Positions 1 to 64,000 of a DNA stretch of 64,000 nt are shown piece by piece. Each line of letters starts with the position of its first letter. The first letter of the stretch is position 1. This DNA comes from Epithemia pelagica (taxonomy: Eukaryota > Protista > Bacillariophyta), in the NCBI GenBank assembly GCA_946965045.2, contig OX337239.1, forward strand, positions 744,001 to 808,000, written 5' to 3'. The notes below the pieces were generated by a model. That model was not told the DNA's origin, ran no database searches, and worked only from the letters and a program-made list of their open reading frames with translations. The translations under genes and the position numbers were made by a program.

Positions 1-345
1 AAACTCATTTGGATTTCCACCTACATGTTGGTGGGAACGGCCAAGGGTTGTTCGTCCGTCGGACAGGCCGGAAAAGAGTATGGCGATGTGGTGGAACAAG
101 TGGTACAAGAATTGGTCACAGCCTCGAGTCAAGCGGAAACGCCTCCCGTCGTGTTTGAATCCGGAACTCTGCAACGATTGCAAGCCTATACCGACGTGGT
201 GACTGATTTTCCCTGTGCGGTCAAGGAATTTGAATGGCGAAATCAATTCTTTTATCATTTGGGTCAAGGCACAGCCTGTCCCACACACAATGCTCTTTTG
301 CAAGACTGTGCCGCACAAGGCAAATTGGGGTTTGAGTTGCCATGA
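1..345 (+). CDS. 3' end of a conserved plant/algal protein (At1g16080-like, ketopantoate-reductase-like fold); 5'-partial
   Basis: Frame 1 is open from base 1: KLIWISTYMLVG...LQAYTDVVTDFPCAVKEFEWRNQFFY...CPTHNALL. This matches, from memory, the KLIWIxxxMLVG / FPTAVKEFxWRNGWF / CPxH motifs of that family. Confidence 0.65.
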   Translation, partial: KLIWISTYMLVGTAKGCSSVGQAGKEYGDVVEQVVQELVTASSQAETPPVVFESGTLQRLQAYTDVVTDFPCAVKEFEWRNQFFYHLGQGTACPTHNALLQDCAAQGKLGFELP

Positions 346-885
346 CGCGACGGACGGTGGTGAAAATCAAACCGTGACAGACAGATTAGAAACAAATTCT
401 ATGCATTAGGCTATTGGCTTGCTTTCGAGGTAGAATCGTAGTGACGAGAGGCAACTTTGACAATAACGAAACAGTCCAGAGCGTTGCAACGAATCCTGTT
501 TGCGGCTCGTTTCATTGTTACTTGTGTCCAAGCGATGTGATGATTCCTTGTTACTCCTCGTTTCATTGTCACTCTTGTTCTCTATTCCCACAGATGTGCT
601 GTAAAGCTTTTGTGATGAACAACCAACATGTCGTGTGAATGACACGCGAACAATCTTGTATCTCAGGTAGACGACTGTATGCACGTTGAAAATTGGAGTC
701 ACCGTGCTTCGATCATGGCTCTGCCATGCCTTTGCGGCTGTGGGACAACGATGACGACAAGATGATGATGAAAGTATGGCACTAGTCGTTTTATTGTGGC
801 AATCATACTACTTATTGGAATTGGAAAGGGCGTAAGAAATACCCACGACAATAAGGCGCCCAGAAACAAAGACCATGGGTCAAAT

Positions 886-2304
886 CTATCCAAAAGTTGT
901 AATGTGATACACTGCATCAGGGTCAATGCGCACCCAAAGATCCGGGTCAAAAATGCCGCGGTTATGGTTTTCTTTTTCAAGTTCACTGCCTGCGGTATCA
1001 GCGTGCTTTAAACTCTGCTCGACGAGTTCAACTTCAATCTCTTCCGAAGAACCTTTTTTACATGGACTTCCACTCTGGACAAAAACCGGGACAACATCGT
1101 CGTGTCCAAGGTCAAACGTTTGAAACTTTAGATTGTTCTCGATCACAGTCCCAAACCGAACCTTCATGGATCGAAGCAAATCAAGACCAACAATCACCAA
1201 GGGTTTCTTCATCAAGGAGTTTTGGACAAGGAAAGACACCCCTCCCATTTTGCTGTCGTTGGTGCGGTGAACGCCCACAATGAGGAGCGATGGTTCTCGA
1301 CCTTGTAATCAGGGGGGAGGTCGGCTCTCCAATCCCCCTCGAAAACCAACGTAGTATCGTCACAAAACTTTGGGAAGACACAGAAGTCATGGATCATGAT
1401 ACTGCCAAACTTTCGGAGATGGAATTTGGCGGTCTCAAAAACGCGGTCAGGATCAAGTTCAGAGCCAAACATGTAGATTTCAAACGTGAATACGCGGCGG
1501 CCAGGGTTCATGGGCTTGAGAAGCCTAGTGACCATTTTGGGGGGATATTCGCCAGCATCCAAGAAGATATTTTTAAAAACTTCTTGGTCAGAGAACATTT
1601 CGCGCATGTAGCGGCTTATGTTGATGGCGTAGGAACCAAACGCCGCTGCAAGGTTTACATCATCATTTTTGGTCCCGTTTTCCATCTTTTGCTTGTAAAG
1701 AAGACACAGCGACCCGCAAACGGCCCAACAGAGGCGTGAGCTGCACTCTTGGGTCCAGTACAGCATATTTTCCACGCGGTGAAACTCTTCTGGGTGGTTG
1801 AAAATCGTTGGCCCACTCTGGTCCTCGGCAAACTCAGGAAAGGCCCTCAGCATTTCCTGTAGAGGGTCACAAACTTTGGCACTGTATTCATCAGTACTTT
1901 TGATCACGCGATCCCCTCCTTTCCGGATGTACGCATCCAAGCGACCAGCGCGGTGTTGTCTCGTCAAAAAGTTCCCCCACCAATCGGGTGATAGTGTGTG
2001 GGTCGTTGGCAAAGTGTTGGCGCAACAATATGTCCTGGTTGCGTGCGATGAGAAACGCCAATTTGATGAACTGTGTTTTTTCATTCTGAATGGTGATCGA
2101 ATCAAGACCACATTCTTCCAACAACGAATTTCCACGCCCAACCACTTCCGAAACCTGGAGGCGATCCCCATTTTTCAGCGGAGAGAATCCGTTTCGTTCC
2201 AAAAAGTCCGCAAGCGACTTCCCGGACTGAGGAGTGGAGATGGCTGAGCCCGACGAGCCGCTCCCGCTTGAATCAGTGTGGACAACAGGAGGAACTTTGT
2301 TCAT
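886..2304 (-). pseudogene. Frameshifted papain-like (clan CA) cysteine peptidase of a diatom-expanded type
   Basis: Three overlapping frames (2304-1891, 2171-1212, 1278-886). Cys motif is WTQECSSRLCWA. Restoring one G in CAT[G]CGCTCCTCATTGTGGGC (~1290) gives HALLIVG, followed by FLVQNS (Asn motif). A second frame change lies near 1950. Confidence 0.5.
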
Positions 2305-4612
2305 GATTTTCTTTCTTGTTGTTCCTGTTCATTTTCTTGGTTCAGAGTTGTCCCTGTCGGATTTGTCATGTGATTGTTGTCCAACAGCACGTAGGTGACG
2401 AGAGAAATCATGGAGGTGAGGGCACATGCGGTGGTAATTTGAAAAGTGGGAATCCAGGACAAGGGATTACTCTTGTCTGGTATTCCCATGACATATCGAT
2501 TGAACCAGGCCAAGAGAGCAAATCCACCCATGTCAAACAAATCGGCAATGGTGGCCGAACATTCGGTACCACCCCGTTGCAAGGCATACAACGAGGGAGG
2601 GACTATAGAATCATGATAGACACCGCCGCAGCAGCAGCAGAGGTGTAACCACAATCAAAATCAATCGAAAGCAGTACACAAGAACACGAAACGAACCAAT
2701 CAAAGTGGTATATGGAAAACAAACGTGAGACAACCACAATGGCTCCACCGTCACCACCACAGACCGACACAAACGTACTGTAAAATGGAATGGCCATGGC
2801 CGCTCCCCACACCAAAAAGGCCAGTGCGGCCAGGGATGGACTCAGGGTCAACCACGGCAGTCGTGGTGAGGCGTGGGCCCAATGAATGGCCGATGCGGCA
2901 GTCGCACTCGACAAGAGGAACAATAACACTGCCACATGCCGATACGTGCGGGTGGTCCACCATTTCGGAATGGTGGTGGTGGTGGTGTTCTGGTTGGTAC
3001 TGCCGTTGGTGAGAGTGGCCGGATGGGAGGCATGTGGTGGTCGGTCATGGTCATCATTCTCATTACCATCCTCGTGGGGACGAGCCAGGGTGGCATAGGG
3101 TTGTGCTCCGAGCCAGACGGCCAGCAAACATCCCGTGGCATAGAGCGATCCGGCTTGGGCACCTACCGCCGACGAGGTTTGATAGAGTTGACACAGGACG
3201 GTCGGAACAAACAATAACATGGAGGCAAAGACCATGAGGACCGATCGATTGATGAATTGCAACCAAAAGTCGACCGTTTGGGCTTGTCCCCACGCAATGG
3301 ACCACGTGCGTTGCAAAGAGGACCACAAGGATGAGAAGGACGGACCGACAGGTTTCGTTTGGATGGGTGTCTTGTTGTTGCTGCTGTTGTTGTTGGACTC
3401 CGGTGTTAATGGCGTCGTAGTCATAGTAGTCAATGTCCTTGTAAGTCGATGATTGTGATGTTTACAAAATAGAGAAAGCAGTATCAAGGGAATCCATTGA
3501 ATGACACTGCAAAGGGCAAAAATGCGTCGCCAGGCCTGATCCTGCCAACACGATGGGAACCATTGCGTCGTCCACTTGTTATTGAAGGAGGATTGTGGTT
3601 GCTGTAGCAATTGGGCAAAGACGGCAAAGGCGACGGCATTGCCCGCTCGTGCTCCCATGGCCAATTGTCCAATGCGCGCTCCCCATTGCTGCGGTGCAAA
3701 GTATTGATGAATGGCATGAATGCAAGCGGGCCAACCGGCGGAAAAGAAGAAGTCAATGGCAATATAGGCTCGACCAAAGGTGGTAAAGCGAGTCGTGACG
3801 GACAAGACGAGAAACAAACTGGACAAGAGGGTCAAGAGACTGGTCAAGGCCCAGCTGCCACCGACTGCATCAATCAAGGGTCCCAACACAAGTTTGCCCA
3901 CCGCAATGGCAATGGTAGACCAGGTCACCATTTGTTGCAAACTCGTGGTCGGATCTTGACCGGGAGCAAACGTCAAGGAAGAGGAGGACGAACTGCCACT
4001 ACTACTAGTGCTAGTACTCAGGAGCATGGGCAACACCGTCGGCAAGGCACATTTGGCACCCATGATGGTAAAGTACGACAAGGCCAAGGTGAAAGCAATC
4101 ATGCCTTGTCGTCGTCCTCCTCGTTGTCGTCCGGAGTGGGATTGGGAGTGTGGTTCTGATGATGGTTCTCCCAATTCACCTCCTCCACGAGGAACCAGGG
4201 GTTGGTCCTTCTTGTTTTTGTGGTTGTTGTTCTCCTCGTTGTGACGGCTGTCCTCCTCCCAGTCCCTCTTGGTATTCCACACAGCCGTCGTGGTTCTGGT
4301 TCTGGTCCTCCCAGGAGGAAGAGAAGAAACAGGACCTCTCGTGGTGCAACAACGACGACGGTACCAACCATCATCATCATTATTACTGGTTCGTTGGGAC
4401 GAGCCCCATGGGAGTGATACTGAGGATACGGAGGAGGAGAGTCGTTGTGGTTGGGGAGGATGAGCCACGACCCCTACCATGGCGTGGACCATGAATCGCC
4501 GGCTGGACCAGGAGGATACCAACAACAGCGACCTGCCACCACCATCATAATCATCAGGACTCCACAATAACACGACGACGACAAGTAGTAGTAGTAGTAT
4601 CCTCCTTATCAT
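2301..4612 (-). CDS. MFS transporter (OPA/glycerol-3-phosphate-like), 2 exons: 4612-2779 and 2602-2301
   Basis: Multiple TM helices; GKLVLGPLIDAVGG (MFS motif-A-like) and SAGWPACIHAI. The GTACGT...CTATAG intron at 2778-2603 joins AIPFY/I/PPSLYAL in frame. Start codon uncertain. Confidence 0.8.
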
Positions 4613-4935
4613 GAGGATGAAATGGAGTCGAGTGTAGTACGAGTGACGCCTCTTCTTCCTGATTCTCTGCTGTTTTGGATCGTTGGTGGTTTGAGTTGGT
4701 TTCTGGTGGTCCTCGTCCGGGTCGTGTCGGATTCGGTGTGGTTGTGTGGGTGACCGAACGAATTGTTGTCGGCCTTGGTGGTGGTGGTGGTGTTGTCTCG
4801 GTGGTGGACGTTGCCACCAAGACACCAACGACGACGACAAGTGTCTAGACTCGCCGACGTTGCCTGTTTCGTGTTCTTTTTCGATGGGATCCTGCTGCAG
4901 GACCATGATGATATGGATAATAATGATTGGATAGG

Positions 4936-4958
4936 TCTCTCTCTCTCTCTCTCTCTCT
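4936..4958. repeat. (TC)n microsatellite in the intergenic region between the divergent MFS and tRNase Z genes
   Basis: Direct reading of tctctc... (23 bp). Confidence 0.9.
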
Positions 4959-5466
4959 TGCTCCAGAGAATGGATTGTTCTTCCTGGAATCTCGGCTGTT
5001 GCTGGGTTACAGAGAAAGAGAGAATCGCTGGTGTCGCTCTCTGGTTCATTTGGGATGGGAAAGCCAATAAAATCGATCTCAACGCATCTTGAGAGGCATG
5101 CAATTTATGCGCGATCCACATGGTCCCGTCGGGCATGCCATATATCCGCGACTGGAAGGATCCATTCGGTCCCAAAAAAAGATCCGCCTTTTTTTCGTGT
5201 ATCGACGACCGCCACTGATTGGTTCTTTCTTTGGGCGAACTACACATCGCACGAGACCTACTGGTAGAGGGTAAGAAGAGAGTTGTTGTGGAACCACCCC
5301 AGAGTCTCTCCTCCCACGGTGAGAAGCGAGAATCATGAACAAGACGCATCCTCCTGCTCCGACAACGACAAGAACAACCACAAAGAGAATGAAGTAATCT
5401 AGTAATTCCAAAAGAGCTACGATATACAGACTACGACCGACAGCCACGAACCACAGCAACGACACA

Positions 5467-8400
5467 ATGTTGTCGCTGCGATGGAACTGGTCCTCCAGTA
5501 TTGGGTGGTCGAATCATTCTCGTCCAAGACCCGTCGTCCTGAAAGGTGGTACCTGGGGCAGAATCTTACCAAGCCGGTATTTTTCGTGTGTGTCGATACT
5601 GGCACATGGCGTCAGTGGTGAAACTGGCAGTCGCTGGTGGAAGCACCACAACAACAAGAACAAGAAAACGAGGACGATACTCGGTTGGCAATCGTCTTGT
5701 TGTTCGGCGTTTTCCACATCAACAAGATCGATAAAGCCCACCTCGTTGTTGACAACGTGTCAGGTCCTTGTGTTGACGACCCACACCATGGATTCGTCAC
5801 CGTCCATTCTTATTGTGCCGGAATATTCGACCGACACGACGATACGACGACGAAAACACAAACACCACACTCGTGTACCTCCCCAACTTCCCGTCCGCAA
5901 TCTCATCTTGGTTGATTGTGGAGAAGGCATTCCCCAACATGGATTGCAAAACACACCCGACGGCAAACCCGTCACATATCATCCTCCTCCGGATTCCTCC
6001 GCCTCCATCCAGGAGGAATCCACCACCAGCACGACGCCACGTCTCACCACACCCAAGTTTCATCCGTTGAAACTCCATGCCCTGTGTTGTACCACCTTGC
6101 GTCATGCTTCGGTCGGGGGGATTCCCTCCTTGTTGCTCCGAATGGCCGAAGTCCAACACCAACGAAGCTTCAACGTTGCGGCCGCGGCACGAGCCGTGCC
6201 GGGACGACCATCCTTGTCGTCGATGGAGGATGCAGTGTCTGTACCCAATGGGAACAACCACAAGAATCACAAGAACATCAATCCGAACAACACCCTGTAC
6301 TGGATTGGACCCGTCGGTTTGCAAGCTCATGTGCATGCCTTGGACAAGCTCTTTTCCTTGAAACGATTGCAAACGGGACGACGACAAGAACTTCAACCAC
6401 CACCACCACCACAAGAGCAGCACAGTACAAACCACCACCACCACCACGTTCCACCACCACCCCCTCCCTGGACACTCCAGGTCCAGGAATCCCCTCGGCA
6501 GGCGTCCACCGTGTCGTCCACCACCACGACTTTGGTTCCACCCCAAAGGAGGAGCTGGACTCGAGTCGTCCCTTCCGATCCACAGTCGGATTCGTCGTCT
6601 TCGTCTTTTCCAGTCGAAGAACAACAAGCACCATCAGCACATCCCTTGACCATTCAAACCCTCGCCGTTCCTTCTTCAGGTCCATCTTCCTCGTCCCCTG
6701 TTTCACGATCCAACCGGACCCAAAGGTTGCCACTCCAACAACAAGAGCAACTACAACAACAACAAGAACAAGAACAACCGCAACACCAAGAACAGGAACA
6801 ACAGTGGCTGGTTTCGTACTTGTTTACCTCTCCTCCCCTGCCCGGAAAATTTGTCGTGGAACGAGCCCAAGCCCTCCAGGTTCCACCGGGACGTCTTTAC
6901 GGTAAATTGCAACGAGGAGAATCCGTCACCTTTGAACTAGGTACTAAACCGAATAATAATACCAAGACAAGGACGAAACGGAAAACAATGGAGAAACAAG
7001 CACCCCCAATGCCATGTACCACAAACGACGACAACAACCACAACGAGAACAAGGTTGGGACGAAAGCATCTCCACCAACAGCAACAACACCCGAACAACG
7101 GACGGTTCACAGTCATCAAGTCATGGATCCACCCAAACCTGGTATTGGAATTCTCGTCTTACGATTGCCTCTTCATGTCCACGAGTTGGATCGATTCTAT
7201 CAAGAGTATTGTACCCACACGGCCTTGTCCCATGCCTTGCAGCAGCAGCCAGTGTCCGACAATGAGGAGAAGGAGGGGAATCCTCTGTTGCCGCACCAAC
7301 CCAACCAGCCACCCACGAGTCGTTTGGATCTGGTGATTTGTCTGGCCCATTCGGCCGTGTACTATCATGAAACCAGTGTGGAATGGAGAAGACAATTGAC
7401 TCACGTATTGCAACAGCAACAGCAGCAACAACAACAGCCGGATCCGCAACCATGTAGTACCACTTCTCCTTCCGACAACACTTATGATACACCTAGGAAT
7501 GACAGCAGCAAGAACCATACAAGTGACTCGTCGTCGTTTGAAGCTCCCCAACATGTTTGGATCAATTTGGACAATCCACACCACTCTGTTTCGAATAGGG
7601 GTCAGCAAGACACCAATGTTGCGTTGGCCACTCCCCAATGGGAATCGGGTCAATCCTCCTATTTACGATCCATTCTCTGTCCCTCCGTCTACAAGAGTTT
7701 GTGGCCATCCTCGCAAGCAACAGACAAGACAGTTCCTGCACCACCCGATCCTGCGTCTCTGGCCGCCAGTGGATCTCGCACCACAAGCACAAGCACAAGC
7801 ACACAAAGCGTCATTACCCCGGTGGAGGCTGTTCCGGGAATGACGTTTCAAATTTTTCCACGCAACAAACAAGGCTTTGTCACTTCTCATCACAGGCCAA
7901 CCAAGGACACAACCCAACAGCCACCCATTCATCCCTACAACGACCCGGAACTGGCAAGTCGTTGGAGGATGGAGCGACAAAGATTACAGGAATGGGTTGT
8001 GGCATCTGGTGCCATGGAAGCGGTTCGTCCAATCATACAACAACAACAACAGCAACAGTCACGACCCGAACATTCAACACGCTTGATCCAGAATTTCCCA
8101 TCGTGGAGACTGGCAAGGGGTACGCCGGATCTTTTGGGAAGTCGACTCATTTTTACCGGCACGGGGAGTGGATTTCCCTGCAGACATCGTTCCTCGGCGG
8201 GAATCGTCCTGGAATCCACATGGGCGAGTAGTGTTCCCCACCAGAGACCTTGGCAACAGTCACCACCATCACCACAACAACAACAAAAGCAACGACGATC
8301 CATGTTGCTTTTGGATATTGGAGAAGGAACGATTGGTCGTTTGTTGCGTACCTTGGACCATGACGGCCATGCTGGTGACGCATTGTCACAGGATCAAATT

Positions 8401-9216
8401 CTCAACGATATCAAGGCTGTTTGGATATCGCACTTTCATGCCGATCATTATTTAGGACTGTTGCGATTGTTGGAAGAACGTCCTCGATACTACAAACATG
8501 ACCAAAAATTCAACCAGGAGGACCGCCTCTTGGTGATTGCTCCTCCTCTCGTGTTGGAATTTTTACACAATCATGTCCAAGGGGTTCATCTATCCATGGC
8601 ACAGGCCTATCAGGGCATGGATTGTCGGGCGTTTGTCGACAAGAATTTCAACCAATACCATTACAGGAAGAATCAAAAGATATTTACCGCCTTTACGGGC
8701 CTGAAATCATGTACGGCGGTACAAGTTCACCATTGTCCCTATTCCTACGCGGTCATTGTGGAGGGGAGTGACTTTGGTCGACTCGTCTATTCTGGTGATT
8801 GTCGTCCTTCACCAACCTTGGTCTATCAAGCCCATGGAGCAGACCTGTTGATTCATGAGGCTACCGTGGAAGAGGGTCGAGAAGAAGACGCTATAAGAGC
8901 CAAACATTCGACGGTAGGAGAAGCTTTGGATGTGGCAGAACAAATGAATGCCAAAGCAGTCGTGCTGACGCATTTTTCGTCGCGGTATCCCAAGGTTCCA
9001 CCACCCATTCCTACTACTACGGGGAATGACAAGGATCATCCAAAGTATCATCATCATCATCAGAGACCCATTATTTGTGCCGCAGATTGCATGATCTTGA
9101 CACCTCAAAATCTAGTCTTGGCATCCCAATTGACTCCTGCCCTCCGATTGTTGCATCCCAATGAAGATCCCGATGAGAATGAGGCTTTGATGGAAGAGGA
9201 ATCCTCGGTGGAATGA
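5467..9216 (+). CDS. ELAC2: tRNase Z, long form (ELAC2/Trz1), metallo-beta-lactamase fold
   Basis: GTGSGFP, LLDIGEGT, WISHFHADHYLGL (HxHxDH), HCPYSY, YSGDCRP, LLIHEAT, HSTVGEA, LTHFSSRYP motifs. The N-terminal half has the pseudo-motif region (LVDCGEG, LPGKF, GRLYGKL). Confidence 0.92.
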   Translation: MLSLRWNWSSSIGWSNHSRPRPVVLKGGTWGRILPSRYFSCVSILAHGVSGETGSRWWKHHNNKNKKTRTILGWQSSCCSAFSTSTRSIKPTSLLTTCQVLVLTTHTMDSSPSILIVPEYSTDTTIRRRKHKHHTRVPPQLPVRNLILVDCGEGIPQHGLQNTPDGKPVTYHPPPDSSASIQEESTTSTTPRLTTPKFHPLKLHALCCTTLRHASVGGIPSLLLRMAEVQHQRSFNVAAAARAVPGRPSLSSMEDAVSVPNGNNHKNHKNINPNNTLYWIGPVGLQAHVHALDKLFSLKRLQTGRRQELQPPPPPQEQHSTNHHHHHVPPPPPPWTLQVQESPRQASTVSSTTTTLVPPQRRSWTRVVPSDPQSDSSSSSFPVEEQQAPSAHPLTIQTLAVPSSGPSSSSPVSRSNRTQRLPLQQQEQLQQQQEQEQPQHQEQEQQWLVSYLFTSPPLPGKFVVERAQALQVPPGRLYGKLQRGESVTFELGTKPNNNTKTRTKRKTMEKQAPPMPCTTNDDNNHNENKVGTKASPPTATTPEQRTVHSHQVMDPPKPGIGILVLRLPLHVHELDRFYQEYCTHTALSHALQQQPVSDNEEKEGNPLLPHQPNQPPTSRLDLVICLAHSAVYYHETSVEWRRQLTHVLQQQQQQQQQPDPQPCSTTSPSDNTYDTPRNDSSKNHTSDSSSFEAPQHVWINLDNPHHSVSNRGQQDTNVALATPQWESGQSSYLRSILCPSVYKSLWPSSQATDKTVPAPPDPASLAASGSRTTSTSTSTQSVITPVEAVPGMTFQIFPRNKQGFVTSHHRPTKDTTQQPPIHPYNDPELASRWRMERQRLQEWVVASGAMEAVRPIIQQQQQQQSRPEHSTRLIQNFPSWRLARGTPDLLGSRLIFTGTGSGFPCRHRSSAGIVLESTWASSVPHQRPWQQSPPSPQQQQKQRRSMLLLDIGEGTIGRLLRTLDHDGHAGDALSQDQILNDIKAVWISHFHADHYLGLLRLLEERPRYYKHDQKFNQEDRLLVIAPPLVLEFLHNHVQGVHLSMAQAYQGMDCRAFVDKNFNQYHYRKNQKIFTAFTGLKSCTAVQVHHCPYSYAVIVEGSDFGRLVYSGDCRPSPTLVYQAHGADLLIHEATVEEGREEDAIRAKHSTVGEALDVAEQMNAKAVVLTHFSSRYPKVPPPIPTTTGNDKDHPKYHHHHQRPIICAADCMILTPQNLVLASQLTPALRLLHPNEDPDENEALMEEESSVE

Positions 9217-9596
9217 TGAAAGGGCTACCAAACACACGACGACCGGGGCCGACTCTCTCTATGAAAAAGACATACTCGCTTCTGGGTGTGGGAATGTCAC
9301 ACAAAAACAAAAGGCCCACAGGGCCAGGTGAGGTTGTTTCTAGTAACGACAGCCAAACACCGTGGCTTTTTCGCTCTGGATGGTTCACTCAAGAAAAAAG
9401 TACTGGCGCGAGTGTTAAAAATGCCAGCCCCCACAAATGTTATTTACCAAGCTTTTCCGTGGTGGCGTGGAGCAAAGACTTGAGTGCTGGCTTTGGGTCC
9501 AAGACTTGTTGGTTTTGACTGCAATAAGCGTCCAGTTCGGTCGACACAAAGAGTAGCATTTTCTAAAGATACACTCTATTGTGTTGTTACACTAGG

Positions 9597-10350
9597 TTAT
9601 TTCGTAGCTTCATCGGGCCAACTTTGGCAATCCGCGTTACTCCATGATTTGTCCAAGGATGACAAGGACGATGACAGCGATGTGGATGTAGACGTGGATG
9701 AGGAACAAGAGGAATCGAGGACAGAGGATCCTGTTGACCGTCGCCGCCGCCGTTGCCGTCCTTTGCTGTTGTTGGTAGTCTGCTGCTGTTGCTTCCATTG
9801 TTGAAATCGTTTCCGTTCTTGTCGTTGTTGCTTAGAGAGGAGGCACGAAAGAGAGTTGCGGAAACGCTTGGCCAGGCGTTCCACCGCTTCTTGAGCTGGT
9901 GCCAAGGCCAAGGTTTCTTCGGTGCGAAGCCGTTGCGCACGCGCAATATTGACGGGTTTGCACAATCGAACCAATTCCTGACGGGAGTATCCCACTTCTT
10001 GCAATCGCTTTTCTCGTACCAACGCCGAAAGGTACCGTACAAGGGGTGGTGATGGTACATGCTGGGAAGAGGAGGAGGACGAGGCTTGCTTGTGGTTGTT
10101 GGTCACGTACTGCAATGAAACTTGTTTGGCTTCTTGAAAGGTAATGGCATCCACAACCGTGACATGGACGCGCTCCCAATCAATCGTCAAGGGGATTCCA
10201 CAAGAACAGGCCGGATTGTCTCCCGCAATGATCTTGTGCTCATGAATTTCCGCAAAGCTGAATCGGACAGACCGTCGACGAGTCTCAGTTCCAGTACTGT
10301 CCTTCTCCTCCTCCTCCTCCTCCTCCTCTACAGTGGAATTCTCCGAGACG
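9597..10350 (-). CDS. Diatom-type hypothetical protein; 5' end unresolved
   Basis: The frame stays open upstream of the tracked TTG: EEEEEEEEKDSTGTETRRRSVRFSFAEIHEH...GDNPACSCGIPLTIDWE...GYSRQEL. This resembles a motif I recall from diatom hypothetical proteins (VxFxxxEIxE...GDNP...PLTIxW). Confidence 0.55.
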
Positions 10351-11163
10351 CCTTCCCGGTGGCAATTGGCACACCAGGAGGTGACTGTAGGGATGTAAGA
10401 GCAGAGGTAGTGGTACTGAGCTCACAAACCTCCTGCTCGGATTTTTGCTGCTCACACTCATCAATCCTCTCGTTCGTTAAACTTCCATGGTCTTTATCCT
10501 CGGACAACATTTCCCATCTGGACCCTGTTTCGCCATTGCACACCAATGATGCCTCTTTGCATGGCTTCATCACCAAACAACAAGGGTCATCATGAGGTGG
10601 GTCCCTCCTCTCGCGCTTGTCACTGTCATCCTGGTGCTGATTGCAACTCATATTGTAGCGTCTCGATCCAGCCGTCAACTTTCTCGGAAAGCACCTGACC
10701 AATTCAAAAAAGTAAGTAGTATTATCCAGATGATCTCTCTCAAAAGCCAAGCGCCGAGAGAGAGAGTTTCGAGAAATTGTGACGGATGCACACCACATTC
10801 TGCTGAAAGATTTTCAGATGATGACATTTCCGCAACCTGGAAACCCACGAATTTCGGTCGAACTGCCGGCATTTGGCCTTGTAAGAACAAAAACACTTCC
10901 CGAACTTTTTTGTATAAACATCTAAGAAATCCGACGGAAACCAGAACGTCCATCCAGTCCCCGTTTGTACCTCCGTGGCCTTCCAGGTGCGACTCATTTC
11001 ACCGCGCTTCTCCCCCACCGTCCCCCACCTAGTCCTCACTTTTTTGGAAATCAACAAGCCGATCCGTCTTGGACGATTTCTCCTGTTGTCTCAATAGCCA
11101 ACATCATGACGATACTTACTCACTGCGTCGTGTTGTTGTTGTTGTTGCTCATTTTCGTTTTCA

Positions 11164-13519
11164 TTAAATGGGATTCCCCGCTTGCGTCCAGGCTTTTAAA
11201 AATCGGTACCGCGCCTTGATGAGATGCAAGGCTTGTCGAGTCGTTTTTGTGGTCCTGGATCGGTTGTGATGCAAGACATCGGATTCTTCGTAGGGATCCT
11301 GTTCGATGTGAAACAATTGTTCGTAGTCAAATTCGGGCCAATAAAAGTACTTGTAATCCTTGCGAATCAAGGCAAAGACCGCCGGCAACACCTTGTTGGC
11401 ATAATTGTGACCCGTAGCGTCCTCCGGACTTCCCTGTGTGTGTGTGGTATGGAACAACAAGAGCACAAACACACACATAAACAAAAGACCATGAACAGAC
11501 ACACACAAAAAAGAGTCTGTGAGTGAGTGGTAGGATCGAAAACCAGGAACTCCCACAAATCCTACAGTTTTTGGGTACGACCGTCGCAGTTCCCCCTTTT
11601 CCCCCACAAAAATGCCTATATATTCATTCATTTGCATGACGTACCGTATTCCATTCGTAAAAGAAATCTTGTCGCCACGTGGCTTGGACGTGGCGTCGTT
11701 CCTCGGCGTCCTGCAGGGTATACAAGGGACTGATATCCCGTCCTTGCATATGTGGTGGAATGGGCAATTGCGCCGCCGTCAAAATGGTGGGTGTCAAATC
11801 CACATTCAAGACCAAGTCGTCCGTATTGCGGGTTCCCCGGACGGACGATGCCATGCGAGGATCTTGAATGACGAGTGGCACTCGAATGGATTCTTCGTAG
11901 GGATACCATTTTTCGGCAAATCCATGTTCGCCATGCAAATTGCCATTGTCCGTGGTAAAAATCAAGAGCGTATTGTCGTAGGCCTGTAATTCTTTTAATT
12001 GCGCAATGACGGCTCCGACGACGGCATCGACTTCAGTGGCCATGCGATACAAATCTTTAATATTGGTTTGATAATGTTCGTCCGTATCAAACCGATTCCG
12101 ATTGCGCACAAAGGCTTGATTGCGAGGGGATTTCATGAATTTGGGCAAGGCTTGGTAGTGTTGTTCCGTGGCAGTCGGGGGACGAGGGATGGTGGCATTT
12201 ACATACAAGACCAAACTTTCGTTCATGGGTTGGTAGGGTGGATGGGCATTGTCACGAGCATGGGTCGCAAAAAAGGAAATTTTGAGAAAAAAGGGACGTT
12301 CGTCTTGCTGGTGGTTGTTATTGTTGGTTTTGGGTGGACGGTGTCGATGGTTGGTATTCCACAAATTCAAAAAGGCCATGGCATCTTCACCATTCAAGTC
12401 GGTAACATGGCGGTCTTTGCCTCGTCGTGTCATCCAATGACGACCATAATAACTTTGAAAGACATCAAAGGATTCCTGCATGTGCTCGGGAGGAGCGGGC
12501 GCATGCCACTTGCCCACCAATCCGGTAAAGTAATGGCCCTTTTGTTTCAAGGTGGAATACAGGGTATCACTCCACGAAAAGCGGTCGTGTTGAAACATTG
12601 TCCTGGAGGCAATCAAGGTATTGCCATGGACGGCCGCCGTCGCACCCGTGGCCAAACTATTGCGGGAAATCCAACAAATACTGGTCGTGACACAATTGCG
12701 GGTAAAGAGCATGCCTCGTTCCGCCATGGCATCAATATTGGGAGTTTGCACATGGGGATTGAGAGCACCCAAGACTTGCATGGTCCAATCGTCGGCATAA
12801 AACAAGACAATGTTCAAGGGTTTGTCATCTTGTGTGTTTTGGTTCGTTGTATCAGGGTCTCGAGTGTGCGGATTCTTCGTGTCCCTCGTTGCTTCTTTGT
12901 GTTGTTGTTTGTCGTCTTTGCTTTCGTCGGGCACTCCATAATAGTCTTGAATCCGACGTAGATTGCGAGTCATATCCACCATGGGTCGGAGGCGGCGGTT
13001 CTGGGTGGCTGTCGAATTCGTATTCTTGTTGGCGTGGCCATTGGGATTTCCTGCTTGTGCTTGTTGTCCAATCGCCAGGGACAGAGTCCGATGATGCGTC
13101 CATGCCAATTGCGTCGAATTGGTGTTATTGTGATTGCGGTTGCGGTTGCGACTACTGGGAGTGGATTTGTGCGGATGCTGCAAAATGTCTTGAATGGCCG
13201 GTCGATTGCGATACCAAGCCGGCAAGGAAACTTTATTTTGGTTCTCATGTGGGGTTGTGGTGGTGGTGGTGGTTGTGGTGGTAGTGTTTGCCACGGTGGA
13301 ACCAAGAAGCAGCAAGTAGTGTTCGAGCCACACGGCCGTTGTCGTTGCGGTTGTGGCACTACTGCTGGATCCGGACGATGGCACAACGACCAAACTCATG
13401 CGGACACTTTGAATCACCAACAACAGCAGGGGTAGCAGGAACCCCAGGAGTACCGCCAAGGACCGAACCGAACATTCTCTTGGAATCATCCTTGTCCTCC
13501 TCATGGTCATCCGGGTCAT
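11164..13519 (-). CDS. Formylglycine-dependent (S1) sulfatase with N-terminal TM/signal; exons 13519-11645 and 11433-11164
   Basis: LFYADDW, SICWISR (catalytic Cys), GKWH, TTDNG..HGEHG, KWYPYEESIRVPL motifs. GTACGT...CACAG intron at 11644-11434 (211 bp). Confidence 0.88.
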
Positions 13520-13905
13520 GGACCTGGGAGCGGTAGAGTGATGTCTGATGGCGTCGTCGCAACTCGCAACCAAAAAAGGTCTACCGTACCGTAGATAGAG
13601 GGCGGAGCAAAGAAGTAGCCAGGATAGCTGTCATTCTCCAGTCCCGTGCAAGCTTTGGGTCACGGTAAAGTGGTCGCGTATCGGTCGCGTGAAAGATGAC
13701 GTACGTGTCGGATGGAACGTGGTGTCAAGCTGTGCTGCCGACACCACAAAAAAACCAACACAGAGACCAAAACAAGAAGAAGAGAACCAATCCCAGCTCA
13801 TTCGATCCTCTCTTGTATATAGAGACATATAAGACTCGACACTCGACAACTCGCAAGTCGTCGTCTGGATCCAAAAGGCGAGACACAAGAGACAAGAGAA
13901 CGACC

Positions 13906-16900
13906 ATGGTGTCGTCGTCGTCGTGGTGGACCTCTTCCTCCTCCTCCACTGGGTGTTGTGGGTCCCTGCTATTCTTCTTGGTATTGTCTCTGGACGTTCA
14001 TGCCTTTTCAACCCAACGAGCCTATCAACGAGGCGTCGTTTCTTGGAACCAGTCGGTCGTTACGAATAGTGTTTCCTGGCATGGAAATCTTGCTCCTCCT
14101 GCGTCGATTCCAAGACACTCACGACGACAACGACAACTAAGACAATCACAAGGAGGGATCCATCCGCCACAGTTAACAGTCGCATCCTCCTCCTCGTCGT
14201 CATCCGGGGATAACGAGGAGGAGGAATCGACCAGTGCCCAGTCATTTCCGTCAATAAAGGAAGGATTGCCGGATGTTCGTCGACGACAAATCCTGTTTTC
14301 CATGCTGTCGGCATCCTCCTTGTCTCCCTTTGTGGTGCCACGGGCTCGGGCGGCCGACGACGACACCGACACGACAACAACCACAACAACCGCCGTCGAC
14401 GACAACGACTCGTTGCTGCCCGTGGAGGTGATTGTCCCTCCGCTCGATGACCGAGACTATGTGACATATACCTTGGACAATGGTCTGCGGGTCCTCTTGT
14501 GTTCGGATCCCTCCACCACCGAAGCCGCCGTGGCCATGGACGTTCATGTCGGTGCCACGAGTGATCCGTGGGAGATTCCCGGGTTGGCTCATTTTACCGA
14601 ACACATGTTGTTTTTGGGAACCAAACAATATCCGCAAGAAAATTCCTTTGAAGCCTTTTTATCCAACAATGGCGGGTCGTCCAATGCCTATACCGATTCC
14701 GAAAATACCGTCTATTACTTTGACATGCAAGCCGAAGCGTCGAGCAAATTCATGGAGGGTCTGTCCCGCTTTGGATCCTTTTTTTCCGATCCACTCTTTA
14801 CCGAAGCCGCCACTGGACGAGAACTCAATGCCATTGAAAGTGAAAACAAGGTACGTGTGTGTGTGTGTGTCCCACCATTGTTGTTGTTGTCGTTGTCGTC
14901 GAGAAGAACCACAACAACAAACAAACAACGGCTCGTTCTGACCCATTCACGCCTTGCGTTCGACCGACGGTTTGGGTGGGATTTTCTCTGTCCAACTTGC
15001 TCTCTTTTTCGTTCTCTTTCTTTTTTGACAACCACGAGTAGAAAAATTTGCAAACCGACGCCTTTCGGTTGTTTCAGATTGCCAAAGCCCGAGCCAATCC
15101 CCATCATCCCTTTAGTAAATTTTTTACCGGCAACAAGTATACCTTGTTGGATCAGACGACCGCACAGGGCATTGACTTGCGAGCCCAATTGATTCGATTT
15201 TACCAAACCTACTATTCCGCCAATCAAATGACCTTGGCCGTGGTGGCACCGCAATCCATGGCCGTCCTCCAAGTCATGGTCCAAGATGCCTTTGGGACCA
15301 TTCCCAATTTGGCCGTGGATCCACCCGAACGACAATGGGCGGGAAAGGTCCTTCCGTTTGACGCCAGTAGTAGTAGTAGTAGCAGTATCATTCCCTCGTT
15401 TGGGAGTATGGTACAGGTGGTACCGGTCCAAGATTTGCGACAAATCATGATTTCTTGGCCCATTTTGTATACGTCCGAGCAGGATTTGGAAAATGCTCGA
15501 TTGTACAAAACATCCACCTATGTGGCCTATTTACTAGGTCACGAAGGTCCCAAGTCCTTGCTGTCCTATCTCAAACGAAAAGGATGGGCCAATGGCGTAT
15601 CGGCTGGATCGCAAGAAGAGTTGGCCGACTTTGAAACCTTTGATGTCGTGGTGAGTTTGACCAGTCAAGGACTGGAATCCATTGACGCCATTGTCGAAGC
15701 CATTTACTCCTACATTGCCATGATTCGGGATCGACCCATTCCCGTCACGGTCGTCAATGAAGTACTGCAACTGGAGGAACTGCAGTGGCGGTTTTTGACC
15801 AAGGGCAGTCCCCGAACCTATGCCACGAGTTTGGCCACGGCCATGCAAAAGTATCCACCTCCCTATTACGTGGCTGGACCACGTCGCATGGGCTTGGATC
15901 AGTATACCACGGAAACTCTGGTGGATGCGACGCCGCGTCCGGGATTTACCGATAAAGATCAACTCAGTCGGACCCTGGGCCAAATTGAGGACTTTGTCCG
16001 ATTGCTAACAGTGCAAAATGGGTTGATTACCGTGGTGAGCAAGTCGTTTGAAAATTTGACGGATCAACAAGAAAAATGGTACGGGACCGATTATCGCACC
16101 AAAACCATTGGATCGGCGGTATGGAACCAATGGCAAAATCCCACCAGTTTCAAAAGCCTGGGCATGAATTTCCCCCGTCCCAATGTATTTATTCCATCCG
16201 AATCGGGTCTCCGGGTCAAGAATCCCCGCCTCCCAGTCATCAAGGCCGTCGAACGAACCTTTGAATCTCGAATGACTCCCATTCGTGCTCCACGGATACT
16301 GCAGGACGACGACAAATGGACCGTGTACTTCAAGGAGGATGATCGCTTTGGAGTCCCCAAGGCATTTATCATTTTGGAAGTGGTGAGCAAATTTCCCTTT
16401 GAATCCGCCAAGAATGCGGCCATTGCCAATCTATATGAAGTCTGTGTCGCCGACCGGCTTCAAGAGTATGCGTACGATGGTAAGTGTCAGTCCGTGTCGG
16501 ACCTGTTTGGTACCAAACAATCCAGAAAATTGTGTTCGTCTCATGTACATGCTCTCTTGTATATACTAGCTGGTCTTGCTGGATTGACCTATGAGGTGAA
16601 GGTCGTTGCTCGTGGTGTTCGTCTCACCTTTGGTGGATACAGTGACAAACTCAAAGACTTTGCCTTTTATGTGTCGCAAAAACTTTCCAAGGATGTGCGA
16701 GAGCTTCTCCCTCGCAATGACATTGAATTTGGACGGTACAAGGATCAAGTCATGCGAGGACTCTCCGCCTTTGATGTCAAACAACCATACTTCCACGCGA
16801 GCTATTATTCCCAACTGGTCCTCCAACCGCACAATTTTCTCTACTCCAACAGTGATTTACGGACGGAAACACGAGCCCTTCTCCTCCCCGACTTGGTCGC

Positions 16901-17828
16901 CTACGCGGAATCCTTGTGGAGATATGGTCGAGGAGAAGCTCTCATTCAGGGCAACTTGGACCAAGCAGATGCAGTAGCCGTGACGAAAAAGCTTGAAAAA
17001 ATTCTCCCGTTCCAAAGTGTACCAATGGCTCTCCTACCTCCACGGCTCGAGGCACTCCCGCTTCCTTCGTCCCGAGGAGATGTGGTACCAACCCGATTGC
17101 TCATTACCGAACCCAATCCGGCCGACGAGAACTCGGTGTCCTATATTTTGTTGCAAAGTCTGGGCAAGTCGGAACGAGATCATGTTCTGATTGAGCTTAT
17201 CAGTGCCATTGTCAGTGAACCGTTCTACAACGAATTACGAACACAAAAGCAGCTGGGTTATATTGTCAGTTCCGGGCTTCGTGGGCTGGCCGGAACCAGG
17301 ACATTGGCCTTTGTCGTCCAATCGAACGTTGCAGCTTCGGCCTTCCTGACGGTTGAGATCATCAAGTTCCTGGATAGTGTAAAAAGCAAAATCTTGGAGA
17401 AACTGTCGGACGGGGACATTGCTGTTTATGTCAAGAGTCTTATCGACAGAAAGACTGAACCAGACAAGGAACTGTCGGTGGAAGTAACAAGAAACTGGTC
17501 CGAAATCTCAAGTGGCCGGTTGGAGTTTGGGCGACTCCAAAAAGAAGCCGCCGCTCTTCTCGAAGTCGAAAAGAAAGATTTGTTGGAGTTTTGGGCCAAG
17601 CTTTACACCAATGACGGCCGTCGCGCGTTAATCACGGAAATGATTCCTCGACATGGCGAGGCATCTTCAGTTCTACCACCGACGAGCTCTGGATACGAAG
17701 CAGGCGATCTATTCACGAGTGGACTTGTCTTGGGAATTGATGACATTCCTCAGTTTAGACGAGACAATGAGAAGCTCTTTGATCTTGAACAGTCCTTGCC
17801 GTCCGAAACCCTTCAGCTCAATGAGTGA
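13906..17828 (+). CDS. M16A metallopeptidase (insulysin/pitrilysin-like), probably plastid-targeted; exons 13906-14850, 15042-16479, 16570-17828
   Basis: GLAHFTEHMLFLGT (HxxEH), SNAYT, splicing restores ESENKKNLQTD, ELRTQKQLGY. Introns GTACGT...GAGTAG (14851-15041) and GTAAGT...TACTAG (16480-16569). Signal peptide ends VHA|FST. Confidence 0.9.
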
Positions 17829-18176
17829 AGGATGGGTATGAGGAATATGTTTTGAAGCAATGCAAACCGGAGAATGGCAGCAATGGGGAAGCTTGTGACC
17901 GTGATATGAGGGGGCAAAAAGGAGATGTTAACCAAACAATCACATGAAAAGCTCCAAATATTTGAAAGGACGAAAGCTCTACATGAGCACTTCTCATACA
18001 CTATCCTTTCCTCATCCCGAGCCAACTGTTGCCCTGAGATAAGGTGTAAGCCCGTACATCAGTAATAACTGGTCATTGCTTTTGAGCGTATCGTATAATA
18101 TCAAAATTGTTCTTCTTAGTTGTGTTTATTTTGTTATGCTAACACAGTTGATGATTCGAACCAGCAGTCTCTGTCA

Positions 18177-21100
18177 TTAAGGGTGGTCATCCTGGGCACT
18201 GCTACTTTCAAATGAAGAAGAGGAATCCATGCGAGTGGGGGTGATGGAGGTCGAGAATGAGCTGCTCTCATTGCTCGAACTGCTGCCGTCGCTATCACTG
18301 CTATCCGATGGTCTAAATATTGAATCGGTCAAGAGAGATCGTTGATTGTGTTTCTGGCCGTTTGGGCTCGCAGACAGGCTTCGATGATGCCTCATCCACA
18401 TGACACTGACAGGAGAACCATTTCGACTCATCTCGATGGCATCGGCACTCGTATCATCAAGAGTCGACATTGCATCGGTGCTGTTAACTGTAGCACATAA
18501 AGTGGCTTCTCCTGGCTGTTTTCTCTTTTTGGTTCTCTTACGGTGATGCCGACCGTGACTCGTCTCAACCGATGCAGCAACGGTTGCCTCAGTCTTCATG
18601 GGGTCATGTACTGTATCACCTCCTGTGACGATCAACTCCAGAGTATGGGCGGCCAAGGATTTGTACAATCTGTAGGAACGGCCCATGGCGGCAAATCGGT
18701 GATGAGTACATTGCAAGGCATGCAACAAGGGTTTTGCCAAGGACGAAGAAGGCAAAATATCACGTGTCGTCATGGGTACATGACTTCGTAAGTACACAAC
18801 AATGGAGTGCACTGCTTCCAAGGCCCATTGGGCGCTCTCGACATCGTCGCGGCCACCACCCACAATTGTGCCGGCAATGCCTCCGTCTACTGCAAAATCC
18901 CACAAGACCTGCAAAAGACTGACCAACACGGGCGTTGTAATGTTTTCTCCCGTAGTTGTGTCTTTGGTTCCACACACGTGCTCTTGCAAAAATTCTGGTC
19001 CTCCGGCTACAGCTGCCATGCAAGCCACTGACGAACTCAACGTAAATACACCATACTTGTACCCTTCTCCTCCACGTCGGGCCAAGGTATTGTAGAGAAG
19101 CAGGACCATTTGAGGAATCGCAGATTCCGTCTGGCGAAGTAGCGTGTAGTGATATTCCGGATCATCCTGGTGAGGATCGTCCTCCACCATGGCGTCACAT
19201 CTGTCCACACTGCGGTTCCTTGCAGTCGTGCGTGATGCTACCCTCTGATTTTGTTGCTGACGTCGCCGATAGCACAGCAAAATGACGGCCATGGCCGCCT
19301 TGAGACTTTGGTATTGCTGATCTTGAATCACCAAGGGCGCAAGGCTCTGCACTGCTCCGGCTTGATGCAAAAAGGGAACGGCCTGATGAACTTGAGCGAG
19401 ATTCATCAAGCAACTGACACACCAAGATGCAGTGGGATCCTTCCATTGGGTAGGATCGGACCCGGCCTGCTGCAACAGATCCAAGAGAGGAGGCAATAGA
19501 CCTGCATGAATCAGCGGTAAGGCATTTTCGGACGATTCGGCCAAGAGCGTCAAGGCTGCAACACATTTTTGCCGAGAGTCGGAAACAAAGGACTCGCGTG
19601 CGACATGAATCAACACTGGTACCACCACGCCTTGATCTCCTGCGACCATGGGAACTTGATTTTCCTTTTCCGCGGCCAAACTCCAAATGACCGAACAGGC
19701 TTTGGATCGTATTTCTTCGTCAAAGTTGGTATCGTTGTCATCCGAGCTGTCACTGTGATCGGCCCAATCGTCTTCTTCTTCATCCGCATCACCGCCGCTA
19801 CTCTTGACAATCATGCGAACAATTGCCTCCACCAAACCAGGATAATGAAACATGGACAATTTGTTGTCATATCCAATGGCCAAATTGGACAAGACGGAAC
19901 AGGTTCGGACACGAGCTTCGTAGGCCGCCACGAGCAAATGTCGGGGAGGATAGCCCCGGGCGGCAAGCCGCTGATCGTGGAGTTCCTCGGGATCGTCTCG
20001 CAAACAAGATCGAAGTGCCGACGACGAAATGTATTCCGTCCGTGCCAGAACGGTTAGCAAGGCTTGCATTACACCCGGTGCGTGGTACACATTACACTTG
20101 AATCGTTTGGAAACCGACAAATTCATCAAGACCGTACAGGCATGGGAAGTGCAATCCGTGGCACCAACGGTATGGTCCGCCAAAGTGCTTTGCAACACAA
20201 CATGTCCCAGTGCTTGAACCAACCCAGGAAACTGGACCAAGGCTTCATCGTTTCGTTCCAGATTCGACAAGTTCTTGATTGCCGTAATGGCCTTGAATCG
20301 AAGCGTTTCCATGGTATTAATGCGATTGGTTCGGTGGCGGACATGCTTTTCATCTTCCTGTAGCAATATAGTCTTGAGTGCCAACAAGAGCGGTGGACAC
20401 GACGCCATGATTGCCTTGGTGGTCGCCGGTCCCGAGCTCAAGTTCATGATTGCATTGGCGGCATGGATCCTTGCTTGTTCCGTCACGGGCGATCGACGAG
20501 GCGGATACGAATGAGACTCGACTGTATGGGGATTGGGTGTCACCATGGGTAGGTTGGAGATGGAGGGTGAGGTGGAAGAGAAGAGGGGGATTTGGGAATC
20601 ACAAACTTGTTGTGGGATGGGCGGAGATCGAGGCGGTGTCGAAAACAAGGGCAATCCATGATTGGGTGGGACATGGGGAGTTGCTCCCGAAGAAACCTGA
20701 CGCACCATTCCCGCGGTTTCGTGTCCTTTCGTCCTCCAAGGGTGATGATCTCTTCTTCCTCCATGCTGTGGTTCGCAGGGTTGCCCCACGGAGTCCTTAT
20801 CCTCCTCCTCTTGTTGCGAAATGAGGAGCACTTGCGCCAAGGCCTCCAACAAGCGAGGAGGTGAAGATGAAGCCTCGCTTTTCGTTGCTGTTGCTGTACC
20901 AGACACGGACGGTGGTGGAGGAGGAGGTGCCACCAAATGGGAAGATACCATTCCGGAATGGACCGTCAAACTTTGAACGACCAAGGCGGCATATTCTTGC
21001 GACAAGCGCCACCATTCCAACGTTTCCTGGTCTTGTGATCCTGACAAGTTGTGGTGTGTCCCAAACTCCCAACACTCCTCCTGCAACGATTCGCCCAAGA

Positions 21101-22838
21101 GCGTTTGGGTGACCCATTCGAGTATTTTTGGAGAAAAGAGGACGGCCACATCGTGTTCGTGCAACAATGGCGGAACACACATGCGGGACCTTGTCGTCCT
21201 TCGGGAGGGACGGGTCGGTGGGGACCATTCGAGGGACCAGTTGGTGGTGGGAGGAACCAACGGATTCTCGAGGGGTGTGGTGGTGGAAAAGGATGGTGGT
21301 GATGGTGCAAACGAGTCGGCCGGAAACGAGGAGTGTCGAGGCGGAGGCGGCGGCGGTGGTGGTGGAGAGGCACAGGACACGAGCAATTGCATTCCCAAAC
21401 AGTGAAGTCGCGGGGACCGAGACTCGACCACCAAGGCATGCATCAACTCTTCCAACACCGTGGCGGCCTCCATGGTGCAAGCAGTCGAATGAGTAGCTGC
21501 TGATGCATGATAGGAATCTTGATGATGGGCCCACAAATAATCTTGCAAGTCCTCCAACGTCGTGGTGGCAGCATCCAATTGCAGGAGTGGAATCGTCTTC
21601 TTGGCTGTCGTCCGGGTGGACTGGTGTCTTGCTCCGGCTTGTCCTGGAGGGTACAAGAAGGAAATGGGACGGCGGTGTGGTGGATGGTAGAGGGGAAGCA
21701 ATCGCCGTTGTCGTTGCTCTTGTTGTCCGCGGTGGTGGATCCCATCCTCGGCGGCATCCTGTTGTTGTTCTGCATGTTGTTGGGGTGCCCAAAAGGGCGG
21801 AGGACGAGGAGGAGGTGGTGGAGACAAGTGAAGGATCATTCGTGACCTTGTCGTAGTAGTAGTATTGGTTGGTGAGGATGATCCATCATCCGACGAGGTG
21901 GGAGTGTGCAACAAGAGGTTGTTGAATTGGAGTGCCTCTTCTTCATCTTGATTCTCTGAACTGTTGTTCTGGCTGCTGCTTGGTGGCTGCGGTGATTGGG
22001 GCCGTGAAGCGGCGCTCTCGGCAGAACTCCAGTAATCCTCGGGGTCCTGTTGGGTGTGTAGAGGTTGTCCAGGAGGATTGAGTTCCTCGTTGTCGTCATC
22101 ATCATCATCAAAGGCCAAACTGGGAACAATTGGTGGTTGCCCCTCTTCGTCTTCTTCTTCCAACAAGAAACGGTCCTCTTCTTCCTCCGCAGATTCTTGT
22201 TGTGGTCGTCGTCGAGGACGAAAAATGGAACCTCCCCAGGATGCCCGTTGACGAAAGGGCAAGACAGATGTGTGGTCGGTACTTGTACGGGTTCCGACCA
22301 CAAGAGGGGAATGCGGCAAGAGGGGCAACCACAAGGAATCGTCTTGCGAAGAAGAAGAAGATGTGGAGTGCTCTTGAACGGAATGTTGTGGTGGATGTGG
22401 CAGTGTGAGAGACGGTTGGAGTTCGGTTGTGGCATCTTGGTCTTGTTGTTCGTCTTGGTCTTGTTGTTGTTGTTGGTCCACTGCCGCCTCGGGTGGAGAC
22501 TCGTCGTCCAGGGCACCCGACATGACTACGAGGGGAGGAGGGAGATCTCCCGCAGGCTCTGGGACATTCAGTCCACCCTCTTCTTCTTGGAGTGGTTGTG
22601 GCATGGGTGGACCCGTCTCTGCGGTTGTGGTTGTGGTTGCCGCCGCAGCAGCAGGAGGAGGAGGACGATGGTTCCACGGCCAACGAGGAGGTGTTGTGGT
22701 GGTGGGGGCCTGTTGGTTGGCTGCAGCAGCGGCCGCCGCTGCCGCCAAGGCTGCCGTTTCGGCTGCTGGAGGTGCGGCACAACAAAAGAGGGACAAGGAA
22801 TCGTCCACATCCAAAAAGTCCTTGAGTCGAGGAGGCAT
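18177..22838 (-). CDS. Armadillo-repeat protein with long disordered N-terminus
   Basis: 1553-aa ORF with recurring ARM H3 patterns: AANAIMNLS, AITAIKNLS, ACTVLMNLS, TCSVLSNLA, ACSVIWSLA, CVAALTLLA, CVSCLMNLA. Confidence 0.8.
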   Translation of the reverse strand: MPPRLKDFLDVDDSLSLFCCAAPPAAETAALAAAAAAAAANQQAPTTTTPPRWPWNHRPPPPAAAAATTTTTAETGPPMPQPLQEEEGGLNVPEPAGDLPPPLVVMSGALDDESPPEAAVDQQQQQDQDEQQDQDATTELQPSLTLPHPPQHSVQEHSTSSSSSQDDSLWLPLLPHSPLVVGTRTSTDHTSVLPFRQRASWGGSIFRPRRRPQQESAEEEEDRFLLEEEDEEGQPPIVPSLAFDDDDDDNEELNPPGQPLHTQQDPEDYWSSAESAASRPQSPQPPSSSQNNSSENQDEEEALQFNNLLLHTPTSSDDGSSSPTNTTTTTRSRMILHLSPPPPPRPPPFWAPQQHAEQQQDAAEDGIHHRGQQEQRQRRLLPLYHPPHRRPISFLYPPGQAGARHQSTRTTAKKTIPLLQLDAATTTLEDLQDYLWAHHQDSYHASAATHSTACTMEAATVLEELMHALVVESRSPRLHCLGMQLLVSCASPPPPPPPPPRHSSFPADSFAPSPPSFSTTTPLENPLVPPTTNWSLEWSPPTRPSRRTTRSRMCVPPLLHEHDVAVLFSPKILEWVTQTLLGESLQEECWEFGTHHNLSGSQDQETLEWWRLSQEYAALVVQSLTVHSGMVSSHLVAPPPPPPSVSGTATATKSEASSSPPRLLEALAQVLLISQQEEEDKDSVGQPCEPQHGGRRDHHPWRTKGHETAGMVRQVSSGATPHVPPNHGLPLFSTPPRSPPIPQQVCDSQIPLFSSTSPSISNLPMVTPNPHTVESHSYPPRRSPVTEQARIHAANAIMNLSSGPATTKAIMASCPPLLLALKTILLQEDEKHVRHRTNRINTMETLRFKAITAIKNLSNLERNDEALVQFPGLVQALGHVVLQSTLADHTVGATDCTSHACTVLMNLSVSKRFKCNVYHAPGVMQALLTVLARTEYISSSALRSCLRDDPEELHDQRLAARGYPPRHLLVAAYEARVRTCSVLSNLAIGYDNKLSMFHYPGLVEAIVRMIVKSSGGDADEEEDDWADHSDSSDDNDTNFDEEIRSKACSVIWSLAAEKENQVPMVAGDQGVVVPVLIHVARESFVSDSRQKCVAALTLLAESSENALPLIHAGLLPPLLDLLQQAGSDPTQWKDPTASWCVSCLMNLAQVHQAVPFLHQAGAVQSLAPLVIQDQQYQSLKAAMAVILLCYRRRQQQNQRVASRTTARNRSVDRCDAMVEDDPHQDDPEYHYTLLRQTESAIPQMVLLLYNTLARRGGEGYKYGVFTLSSSVACMAAVAGGPEFLQEHVCGTKDTTTGENITTPVLVSLLQVLWDFAVDGGIAGTIVGGGRDDVESAQWALEAVHSIVVYLRSHVPMTTRDILPSSSLAKPLLHALQCTHHRFAAMGRSYRLYKSLAAHTLELIVTGGDTVHDPMKTEATVAASVETSHGRHHRKRTKKRKQPGEATLCATVNSTDAMSTLDDTSADAIEMSRNGSPVSVMWMRHHRSLSASPNGQKHNQRSLLTDSIFRPSDSSDSDGSSSSNESSSFSTSITPTRMDSSSSFESSSAQDDHP

Positions 22839-25303
22839 GGTTCTGGTGACGGTGAAGGACTGGGTAGTATGTTTGTTTGTGTGTGTGTGTGTGTCGCGCT
22901 AATGAGAGAGCGAGCGAGAGAGAAAAAATCAATCCGCGTTTGGTTTCTGGTTCTGTTAGTCAACGATTGCTTGACAAGAACAATGGTTCACCAGCTTGAC
23001 ACCACTAAAAGTCAACTCGAAAATGAACCAAATGCACCAAAGAGAGAATGAATGAATGACTTCACTCTCTTGTTGTTGATGTTCTTCTTTGTTGCTGCAG
23101 ACCCACAAGGGTTTGACAATAAGAGTGTTGTTGTCGCACAAAGTGGTTGGAGGGAGGAGAAGCGTCAAGGCTCTTTGGTTGTCGTCCCCGAAACTGGTTT
23201 GCCAAGAAGTAAAATAAATGTGTGCACCCAGACTCGAACAATGGTTGCCACCGGAAGAGAAACGGTGGCTGCCAGAATTGTTTGCTGTTTGTTTTTTTGG
23301 AACAACGGTTGGGGAGACCCCACGCAAAATGACTGTTGACGGTTCCAAACGACAACGACAATGGCTGCAAGCTGGAACAATGGTCGTTGGTGTGGATAGA
23401 GTTCGGCCACCAACAGATAAAGTCGGTTGTTGAGAAAGTATGGAGTGTTGTTGTTGTGTGTCGAGACAGAGTCACACTCTATCTGTTGCGCAGTCGTTCA
23501 GGTTTTCTGACAGCGTCTCGTATTCGCGCAACAACAACAACAACAACAAAGAGGAGGGCAGCAAGCACACCCATAGACACTGGCTGTTGTCGCATGACAC
23601 TAGGAGTGTCTGTTCTATTTATAGAGATAGGACATGGAAGGGCTTTGCCTTCCACGCTGTGAGTTGCGTCGGTTGTGGATGGTTGCCACTTGGAGGGGAG
23701 TGGTCGGCTCTCTAAATACTCTTGTGGGTCGTGCTCTCACATTCCAGCCGGCACCGTATGTGTATGTTGTCCCACCCTCGTGACAACAACAACAAACAAC
23801 ACAACAACACTCAAGTCGTGTCTTCCTCTTCATTCCTCATGCTCCTCATCATCATTAGTATTGTTGTTAATGTTGTTATGTTCTCGGGATGATGGAAACG
23901 ACGGCAGGATGGTCATGGTCCCTGACTTGGTCGCAGGGGCGTTGGACAGAGGACCCACACTGACTGTGCCACTTGGAACCAACTCTTTGCGTATTATCAA
24001 TTATCATATGAGGCGGCTCGTTGGTCCGATTGAGCGGGAAATCGGCTGGCGCGACAACGAACACTCGAGACCGTTGCACCCGTTCGTCCATGCTAACTAT
24101 CCGTTTGTACACTGGTATACAGATGCTGGATTCCACGAATACTTAGATGCATCCCCACGGAGATCGTGATCCATTATCACAGTCCCAACCAGTATCTTGA
24201 TAAGAGAATGGGGCCTGAGGTACGTGTGTGACCTTCTAAGTAGACTTTGTTCGCGCCATGGTTCAGTTTTGCGGCTCGCGCGCACACACTGTCCTTCCAG
24301 TGGACGGCAAGAGAAGGCTTCTCACTCATCTCCGCGCCAGATGCAACACCATGACATCATGTTGGAACACACCATACCCCGTCAGTGATCATCCTCATTG
24401 GTGTATATAGTAGTGAAGTGAAGCGAGGGTGGGCTGCAGGAGGAACAAGTGTCGGTTTGGCCGTTGAACCTCGTCGTTGTTTTTTTGTTGGAACCGTTGG
24501 TGGAGAGGGTGATGACGGCTGTAGTCGTTGTGCATTGTCGTTGTTGAGTGTTGTCGTTGTGTGTTGTCGTTGGGCAGTATCATCTTCTGTTGTTCGGGTG
24601 GTGCATCGTTCCATTGTCGTCGTTGCGGTCCACATACATACAGACTCTCTCGCTGGACATGGGCTCTTCTTGTCTGTAACCCCGACACCAGAAACAACAA
24701 ACGGACAGAGTGTGGACGGACAACGAGTGAGTAGGTAGTCCTCACCGGGGATTCGAAAACCATGGTGGGGGTATCTCGTCATGGTGGTACTGCCTACATA
24801 GTAGAGCAGTAGAGTAGCTCCACCAGGAAATAGGATATCCGAATCAAGTAGAGACACTGGCCCAACGAAATCAGGTCGGTCCAAACACACACAGTGGAAT
24901 GTATATACGAGCTCCACAGCCACAAAACCGTCAACTAGGATTCTGCCACCAGCAAACTTCATCGCTCTTGGTTGTGGGCCACGTCGATCCCTCTCAAGAC
25001 CACAAAACGAAAAGAAAATGCTCGCCTCCTTCCACAACTACCGAGGAGATTGTTTGCGGTTATTATATACGGAGATGTAAGGCTAGGTAAGGTACTTTCG
25101 ACACTTGTCGACATTTGGTTCTCCCTCATTCGGCGTATGATTGATTGGGTAGAGAGCTAGACGATGCGGCCAATTTGACTACCGTAGAATATTGGTTTGT
25201 GTGTCATCTCTGTGCTTGCCAGTCTCGTGAATGAAACAACACAGGATTGCTCTGAGATCGTTTCCCAGATACTCGCAAAGCGCTTATACTTTTTACATCT
25301 TTC

Positions 25304-25621
25304 TGTTGAAAAAGGAGACAAAGAAGGACCAACAAAGGGAACGGTCTTGCCGTCAACCCTCAATGATGAACGAAATCCCAATGACAATCCCAAGCAGGAA
25401 GAAAACAGTGACGTACTGAGTGGCCCAGATAAGAAGGTGTCATGCCCAGATAAGAAGGTGTCATGGGCGAAACCGTCCTACGCGGAGATCGTCAAACGAT
25501 CTCATTCTATTAAGTTAAAACGTAACGAGAGTAATAGCAAGTGATTTCTAAAGGAAACACAGCGCACCTCCGTAGAAGAGCACCGGATCGTTGAAGACGA
25601 ACCTCAGCCCTCCTTCCAACA
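25304..25621 (+). repeat. 5' LTR (contains a 21-bp tandem duplication GCCCAGATAAGAAGGTGTCAT x2)
   Basis: Identical to 31798-32115 except T25542 vs C32036. Confidence 0.97.
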
Positions 25622-25635
25622 TTAACTTAATAGAA
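25622..25635 (+). promoter_or_regulatory. Putative self-priming primer-binding site
   Basis: TTAACTTAATAGAA directly follows the LTR's terminal CA. It is the exact reverse complement of TTCTATTAAGTTAA at 25505-25518 in the LTR. There is no TGG tRNA-type PBS. Confidence 0.7.
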
Positions 25636-25658
25636 AAGACTATCCTGAAACATCCTGC

Positions 25659-26246
25659 ATGGAACGAGACAAAGTATTCCGAGTCCTATACGCCAAGCAA
25701 GTCATCGAATCCCTACACCGCCAGCGTGCCAGGATCCACCAAGATCGGTCTCGGATTCTCACCCAATACCACAACGAATTGGAAGCGAACAGAGAAGCAC
25801 AAGTGCGAAACGAAGAACGTCTTGGCGCCGCGTATCAAACGCTTGAAAACGCCATTGACGACGAGGACGACGGATTGACTAGTGAGTCGAGTAGACGAAG
25901 CACTCCTCACCGAGCCACAAGCGCAACAGTCTCTACCGACGACTATTTCAAGGGTCCCGACGCAGGCGACAACCAAGTTGCTGGTGCTCGTGCGGAATAC
26001 CAGTACCCTTCCGCAGTAACCTCCTCCACTGCCGTGGCAGCCCCCGCGAGCACACAAGGTGAATCTGAAGCGGAGAGCGAACCAAGAGAAGGACAGGGAG
26101 ACAGCAGCGTCGAAGTCGTTGCCAGTCCCAATAAGGACAAAAGTAACCGAACCCGGAAGGCGGAACCAGACGCTAAGCCCGCAGCCAAAGTAACCACCAG
26201 ATCGGTGAGAGAGAAGCGCTCGAAGAAGAAGCGACGCACCAGGTAA
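25659..26246 (+). CDS. Extra retrotransposon ORF-A (195 aa; helical/coiled-coil N-terminus, basic NLS-like C-terminus)
   Basis: ATG-initiated ORF between the 5' LTR and gag, ending KRSKKKRRTR. No recognised domain. Confidence 0.55.
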   Translation: MERDKVFRVLYAKQVIESLHRQRARIHQDRSRILTQYHNELEANREAQVRNEERLGAAYQTLENAIDDEDDGLTSESSRRSTPHRATSATVSTDDYFKGPDAGDNQVAGARAEYQYPSAVTSSTAVAAPASTQGESEAESEPREGQGDSSVEVVASPNKDKSNRTRKAEPDAKPAAKVTTRSVREKRSKKKRRTR

Positions 26247-26306
26247 TCGATTACATAGGCACTCCCTGAACCCCCGCGCGTCATTGCATTGTTTCCCTGA
26301 CGTTTT

Positions 26307-26852
26307 ATGGCTGCACAAGACGACGACATTGAAGACATCCTTTTCCGTCTCCAAGAGCTAGCCGCTGAGCAAGTAGTGCTCCTTGATCGTCTGTCTTCCC
26401 TTCGAGAGGTGGAGAGACTCACATCACCGACCGCGCCAAACGCGACGAACCAAGAACCACAACACCAAGAAGAGACAGCAGAGGATTCTCGTGCTGACTG
26501 CACACAAGGAAGACTTAGTCCACACCACCCACGGGCAGATCAGAGTCTTTGGGGTCGGAATATCAGTGTGCGGCGTTTTAACCCAGGCGACGCTGTTGAG
26601 ATACTCAACCCGGTACCACCAGAGGTCGAAGGAGGAGTGTCCACCCGAAGGGATCACACGGGTGTGACTTACAAGACAGCGGGAAACTGGGTCTACATTT
26701 ACACCGACACCGGTAGACACATACAACGAGACAGGAAGAACGTTGCATTGTTGACGAGGGCCCGTGATGAGTACATCACCTCAATCGCAGGCGCCCCCCT
26801 CAGAAGGAGCGACCTCGAACGGTGGCAGTACCACGAGCGGACAATCGTCTAG
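26307..26852 (+). CDS. Extra retrotransposon ORF-B (181 aa; coiled coil plus KOW/SH3-like beta domain)
   Basis: RRFNPGDAVEILNP...TGVTYKTAGNWVYIYTDTGRHIQRDRKNV resembles a KOW-type beta barrel. It overlaps the gag start. Confidence 0.6.
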   Translation: MAAQDDDIEDILFRLQELAAEQVVLLDRLSSLREVERLTSPTAPNATNQEPQHQEETAEDSRADCTQGRLSPHHPRADQSLWGRNISVRRFNPGDAVEILNPVPPEVEGGVSTRRDHTGVTYKTAGNWVYIYTDTGRHIQRDRKNVALLTRARDEYITSIAGAPLRRSDLERWQYHERTIV

Positions 26853-29800
26853 TGGTGGTAACGGTAACCGGCGGGGTGGACGCAACGGCCGCGGTGGTCG
26901 AGGACGCCGCAATAACAACGGTGGAAGTGGTGGCACAAGAGGTCAGGGCAAGGCGAAGTTTAAAGGCGACACGTCTGCAATGAATGGGCACGTTTTCCAA
27001 GTATTCGCTGAATGCGACGACAAGCAACAGTTCGCGAAGACGATTGAGGCCCTCGGCGCATATATAGCGAAGGAGTTGAAGTACCCTGACGACCTGGTCA
27101 CCCTCACTCGCGATCTCGAGAACCCAACGATTGAGGAACCCACGGAACCCCCTGAAGATGAGACGAGTCGAGTCCGCATTGCCATGTTCGAGAAGGAATG
27201 CCAACTCTGTGTAACTCGTCAACACGAGCTCAATGGCAATCTACGTGCGATCTTTGCAGTAATCTGGGGCCAGTGTTCGGAAGCAATGAAGGCTAAGTTG
27301 CAGGGTCTGGACGAGTTCAAGGAGCGTGAGCGACGCAATGACTGTGCCTGGCTCCTCAAGGAGATCAAAGGCATTCGTCACCGTTTCGAAGAGAAACGCT
27401 ACTACCCTTTGTCGCTGCGTGATGCGTTGGCAAATTTCTATAGCTACCGACAGGGTCCAGGAGAGTCCCTTTCCGATTACTTACAACATTTTCGCTATAA
27501 CGTTGATGTTCTTGAGCATTACGGCGGCCAGGTTGGCGCCGATCCCGGCCTTCTTACCATGGTGGAAGAAGAGGACGATGAGTTAACCGGTGAACTCGAA
27601 TTTGCACGTGCGGCCAAGGATAGGCTCCTTGCAATCCAGTTTTTACACAATGCCGACGGAAAGCGTTTCGGTGGGCTCCTCGTTGATCTCGAGAACCAAC
27701 ATAGTCGTAACACGGATCAATATCCCAGGGATTTGGCCAGTGCATACTCCCTCCTGGTCAGTTATCGGCCACCCAAGGTACCCACTCCTTCCCAGCCTGC
27801 CTCGGAGAACGCCTCCTCCTCATCCGGAGCGTCTTCGGGAGCACCTGCCACCAGCGATGGCCTCCAGTTCGTCCAGAATGGGCTTCCTGTTCCTGGCACC
27901 GACGGTATTTTGCACGAAAACGTGAAGTGTTATCGTTGCAAGGGCTTCGGCCATTATGCCAACGGCTGTCCAGTTTCCCCCGACGAGCTCCAGTTGCTCC
28001 AGTCCACGACCTCGTCCGGTTTCAGTTTTGCACAAGCTGCCGTCTCCCTTCCGAAGTCTTGGGTGCTCTTGGATAGCCAGTCTACCGTTTCTGTTTTTTG
28101 TAATCGGTCTCTCCTCATGAACATTCGCCCCAGCGCTAACGCCATGACAGTCCACACCAACGGTGGCTCGCAAACCTCCCATCTCGTCGGCGACGTCCCC
28201 AATTTCGGCACCGTCTGGTTCAATCCGGATTCTATTGCCAACATCTTGTCGCTCGCCGCCGTTCGTCGCGTGTGTCGTGTCACCATGGACTCCGCTGGTG
28301 ACGCGTCTTTCCTCGTCCATCGTACCGACAAGCCGCCCCTGGTGTTCCACGAGGTCAAAAGTGGCCTTTACGTTCACGACACCGCCGCTCCATCGGCCGT
28401 GCCCCTCACCTTTGTGTCCACCGTCTCGGCCAACGCCGCTTTTTTCTCCCCCCGCGAGGTCGAAGGAGCGCAACAAGCCCGACGCCTATATCGTCTACTT
28501 GGTCGACCTTCGCAGCGCGATTTCGAAAGCGCCCTCAAGAACAACCTCATCCGATTTCGAAAGCGCCCTCAAGAACAACCTCATCCGATTTCGAAAGCGC
28601 CCTCAAGAACAACCTCATCCGCAACTCCCCCGTCACCTCCGACGACGCCAAGCGCCCTTATCATCTACGGGCCGGACGTTGCAGCCCTCAAAGGCAAAAC
28701 AACGAAGCGTAAATCCACTCACGTTCCCAGCATAACCCCGACTCCGGTTTCCCCCTCCATCAAAGACGCCCACGGACAACTCACTTTGTGTGCCGACGTA
28801 CTCTTCGTACAAGGCCTTCCTTTCCTTCATACCATTGCTCACCACATCAAATTTCGCACAATTACTGCCATGAACACCAGTGGGAACCCCAGCGCATCAC
28901 ACATCATGAACGACCTACAGGGAATCCTGCAGATGTACCGGACACGTGGTTTCGTCGTCAGCGACCTACACGCCGACCTACAATTTGAACCGCTCAGGAA
29001 TCGTCTCCTTCCTATCCATCTCAACGTGGCTGCGCAAGACGATCACGTGGGCGACGTAGAACGATCCGTGCGAACAATCAAGGAGCGTGTGCGCTCCACA
29101 GTTCACGGACTCCCGTATAGGTGGTACCCAGTCATTATGGTCAAGGAACTCGTGATACATGCGATCAAGTCGCTTAACCAGCTTCCCAGTGCATTCGGCG
29201 GTATCAGTCCCACGGAAAGTCCACGCAAGATTGTGACCGGTCTGCCTGACCCGGACTATTCGAAAATGAAGATCGAGTTTGGACAGTACGCCCAGGTGTT
29301 TGAAGACAACACACCGAGTAACACGAACGCCGCCCGAACGACCGGTGCCATCGCGTTGAACCCGACTGGAAACGAACAAGGAAGCTACCATTTCATGTCC
29401 CTCACCACTGGGAGAAAATTGGCACGAAACCAGTGGACACCACTGCCCATCACGTCCGACGTTATCGAGCGCGTGCACCAGATGGCCCAAGCCCAACGAC
29501 AGAAGGAAAGAACAGGTGGAAACCTACTTTTTGAATGGGGTCCAAATGACGAGGTCCCCGATGACGACGCCGACGTCGAGGATACCGACGACGGCGACAT
29601 TGGGACACAACAAGAAGACGCGCCGGCAGACGAGGCAGTGGTACATGAGCCACCAGCACCACCAAACGACGTGCAACAACAAGATGAAGACGTACATGAC
29701 GATCACCAACCACCGGAACAAAACGATCAAGACGCATTAGTGGCAGAGGTGGCGGAAGTGAGCGAGAGTGAAGAGGGAGCCAGCGACAACGCTGACGAAA

Positions 29801-31599
29801 CCATGGAGATAGTGCTCGAGGAAGAAGCCGACAATAATAGTGAACCCCTGTTCCCGCAGGAAGATGTAGACACGCAAGAAGAAGGAGCGCAAGAGCCAGG
29901 AGCGCAGGAAGACTCTGCCACACAAGAAAACAACGCGGGTGTCTACAACCTGCGTGCGGACCGCGAGAGGTCCTATGAGCACAGGTACGACCATCAATAC
30001 CTGCATTTTGCGCTAGCACAAGTTGCAGCCCGCTTCTTGCCCGAAGCAACAATGAAGGAAATCAACAAAAACAACGCGTGGGATTTGGCGACGAGCAAGT
30101 ACATTCAGCCAAACCGCCCCAGCATCGCGAATGCCACACAAAAAATACAGCGCGAGGTCATGCTGACCAAAATGAGTGCCGCTGCGGGCATCAAAAGGTA
30201 CGGACAACCAGCCATTGACGCGCTCCTCAAGGAATTTCTGCAGTTGGATGAACAAGCAGTCTTCGATCCCAAACATGCACATGAACTGACAAGAGAACAG
30301 AAACGCGAGGCGCTTCGTTCTGTAAACCTCATCAAAGAGAAAAGATGTGGAAAGATCAAGGGGCGCAGCTGTGCCGACGGACGCCCACAACGCGACAAAT
30401 ATGACAAAGGCTCAATCGCGTCTCCGGCATTGTCTAGCGACGGACTAATGTTCACACTCATGATAGACGCCATCGAGCGTCGGGACGTCGCAACAGCCGA
30501 CATCGCGGGAGCCTATCTGAAGGCACTCATGCCTGACTTTGTTCTGATGAAGCTAGAGGGACCCGTGGTCGACGTTTTTTGCAAGATGAACGAGGAGTAT
30601 AAGCAATACGTTACTTTTGAGAACGGAAAGAAGGTGATCTACGTGAGACTAAACAAAGCGTTATACGGCTGTGTTCGGTCAGCACTGCTGTGGTATGAGA
30701 TGCTCCTCGGTGCACTGAAAGAAATGGGTTTTGAAGTTAACCCCTACGAACAGTGCGTAGCCAACGCCATGATCAACGGAACACAAGCAACCATTGCGTG
30801 GTACGTGGATGATTTGAAGATATCACACGTACAAAGCGAGGTCGTGACGGACATCATCAAGGAATTGGAACGTCGGTTTGAAAAAATGACGGTAACACGT
30901 GGAAACGAACACACGTACCTAGGCATGAACATCGCATTCAAGGGTGACGGAACAGTCGAATTAAAAATGGAACAGTACATCGATGAGGCAATCGCGGCTT
31001 TCGACGAACCAATCACCAACACGGCACCGACTCCAGCCAAGAAGGATCTTTTTGAGGTCAATCATACAGCTATGAAACTGCCAAAAGAGAAGGCCGATAT
31101 GTTTCATAGCATCACGGCGAAACTCCTGTATATGTCAACACGCGCACGATCAGATATCCAGACAGCCATTGCTTTCCTCACCACACGTGTGAGCACATGC
31201 ACCGAACAGGACCGCATGAAGCTCAAGCGCGTCCTTGAATACTTACATGGAACAAGAGACCTCACCTACATCCTCGCCGCCGACGACGTCCGGAACTTAG
31301 TGACCTGGGTCGACGCATCGTACGCGATCCACTCCGATATGAAAAGCCACACGGGTGGTGTCATGTCACTCGGACGAGGAGCACTGGTGACGAAGTCCCG
31401 AAAACAAAAGCTTAATACCAAAAGCTCCACCGAGGCAGAAGTTGTTGGTGCGAGTGACTACCTACCCAACACCATATGGGCTAAACGCTTCTTAGCCGAA
31501 CAAGGTTATGACGTCAAAAGCATTTTCGCGCAAGATAATCAGAGCGCAATCCGACTTGAGAAAACTGCGGTCCGCCGGGAAGCAATCCCGGCACATTGA
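26767..31599 (+). CDS. Copia gag-pol polyprotein; the RNase H C-terminus is frameshifted and continues in the 31508-32266 frame
   Basis: CYRCKGFGHYANGC (CCHC knuckle), LLDSQST (PR), LCADVL / ADLQF / DVERSVRTIKE (IN DDE), DIAGAYL, KALYG, WYVDDL (RT), WVDASYA, SSTEAE, QDNQSA (RH). HIDIRF and ADFYTKPLQG lie in another frame. Confidence 0.95.
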   Translation: MSTSPQSQAPPSEGATSNGGSTTSGQSSSGGNGNRRGGRNGRGGRGRRNNNGGSGGTRGQGKAKFKGDTSAMNGHVFQVFAECDDKQQFAKTIEALGAYIAKELKYPDDLVTLTRDLENPTIEEPTEPPEDETSRVRIAMFEKECQLCVTRQHELNGNLRAIFAVIWGQCSEAMKAKLQGLDEFKERERRNDCAWLLKEIKGIRHRFEEKRYYPLSLRDALANFYSYRQGPGESLSDYLQHFRYNVDVLEHYGGQVGADPGLLTMVEEEDDELTGELEFARAAKDRLLAIQFLHNADGKRFGGLLVDLENQHSRNTDQYPRDLASAYSLLVSYRPPKVPTPSQPASENASSSSGASSGAPATSDGLQFVQNGLPVPGTDGILHENVKCYRCKGFGHYANGCPVSPDELQLLQSTTSSGFSFAQAAVSLPKSWVLLDSQSTVSVFCNRSLLMNIRPSANAMTVHTNGGSQTSHLVGDVPNFGTVWFNPDSIANILSLAAVRRVCRVTMDSAGDASFLVHRTDKPPLVFHEVKSGLYVHDTAAPSAVPLTFVSTVSANAAFFSPREVEGAQQARRLYRLLGRPSQRDFESALKNNLIRFRKRPQEQPHPISKAPSRTTSSATPPSPPTTPSALIIYGPDVAALKGKTTKRKSTHVPSITPTPVSPSIKDAHGQLTLCADVLFVQGLPFLHTIAHHIKFRTITAMNTSGNPSASHIMNDLQGILQMYRTRGFVVSDLHADLQFEPLRNRLLPIHLNVAAQDDHVGDVERSVRTIKERVRSTVHGLPYRWYPVIMVKELVIHAIKSLNQLPSAFGGISPTESPRKIVTGLPDPDYSKMKIEFGQYAQVFEDNTPSNTNAARTTGAIALNPTGNEQGSYHFMSLTTGRKLARNQWTPLPITSDVIERVHQMAQAQRQKERTGGNLLFEWGPNDEVPDDDADVEDTDDGDIGTQQEDAPADEAVVHEPPAPPNDVQQQDEDVHDDHQPPEQNDQDALVAEVAEVSESEEGASDNADETMEIVLEEEADNNSEPLFPQEDVDTQEEGAQEPGAQEDSATQENNAGVYNLRADRERSYEHRYDHQYLHFALAQVAARFLPEATMKEINKNNAWDLATSKYIQPNRPSIANATQKIQREVMLTKMSAAAGIKRYGQPAIDALLKEFLQLDEQAVFDPKHAHELTREQKREALRSVNLIKEKRCGKIKGRSCADGRPQRDKYDKGSIASPALSSDGLMFTLMIDAIERRDVATADIAGAYLKALMPDFVLMKLEGPVVDVFCKMNEEYKQYVTFENGKKVIYVRLNKALYGCVRSALLWYEMLLGALKEMGFEVNPYEQCVANAMINGTQATIAWYVDDLKISHVQSEVVTDIIKELERRFEKMTVTRGNEHTYLGMNIAFKGDGTVELKMEQYIDEAIAAFDEPITNTAPTPAKKDLFEVNHTAMKLPKEKADMFHSITAKLLYMSTRARSDIQTAIAFLTTRVSTCTEQDRMKLKRVLEYLHGTRDLTYILAADDVRNLVTWVDASYAIHSDMKSHTGGVMSLGRGALVTKSRKQKLNTKSSTEAEVVGASDYLPNTIWAKRFLAEQGYDVKSIFAQDNQSAIRLEKTAVRREAIPAH

Positions 31600-31797
31600 C
31601 ATACGCTTCTTCTTCATCAAGGATCGTGTCAAACAAGAGAATATTGAAATCTTTTACTGTCCAACGGAACAAATGTTGGCCGACTTTTATACCAAACCAT
31701 TACAAGGAGCCCTGTTTCGAAAATTTCGTGACGTACTTCTGGGCCATAAGCACATCAACACACTAAAGGACAAGACCGCTCCTATGTTGGAGGAGCG

Positions 31798-32115
31798 TGT
31801 TGAAAAAGGAGACAAAGAAGGACCAACAAAGGGAACGGTCTTGCCGTCAACCCTCAATGATGAACGAAATCCCAATGACAATCCCAAGCAGGAAGAAAAC
31901 AGTGACGTACTGAGTGGCCCAGATAAGAAGGTGTCATGCCCAGATAAGAAGGTGTCATGGGCGAAACCGTCCTACGCGGAGATCGTCAAACGATCTCATT
32001 CTATTAAGTTAAAACGTAACGAGAGTAATAGCAAGCGATTTCTAAAGGAAACACAGCGCACCTCCGTAGAAGAGCACCGGATCGTTGAAGACGAACCTCA
32101 GCCCTCCTTCCAACA
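31798..32115 (+). repeat. 3' LTR
   Basis: Direct repeat of 25304-25621, followed by the TSD CTTTC. Confidence 0.97.
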
Positions 32116-32169
32116 CTTTCTGGTCTCTTTAGCTCCCAGCACTATCGGGAGTGTCCAGTTAATCACCAT

Positions 32170-33914
32170 ACATATATCCCTCATGCTTGCCATTCTCATG
32201 ACTGAGACAAACATGGTATTAGATCCTTTCCAAGATACAGCGCTTCGCTTTCAAAAAACTGCCTGATCTTTGGTAAATATTCCAGCACAATCGGAATTCC
32301 CTTGTTGTCTAGTGTTCATCACAGCCCATAGGCTACATCCAAAGAACCAGGGGGTGCTTCCGTGACAAAGAGATGATGTAACGGGTACTAGATTTTATAT
32401 TATATACCTTTAAGCTTGCATTGCATTGCAACTGTAATGCCCTTTTCTTAGCCTTCATTCATATTCTGCCATTTAGTCTCTGTATTGTCCTTGTCCACCA
32501 AAGACCATTCCTTATTAATTCCAATCGACTTCACGTCCAATTCCGGCAAGACAGATTCGTGGGCAAACAACAACTCTCCAAATCCCGACAAACGTTTGAG
32601 AAACCGGTAGCCCTTGCTACGAAGGATTCGCACGAGTTCCGGGTTGGGTCGTTCCACTGTTAGCACTTGAAACAAATAACGGTCAAAGGGAAACTCTTTC
32701 ATTATAAAGAGTTCCGCCCCTTCCACATCCAAGGAAAAGTAATCAATGCGATTCGGAGCATGAAACTTGTCCAAAATTTCCACCAATGGCACCGTGTAAT
32801 ACACTTCCTTGGTATCGTTCCGCGTTTTATCTTGGTTGTCATAGCCCACAATTCCTCCCAACTCGCTCTTGAGTTCAAACTGGACGGGATCCATCCGACG
32901 GCTTCCTGCAACTGCTGCCACCACATGACAGGATCGCATGCGAGCCAAATTTTCCCAGTACTCAGGATTGGCTTCCACACAAACACCAGTCCAGTTGAGT
33001 TTTCGTTCCAGTGCGTAGGTATTGGAAAGATAAACGGCCGCATTGGCAGCCAGGTCCAAAAAGAATCCATTGGTCTTTTTTCCGTGATAGAGTGACGAGA
33101 TTATACGGTCTTGTTCCACTTGGCCCACCCATTGAGATTCGTCCTGGGGAAGTTTCCCTCTTTCTTGGCGTCTCAGTTCTTGGAGTTCTTTCCGTTTGCC
33201 GCGAAAGACATGAATGGTCTTCCAACCATCCGTGTCTTCCAGTTCATGTTGTTGTAGTTGCTGTTTTTGCGGAGATGGATCCTTCTTTTCCATCTCCAAC
33301 AAGCTCAAGGTGGAAAAGTCCGAGAAATCCATCTCTGAAACACAACAATGAGAGTCCCAGCAATGACAATGCCAATGAGAGTAAAAATGGGCACGATGAC
33401 AAAGAACAATGGACTGGATTGATTCCGTCGTCGGAGCAGGAAATGTCTTTGAGTGCCGCGATTCAACATGTTTTTTTGGGTTGAGAATTGCCTCTTTCCT
33501 CTTTCCTCTTTCTGTGTTTGCATGTATCATCAACCATCAACATAATGTTGTCCTTTTGTGTCGAAATATTGATTCTTTCGCCTCGCGTGCTCAATGGTCA
33601 CAACGTATGGTTAATGGTTATGCGCTCCACATCCTTTTAATTATCACCTGAGTCCAACCGACCGCGCGGGAGCACTCCGTCATGGAAATGGAATTGCTGT
33701 CGCGCTTCGCGCTGTCCCGTCAAATTGAGCAGGACTTACTTTGGTCATAAAGATCGCTTCTAGATCGCCTATGAGCTCTCACGTTATCTTTCGGGTCGTC
33801 AGTCGTCACAACTAGAGAAAGGCTAAAGAGACTCTTGTTTCGAATCATAGACCTTTCGTGTGTTTGGATTGGATCATGCCTCATTGGATACGGTACAATA
33901 TGGTGAGCGGTCGT
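32170..33914. repeat. Arm A of an inverted segmental duplication (partner: 35307-35457 plus 43200-~44720)
   Basis: The FkbM gene, its 3' flank and the upstream region (e.g. ACCTTTCGTGTGTTTGGATTGGATCATGCCTCAT) recur inverted on both sides of the LINE. Confidence 0.8.
32448..33469 (-). CDS. FkbM-family (Methyltransf_21) methyltransferase, copy 1; TM-anchor exon region out of frame with the catalytic part
   Basis: FFLDLAAN, SNTYALE, GVCVEAN, IDYFSLDVEGAE, LTVERP. MLNRG...TM segment (from 33469) is in a different frame from MDFSDF (33332) onward. Confidence 0.75.
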
Positions 33915-33947
33915 ACCACATCTGTGTTTGGCGGTTGGTTAGTACGA

Positions 33948-35102
33948 ATGTTACAAATAACTGCGGGGATCCTAGTGTTCCTCCATGCCGATACCGTTCA
34001 TGCCTTTTCTTCCTGGACCAGAAAAATAAGAACGCCCCACTGTTTGCCTTGGTCAGAGTCCTTTCAACGGCATGAGATGGTGCAGGAAGGTTGTTCCAGC
34101 CTTGTCGGTGGACGAACTTCAGTGGCCGTGTGGCGGCCCAAAACAACAAGATTTGCAAGCAAAACGAGTTTGTCACGGACCGGTGACGACCCAGACTCGC
34201 TCCGTGATAACAACAACAACAACAACAATGGATTGGCATGGTGGGGACGAATCGGCTTGTTTGGTGTCATTTCTGTCCTATATTGGTATTGGATGGTCTT
34301 TGGTTCCTTGGCGGCCGTTCAAGAATGGCCTGGCATTCCGACCTGGTTGCCCGTCCAACATCCAGCATGGCCTCCCTCGGACGCTGATTTGCAAGCCATT
34401 TTGGACGATTCGTCCCATTTTTTGTACCTGTCTGATGTGTTGCAACAACAATCATCATCATCATCATCGCCAGAGATTGGTGGTGGTGGTGTGGCCTATC
34501 CTCTTCGATTGGCCATTTTCAATTTGGCCGAAGCCTGGATTGTCGGATTCTTACCCCTCTTGTGGACCGATCCGAAACGAATTCGACCCGCTTGGATCTT
34601 GCCAGCAGCATGGGCTGTCTTGGGTATTAACTTGACCAATGCCTTTTTGGCTCCATACCTCTTGATTACCGAATTGCAAACGCCCGACTCCTCCTCCTCC
34701 GCCGTCTCTCGTCCCACCAAACCCATCTGGTCCTTGTTGGTGGGAATGATTGTCGTGTCCGTGTCCAGTTATGCGCTGTACCAAGCCACGGCCGTTGCCA
34801 CAGCCACGGATTGGTCCGATTTTGGGCAATTGATTCAAACGGATCGAACTTATTTGGCGTTTTGTGTGGACCTGGGACTCTTTTCCCTCTTTCAACCCTT
34901 GATTTTGGCACGACTGTCATTGTCGTCTTTCAATCATCCACAACAAGAACCAGCAACGACAACAACGACGACTACAACTACTACTACTACACCCTTCTGG
35001 TGGCACGCCCTTCCACTGGTCGGTCTAATGGTATGGTTGTTTTTACCCGACGAGCAGAACAACCACAACTACCCGGATGGACCGACGGAACGAAACGCGT
35101 AG
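33948..35102 (+). CDS. Plastid-targeted multi-pass membrane protein, DUF2834-like
   Basis: Signal MLQITAGILVFLHADTVHA|FSS, several TM helices, IFNLAEAW, PAW...NAFLAPYL, DWSDFGQLIQTDR. Family assignment is from memory. Confidence 0.6.
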   Translation: MLQITAGILVFLHADTVHAFSSWTRKIRTPHCLPWSESFQRHEMVQEGCSSLVGGRTSVAVWRPKTTRFASKTSLSRTGDDPDSLRDNNNNNNNGLAWWGRIGLFGVISVLYWYWMVFGSLAAVQEWPGIPTWLPVQHPAWPPSDADLQAILDDSSHFLYLSDVLQQQSSSSSSPEIGGGGVAYPLRLAIFNLAEAWIVGFLPLLWTDPKRIRPAWILPAAWAVLGINLTNAFLAPYLLITELQTPDSSSSAVSRPTKPIWSLLVGMIVVSVSSYALYQATAVATATDWSDFGQLIQTDRTYLAFCVDLGLFSLFQPLILARLSLSSFNHPQQEPATTTTTTTTTTTTPFWWHALPLVGLMVWLFLPDEQNNHNYPDGPTERNA

Positions 35103-35584
35103 AACATTGCGGTGCAGACAGCATCTAATAGTTTGGTCTGTAAGCGGAGGGTTGCTCATCTGGCACACACACACATACAAGCTCTCTATGGCCTACAACA
35201 GGTAGGAATATTCCCCATTCGTTCTACTAGCTTGGTAGTTACTTTTGTACAAGCACGCAATGACATTCTGTGCGCAAGACACTCCATTTCTCAACAATCT
35301 GCTAGCACGACCGCTCACCGTTGTGTACCGTGTCCTATGAGGCATGATCCAATCCAAACACACGAAAGGTCCCGCAATCCGAACCAAGAGTCTCTTTACC
35401 CTTATGTTTTGCCTCATGATTGTAGAGACGAGAGACGAATGAAAGATCTTCGAGAGAGAAAAAAAAAAATTCAGTCTATTTTAACGCTGCCGCACGTATC
35501 CAGCTAGGATATCGCCGACCGACGCGCCGGGCCTCCGAGCTAACGAAGGCGAGGACTAACTGTGATGCAGAAACATGTAGGAAA

Positions 35585-38500
35585 CTAGGTGTGGTTGGCA
35601 GATTGTAGGATGACCGGTCTCCAAGTGTTGAGCCATGAACGGAGAGCAACAGAGGTCGTATCGATAGAGAAATGTGTGTCAAGAGAGTCATAGAAGAGTG
35701 ATGCATCACGAGGGAGAACAGTATGGCGGATGGCGTACAAGGCGGCAACTTCACATTTCGCTTGGTCGTATGCAGCGGTTTCTTGAGTCTGAGGAGTCAA
35801 GCCATGTAGAGCTTCATTCCGAGTGAGCCACAGTTTGTGAGTATGTGCCCAAACGATCTTGATCGTACCCGTAACAAATCGGGGACCAGAGATGGCAGTG
35901 TCAGGAGAGGAAGCAGAGAAGGAGTCTTGATGAGTCGACCAGAGGAGAGAAAACCGACCGAGAATCAGTTGATCGAGTCCAATTTGTAATTGAGTGCGTT
36001 GAAGAGTGTAAAAGGGTGAAGTCGGAAGGAGAGGTGAAGGAGGAGAGGATGAGAACCAAGAATGTAGATATTCGGTGAGAAGGGAACGAAGAGAGGGGTC
36101 GACATGATTATCTTGCCAGAAATCACGGAGAGCGTCGAGAAGAGCGCCTAACCATGATCGATTAGGACAACGGAGAAAGTGATCCTGGTCTTCATGCGTA
36201 GGTTCTGAGCAAGAAGGACAGGTATCAGAATAATACGAAGCGTACCGCGAACGTAGATGACCGAGAGGAAGCCATTGATGTAGAAACTTGATGACAAAAT
36301 GTCGGCGCGAGAAATGAGAACGGACAACAATACCATGAGATTCCCAGTCAATAGATTGGAAAGTTTCAGGGGACCATTCGTGTTTGTTGCATAGGTAGTC
36401 ACGTAGAGAAGGAGCTGACGCCAAAGTACGGAGAATAGACCGGTAATTAGAGTTGATCGTACCGTGGGGACCATGTAGGAGAGCTGTTGCTCCCCCAATA
36501 AGAGGGGCGATGCGCGATGAAATAGTTGGTGGGTAGATATAAGAAGAAGCAAGGGAGTCAGCTTCAATGTTCAATTGGGCTGGGAGAGAGAGAGTTGACG
36601 AATCGGCATGATTGTCTTGATGGCCTTTTACATGGAGGAAAGCTGGGATTTGAGGGAATTGTCGAACAGTAGAGGAAATTGCTTGTTGAATATCCCAGTC
36701 GGGAGTCATTGTAGAATAAGTAAAGTCGTACGACCATTCGAGCCGCTTGTGTATTGTTTGGATGAGACTCTTAGAATCGGTGTAAACTGTGACAGCCTCA
36801 GGTAAAGGTTGGGCATAAAATTCAAACAGACGAAATAGAAAGCGAAGAATACTGAGACAACCGTAGCTTTCCGACCGGAAAGACGAAGTTCGATAACCGG
36901 GAGCAGGACCACTGAGACGAAAAAGCCTGACACCTTGAAGTGAGCACCCAACGCAACCGAATGTGCCACGAAATTGCGCAGCGGATCCGTCGCTACATAG
37001 GAGAAGTTGTAGATTGGTATGAAACAGCTCCTGATGCAGAATGTCGAGAGAACAAAGAATATCATGTCCAGTGAGCAGTTCGGATTCCCAGTCGTCCAGT
37101 TCCGAGATATGGCTAGACAGATTGAGTGGATTGGCCACAGGTGGGGTTATCACCGCTGGAGAGACAGGTAGGAGAGTTCGTCGGCCATTGTGGTGTACGC
37201 TCTGCGCTGGAAGGCATTGCGATGGTAGCATAGAAACCAGCGATGTGGTGGGAAAGAAGTAGGGACGTTGGTAGGTAAATCTTTCAAACCGGTCCTCGAC
37301 CTGTACGTAGAGAGAGTATGTTGATGGGTCTAAATACTCCTTCCAGTGGCGGTATGTGTTGTGGCCAGTCACCAGCCATGCACCAAGTGGGTTAAGCAGA
37401 CGTTTCAAGGAACCGGGGGCAGTAAAAGTCAGCATCAGTCTTTTCCATAACACCCAAGCTTTCCGACTTGGATTGGTTTGGTAAGGTAGTAGTCCTTTGG
37501 TTCGTGAGTGCGTATCCCGAGAACAATCAACAGCAAACAAGGATAGATATCTTCCGTCAGCAGTCACTATATCACTCATGAGAGTGACACCCAAGTAGAG
37601 TCGACATGCATTAACGAGACACAGCTCGGTGTCAGTGAAGTTCTGTGAAATCGCATGATCCATAAGAAAGCTATCTCCGTGACGCTGGAGAGGTGGAACA
37701 AAAGTAGTTGCCAACTCAACAGTACATTTGACTGATGACAAAAAGTTTCGGACTTGTGGTACCCAGACCATAGGTTCCATGTGGGGCAAACGAATATCGA
37801 CATGCTGGAGTATCGGCTTGCTTATACCTGCCAAGAATTGTCCCCATGACACTGCGATTAAAGCTAATTTCGAAGCAACTCCTTGAGATCGTACACAAGC
37901 GAGAAAGAGATAGATCTGGCTGACGCTCTTTGCCACGGATAAATCTCGTAATGCCAAACCTCCATATTCCGCAGGACCGTATACCACAGCGTTGGGAGTG
38001 TTGCGGTTAAATCCGTACTTGGGTAGGAACACTTGCTTGAAAGAACATTGTAATGACCGACAGTTCGACTCCGACAGTGTAGATGAGGGAAGAGGATAAG
38101 TCATACTGGGCAAGTAGATCGAGTGGTAATAAGCCCAAGAGTCTACGCGATTGAAGGGACTGTTAGCCATAGTTCGAGTATGAACTTTGTTCTTCTTTTC
38201 AAGTGCTGCATAGAGTTCGTTGTCGGTGCATTTGGGTGATTTTTGTACGCCAAGGGTTTTGTGGCACGCATATGAGGAGAGCTGTCGAAGCTTTTGAGGT
38301 TGGTCAGTGCCATGTAAGTGAATTGTAACATCTGGTCCACACCTGCCAGCATGTAAATTGGGTAATCTGTCTATGCTGAACGTGTAATGCATGAAGTGAT
38401 AGGTGCATTTTTCAAGGTTGAGAGCACCGCCAGAGAGACTTAGCGTGTCGTTCCAACGTTGAGCGTCGTGGGTGGCCTTGGAAATGTATGAGTCGAGTGG

Positions 38501-41338
38501 GGCTTGAGTAGGTAAAGCAAATTCATTTGTACTCCCACTTGTATCGTCGACAAACCCGATCATGTAGATCTTCGTTTTGTACTTGCCGCAAGGTGATTCG
38601 AATGTTGCCCCGTGAGCTTTCTCTTCGTATACGTCAAAGAGCACACAGCTGATCACACACCAGATCGCTGGTGAGTTTCCCGCGCCTTGTCCTGATCCGT
38701 AGATCGGAAAGATCTGACAATGCTTGTAGAATCTTTGTGAGACACCGAGTTTAGTTTTTAAATAATATTTCGCTTCAGCCAAAGTCTTTGCATTGATAAA
38801 GGTAATAGAGCGATGCTGTCCAAAGGCGCGAGAAGCAAGACTGCCGAAATTCATCACGATACGGTCATAACAAGCAGTGGCGTCATAGTCCATATGGACT
38901 AAGGGACGTTTACTTGCTCGCGATTTCTCATATTGCATTTCTTCGATGAAAGTAGGGATCACGGCGTCTTTGCCGGGTACTCCACCAAACTGCGACGGAT
39001 TGAGAACCTGTTGATTCGAGCAATGCGAGATCATTTTCTTCCACTTGGTGGCCAAGACAAGATTATAGTCTTGCTCGTATAAGTGGATAACCCTTAGTCG
39101 ATGAATTTTTAGATTCCCTGGTTGTTTAAGGATCATGACGTTCACAATATGCTTCCATCGTTCGTAACAGTAGCTGTTCAACAAGGCTGTATTCAGAAGT
39201 CCAACTTGCCAATCGATCAAGTCCTCTCGTTTGTGTTCCAGAGCTTCGTACTCGGTTGATTGTGATTGTGGGTCGAGGTCAGTCGGAGCAATAAGAACTT
39301 TACTATGTCCGAGATGAAATCCCGACGGAGACGTGGTAGTCGACTCGGGCCATGCTTTGATCTTTCCAATGCATTCTTCTTTCGTGAGACCGCCTTGGAC
39401 ACTATCGAGTTCAACTCGCACTTTCATGTGTGATATCATGCTCTGAGAAAGTTCATCGATGTCGGGTGGTTCCCAATTGCCTTCTAAAATGAGCTCGGCG
39501 GTGTGACTGGAAGCTCCCCAGTCCACCCACTCCGAAAAAGGGGGTATCGTTGGATAGGTGTTTTCTGCTTGGCCAAAGTGGCGGCGGTTTCGTTGTAGCA
39601 ACCGAGTTTCAATTTCTGACGGGGTATCAATCGTAATCCAGTCTCGGCAAGTCGCGTAATCCATGTCGTTTTCGTCTCTTGGAACATCTAACCGGGTAAT
39701 ACCGTTTTTGGTAGAGCCTCTGCACTTGCGGAGTTTATCGTACATGGCTTTTGTTCTTTCGGCAGCCATTCTATGTTTGATTGCTTTAGACGTTCTGGTG
39801 TCCCCTGTTTTTCTTGCTTCGTCAAGCGCCAGTTTTAGTTCATTCTGCCTTCGAAAAACGGCTGTTTTGGTAATTTCAGAGATTCGTCTTTGTACTGAAC
39901 GAAGTTGTGTTTGACATTCTTCCAGGGAATCCGGAACGAGAAAGGAGTGGCCATGACGGGTGGTATGTTGTAAGCCTGCGTCAAAGTTCCGATTGAGGCG
40001 AATAGAGGATATTACTTTCAAGAGCGTGTTCTTTTGAACTCTCAATTCTGCAAGTTTGCGGGAAAATGGGATGGATCTTGGTTTCTTAGTACATCTTTTT
40101 GCGGCGTAGCTCCCAGCTCTTTGAAAGTCTTTATCGAGTCGCTCTGCTAGGTTTGGGTCCCAAGTCTCTCTCAGTTGTTGAAGTCGCCGTCCAAAGTTAT
40201 GAAGTGTCAGAAACTCATGTTTCGACTCAATATACTGGCGATTCGTAGCTCGGTCCTTACTGGTGAATCCACGGGCTGACATAGGTCCAAGAGCGGGTGT
40301 TTCGTTGCCAAATAATTCTACCACGTCAAAGTCCACAACCATGTTACGGTGGTCGCCTCGTCCTCGTTTCTGGAAGGGTTCGTAGCACCCAGTTAGTGCA
40401 GCTTGTGCGGCGTTTGGCGTACATAATATATAGTCTATCCTCTCGTGCCCTGAGACATGTGTTCCAAAGGTAGACGATCCTGTGAGTTGGTACATGAGAT
40501 CCACTAGTCCTCTGTCTGACTGTAATTTCGACATTCCTGTCATTGAGTCGCCTAGCGCTTCATTGAAATCTCCCATGAGTATCACTTCTGATTGTTGTGA
40601 CTGACGGGCCTCTATAAACTTGTTCAAATCTTCAATGAATGCTACTCTCGGTGTAATATCCCGGCCGGCTTGTCGCAGTAAGCTAGTTTGTTGGGCTGAT
40701 GCTGTGAAACTCCTGATTCTGTTAGTTGTCGAGTCAATCAGAGGCTGAGAGCATACTTGGTACGCTGTGATTATTGTAACAGACTTCTGCCCTCTTCCGG
40801 ATAAGATCTGATAGCTCCATCTCCCAAGTTTATCATTGCCTTGGCATACCACTCTTCCTGACATGTGTCCTCTGGTTGCTAAAAGGGTTCCTCCTGGTTT
40901 GTAGAATGACCGACGTGGAGAAGGTATCACACTGCTGCTGAGTACCATGCGCAATTGCTCAAAATGTTGCTGTACGGTCTTGAAAAGTATCTCTTTACAT
41001 TTTGTGTTCGTAGTATCTAGTTTGGTCTCGTTGATTCCCCATGAATCTGCTTCTAAGTCATGTATCTCTTCGCATAGCTCAGCGAAATCGCCTCCTTGGC
41101 TATCGATGGTTAAGCCGTTGGGGTTTTTGCAAAATATTCTGTATATATTAGGTGTTTTGGTGGGTGGAGCGGTGCCAATGAGTTCGTTGTGTGCGTAGTT
41201 ATGGTGTGCTGTATCATCGAGTGCGTTGAAAAATTCGTGTGTTGGTGAAGTATCAGTGTAGGTTGTAATGGGTTCGTCTAAGTAATCAGTGAAATGATTG
41301 TCGCTATGATGACTAACCATTGGTGGTAAAGCTTGCAT
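35585..41338 (-). CDS. LINE ORF2: APE endonuclease - RT - RNase H - Cys/His motif
   Basis: KNPNG, GINET, MGDFN, IDYIL, GDHR (APE); QFGG, DATACYD, GSGQG, GFVDDT (RT); CSDGS, RSESYG, YTDSKS, HVKGHQD, NIEAD (RH); CPSC...EDQDHFLRC. 1917 aa without interruption. Confidence 0.95.
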   Translation of the reverse strand: MQALPPMVSHHSDNHFTDYLDEPITTYTDTSPTHEFFNALDDTAHHNYAHNELIGTAPPTKTPNIYRIFCKNPNGLTIDSQGGDFAELCEEIHDLEADSWGINETKLDTTNTKCKEILFKTVQQHFEQLRMVLSSSVIPSPRRSFYKPGGTLLATRGHMSGRVVCQGNDKLGRWSYQILSGRGQKSVTIITAYQVCSQPLIDSTTNRIRSFTASAQQTSLLRQAGRDITPRVAFIEDLNKFIEARQSQQSEVILMGDFNEALGDSMTGMSKLQSDRGLVDLMYQLTGSSTFGTHVSGHERIDYILCTPNAAQAALTGCYEPFQKRGRGDHRNMVVDFDVVELFGNETPALGPMSARGFTSKDRATNRQYIESKHEFLTLHNFGRRLQQLRETWDPNLAERLDKDFQRAGSYAAKRCTKKPRSIPFSRKLAELRVQKNTLLKVISSIRLNRNFDAGLQHTTRHGHSFLVPDSLEECQTQLRSVQRRISEITKTAVFRRQNELKLALDEARKTGDTRTSKAIKHRMAAERTKAMYDKLRKCRGSTKNGITRLDVPRDENDMDYATCRDWITIDTPSEIETRLLQRNRRHFGQAENTYPTIPPFSEWVDWGASSHTAELILEGNWEPPDIDELSQSMISHMKVRVELDSVQGGLTKEECIGKIKAWPESTTTSPSGFHLGHSKVLIAPTDLDPQSQSTEYEALEHKREDLIDWQVGLLNTALLNSYCYERWKHIVNVMILKQPGNLKIHRLRVIHLYEQDYNLVLATKWKKMISHCSNQQVLNPSQFGGVPGKDAVIPTFIEEMQYEKSRASKRPLVHMDYDATACYDRIVMNFGSLASRAFGQHRSITFINAKTLAEAKYYLKTKLGVSQRFYKHCQIFPIYGSGQGAGNSPAIWCVISCVLFDVYEEKAHGATFESPCGKYKTKIYMIGFVDDTSGSTNEFALPTQAPLDSYISKATHDAQRWNDTLSLSGGALNLEKCTYHFMHYTFSIDRLPNLHAGRCGPDVTIHLHGTDQPQKLRQLSSYACHKTLGVQKSPKCTDNELYAALEKKNKVHTRTMANSPFNRVDSWAYYHSIYLPSMTYPLPSSTLSESNCRSLQCSFKQVFLPKYGFNRNTPNAVVYGPAEYGGLALRDLSVAKSVSQIYLFLACVRSQGVASKLALIAVSWGQFLAGISKPILQHVDIRLPHMEPMVWVPQVRNFLSSVKCTVELATTFVPPLQRHGDSFLMDHAISQNFTDTELCLVNACRLYLGVTLMSDIVTADGRYLSLFAVDCSRDTHSRTKGLLPYQTNPSRKAWVLWKRLMLTFTAPGSLKRLLNPLGAWLVTGHNTYRHWKEYLDPSTYSLYVQVEDRFERFTYQRPYFFPTTSLVSMLPSQCLPAQSVHHNGRRTLLPVSPAVITPPVANPLNLSSHISELDDWESELLTGHDILCSLDILHQELFHTNLQLLLCSDGSAAQFRGTFGCVGCSLQGVRLFRLSGPAPGYRTSSFRSESYGCLSILRFLFRLFEFYAQPLPEAVTVYTDSKSLIQTIHKRLEWSYDFTYSTMTPDWDIQQAISSTVRQFPQIPAFLHVKGHQDNHADSSTLSLPAQLNIEADSLASSYIYPPTISSRIAPLIGGATALLHGPHGTINSNYRSILRTLASAPSLRDYLCNKHEWSPETFQSIDWESHGIVVRSHFSRRHFVIKFLHQWLPLGHLRSRYASYYSDTCPSCSEPTHEDQDHFLRCPNRSWLGALLDALRDFWQDNHVDPSLRSLLTEYLHSWFSSSPPSPLLPTSPFYTLQRTQLQIGLDQLILGRFSLLWSTHQDSFSASSPDTAISGPRFVTGTIKIVWAHTHKLWLTRNEALHGLTPQTQETAAYDQAKCEVAALYAIRHTVLPRDASLFYDSLDTHFSIDTTSVALRSWLNTWRPVILQSANHT

Positions 41339-43049
41339 CGGCGGTCATGCTAACATCCGCAGTCTCGCTGGATGTTTGTTCATGGACCATGCTCTCATCG
41401 GTAGAAACCCGTGGAGCTGTAATCTTGGAGTCACCAGCGTCACCTTCCTTTGAGGTTTTACGCGCTGTAATGCTCCCGTCGTCATGTGGACGCTTGTTCG
41501 TAGCTGTTGTATTGTCGTTGCTGGATGCATGTTTAGTTGCGGCTTGTGATTCGTCCTTCTCGGCGCGGATTGCCTGTCGTACAATCAGAGCGATACGATC
41601 GTCTTCACTAGATTGCCTTGACATGAGTTGTTCAAATTTGTCCTTCAAACTGATCAATTCATTTTCCAAACGTTCATTGCGTAAGCGAAGTTTGTCGTAG
41701 TCTTCCTGTGTAATCTGGCTTTGACTGCCTGTATCGTTGGTTACAACTGTTTTGGTTTCGACAACAGATGGGATTTGGACTCGAGCCGTTGACCAGGCTT
41801 GCATGACGGGTGTGGAGGTTGCAGGCGGAAGATCATAAGTCCCATTAATTCCTGAGGTAGAGTTGTGAGTGTAAAGTGTAGAACAAGCTGATACATACGA
41901 CTGAAAGGATCTTGCTTCACTATTTTCATGTTCTTCATCAGGTCCAAGCATGGGGATGTCACTACGGAAGCAAAGTCGTGGATTGGAGACTTGTATTTCT
42001 GTCACGTCAATCTTTTCACGCTGTACAATCTCTTCGGTCCAAGCAGCTAAATTCGTACGAATGATTCGAACCACTTCATCGAAATTGCGTTCAGTCGTGT
42101 GGATACTGTAGCGTCCTCTGGTAGCCCATTTTTTGTGTTTTGCAACTATTCCGACTCCTGGAATTTGGCGTAGTTTCAATTCGACGTAGAACATTGCTTG
42201 GGGATGCACTCCTTCAACTGGTACAATTCGACTTCGACTGAGGAACAGGTTCTGACGGATGATTGATTTCTTGTAAGTATCTGCACCTTCTTTCGTGTGT
42301 CTCATCTTGTGGAAAATGAATCGAGGGTTCTTTGCGTAGGTCTTCATCAAGATACTAATCATTGCTTTGGCGTCCGCTTGTCGGCATTGTAGATCGTAAG
42401 CTTTGGTGGAGAGTCGATTGTTTCCATCGGTGTAGGTAAACGGAGACGAGAAGTTACACTTGAACTCAGGGACCTTTCCCAAAGGAATGTTTGCTTTCAC
42501 GATGTCGTCTTGAACGGATTTGATCATTTCTTCATTGATTACGTTTGAAGCATCAGTACCAACGAAAAATCCCAGATTTGATACATTGAGGTCGTCCTCA
42601 GACCAAGGGTGGATGGTCATGCGCCCTTTAGTGAGTAGAAGTTGATCAGAAACATCGGTATGGCGTCGAATTTCACTCAAGGTGATGCGAGAGCGAAAGC
42701 GGTGGATAGCCACGTAGATGGGAATTCGGTTCTTCGTTTCGTTTCCTTTGGAGTAATGTAACTTAAAGTTACGCAGGTAATTGTTGTAAGACATCAATCG
42801 TTTAAAGGCTTTCTTCGACTGTCCATAATTATTGAAAATCTCAATTTCTGGGAAGACTTTCATGATCACATGGAGGGTATCGTAGTGAGACTTGGCGACG
42901 TTAATATTCTCTTTAGGAGAGGGGCGAAAAAGGAACTTAACCACGAATTCTTTCTCTTCACCTTCGTAAGAGATGAATTGGTTCTTCGTGTTCGGAGTAG
43001 AAGTACTGGCATCGTCGATAGACATGCCGTTTGGAGAGCTTTCCGCCAT
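41313..43049 (-). CDS. LINE ORF1 (578 aa, C-terminal coiled coil)
   Basis: Sits directly upstream of ORF2 and overlaps it by 26 nt. Heptad-like DYDKLRLRNERLENELISLKDKFEQL. Confidence 0.85.
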   Translation of the reverse strand: MAESSPNGMSIDDASTSTPNTKNQFISYEGEEKEFVVKFLFRPSPKENINVAKSHYDTLHVIMKVFPEIEIFNNYGQSKKAFKRLMSYNNYLRNFKLHYSKGNETKNRIPIYVAIHRFRSRITLSEIRRHTDVSDQLLLTKGRMTIHPWSEDDLNVSNLGFFVGTDASNVINEEMIKSVQDDIVKANIPLGKVPEFKCNFSSPFTYTDGNNRLSTKAYDLQCRQADAKAMISILMKTYAKNPRFIFHKMRHTKEGADTYKKSIIRQNLFLSRSRIVPVEGVHPQAMFYVELKLRQIPGVGIVAKHKKWATRGRYSIHTTERNFDEVVRIIRTNLAAWTEEIVQREKIDVTEIQVSNPRLCFRSDIPMLGPDEEHENSEARSFQSYVSACSTLYTHNSTSGINGTYDLPPATSTPVMQAWSTARVQIPSVVETKTVVTNDTGSQSQITQEDYDKLRLRNERLENELISLKDKFEQLMSRQSSEDDRIALIVRQAIRAEKDESQAATKHASSNDNTTATNKRPHDDGSITARKTSKEGDAGDSKITAPRVSTDESMVHEQTSSETADVSMTADASFTTNG

Positions 43050-43436
43050 GGTGGACAGCCACTCTTTCGGTCACAAGGAGGGATACGGTAGGGCCGGTAC
43101 TAAGAGTACTGATTGGGCCTGATTCTCTTACACAACAGAAAATTAGAGTCTTTCTGTTTTGCTCGACCAGAGAATTGTGAATGAAAGATCTTCGAGAGAA
43201 AGATCCAAAAAGATCTATAAGCGATCTATAAGCGATCCTTAATTTCCCGCTCTCTACAGCGCGGCAGCCAATGTTCAAACGAGCAAGCCGAGCAGGCGGC
43301 GCCGAGAGCACGGTCTCTCATTCCCACATTTTAGTTCTCGCTCTTCTCTCTCTCATTCGACAACTGACAAACCAAAGGATTTACACGAGGAACAACAATA
43401 ATTGAGAGAGAACAACGAACAACCAAAAGAAGACCC

Positions 43437-44462
43437 ATGTTTACTCGCGTCAGTGCAGGACACCCTCGACGGAGACAATCCAGTCCTTCGTTCTTTGCCA
43501 TCGTGTCCATTATTGTGAATCTCATTGTTCTATCTGCGTGTTGGAATCTCTCAAAGAACCCTTTTCATCACAGTGTTGTATTGTTGGAGACAGAAAACAA
43601 GGACACATCTCAACGGAAACAGGTACAACAAGAACAAGAACAACAACATGAACTAGAAGACGCGGATGGTTGGAAGACCATTCATGTCTTTCGCGGCAAA
43701 CGGAAAGAACTCCAAGAAATGACGGAAGCCAGTTGGAGACGCCAAGGAGGAGGGAAACTCGTCCAGGACGAATCCCAGTGGATGAGCCAAGTGAAACAAG
43801 ACCGTACAATCTCGTCACTCTATCATGGAAAAAAGACAAATGGATTCTTTTTGGACCTGGCTGTCAATGCGGCCGTTCATCTTTCCAACACCTACGCATT
43901 GGAACGAAAATTCAACTAGACTGGTGTTTGTGTCGAAGCCAATCCTCGGTATTGGGAATATTTGGCTCGCATGCGATCCTGTCATGTGGTGGCAGCAGTT
44001 GCAGGAAGCCGTCGGATGGATCCCGTCCAGTTTGAACTTAAGAGCGAGTTGGGAGGAATTGTGGGCTATGACAATAAAGATAAAACGCGGAACGATACCA
44101 AGGAAGTGTATTACACGGTGACATTGGTGGAAATTTTGGACAAGTTTCATGCTCCGAATCGTATTGATTACTTTTCCTTGGATGTGGAAGGGGCGGAACT
44201 CTTTATAATGAAAGAGTTTCCCTTTGACCGCTATTTGTTTCAAGTGCTAACAGTGGAACGACCCAACCCGGAACTCGTGCAAATCCTTCGTAGCAAGTGC
44301 TACCGGTATCTCAAACGTTTGTCGCGATGGGGAGAGTTGTTGTTTGCCCATGAATCTGTCTTGCCGGAACTGGACTTGGAGTCGATTGGAATTTATAAGG
44401 AATGGTCTTTGGTGGACAAGGACAATACAGAGACTGAATGGAAGAATATGAAGGAAGGCTAA
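43437..44462 (+). pseudogene. FkbM-family methyltransferase, copy 2, with nonsense codon
   Basis: Closely similar to copy 1. TAG at 43917-43919 replaces TGG (RKLNW to RKFN*) and the frame continues to the same C-terminus. Confidence 0.85.
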
Positions 44463-44560
44463 GTGAAGGGCAACACAGTTGAAAGGCAGTATTGGTTTAA
44501 AGGTATTTAAAATAAATAAGTTAGTTCCTGTTACATCATCTGTTTGTCACGGAAGTGCCC

Positions 44561-44973
44561 CCATGGTACTAAGGATCTAGCGTACGGAGTGCGATGAACT
44601 GGACAACAAGTGAAGTGAATCCGGATTGTGCTAGGAAGCTGGAACATCAATCAAAGACCACAGTTTTAAAAACACCGACCTATCTTGGAAAGCATCGGAT
44701 ACCAACCCACTGTGTCTCGTTTGTTCAGGAGACAACCACTGCGCTACGAGAACCACAGTTACTCTACTGCTGGACGACAAAAACGTTGTGTGGCCCCCAT
44801 GGTCCTTAGGATCTAGCGTAGGGAGTTTGATGAACTGGACAACAAGTGAATCCGGAGTGTGCTAGGAAGCTGGAACATCAATCAAAGACCACAGCTTTTT
44901 TTAACATTACGATACCTAGTACTACGAGAACCACGGTTCCTCTACTGGCGGACGACAACAACGTTGTGTGGCC
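44561..44973. repeat. Two-unit imperfect tandem repeat (~236 bp + ~177 bp)
   Basis: CCATGGT..TAGGATCTAGCGTA...GGAAGCTGGAACATCAATCAAAGACCACAG...CTACGAGAACCAC...ACGTTGTGTGGCC occurs twice. Confidence 0.85.
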
Positions 44974-45018
44974 GGCCTGTTCCTCTACACACCTACTATT
45001 ATATTACCTACCTAGAGT

Positions 45019-45987
45019 CTAGTTGCTTGTGGATTGGTTGCTTTCCACTTCCGATCCATCATCCTGCAAGGCTTGTTGATTCTGTAACCACACGAGTCGT
45101 TTCTGTAATCGTTCGTAGGCCTTTTGTTGCTTGCGTTGGATTTTTTCCAAATTGGGTTGATAAAAGGGTGAGGCCAGGTACTTGTTGAGACGATGCGGAT
45201 GATTGGGTGGTGATCGTTGCGTCAAGATGAGGCCATGAATTTTGCATTGCTGGTAGTGGTAATAATACGTGTGCAGTCGACGTTGCATTTGCCACTTTTT
45301 TCCCGAAGGACTGAGTCCCCGAAATTTGCATTCCTTGAGCAAGTCACCATACTCCCATTCGTTGACTCGTTGATTCAATTCGTCCAACGTCAAGCCGTCC
45401 AAGACGGGTGCCGCCGTAGGATCCTCCATTTCTAGTTTCGCCTGGGCAATATCCGCCTTGGTTTCTTCAATCAATCTCGGAACTACAGAGTTGTAATGGA
45501 TGGTTCAAAGTGTATATCGCAAGCGCACCGGGTGTTGTCGAAACAAAGCAACAAGATTGGAACGCAGTGTGAGGTGCAAGGATATTTCCAACGCAGTCCA
45601 TTTCTATTTCTTCCAAAAACAACAGGAACAAGTTTCCATGGGATACGTACTTTGGTCCTTTTGAGGCGGGTTGGAAGCGGTAAACGTTTCTCGTTCCCCT
45701 CTAGCACTGATAGTAGTAGTAGTGGTATCATCCTCCGCAGTAGAAGTCGTTGCAGCAGTAGCCACGGAGGACTCCCAGCGGCATGCCAGAATCTTGAACG
45801 TTGGCCTTGGTCGAAGGAACCATGTGGACGTGGTGATGGGGGACCAGTAGTGGGGTGGTTGTTCGAGGCAAGAAGGGAGGAGAGTAGTGGGAAGTTTCTT
45901 GGTTGTTGTGGTTGTGGTAAGGAAGCGTTGTTGTCGAGGAACCAGCGTTCCAATTCGCGTTCGAGTCAGAGAAGGAAGAATCACCAT
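45019..45987 (-). CDS. SAP-domain protein, possibly mitochondrial; exons 45987-45651 and 45482-45019
   Basis: DLLKECKFRGLSPSGKKWQMQRRL fits the SAP pattern. GTACGT...CTGTAG intron at 45650-45483 joins in phase 1. The N-terminus is R/T/S-rich. Confidence 0.7.
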
Positions 45988-46593
45988 GATGGATCCCAAG
46001 GTTTGATGTGATGTATTCGTGCCAAAAAAAGAAAAACAGTCCACCCGAAACACTCAATCCATCAATGGCTGCTCTCCAGATATTCTGTTGTCACGGCTGC
46101 CCTTTCCACAAAAGTGTGACTCTGTTTCTGTTCTGTTTGTGATTTTGACTTGTTTTGGAAGGAATGCGCAAAGGCGTTGATCCAACTAGAGAAAAAAGAT
46201 AATGATGGCTCGACTTGAGACCCAGAACAACGACGTCCACACATCGTGTCTTTCGGCCGTTCTTCCGTCCGTTCGCTGGTCGCGAAACCTGGTACTCCTT
46301 CGAAGCGCGACGATGGACTCTCATTAATCACGATAATGCGATCATTCCTTATCGTAAACGATCCAAGTTTTCTTGCACCTCGCCCGCGCGCCAGGATTTC
46401 TCCACCCACCCCAGCAATAATGCCGGCCTCATTTTTGTCTCCCAGCACAACCAATGATTCACACCTCTGTTGGTCTAGAGTAGAACAAAAGGTGGAGCCA
46501 TAGAAACCAACCACTAACCTTACATACTTGTTGTTGACAGATCTCAAGGCCTGTGGAACGCCAGTTGTGCTTTGCCACAAGCTCATTTCCTTG

Positions 46594-48924
46594 ATGATGA
46601 CCTCCCCTTCCGACGAGGCAAGCCCCACCACCAACACGGGCTTGACCATTCGAGGCCATGGTTGGTTTGCCATTTTGTTGATACCCATTCTCGTGATTTT
46701 GATTGCCAGTATTCAACAAAGTGTCCATGTGATATCCAGTAGTTCTGAATCCATTCAGTATCAAACGAGCAACGACATGACTGTCCAACACTTAATGATG
46801 TCCATCCTGGATCGACCGACACAACCAGAAACCGAACCACAACAAGAAAGCCGACGACGAAAACAAGTACCCACGCGATTCTTCTCCTTGCGCAATCGAC
46901 CCGAAGTGGATGAGATTTTACAACATCCTCACAAATCGTCACCCTGCAGTCGATCGACGGGATGTCGTCGCTCGGATCATGGTCAACCAATTGCCTATTG
47001 GCCACGAGGTACTTTCCAGGCAGGGTTCCAATCGAATACTACTACAACTACGACGACAAAATCGGGTGCCTCCAAAAATAGCAGTGCCTACTTGTGGCTT
47101 CCTCATCGAACGACCCGTACCATTCCCAATGTAGCTCGCAATGTCCATCGGGTGCAAGACTTTTTGGAATCAGCCCAACATCAACAGGCACAAGCACCAC
47201 GAAAAACACAACAGCAGACGACCCAAACTAATGCACCAAACACAAAAGACGACCACAAGCCCTTGAACATTGTCTTGTTTTATGCGGACGACTGGACCAT
47301 GCAAGTGTTGGGTGCTCTCAATCCCCATGTGCACACTCCCAATATTGATGCCATGGCGGAACGAGGCATGCTCTTTACCCGCAATTGTGTCACGACCAGT
47401 ATTTGTTGGATTTCCCGCAATACCTTGGCCACCGGTGCGTACGCCTCGGTGCATGGCAATGTCCAACTGGGGTCGGAAAACATGTTTGGGCATTCTCAAT
47501 TTGCCTGGACGGATACCTTGTATCCCTTGTTGAAACAAAAGGGCAATTACTTTACCGGATTGGTGGGCAAATGGCATGCGCCCTCTCCCCCGGAACACAT
47601 GAAAGTCTCCTTTGATGTGCTCAAAATTTATTATGGAGATCATTGGATGGAACGCAAGGGAAAACAACGACATGTCACGGACTTGAATGGAGAAGATGCC
47701 TTGGCCTTTTTGAATTTGTGGAACACGAAACATCGATTTTCGGCCCAACAACGACCGGACAAGAACGACCCGAAACAAGACGAACGTCCCTTTTTTCTCA
47801 AGGTTTCCTTTTTCGCGACGCATGCTCGCGATTATCAAGACCCGCCCTACCAGCCCATGAATGAAAGTTTTGCCTTGTATCGCAATGTGACCATTCCTCG
47901 TCCCCACACGGCCACGGAACAACATTACCAAGCCTTGCCGAAATTCATGAAATCACGTCGCAACGAAGCCCGTCATCGCAATACCAAACGCTTTGATACG
48001 GACGAAAATTATCAAATCAACATTAAGAATTTGTTTCGCATGGCCACCGAAGTCGATGCCGTCGTGGGGGCCGTCATTGCGCAATTACAAGAATTGCAGG
48101 CCTACGACAATACCCTCTTGATTTTTACCACAGACAATGGCAATTTGCATGGCGAACATGGCTTGACGGAAAAATGGTATCCCTACGAAGAATCCATTCG
48201 GGTTCCACTCGTCATTCAAGATCCTCGCATGTCCCCGGAATGGCAAGGCGTTCGCAATACCAACGATTTTACCCTCAATCTTGATTTGGCACCCACTATT
48301 TTGACCGCTGCCCAAATCCCCATTCCACCCCACATGCAAGGCCGTGATTTGTCGCAATTGTACCGGCATCGATCCAAAGACATGGCACCCTACGATGCCA
48401 TTCAGGCCTCGTGGAGACAAGATTTCTTTTACGAATGGAATACGGTATGTAGCTGCTTTTCGTCATTGGTGGTAGTTGATTGCTCGTTGTGTTATTCACG
48501 GAACTGTGTTTCGGAGGGCGTTTGCGTGTTTGCCGCCTGGCTCTGTACGGTTCGTTTCTTACCTGTCGTGTGTTTGTGTTGTGTGTCTCTGCGTGCGTGC
48601 CTGCATCATGTGTTGGATTGGATTGGATTCGTCCCCGATTCTTGCGGTTGGTGTCGTCGTCGTCAGGGGGAACCCGTCAAGGGAGACGGTCATATTTTTC
48701 ACGACCAGGTCTTGCCGGCCGTCTTTGCCTTGATTCGCAAGGATTACAAATACTTTTATTGGCCGGAATTTGACAACGAACAATTGTTTCACATCGAACA
48801 AGATCCGTATGAAGAATCCGATATCTTTACCGACAATTCCACCACGACGCAACAAGCCTTGCACGTCATGAAGGCTCGATACAAGTTTTTGAAGGAATGG
48901 ACGCAAACGGGAAATCCCGTCTAA
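46594..48924 (+). CDS. S1 sulfatase, paralog of 11164-13519; intron 48445-48666
   Basis: Same motifs (LFYADDW, SICWISR, GKWH, HGEHG). Intron GTATGT...CGTCAG at the same position as in copy 1. Confidence 0.88.
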   Translation: MMTSPSDEASPTTNTGLTIRGHGWFAILLIPILVILIASIQQSVHVISSSSESIQYQTSNDMTVQHLMMSILDRPTQPETEPQQESRRRKQVPTRFFSLRNRPEVDEILQHPHKSSPCSRSTGCRRSDHGQPIAYWPRGTFQAGFQSNTTTTTTTKSGASKNSSAYLWLPHRTTRTIPNVARNVHRVQDFLESAQHQQAQAPRKTQQQTTQTNAPNTKDDHKPLNIVLFYADDWTMQVLGALNPHVHTPNIDAMAERGMLFTRNCVTTSICWISRNTLATGAYASVHGNVQLGSENMFGHSQFAWTDTLYPLLKQKGNYFTGLVGKWHAPSPPEHMKVSFDVLKIYYGDHWMERKGKQRHVTDLNGEDALAFLNLWNTKHRFSAQQRPDKNDPKQDERPFFLKVSFFATHARDYQDPPYQPMNESFALYRNVTIPRPHTATEQHYQALPKFMKSRRNEARHRNTKRFDTDENYQINIKNLFRMATEVDAVVGAVIAQLQELQAYDNTLLIFTTDNGNLHGEHGLTEKWYPYEESIRVPLVIQDPRMSPEWQGVRNTNDFTLNLDLAPTILTAAQIPIPPHMQGRDLSQLYRHRSKDMAPYDAIQASWRQDFFYEWNTVCSCFSSLVVVDCSLCYSRNCVSEGVCVFAAWLCTVRFLPVVCLCCVSLRACLHHVLDWIGFVPDSCGWCRRRQGEPVKGDGHIFHDQVLPAVFALIRKDYKYFYWPEFDNEQLFHIEQDPYEESDIFTDNSTTTQQALHVMKARYKFLKEWTQTGNPV

Positions 48925-49573
48925 CAACGAATGGATATCCAAGGAATCTGGAAGTTCGAGGCTGGTACGTCATGGAAATGTAGCTCCGTCCACCAACAGG
49001 GTTGCTTGCTTCCTGCCTCGGGCAATTCAGTCCGAGGCGTCCTTGGCAAACAGAACCGTGAAACAAGGACGACACTACATGGATTCTAACAACTTCTGCA
49101 GCTGACAGGCACAGAGAGATTGGCAGCTCAAGAATGAATCCTTGCATCACTGCAGAACAAACCAACAGAACTTGTGTTTCTCGTCCTGTCTTTGAAGCCA
49201 TTCGCATCGACATTGCATCGCACCACCCAAAACCTATACTCTTCCATTTGTTAATTCTAAATTTCTGCTAGGAGTAGTAAAGACGGCTTTTCTCTGAGAG
49301 AGGGTGCAGTGTCGTGTGTTCTCAGGCTACGAACACTAACTATTGTCGTGTGCCTGCCCATAGACCACATAGATCGGTCCGCTACAACTCGTGACACAAC
49401 AGGAAAACCTTTCTGCTTATTAGAGATAGTGGATCGTTTTGAAGTCAACCGATAGGGCGTTTTGCGGAAAAGAAGGACGACGTCATATAGCGTGGCTAGC
49501 CAGGTCACAAAACTTGGTTTGGTCTCATCTTTTGTCGAACGTCCACAACACTGTTAACACAATAATATATATA

Positions 49574-51331
49574 ATGCGAAGCTCGACGATGACAACCCCA
49601 AGGTCGACACCACCATCCGAAATGTCCTCCATGAGGAAGATGACCGAAAGCTCCGCGAAACCTGCCAAGAGACACGCCGTCGTTTCGTTTTGGCAAACGT
49701 TGCTTTCATGCTTGGCATTGCTCACCTTGTGTCGACACACTTTCTGCAACATGGCATGTGTGGAAGCATTTTCACCCACGGAAACGACGACGACGGCAAG
49801 AACAAGAACGATCGCCAGTCTTGCCTCCAGAGTCTCCTCGTCTGGTTTGATGAATCGTCTGCCATCACGTTCCATCCATCGCCCCAAAACATGTTTGTCT
49901 CTCTTTCGACGAGGCACCGACGACGACGCACCAATCGAGGCGAAAGAGGAACAACAAGAGTCGACTGGTTTGACTCGTCGTCAAGTATTGGAATTGTCGT
50001 TTGCCGCCACTGGCTTGGGCATTTCCGTGGCTGGCACACGACAAGTGGACCCATTGGATTATGGTTTGTGGGGAATTTTCCCCGTGGGTCCCTATCGACG
50101 CAAAAAGACCATTTTGGAAACAGTGGTACCCCATCAGATTTGGACGCTGGAACAAAAATTTGGCATTCTCAATGTCCAAGTTCCTCTGCGCATGACAGTC
50201 CTGTACTTGGCTTCGACCAACGAATTGCTCTTGTACAATCCCATTGCCTGTACCAACGAAGCCTTGGACTTGGTCCAAGATCAAATCTTGTCCACCTTTT
50301 CCACGAATGGTAATCCACCGACCATTCGGTACATTGTCGTCGGTTCCTGTGCCTTGGAACACAAGGTCTATGCCAGTGTCTGGGCCCAAAAGTTCCCCCA
50401 AACGACCGTGTATTTGCAACCGGGTCAATATTCCTTTCCCACCAATTTGCCTTTGCCCTTTTTGGGCTTTCCCATTGGTCGTACCGAAACCATACCGGCG
50501 ACCCCAGAGGAGGCACCGGCTGCCTGGCAAACCGAGTTGAAGTGGGCAACCTTGGGTCCCATTTTGAGTCGCGATGGCGCCTTTGGAGAAACCGTCGTCC
50601 TGCACCAGGCGACACAAACCTTGTTGGTCACGGATACCTGTGTGCAAATTACCAATGAGGTACCGGCCACGTATGACTACGATCCGGCGCCCCTCTTGTA
50701 TCATGCCCGGGATACCGTCACGGACGTCGTGTCGGATACCCCGGAAACGCGCCTCAAGGGCTGGAAACGAATTGTTTTGTTTGGCTTGTACTTTACGCCG
50801 TCCGCCATTTCCATTAAAGATACAGCCGAGGCCTTGCAAGAACGACGACCGGATATCAATTCGGACTTTGCCGGGGTTTATCCATGGGATTGGGTGGGCA
50901 ATGAAGACGCCAGTTGGCAAGCCTTGACCGGAACCGGTGCCAATCAAGGGAAACCCTTGGTGGCACCCATTTTGCAAATTTTGCTCTTGAATCGGAGTCC
51001 CGTCGAAGTCTTGGACTTTGCCGACCAGGTCGCGCAATGGGATATTCGACGAATTATTCCCAGTCATTTTCAAAACAACTTGGCCTTGACGGGAAAAGAG
51101 TATCGTGCCGCCTTTGATTTCTTGACGGTTCAAGGTGTGCCATCCGGATATCCCAAACCCCTGGCATCCGATTTGCAATTCTTGCTCGAGGCCGAACAAG
51201 GATTGTTGGAATCCGGTGCCATTGCCTCACGACCACCAGCGATTGGTGGATCGGCCAGTCGACAAGAGATTATTCAACAAACCACCTATCGCTGTCGCAA
51301 TGGTGTGTGCGCACCCAAGGCCGACGCATAA
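49574..51331 (+). CDS. DUF4336-family protein, plastid-targeted
   Basis: GIFPVGPYRRKKTILETVVPHQIWTLEQKFGILNVQVPLRMTV, LEHK, TLLVTD, IIPSHF. Signal ends VEA|FSP. Confidence 0.78.
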   Translation: MRSSTMTTPRSTPPSEMSSMRKMTESSAKPAKRHAVVSFWQTLLSCLALLTLCRHTFCNMACVEAFSPTETTTTARTRTIASLASRVSSSGLMNRLPSRSIHRPKTCLSLFRRGTDDDAPIEAKEEQQESTGLTRRQVLELSFAATGLGISVAGTRQVDPLDYGLWGIFPVGPYRRKKTILETVVPHQIWTLEQKFGILNVQVPLRMTVLYLASTNELLLYNPIACTNEALDLVQDQILSTFSTNGNPPTIRYIVVGSCALEHKVYASVWAQKFPQTTVYLQPGQYSFPTNLPLPFLGFPIGRTETIPATPEEAPAAWQTELKWATLGPILSRDGAFGETVVLHQATQTLLVTDTCVQITNEVPATYDYDPAPLLYHARDTVTDVVSDTPETRLKGWKRIVLFGLYFTPSAISIKDTAEALQERRPDINSDFAGVYPWDWVGNEDASWQALTGTGANQGKPLVAPILQILLLNRSPVEVLDFADQVAQWDIRRIIPSHFQNNLALTGKEYRAAFDFLTVQGVPSGYPKPLASDLQFLLEAEQGLLESGAIASRPPAIGGSASRQEIIQQTTYRCRNGVCAPKADA

Positions 51332-51568
51332 GCAGTTGTTTGTTGGGAGAAGGATCCATGTCGAACTATAGCATCGGAAAGTAACAAATAGAGGATGACG
51401 AGAAATCGTTTTATAGTATGTCACGTAAAGAGAATCTTTGATCACGAACTATTCTGTCCTCGGAAAGTAGTAGCGTGCCAGTGCTCCAATAGTCCTTTTC
51501 GGCTCACGACGACCCATTCTCTCTGAAGTGTGTCACGCTCATTCTCACACGCGCTAGGACATGATGTT

Positions 51569-51651
51569 CATTCCTTTGTTTCGTACGCGCGCAAGTGTCA
51601 TGGTTCGGTGTTCCATTCCTTTTGTTTGTACGCGCGCAAGTGTCATGGTTC
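51569..51651. repeat. Short tandem duplication (~38-bp unit, 45-bp period)
   Basis: CATTCCTTT..TT.GTACGCGCGCAAGTGTCATGGTTC x2. Confidence 0.85.
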
Positions 51652-51954
51652 CACCACGAAAACCAAAACCAAAACCCAACCATGATATCCTCCATTTTGG
51701 TCATTTGACACACGCCATGCGGTTCCAACACAGTGTGTCCCTGTATGGGCTTTGTTGGATGTGAGGGCAGCGTGATCGTTTTTGTGGCAGCCTTGTCTTT
51801 TTTTTGGTGGTGAGGTGTGTGGACATGTGAGTGCATCGGTTCCGACAACCAAAAAGCTTAGAGTACCGTTTGGGACTCGTGTAACCGAAAACACTGTCGT
51901 ATTGTCCAATGGATCCTGCTTGTCTTCCATAGACACGATCATCACAAAGCCTAC

Positions 51955-52530
51955 CTAATTGTTCAGAGAGGATTGAGGTTCCATATCCACGAGACTGAGA
52001 TCCTCCGGAATGGGAAAGGCTCGAGACAAGAGGGCCAAAATCACAAAGACAAATACCAAAATCCATCGAGCCAGTCGAATATCCACAACATCGTCCTGGT
52101 TGGAATGACAATGAGAGGATCTCGTTTTTGGTACCGACGAGGCGGCATGCATTCCAAAATCTCCTCCTTGACAACAAAAATACAATCCACACGGAATGGA
52201 TTGCGATTGTTGGACTTCGGCCAATAATTTTTGATACAAGTCGGGTGAGACGGTCAAAATGTAGTGCATGGTTTGCGTGGGATCGTACAGTGCCTGTTGG
52301 GACCCATAGACCTTGCCCGTCCAACACCCCTTTGGAGAATGATCATCCTCGTCTTGTTGGTCGACCACCACGACCGCCATGGTTTCGGTCGAATCGAAAT
52401 CGGGTACCATGTGTGGCAGCATATCCTCGTCATGATCCAAATTTGTGGCCATTGCATCATCTCCAAAGGACAGTAACAGATCCAAATGACGTACCGACAA
52501 CATGGTATTGTGGGATGCGGCCGTGGCCAT
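51955..52530 (-). CDS. Small hypothetical protein with C-terminal TM helix
   Basis: HYILTVSPDLYQKLLAEV...PCGLYFCCQGGD...WILVFVFVILALL. I recall a similar motif in diatom hypothetical proteins. Confidence 0.55.
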   Translation of the reverse strand: MATAASHNTMLSVRHLDLLLSFGDDAMATNLDHDEDMLPHMVPDFDSTETMAVVVVDQQDEDDHSPKGCWTGKVYGSQQALYDPTQTMHYILTVSPDLYQKLLAEVQQSQSIPCGLYFCCQGGDFGMHAASSVPKTRSSHCHSNQDDVVDIRLARWILVFVFVILALLSRAFPIPEDLSLVDMEPQSSLNN

Positions 52531-54130
52531 TCGGGGACTCGTCGTGGTCGTGTTGGTGAGTACTTGCAATGGTCGTGTCGGAGAGGAGGGTGCCGAAGAT
52601 GATCCATAATTGAAGGGAGAGTCCTGAGCCCCCGCTTGGGCTAAAAAGGGCGTGGACTAATAAATACCATGGAAATAACACCACCACACACCATGAGACG
52701 GTGAATAGTCGTTTCAGTTGTTGGCCGGAAACCATTGTCCATCAGTCGGACTCCAGAAGCCACAGAACCACACACAAGCCATGGTCCAGAGTGTCCTGAC
52801 CAACACACCAGATGCAATCCAACCAAGCTAGGTACTTACTTCTTCCTCGTCTCCCATTCCTGCTTCCGCATACGGTGGTCCCGGATCGGTAGGGACACGA
52901 TGATGATGATGATGACGATGCCCCTTTTTGGATGATGCCGAGGATGCCATGGTCAACACAAAGGATGTTCAAAAAATCAAAACGTGACAACAACCCAAAG
53001 ATCGCGTCTGTCCGCCGGTCATATCCGCGACTCGTTGTCTACCCAAGCTATGCGAGCAAGTCTACGTATTCACAAAATAGTTGGATCGATGGTGGACGTT
53101 GGACCTTCATTCATCGTCCATCTGCCCACTAGGTCGACTGGATGTCTCCTGTATATATCTCGGAGACCGCATGCCGTACTTAGATCCTTTTCTATGCGTC
53201 CCAGCCCGGAATCTTTGGGGCGCGGTCCTTGTGGCAACCACAGGCCGAGAATGCCGTGGTTTCTGGGTGTCGTAGCAAGAGTGGTGTTCTCCGGACTAGT
53301 ATGGTACACAGTCGCTCTACGTCGTTGTGGGAGGCTTGTCCGACACAAGTCGTCCCACAAGGACGTGAACGATTGTGTACCACAATAGCACAACGAACGA
53401 ACGCACGAAACTGGCAGAGAGAAATGCCGTTCGACGCTAGGTCGCCTGTCCGGAACCACCACCACCACCACTACGAAAGGCCGCCAATAGTTGTACTTCC
53501 ATCTCAGAAGAGGGTGGTCCCGATTGGAAGGGCCATTCTTTGGTTTGCATAGTTGGACTGCCTTGAGGTGCGCCGAGAACACGACAAGGAGCAATGGAAT
53601 GAACTGCAACACACACACCCCGATAACACGAAAGAACCATGTATCGGAATCGGACTGGAACAAAGAGATCCGCAACAACCGGAATTGAGGTCACGCAGTG
53701 TGGATTGTTGGACATTCCAGGATGGGTGTATGCCGACCACAAGAAGAGGTCTCTCTTTTTTGTTTGTTTGTTTTTTTATTGATGGATCGTCTCATTCAAG
53801 ATACCATGCCCAATGGACGTCCGACCGCCGTCCGGTTGTGGTGGCAGAGAGCAGGCTATCGATAGACGTTTGACCTGTTAGAAAGAAAGAGTGAATATGG
53901 AGGTTACGATTACTACTACTACAAATGCGGAATTGTTTTCATGGCGTTTAATGGGAGAGACATGAAGCTCTCAATATCCGTAGAGCGCCAACAAACAACA
54001 AGACGACCATTGACAAGTCCATTTAGGATGCCAGTTGTGCTTGCGATTGTTTGTCTCCTCTCATGACACTGCCCAGTCCCCTTTTTATGAGGTTGATGCC
54101 AAATCTTGTGTTGATGATGCCAAATACTTG

Positions 54131-55501
54131 TTACACGGTCCACGTTCCCCAAACCAGTGCCACGAACGAGAGTAGCAAGGTTCCGGTGGCCAAGGTCATG
54201 GAGGCTCCACAGCCATTGCAGCCCTTGTGTGTACCGGGTGGGTCAAAGTAGGGCAAGACAAAGCCGGTATTGGGTTGAACGTAGCCACAAGTTTGTCGTC
54301 CATCCTTCCACACATTGCAACAATCAATGGTAATGGTCGTGTTTCCGGCCAATAGGGGATCGGAATGGCCCTGACTGGTACTACTGGCCGTACATTGCGA
54401 ACATCCTCGACACAAACGACCATCCACCGAGGCACCACAACGAATGGATTCATTGAAGAATCCGGCAATGCGAGGTTGGATCTCCACACAGGTGGTGTGC
54501 GACATTTCATACTCGTCATTGTCTCCCAGGGCGCCAGTCGAATTGCCAGTAGTATTGTCCTCCATGTCATTGGTCATGTCATCCGTCGGATCGTCCTCCA
54601 CAAAGCCATCGGGCGGCGAAGGTCCACCGCCCAGGCCACCACCACCCAAGGTGGTGGTGGAATTCATTTCGTCGTCATCGCCCAATCCAAATCCCACGGG
54701 TCGTTTCAAATCGTACTGTTGCGTACAGGTAGTCATGCGACTGGCCGGAATGGTGGGTCGTCCCATGGCCGCCATGCCATCCAAAATGACGGCAAAGGAT
54801 TGGATAAAGCAAGAGGAATTGTCGGTATTGCACAAGGAATCGGCAATGGTACATTCCGCCAGAACATCAAAGCGGAGAATGCGACGACAGGTACAATCAA
54901 AGCCCGCGTGCGCATTGTATCCGGCACAGGTCAAGTCCACATTGAGAGGTACCGGTGTGACGGAAGCGGTACTGTTGTTGTTGCCACCTCCATTGGCATT
55001 GACATTGGCCAAGGCATCTGTAACTTGCAACGAACGAGTGTCGTCGGACGAGACTGTCGCAGAAACCGACTCTGGTGGTGGTGGTTGTTGTTGCGGATAA
55101 TGAGGATTGGGAATTTGGGCCGTTTGTTGCAAAAAGAGTTCACTGACTTGCGTGACCCATTCATGGACGAGATCCGAGTCTAGGATACGATTCTCATTCA
55201 TCACATCCGACGACTCCGAGTTGCTTTCCATGTTGTTCTTTGGGTCATTTGTCAACCATACGGCACCCGAGGCCGAAAGGAGTGCCGTGCCCTCTGGCAG
55301 GGTCGGCTGCTGCTGCAGTTGCGGATCCTCCAACCTTTCATCGAGGCGCAACAAATAACTTGACAATTGTTGGGGGTCCATTTCATTCTCCATGAATGGT
55401 TCGTCATTTTGAGGTGCTTGTGGTGCTTGTTCGGCAGCCAGTACCATGGAGCATTGCAGGACCGCCCAAAGCAGGAGGAAGATGGACGCAACGTGTCTCA
55501 T
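54131..55501 (-). CDS. Secreted or surface Cys-rich protein with C-terminal hydrophobic (GPI/TM-like) tail
   Basis: Signal MRHVASIFLLLWAVLQCSMVLA; about 16 Cys in the C-terminal half; ends GASMTLATGTLLLSFVALVWGTWTV. Confidence 0.7.
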   Translation of the reverse strand: MRHVASIFLLLWAVLQCSMVLAAEQAPQAPQNDEPFMENEMDPQQLSSYLLRLDERLEDPQLQQQPTLPEGTALLSASGAVWLTNDPKNNMESNSESSDVMNENRILDSDLVHEWVTQVSELFLQQTAQIPNPHYPQQQPPPPESVSATVSSDDTRSLQVTDALANVNANGGGNNNSTASVTPVPLNVDLTCAGYNAHAGFDCTCRRILRFDVLAECTIADSLCNTDNSSCFIQSFAVILDGMAAMGRPTIPASRMTTCTQQYDLKRPVGFGLGDDDEMNSTTTLGGGGLGGGPSPPDGFVEDDPTDDMTNDMEDNTTGNSTGALGDNDEYEMSHTTCVEIQPRIAGFFNESIRCGASVDGRLCRGCSQCTASSTSQGHSDPLLAGNTTITIDCCNVWKDGRQTCGYVQPNTGFVLPYFDPPGTHKGCNGCGASMTLATGTLLLSFVALVWGTWTV

Positions 55502-55688
55502 GATCAATCCGCGTAGATGCTAGGTAGTATGATTCAAACTCTCAATCGAGTGGATTCTTGAAGCGATGACCCTGTAATTGTTGTAGAGATCTTTTCTCCT
55601 CTTGTGTTTGGATCTCCCTTGGGTTTGGTTTGGACTAGTAGGAGGGACGACGCAACGAGAACGAGGCGAGTTATAGGATTGTGGAAAG

Positions 55689-57933
55689 GAAAGAGTCATT
55701 TCGTGTGCCCAACAGGCAATCTTGGACACTTGTTGGGGGTAGTTTTTTTTTTGTGTTTTGTGTGATTGGTGATTGGGCAAGTCCCAATCGGGGAGCGGTC
55801 TCTCCGCTCTCCGTACCGTAGTCCCACATCTCTCTTTTTGGAAACAAACTAAAACTCATGTCGTTGAAAATTTTACATTCTGTGACTTTACGGAAGTCGT
55901 CGTCAAATTGTTTCTTGCACACACAAGATGACGAGATTGAATGGAAACGAAAAGAAACATGATCAGCACTGGACGTGTAAAACTCGATATTCCCGAAGAA
56001 AATTGGTATGCACGGCCATTTTTCTACTACTTTGCTTCAACTCACTCGCTGAAATACGCCGAAATGAACTTTTGGCCTGGATCCATGGTGATGGAACCAC
56101 CTGGAGTAGAACTGACAAACTCGGGAAGGTTACTAATAATTCCCAAAAGGATCAAAGCGATGAAGAGGCCCTGTCCGTCGGACCCATGTGCCGAACCAAT
56201 CCTTGGCCAACAGTCATACCACCGCATATCTACGTTTGTGGTTACCGCGGACAAGGAAATGTCGTCAGGAACACTTATCCCGAATTGGATTCGCTCAAAA
56301 GCATTGTATTGACTCGATCCAATTTCAAAAATACGACCAAAAATGATGTATTGATCAGGGGAACCATGGGACGCTGTGACGTATCGGTTCAGCAGATGCT
56401 TCATTCGTTTCCAGGGATGGTGTTTCATGTCAATGGAGAGGCCTTTGGAGGAGAACTTTGGGATAGATATGTGAAATCCAGATCGTCAGGATCAGAAAAG
56501 ACTCTTTCCCATCCACCTCCTCGCAATCTTCACCTGGGATACGTGGCGGACTCAGAATACAGCGTCCGGCTGTTCTATGGCAATATGATTATCAGTACTG
56601 CACCACCTCAGAAACAAGAATGGCTGTTTAACCACTCGAAGAAGCCTCGCAACACGGGAGAGGCCTTTCTCATTTATACCAGCAGCAACTGTCAGCGCGT
56701 GAGGGAATGGGCGTTTGACTCGATAATTACCGCAACCCTAGCCAACTTGCGCCAACCCCTTTCTGCTTCTACCATGGCCCACAAGGGAGGCAAGTGTTGG
56801 GGTAACCTCAAGAATGCGTCATTGGTCCGTAGCACTCAGTGGCCTATACAAAGAAGGAGTAACTGGGGTGATAACTACAAGGTGTATCGGCATTATCGAT
56901 TTTGCTTGGTTCCAGACAAACTAAATACGCCTGGATATGTAACCGAAAAGATTGTCTTGGCCTTTTGGGCCGGTTGTATTCCAATCTACTATGGAACGGA
57001 ACAAGTCTTTGACATTTTTAACCGTCATGCGTTCATTTACTACAATGCGTCGAATCCAAAACCTGCCTTGCATCAAATTGTCCATTTGGAATCGAACCGA
57101 ACGGCCTACAACCACATGTTGGACCAACCCATTCTTGCGAATGGCACTACCACGATGGAGCGCTACTTTTTGTTCAAAGGAGATGGAATGGGGAACCATG
57201 GCTCCTTGAAACAAAAGATTCGTGAAACTGTGTGTGCACTATCTGGCGAGCGCAAGAATGAAACTCATTCTTCAAAGGAAGAGCAAGCTTCTAATAACTG
57301 AGACGTTCGCCAAAGAAAACACACACACGGAATCATTGAATATATAGAAAGAAAATCAACAAAGGGTCGACCCCCTGTAGGAAGAGTGGAACTAGAAAGT
57401 TTATTCTCACAGATGGTAAAGGGACGGCCTAAGGAGAAGGGGCTGCAGATCCTGTACCCAACACCAACAACCGAGCGACTGATGCGGTGCCATCATCCTC
57501 AGATTTGTTTCCCAGATCAGTGCCAGTACAAGTGACGATTTCGTCATTGTCACCTTCCTCGGAGTCATCCAGTTCAATTTCATTGAAGCGATCCAGGAAG
57601 GCTTTGCTAGAAACCGCTCGAGAGCACCCGTGACCTCTGGCGCGATATGATCGTGGTCCGACGTCGCCTCACCCTGCTGTGGACTGGGAGGAGGGACCAC
57701 GAGGCGAGCTGTGTATGATTGTGAACAAGACAGGGGAAAATGTGACAAGGATGAGAAAGAAGAAAGAGTCATTTCGTGTGCCCACCAAGCTATCTTGGAC
57801 ACTTGTTGAGGCAAAGGAGAGCCACGACAATGACACGCGGCAATCAACTGGAATCATTGAATATATAGAAAGAAAATCAACAAAGGGTCGATCCCCTGTA
57901 GGAAGAGTGCAACTAGAGAGTTTATTCTCACAG
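55689..57933. repeat. Dispersed direct repeats around GT10: A 55689-55735 / A' 57762-57808 and B 57329-57412 / B' 57850-57933
   Basis: 47-bp GAAAGAGTCATTTCGTGTGCCCA...GGACACTTGTTG and 84-bp GGAATCATTGAATATATAG...TTTATTCTCACAG each occur twice. Confidence 0.85.
55928..57301 (+). CDS. GT10 alpha-1,3-fucosyltransferase-like type II membrane protein
   Basis: N-terminal TM LVCTAIFLLLCF; YRFCLVPDKLNTPGYVTEKIVLAFWAGCIPIYYG (alpha-1,3-FucT motif). Confidence 0.82.
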   Translation: MTRLNGNEKKHDQHWTCKTRYSRRKLVCTAIFLLLCFNSLAEIRRNELLAWIHGDGTTWSRTDKLGKVTNNSQKDQSDEEALSVGPMCRTNPWPTVIPPHIYVCGYRGQGNVVRNTYPELDSLKSIVLTRSNFKNTTKNDVLIRGTMGRCDVSVQQMLHSFPGMVFHVNGEAFGGELWDRYVKSRSSGSEKTLSHPPPRNLHLGYVADSEYSVRLFYGNMIISTAPPQKQEWLFNHSKKPRNTGEAFLIYTSSNCQRVREWAFDSIITATLANLRQPLSASTMAHKGGKCWGNLKNASLVRSTQWPIQRRSNWGDNYKVYRHYRFCLVPDKLNTPGYVTEKIVLAFWAGCIPIYYGTEQVFDIFNRHAFIYYNASNPKPALHQIVHLESNRTAYNHMLDQPILANGTTTMERYFLFKGDGMGNHGSLKQKIRETVCALSGERKNETHSSKEEQASNN

Positions 57934-57982
57934 TTGGCACGTTTTGAAGGAGACTCAGTTCTTTTTGCGGGGATGTCGACGG

Positions 57983-58690
57983 TTATTTTGTTGGTAAGGT
58001 CGACGGTTGGGCCGCATTAACGGAGGTTGAGAAGTACTGTTGCACGATGAATCGTCGAAGTTCATTCATGAGTCGACTCCAGTTGCTTGCCGTAGTCAGA
58101 ACAAAGTCATTGGCCTCCATGGTAATCAGGAGTGAGGCCAATCCGGACAATGCAGGCGTTCCTCTTTGAGCTTTGATCATTCGGACATTCCCATTGTACC
58201 CCCTTTGACGATATTTGGAAAATTCCCGTACATTGGGATCGACATACAATTTCCAATGCAATGGCATGTTCGCACGCATGGCTCGAACTGCAGTTGGATC
58301 TTCAGTGGCCAAATATATGTGCATCGGATCTTCGTCCAGACTGCTACCACTGTTGTTGGTGTAAATGGGTGTGCTGTTCGCCAAGTTTTTCTGGTTCGTG
58401 CCCTGAGGCCCTGCGACATGGTTTCTTGGTCGTTGTAGTTGGTCTCTTCATTGTTGTAGAATTCGATGACAAGCATCAATGTAGGAGTGAATGCTTACTA
58501 AATCCATTTCTTTTCCTTTGTCTCCCCACCGAATGTGAACGGTAATCAAGTTGGGTGGCACAATGCCATGAGGTGGAAAGACAAGTGGGAGCCTCTCAAC
58601 GACAGAGTCTACGACTCTGGAAGAAACGCTCGAAAACAAAAACTCCATGGCCGATCCGACAAAGTCTTTTACGGTGAGGTTTGAGTTACA
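57983..58690 (-). pseudogene. 5'-truncated GT23/FUT8-like alpha-1,6-fucosyltransferase fragment
   Basis: AMEFLFSS, LITVHIRWGDK, IYLATEDP, SLLITMEANDFVLTTASNWSRLMNELR. In-frame TGA at 58448-58450 and no N-terminal half. Confidence 0.75.
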
Positions 58691-59097
58691 ACATAGCACA
58701 TCTAGCACCATTAGATCTAAGTGTGACATAGCATGACATAGCTACGACATAGAGGAAAGCAGCTGTCCTGAAGTAAGACAGACGCTCGTGTTGCAGTTGA
58801 ACGGACGAACAACAGGGACACCCGGAAAATCCTCACACAGGACTGTAGGTTGACATTTTAGAGAATTGCATAGTACTGTACAAGTCATCTAAGTATTCAC
58901 GCATGCCTTCTCTTGTCTTTAAGTAACCTAAAAAGTTCAACCAGGACGGCGTTCGAATTTACTTACAGGAATCTTCATGTGAAATTTCACATCGTCGATG
59001 TGAAATTTCGCATCTGTCATGTGAAGAAAAAAGTGGCGATAGGAATATTCACACTTCATGTGAAAATTCACATGAATATGTGAAAATTCACATCAAC

Positions 59098-59152
59098 GAT
59101 GTGAAGGAGATGTGAAGAAGATGTGAAGGAGATGTGAAGACGATGTGAAAAC
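59098..59152 (+). repeat. 5 x 11-bp GATGTGAAG(G/A)(A/C) tandem array (left)
   Basis: Direct reading; the last unit is GATGTGAAAAC. Confidence 0.9.
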
Positions 59153-60108
59153 AACAAAAATGAGAGTATGAAAGAAAAATGGGAGAATAAAGGACTATAG
59201 AAAGTAGTTACTAGTGTTGCTGTTTCTCCTGATCCTCCGGGACTGGGACCTCATTGATTCCTTGGAGCTGTTGTTGTTGTTGTGTTTCCAGCAGCCCCGA
59301 CCAGATCCTTGTTGTCCTTGTTGTTGTCATCTGGTTTTGTCTTGTTGTCCGTAGGCTGGGTATTCTTGTGAGAACAAAGCATGCCGTCTTGACCAAACCA
59401 GTGTCAATATCGTTCGTACCTGGGTGTACGAAAACAATTGTTGGCATTCCACAACGACCAGGGATTAGATGGTTGTGTTGATCCTTCACTAGTGAGACTA
59501 TGAGTGCCATGGGCATGTTGCTGCTCTTGCAGCGTTGGTTGTTGGGTCAGGGTCAGGACGAGGGACTCTTGATACCGTTGAATTGTTGGACCAACCGTTC
59601 CAATTGAAAGGCCAATTCCCAATGGACTTGACCAGGACAGTGCCACGGTGAATCAGTCGTAGATGTCGTCGTCGTTGTTGTTGTTGTGCTGGTGGAGGGT
59701 GTCTCACTCGCAAACTTGGGGTTGCGGTGGTTGTCACTGGTTGGTTGGTGGTTATCCTAGCTTGGGGGTCGGGTAGAATGCCATAGTCGCTCAAAACAAC
59801 ATTGGCGTGGAGCAAGGGTGTTTTTTAATGAAGGCCACGACGTCGTCCCAAATCCGTGCCATCTTGGCAATGGGATCCAATCAACTGGTCGTTTCAATCA
59901 AATCTTGCCGTCCCAAGGACAACAAAAACAACGGCTGTAGTAGTAGTGATTGGTAGGTGGTGTAGTATGATTGGTAGGTGGTGTCGATTCAAAATGCCTT
60001 GGACCAAACTTGATTCAGCCCGCAACCAATCTTGAGTCGAGAGCATCCAACATGATGATGAGATGATGACGACGACAAATTCTGTGGATCCCAAGGTGGT
60101 TCGAACAT

Positions 60109-60163
60109 GATGTGAAGACGATGTGAAGACGATGTGAAGAAGATGTGAAGAAGATGTGAAGAA
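60109..60163 (+). repeat. 5 x 11-bp GATGTGAAGA(C/A) tandem array (right)
   Basis: Direct reading. Confidence 0.9.
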
Positions 60164-61493
60164 ATTTTTTCTTCACATGAGATGTGAAAATTCACATGGA
60201 GGTGCGATTCTTCTCACCTCTCATGTGAAAATTCGCATCTGATGGGAAAATTCGCATATGATGTGAATTTTCCTAGTGCTATGCGTGCGTGCAAAATCCT
60301 TAAGTAGATTACTTTCCGGTCCATGCATGCGCGACCGTTAGATTTTCTCAAGATTACTTAAGATCATTGTACTGTAATATGAAATTTTTACAATTTTGTT
60401 TGATTGGTCGCGTGTGAAGATTTTCGGGTGTCCCTGCAGATGGATTTAGCTGAATAGTAACTTCACCCAGCAGTCCAGGAAGATTCATGTACTAATTGTT
60501 CATATACATGCACAATGCAAGTCGCGAGCCTACACATCCGTTCATACGAACGCAAGTTGGACGATACCTCTAGTCGTAATATCTTCTCTCTCAAATTGAG
60601 AATTACACAAAGATAACGATCGACCTTCAGATGATCTAGCAGGCCTGTTCCAAAGGTAAGTACCTTCTAGAAAGAACATTCATAAGGCCCAAACAATCAG
60701 GAGAGGTGAATACTCTCATCTAATCATGAAGAACAAAAAGAACAAGGAAGAACTATTCTCCAAGAGAGAAATGGAGCGGCTAACTTCTCCTTGAGATCGG
60801 AGATTGATCAGACCTGAAAATCACTTTCATGTAGATTAATCTCACTCTTTTCTAAAACACAAAAGTTACAAGCAACTGTTGTCTACAAAAGGAGTCAACC
60901 TATATCGTAGACCGAAGGTGAGGGCCCCATCGTCGATCCAACGTGATAGGTTGACTAACATTGCTACCCAACTGAACTAACCCCGATTATCAAGTCGTTA
61001 TCACACCTAGCTAGCAGATATCCTAAGTGGTTGCTGAGCCCAAATCAAGGCTGATAAACCATACGCTATTCTCTCTATCGATCGATTTATCAAGAAGTTA
61101 ACTACCTTGGAGGACTACCACTGAGTCGTCCCTACCAAGCATCCAAAGCGCGCAAATACTACTGGAGCCAATCAAGGCCCCAACCAAGAATCCACAACGG
61201 CGGACGACATCTCCCCGACCTCAAGTGGACTTGGAAGCTTCGACTGGTTGAATTCGGACAGTGATACCAACTCCAATCCAGATCCCCAGCAAGAGACCGT
61301 CGACCCTCTAGAAGCACCGAACAGTGATCCAACTGCCGATCCAAACGCCCAACGTGAATCCCAGCAAGAGACCACTCGACCATTGCAAATTGTTCCACCT
61401 GAGACCGACCCAACGCGAACTGCCACATCAGAAACAGATCGGACAAGACTGTTGATTGGTGTATCGAGATCCAGGAGGAGACAGCAACGAATC

Positions 61494-64000
61494 ATGGCAG
61501 CAAACGACGATCCGCAAGAAAACACGGACGTTTTCATGCCAGACAAGCCCATCATGGGCGGACTGGTGCAGTCCCGACGTGACGAGTACGTCGTTTGGAC
61601 TGGAGGAAAACCGAAACATGACTGGTCCAAGTTAGATGACTCAGCCAAGACGGAACCTCTCAGGAGTCTCCAGTTACGTACCTTAACAGACAAGCGGTAC
61701 ATCGACCGCGTAACTGGACCTATTGACAAGTTTGACAAGAAGAAAGGCGATTTCTCGCGATTGCAGGATGAGCTCAATCGGCACTTTGTCAAACATGGGA
61801 TGGACACGATTGTGTACTTACCTGACCCCAAGAACTCCACATCGATGATCAACATCATCACGGAGCATCCTCGTTTCACCAACGAGCGCGTCCAGGACCT
61901 GATGGCAGTGCAGATCCAAAAATACGATAAGTACGATCAGAACAATGACGCAGCGGCTCAGGACTACTTACTCGATTCTCTCGAGAAAACCTTTCGTCGC
62001 GAAGTAGAGGACCAATCCCGCTCTGCGAACTCGTTTCCCGTCCTCTTTATGGTAATCGTCCGCATCATTACGGACGACTCCATCGAACATTGGGAGTTGG
62101 TAAAGGGTGAGATGCGCAGTCTGGTACCACAACAGTACTCAGGACACGACATTACCGCACTTACCACTGATTTCGCGAACAAGGCACGTCCTCTTTCGGC
62201 TGCTGGTCTTTATGACCACACCCTCACCGCGAATCTCCTCAAGAACATCCTCACCGCTGAATGGCCGGAAACTCCAAAATTTGACCTCTTGATTCTCAAC
62301 AAGAAAGTCAAAGACGCCGTAGAACACATCCGTTTTCTCAATTGTTCCGTCGCTGACTCCTACATGAGCACCAACAAGCTCCTGTACACGCACGTCTCCG
62401 AGATCGCCAACAACCGGTACCTTGTTAGTGTCAAGCAAGGCGAATGGAGTGCCAAAAGCTCCCACAAGGACAGCAAGGCCTTACCTGTTTCTTATGGCGG
62501 GAACCTGACAGTGACAAACAATCGCCGTGGCAAGACCCATATCGGCTACCAAGCCAATGCCCTCATCCCTCAGATGCAAACGTATGGTAAGAGCAAGAAC
62601 AGTTTTCGTGAGAAGGGGAAGAGCAAGAGCAACAACAAGTTCAAAGGCAAAACGGACAAGCCTTCTTCCACACCCAAAAACGATTCTACTCACCAATGGA
62701 AACGTGTTCCCCCTGCAGACGGCCAGCCGGATGAACGTACCAAAGACGACCAAACATATTTCTGGTGCGGCACTTGCAAGATCTGGAACACCACGCATCG
62801 TACTAGCAAGCATATTGTCGGATTCAAATCCATGGCCAAGAACAACAAGAACCAACAGAAACATAAAGCATCCGCTCATGTTCTTGAGTTTGACGCAACG
62901 GCCTGGAAAGCAGAACTCGACCTCCATTCTCGCTACTGGGACAGGGACATTGTCAGAGAAATGGACAAGGAAGAATATGAGTTCTGTGAAGACAACTCAG
63001 AGGACGACGATTACGACCACTGTGACGACTCACCTGATGAGGAATACGAACTTTGTGCCTTCATGGCCTCCTTTGAAGAAGACGAAGAAAGCAAAGAAGA
63101 AAGGTATGAAGAAACCAAGTCCAATGAAGATTCAAGCTCGCTCTTCTCCAACACCACTCACCAAGCTGTTACACCGGATCGTGTCACTTCAGCCAACATT
63201 AAAGAAAAACAGTTCAGTGAGAGTGATATGGAAGACTCATCAGGAACCAGTACCATTGGAACGTTTGAGCCTACCTTTCCAGTCGTCGAGCCATCCAAGA
63301 ACAACGGACCAACATACTTCGATCAATGGAATGACATGGATCTCACGATGACAAACAACCATGATGACGATCCGCTCGATCCATTGAATGACGCTGCAAC
63401 CCAACGATTTCTCGAGGACATGTACGACAAAGAAATCACAGCAGCAGCAGCAATCAATGAGAACTACGACGAAATGGAAAGTGAAGAGACAGATCTCACT
63501 TACAAAACTCCTGAAACAAGCACGGACACATCGACCGATGCAATCAAGCATCTCCAAGCTGGACAATTGGCGAGTCTGGAAAAGAAACTACCAGCCATCT
63601 CTCCAATCCATCAGGCACGACCTCTGCCACCACGGCCAAATGCTCCCTTGCCCTTTTCTCCGAACGATCCGACTCCGCCGCCTCCTCCTCCAAGACGACG
63701 GCTGAGCATCCCTGCATCGACAAAATATGCAATGCAGCATATCATTCTCGAAGCAGAGCAAGCAAAAAGAGATGGGATGAGGTACGAGAGAGCAGCCAAA
63801 ACCGTGTTCGCAAACGCTTGGCGAGAGCCGAGACTTACCGTGGCTGAGGCATACCAACGTGTCAAAGAAGAGGAATGGGCAATGGGATACTTCGTTGATG
63901 GAATGCCCATTCCGAATCACCCTCGACCAGCATCTTGCTTTCCTGGAATGTCGCCCATTCCACCAGGCCCGATGGTTCCTTGTTTTCAACCGATGGACAC
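61494..64000 (+). CDS. gag-like ORF of a second, distinct CoDi-type copia element; 3'-partial and absent from the ORF track because it has no stop in the window
   Basis: Manual translation is open from 61125 to 64000: MAANDDPQ...WTGGKP...GMDTIVYLPDP...QWKRVPP...WCGTCKIWNTTHRTSKH (CCHH-type knuckle). These are motifs I associate with diatom CoDi gag proteins. Confidence 0.75.
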   Translation, partial: MAANDDPQENTDVFMPDKPIMGGLVQSRRDEYVVWTGGKPKHDWSKLDDSAKTEPLRSLQLRTLTDKRYIDRVTGPIDKFDKKKGDFSRLQDELNRHFVKHGMDTIVYLPDPKNSTSMINIITEHPRFTNERVQDLMAVQIQKYDKYDQNNDAAAQDYLLDSLEKTFRREVEDQSRSANSFPVLFMVIVRIITDDSIEHWELVKGEMRSLVPQQYSGHDITALTTDFANKARPLSAAGLYDHTLTANLLKNILTAEWPETPKFDLLILNKKVKDAVEHIRFLNCSVADSYMSTNKLLYTHVSEIANNRYLVSVKQGEWSAKSSHKDSKALPVSYGGNLTVTNNRRGKTHIGYQANALIPQMQTYGKSKNSFREKGKSKSNNKFKGKTDKPSSTPKNDSTHQWKRVPPADGQPDERTKDDQTYFWCGTCKIWNTTHRTSKHIVGFKSMAKNNKNQQKHKASAHVLEFDATAWKAELDLHSRYWDRDIVREMDKEEYEFCEDNSEDDDYDHCDDSPDEEYELCAFMASFEEDEESKEERYEETKSNEDSSSLFSNTTHQAVTPDRVTSANIKEKQFSESDMEDSSGTSTIGTFEPTFPVVEPSKNNGPTYFDQWNDMDLTMTNNHDDDPLDPLNDAATQRFLEDMYDKEITAAAAINENYDEMESEETDLTYKTPETSTDTSTDAIKHLQAGQLASLEKKLPAISPIHQARPLPPRPNAPLPFSPNDPTPPPPPPRRRLSIPASTKYAMQHIILEAEQAKRDGMRYERAAKTVFANAWREPRLTVAEAYQRVKEEEWAMGYFVDGMPIPNHPRPASCFPGMSPIPPGPMVPCFQPMD

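Follow-up and report, generated by a model that had tools for sequence, protein, structure and literature searches.

The window analysed in this work is a stretch of 64,000 nucleotides from the diatom Epithemia pelagica (contig OX337239.1, positions 744,001 to 808,000), and it contains a Ty1/copia LTR retrotransposon whose 5' LTR is followed by a sequence that lacks the TGG of a tRNA-type primer binding site (PBS). The question raised by this locus is how the minus-strand DNA of such an element is primed. The initial annotation of the window suggested that the element primes itself with the 5' end of its own RNA, as Tf1 of Schizosaccharomyces pombe does, instead of using a host tRNA. The findings in this work make it highly probable that this diatom copia clade uses Tf1-like self-priming with a 14-nt RNA, where the RNA start and the RNase H cut are predicted from the DNA sequence.

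The element occupies positions 25304-32115 of the window (6,812 bp) and is bounded by LTRs of 318 bp with TG..CA ends. All features described here are on the forward (+) strand. The 5' LTR (25304..25621, TGTTG...CAACA) is directly repeated as the 3' LTR (31798..32115), and the two LTRs differ at 1 of 318 positions (25544 T vs 32038 C). The element is flanked by the target-site duplication CTTTC, with the left copy at 25299..25303 and the right copy at 32116..32120. The LTR borders are confirmed independently by three public runs in which the element was found, all of them DNA: their contigs end precisely at 25304 and 25621, and the LTR unitigs that span 25304-25621 are at about 2x the depth of the element interior. 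An empty-site contig of DNA run X3, which also supports the target-site duplication, joins 25206-25305 straight to 32116 onward and carries a single SNP in the flanking sequence. Because that run contains an element-free allele, the insertion is recent and either hemizygous or polymorphic. The host genome was searched in full (60.5 Mb, 23 contigs) and was found to contain five copies of the family that are 97-100% identical. The single difference between the two LTRs, the five near-identical copies, and the empty-site allele indicate that the family has been mobile recently.

A polypurine-like tract, GGAGGAGCG, is located directly 5' of the 3' LTR (31789..31797), and tracts resembling ..GGAG(C/T)G sit before the 3' LTRs of relatives. 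A sequence scan also identified an exact 21-nt tandem duplication (CCCAGATAAGAAGGTGTCATG twice) in the putative U3 (25424..25465).

The gag-pol polyprotein is encoded by an ORF of 1611 aa (26764..31599) that consists of a CCHC knuckle, a protease region, an integrase, an RT with YVDD, and an RNase H. The RT (residues 1192-1425) was assigned to the Pfam family RVT_2 (PF07727) with an E-value of 5.5e-18 and a score of 65.9 bits vs a cut-off of 31.6. The exact CCHC motif is at residue 389, YVDD is at residue 1347, and an RNase H-like DAS..TEAE stretch is located after the RT. The integrase was called neither by Pfam, which was given pieces of the polyprotein, nor by the PDB sequence search. Residues 640-900 are nearest to diatom protein clusters with rve, gag_pre-integrs, and SH3_retrovirus in the protein atlas, and they are readable as the D..D..E core of an integrase, an indirect but consistent assignment. 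The gene order read from these regions, gag-PR-IN-RT-RH with the integrase upstream of the RT, is that of Ty1/copia. The closest proteins in a large database are from Fragilaria crotonensis, Nitzschia inconspicua, and Fistulifera solaris, and the nearest relatives are all from diatoms.

The copy in the window lacks 5 nt near 31565 when compared with its four sister copies (L012-L015), and this frameshift shortens its pol frame, which ends at 31599. In the sister copies, the pol frame continues beyond the border of the 3' LTR for 241 nt, crosses all of the putative U3 and the primer arm described below, and stops at the TGA equivalent to 25542-25544, where the 3' LTR of the present copy has C for T. 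The C-terminus of the RNase H encoded by the present copy is frameshifted, and this copy would depend on proteins from the sister copies. The 21-nt duplication at 25424-25465 falls where the sister copies encode the C-terminal end of pol, and it doubles the peptide PDKKVS there. The 5' leader of the element is about 1.1 kb long and contains an upstream ORF of 195 aa (25659..26246) that starts 24 nt after the PBS. No Pfam family was identified for this upstream ORF, and no similarity was found between it and the upstream ORFs of 96-138 aa of metagenome relatives. Two of the metagenome upstream ORFs are weakly alike (E = 0.002). After the 195-aa ORF and one stop, an in-frame ORF of 181 aa overlaps the start of gag-pol, and the stretch with both upstream ORFs covers 25659-26852.

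The sequence that abuts the 5' LTR directly, TTAACTTAATAGAA (25622..25635, the PBS arm), has no TGG and is the perfect 14-nt reverse complement of TTCTATTAAGTTAA (25505..25518, the LTR arm), just as the initial annotation had reported. The LTR arm is preceded by CTCA, and its second copy is in the 3' LTR at 31999-32012. The pairing stops at both flanks, with A/A on each side. The initial annotation estimated a chance of roughly 1e-6 for such a match at uniform composition. With the base composition of the LTR itself, the expected number of exact 14-mers is 4.6e-7, and shuffling the LTR 200,000 times never produced a match longer than 12 nt. The arm-pair pattern was also searched for on each strand throughout the 64-kb window, and this site was the sole match. 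In the RNA fold of 25504-25645, the arm helix closes an R-U5 loop of 103 nt (25519..25621) with a z-score of -3.3.

A pair of this kind has to be weighed against conventional priming, where the PBS would be matched by a host tRNA or by a half or fragment of one. Copia elements are often primed by tRNA-Met, through its 3' end or an internal half (PMC6317226), so the lack of TGG is insufficient to exclude a tRNA. However, the 14-mer occurs in the 60.5-Mb genome only in the two LTRs of this element and, reversed, in its PBS. With no other exact copy of the 14-mer in the genome, the host tRNA or tRNA-half match that the initial annotation had named as an alternative was not found there. The matches with one mismatch are in the sister copies, at a few other sites, and at chance-level sites that are comparable to those of a reversed-pattern control. 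The sequence TACTATTAAGTTAA, which is one mismatch from the primer arm, is present at five sites of the genome G000 (C7:1526451, C8:309515, C11:2569546, C16:1909711, and C17:2900180). These sites possibly belong to the LTRs of a sister family in which the arm begins with TAC, as in contig L071.

The two arms were also compared among copies of the family and among more distant elements of the host genome. Within the family, arm position 8 of the present copy is A in both LTRs and faces T in the PBS, and the four sister copies have G in each of their LTRs, with C opposite it in the PBS. Both variants of position 8 are also present in independent DNA runs, where 25512 A>G is found with 25628 T>C. 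The RT search of the genome gave at least 104 scored relatives among 725 candidates, and 26 copia 5' regions were sampled. A 14-nt pair with other sequences is carried by 23 of the 26 regions, from elements whose RT is 39-64% identical to that of the present element. In those 23 regions, the LTR arm always comes after (G)CTCA and the PBS arm always abuts ..CAACA. The three sampled loci that have no pair (L042, L052, and L065) are uninformative and are not counter-examples, since their 5' LTR is absent from the fetched range. When 18 distinct sequences were aligned, Watson-Crick pairs filled all 252 of 252 cells. Both sides vary in 12 of the 14 pairs, none of the pairs varies on one side only, and no G·U is present. 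Sliding the register of this alignment by 1-3 columns lowers the pairing to 38-54%, and the arm helix is the sole prediction of RNAalifold when it is run unguided on the alignment.

The same arm-pair architecture is exhibited by elements of Fragilaria crotonensis (L067) and Nitzschia inconspicua (L068) and by further public contigs. The Fistulifera locus (L069) was left out owing to an N gap. A scan of JGI metagenomes with an RT alignment gave 80 loci, many of them incomplete, where the exact pair is present in 48 of 80 on the coding strand vs 0 of 80 on the opposite strand. A few metagenome loci have LTRs and no exact pair, such as L154, whose LTRs are old (94% alike), and L146, which has an 11-nt match. 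When the elements of this genome, Fragilaria crotonensis, Nitzschia inconspicua, and marine metagenomes are pooled, 80 elements carry 50 different 14-mers. All of these are exact complements, the length is always 14 nt, the loops are 57-164 nt, and the PBS arm begins at the first base after the LTR in every one of the 80 elements. The LTR arm ends in A (base 14) in all 50 distinct elements, and T follows it in 32 of 47. The two 14-mers thus covary strongly, both within the family and in the 50 distinct arm pairs from several diatom genera.

Two kinds of contigs were considered as possible transcripts and were rejected. The metagenome contigs L070-L074 (JGI and NCBI) are circularly collapsed assemblies with terminal overlaps of 126-127 nt. 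They are circular permutations because assemblers collapse the two LTRs, and they could be misread as transcripts or as circular genomes. The Logan contigs are interrupted at repeats or contain adapters, and they offer no usable transcript end. As a separate observation, families with short loops (such as L045, L046, L047, L049, L051, and L053) share the motif GTTGCyTTTACrGCACGG in the R-U5 loop, at alignment columns ~109-126. This motif can form a hairpin of 3 bp, with one apparent compensating change in L046, and it could be a poly(A) or packaging signal.

The comparison among families bears directly on tRNA priming. The 50 PBS sequences of the relatives each match their own LTR, a variety that host tRNAs could not serve in full, and within the family the PBS has changed together with the LTR. 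Because no other 14-mer of this sequence exists in the genome and the PBS differs from family to family, the probability that a host tRNA, whole or as a half or fragment, primes the element is negligible. The exact 14-nt pair, the covariation in 50 arm pairs, and the absence of any other genomic 14-mer support the proposal of the initial annotation that this copia lineage primes itself.

The same data were used to weigh a second explanation, in which the helix acts as a structural element in the 5' leader, with a role in packaging, dimerisation, translation control, or cyclisation, and the true primer is another RNA. Covarying and conserved helices are known in the 5' leaders of many retroelements, and the CYC5:CYC3 cyclisation pairing of Ty1 is 14 nt long; priming is what we infer at the present locus. 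This explanation is nevertheless very unlikely in view of where the helix lies and how it varies. The 3' arm is at the first base after the LTR in 80 of 80 elements, a position that is set by the start of the minus strand, and no space or conserved sequence remains for another PBS. The sequence after the LTR has 50 variants between families, so no common host primer fits. The occurrence of 0 G·U in 252 cells is unusual for a purely structural helix and fits an arm that is copied from the other arm, whereas some G·U would be expected if the helix were kept by selection on RNA pairing alone.

Self-priming, which is the reading preferred here, places the LTR arm at the 5' end of the RNA. An initiator-like core promoter, TCATTCT, is located at 25502..25508 and was recognised by a motif match that is supported by the 50 distinct elements. 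Upstream of the arm, A is present at -1 in 50 of 50 elements, C at -2 in 49 of 50, and T at -3 in 46 of 50. The arm itself starts with a pyrimidine at +1 in 50 of 50 and has T at +2 in 46 of 50. Most eukaryotic initiators start at the A, which is A25504 at this locus and is the start that had been proposed in the initial annotation. The initiator-like consensus of diatoms is TCAH+1W, obtained from mapped FCP starts of the form CAY+1A (PMC4686930). The oomycete INR is YCAYTYY, and its commonest form, TCATTCT (PMC3599244), is identical to 25502-25508. By the diatom consensus, the RNA is predicted to start at 25505, which is the first paired base, and not at A25504. The base equivalent to A25504 is unpaired in 49 of 50 families. 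Either +1 is therefore the pyrimidine at 25505, or the RNA starts at 25504 with a first base that is unpaired and uncopied, and the predicted start has a margin of +/- 1 nt around 25505. Of the 14 arm positions, the first four hardly vary and the other ten do, presumably because the initiator overlaps those four. With +1 at 25505, the primer would be nt 1-14 of the RNA, comparable to the first 11 nt of Tf1.

The proposed mechanism applies to this element as a member of a diatom-specific clade of Ty1/copia whose minus-strand DNA would be primed by its own RNA and not by a host tRNA. Transcription would start from the initiator TCA|TTCT in the 5' LTR, such that nt 1-14 of the RNA correspond to 25505-25518. 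The 5' end of the RNA would fold back over the 103-nt R-U5 loop onto 25622-25635, and the RNase H of the element would cut after nt 14, where the last base is always A. The RT would then extend the freed 3'-OH through the 103 nt of U5 and R. In the established scheme of reverse transcription, the plus-strand strong-stop DNA copies the attached primer, and the base after U5 marks the position of the primer 3' end. If the plus-strand strong-stop DNA of this element likewise copies its attached primer, the PBS of the progeny would be rewritten from the primer, and both new LTRs would receive their arm from the 3' copy of R. An altered arm base could then be passed to the PBS in no more than two cycles, with no need for another independent mutation. 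Rewriting of the PBS would keep the arms perfectly Watson-Crick paired while their sequence drifts between families. The absence of mismatches and G·U and the triple change within the family, which involves two LTRs and the PBS, fit such rewriting.

The covariation fits equally well a variant of self-priming that acts in trans, where the primer, an RNA of 14 nt or longer that ends at the same base, comes either from a second RNA copy that shares the particle or from a short LTR transcript made separately. The sequence data do not separate cis from trans, and the loop has a wide range of lengths, from 57 to 164 nt, which indicates that it is not tightly constrained. Against this, the intramolecular helix is the predicted minimum-energy fold, and in Tf1, the only proven case, the structure is described as lying within the 5' UTR of one mRNA (PMC10085805). 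Priming in trans is considered improbable, and folding of the RNA 5' end onto the PBS of the same molecule remains the preferred form of self-priming.

A broader proposal extends self-priming with a fixed 14-nt ruler to the whole diatom-specific copia radiation, as a general and possibly ancestral property, with the PBS rewritten from the primer in every cycle. Such rewriting would explain the 50 different and always perfect Watson-Crick arm pairs, and we regard this broader proposal as evenly balanced between true and false. If it is true, a second superfamily that is abundant in the ocean would be independent of host tRNAs, transformable algae would allow the first test of copia self-priming, and the result would bear on hairpin priming as the primitive state of LTR elements.

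What is new in this work is a large and recently active diatom copia clade with unusually clean comparative evidence for self-priming. Self-priming is a known but uncommon strategy, which for copia elements had previously been only a prediction in one plant lineage, and diatoms are major primary producers of the sea. Annotation pipelines that require a tRNA-type PBS would drop such elements, and the transposon content of diatoms may be undercounted. An LTRdigest filter of this PBS-requiring kind was used in the annotation of Cyclotella cryptica (PMC7466962). Both the predicted transcription start and the end of U5 can be located from the arm pair, which offers a sequence rule for the 5' ends and promoters of hundreds of families. 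The strict length of 14 nt, the lack of G·U, and an A that never varies at the cut lead to testable predictions on how RNase H measures the primer and how the PBS is copied.

Among known systems, the CoDi elements of diatoms, such as Blackbeard and Surcouf of Phaeodactylum tricornutum, are similar to the present element in having a copia polyprotein, a single long gag-pol ORF, and short LTRs. The paper that defined the CoDi elements has nothing on the PBS or on priming (PMC2806351). No report of self-priming in diatoms or in CoDi elements was found in the literature searched, which leaves out most subscription journals.

The fungal GalEa elements are also copia elements without a tRNA PBS and with conserved inverted complementarity at the PBS position. 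They have a 'Conserved Hairpin Site' in place of the PBS, for which the authors found no complementary LTR sequence (PMC5445492). The complementarity of GalEa is a short, local palindrome and hairpin close downstream of the LTR, whereas the partner of the diatom PBS arm is in the LTR at the predicted RNA start.

The initial annotation regarded copia elements as normally primed by tRNA. This is commonly so, but self-priming had already been predicted for the TAR lineage of plant copia elements (Houba and Osr-1), in the same source that infers it for the Tf1/sushi group and Tcn1 (PMC6317226). Neumann et al. (2019) based the TAR prediction on a complementarity of at least 10 bp that starts 0-5 bp after the LTR (PMC6317226). 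The TAR elements are similar to the diatom element as Ty1/copia elements without a tRNA PBS, in which a stretch of the 5' LTR is complementary to the sequence that comes after the LTR. They differ in host kingdom, and the diatom pair has a fixed length of 14 nt, an offset of 0, an initiator before the arm, and extensive compensation, details for which no counterpart was found in the published TAR description.

To our knowledge, Tf1-type gypsy elements are the only self-primers that have been proven experimentally, and no copia element has been shown by experiment to self-prime. The published accounts of Tf1 describe a PBS by the 5' LTR that is complementary to the first 11 nt of the element's own RNA, and a primer that is freed by RNase H with no tRNA involved (PMC7175516, PMC10085805). 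Besides the helix between primer and PBS, Tf1 needs two duplexes adjacent to the PBS, and the three duplexes together are called the 'pretzel' (PMC10085805). In constrained minimum-energy folds of 18 leaders, a non-exhaustive search, such flanking duplexes are absent; these folds contain local loop hairpins only, and the sequence after the PBS is unpaired with the LTR. The Tf1-like architecture named in the initial annotation is therefore upheld for the central duplex of primer and PBS and not for the two flanking duplexes. The diatom element resembles Tf1 and Tf2 in a PBS that abuts the LTR and a complementary arm at the predicted RNA start; it differs in a primer of 14 nt vs 11 nt for Tf1, and the diatom case is predicted from sequence. 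The Tf1/sushi clade belongs to the Ty3/gypsy chromoviruses, which have a gypsy RT, an integrase located after the RT, and a chromodomain, whereas the diatom element has an RVT_2 domain and an integrase before the RT, with no chromodomain noted. The diatom element would work like Tf1, on the reading preferred here, but it is not a member of the Tf1/sushi clade.
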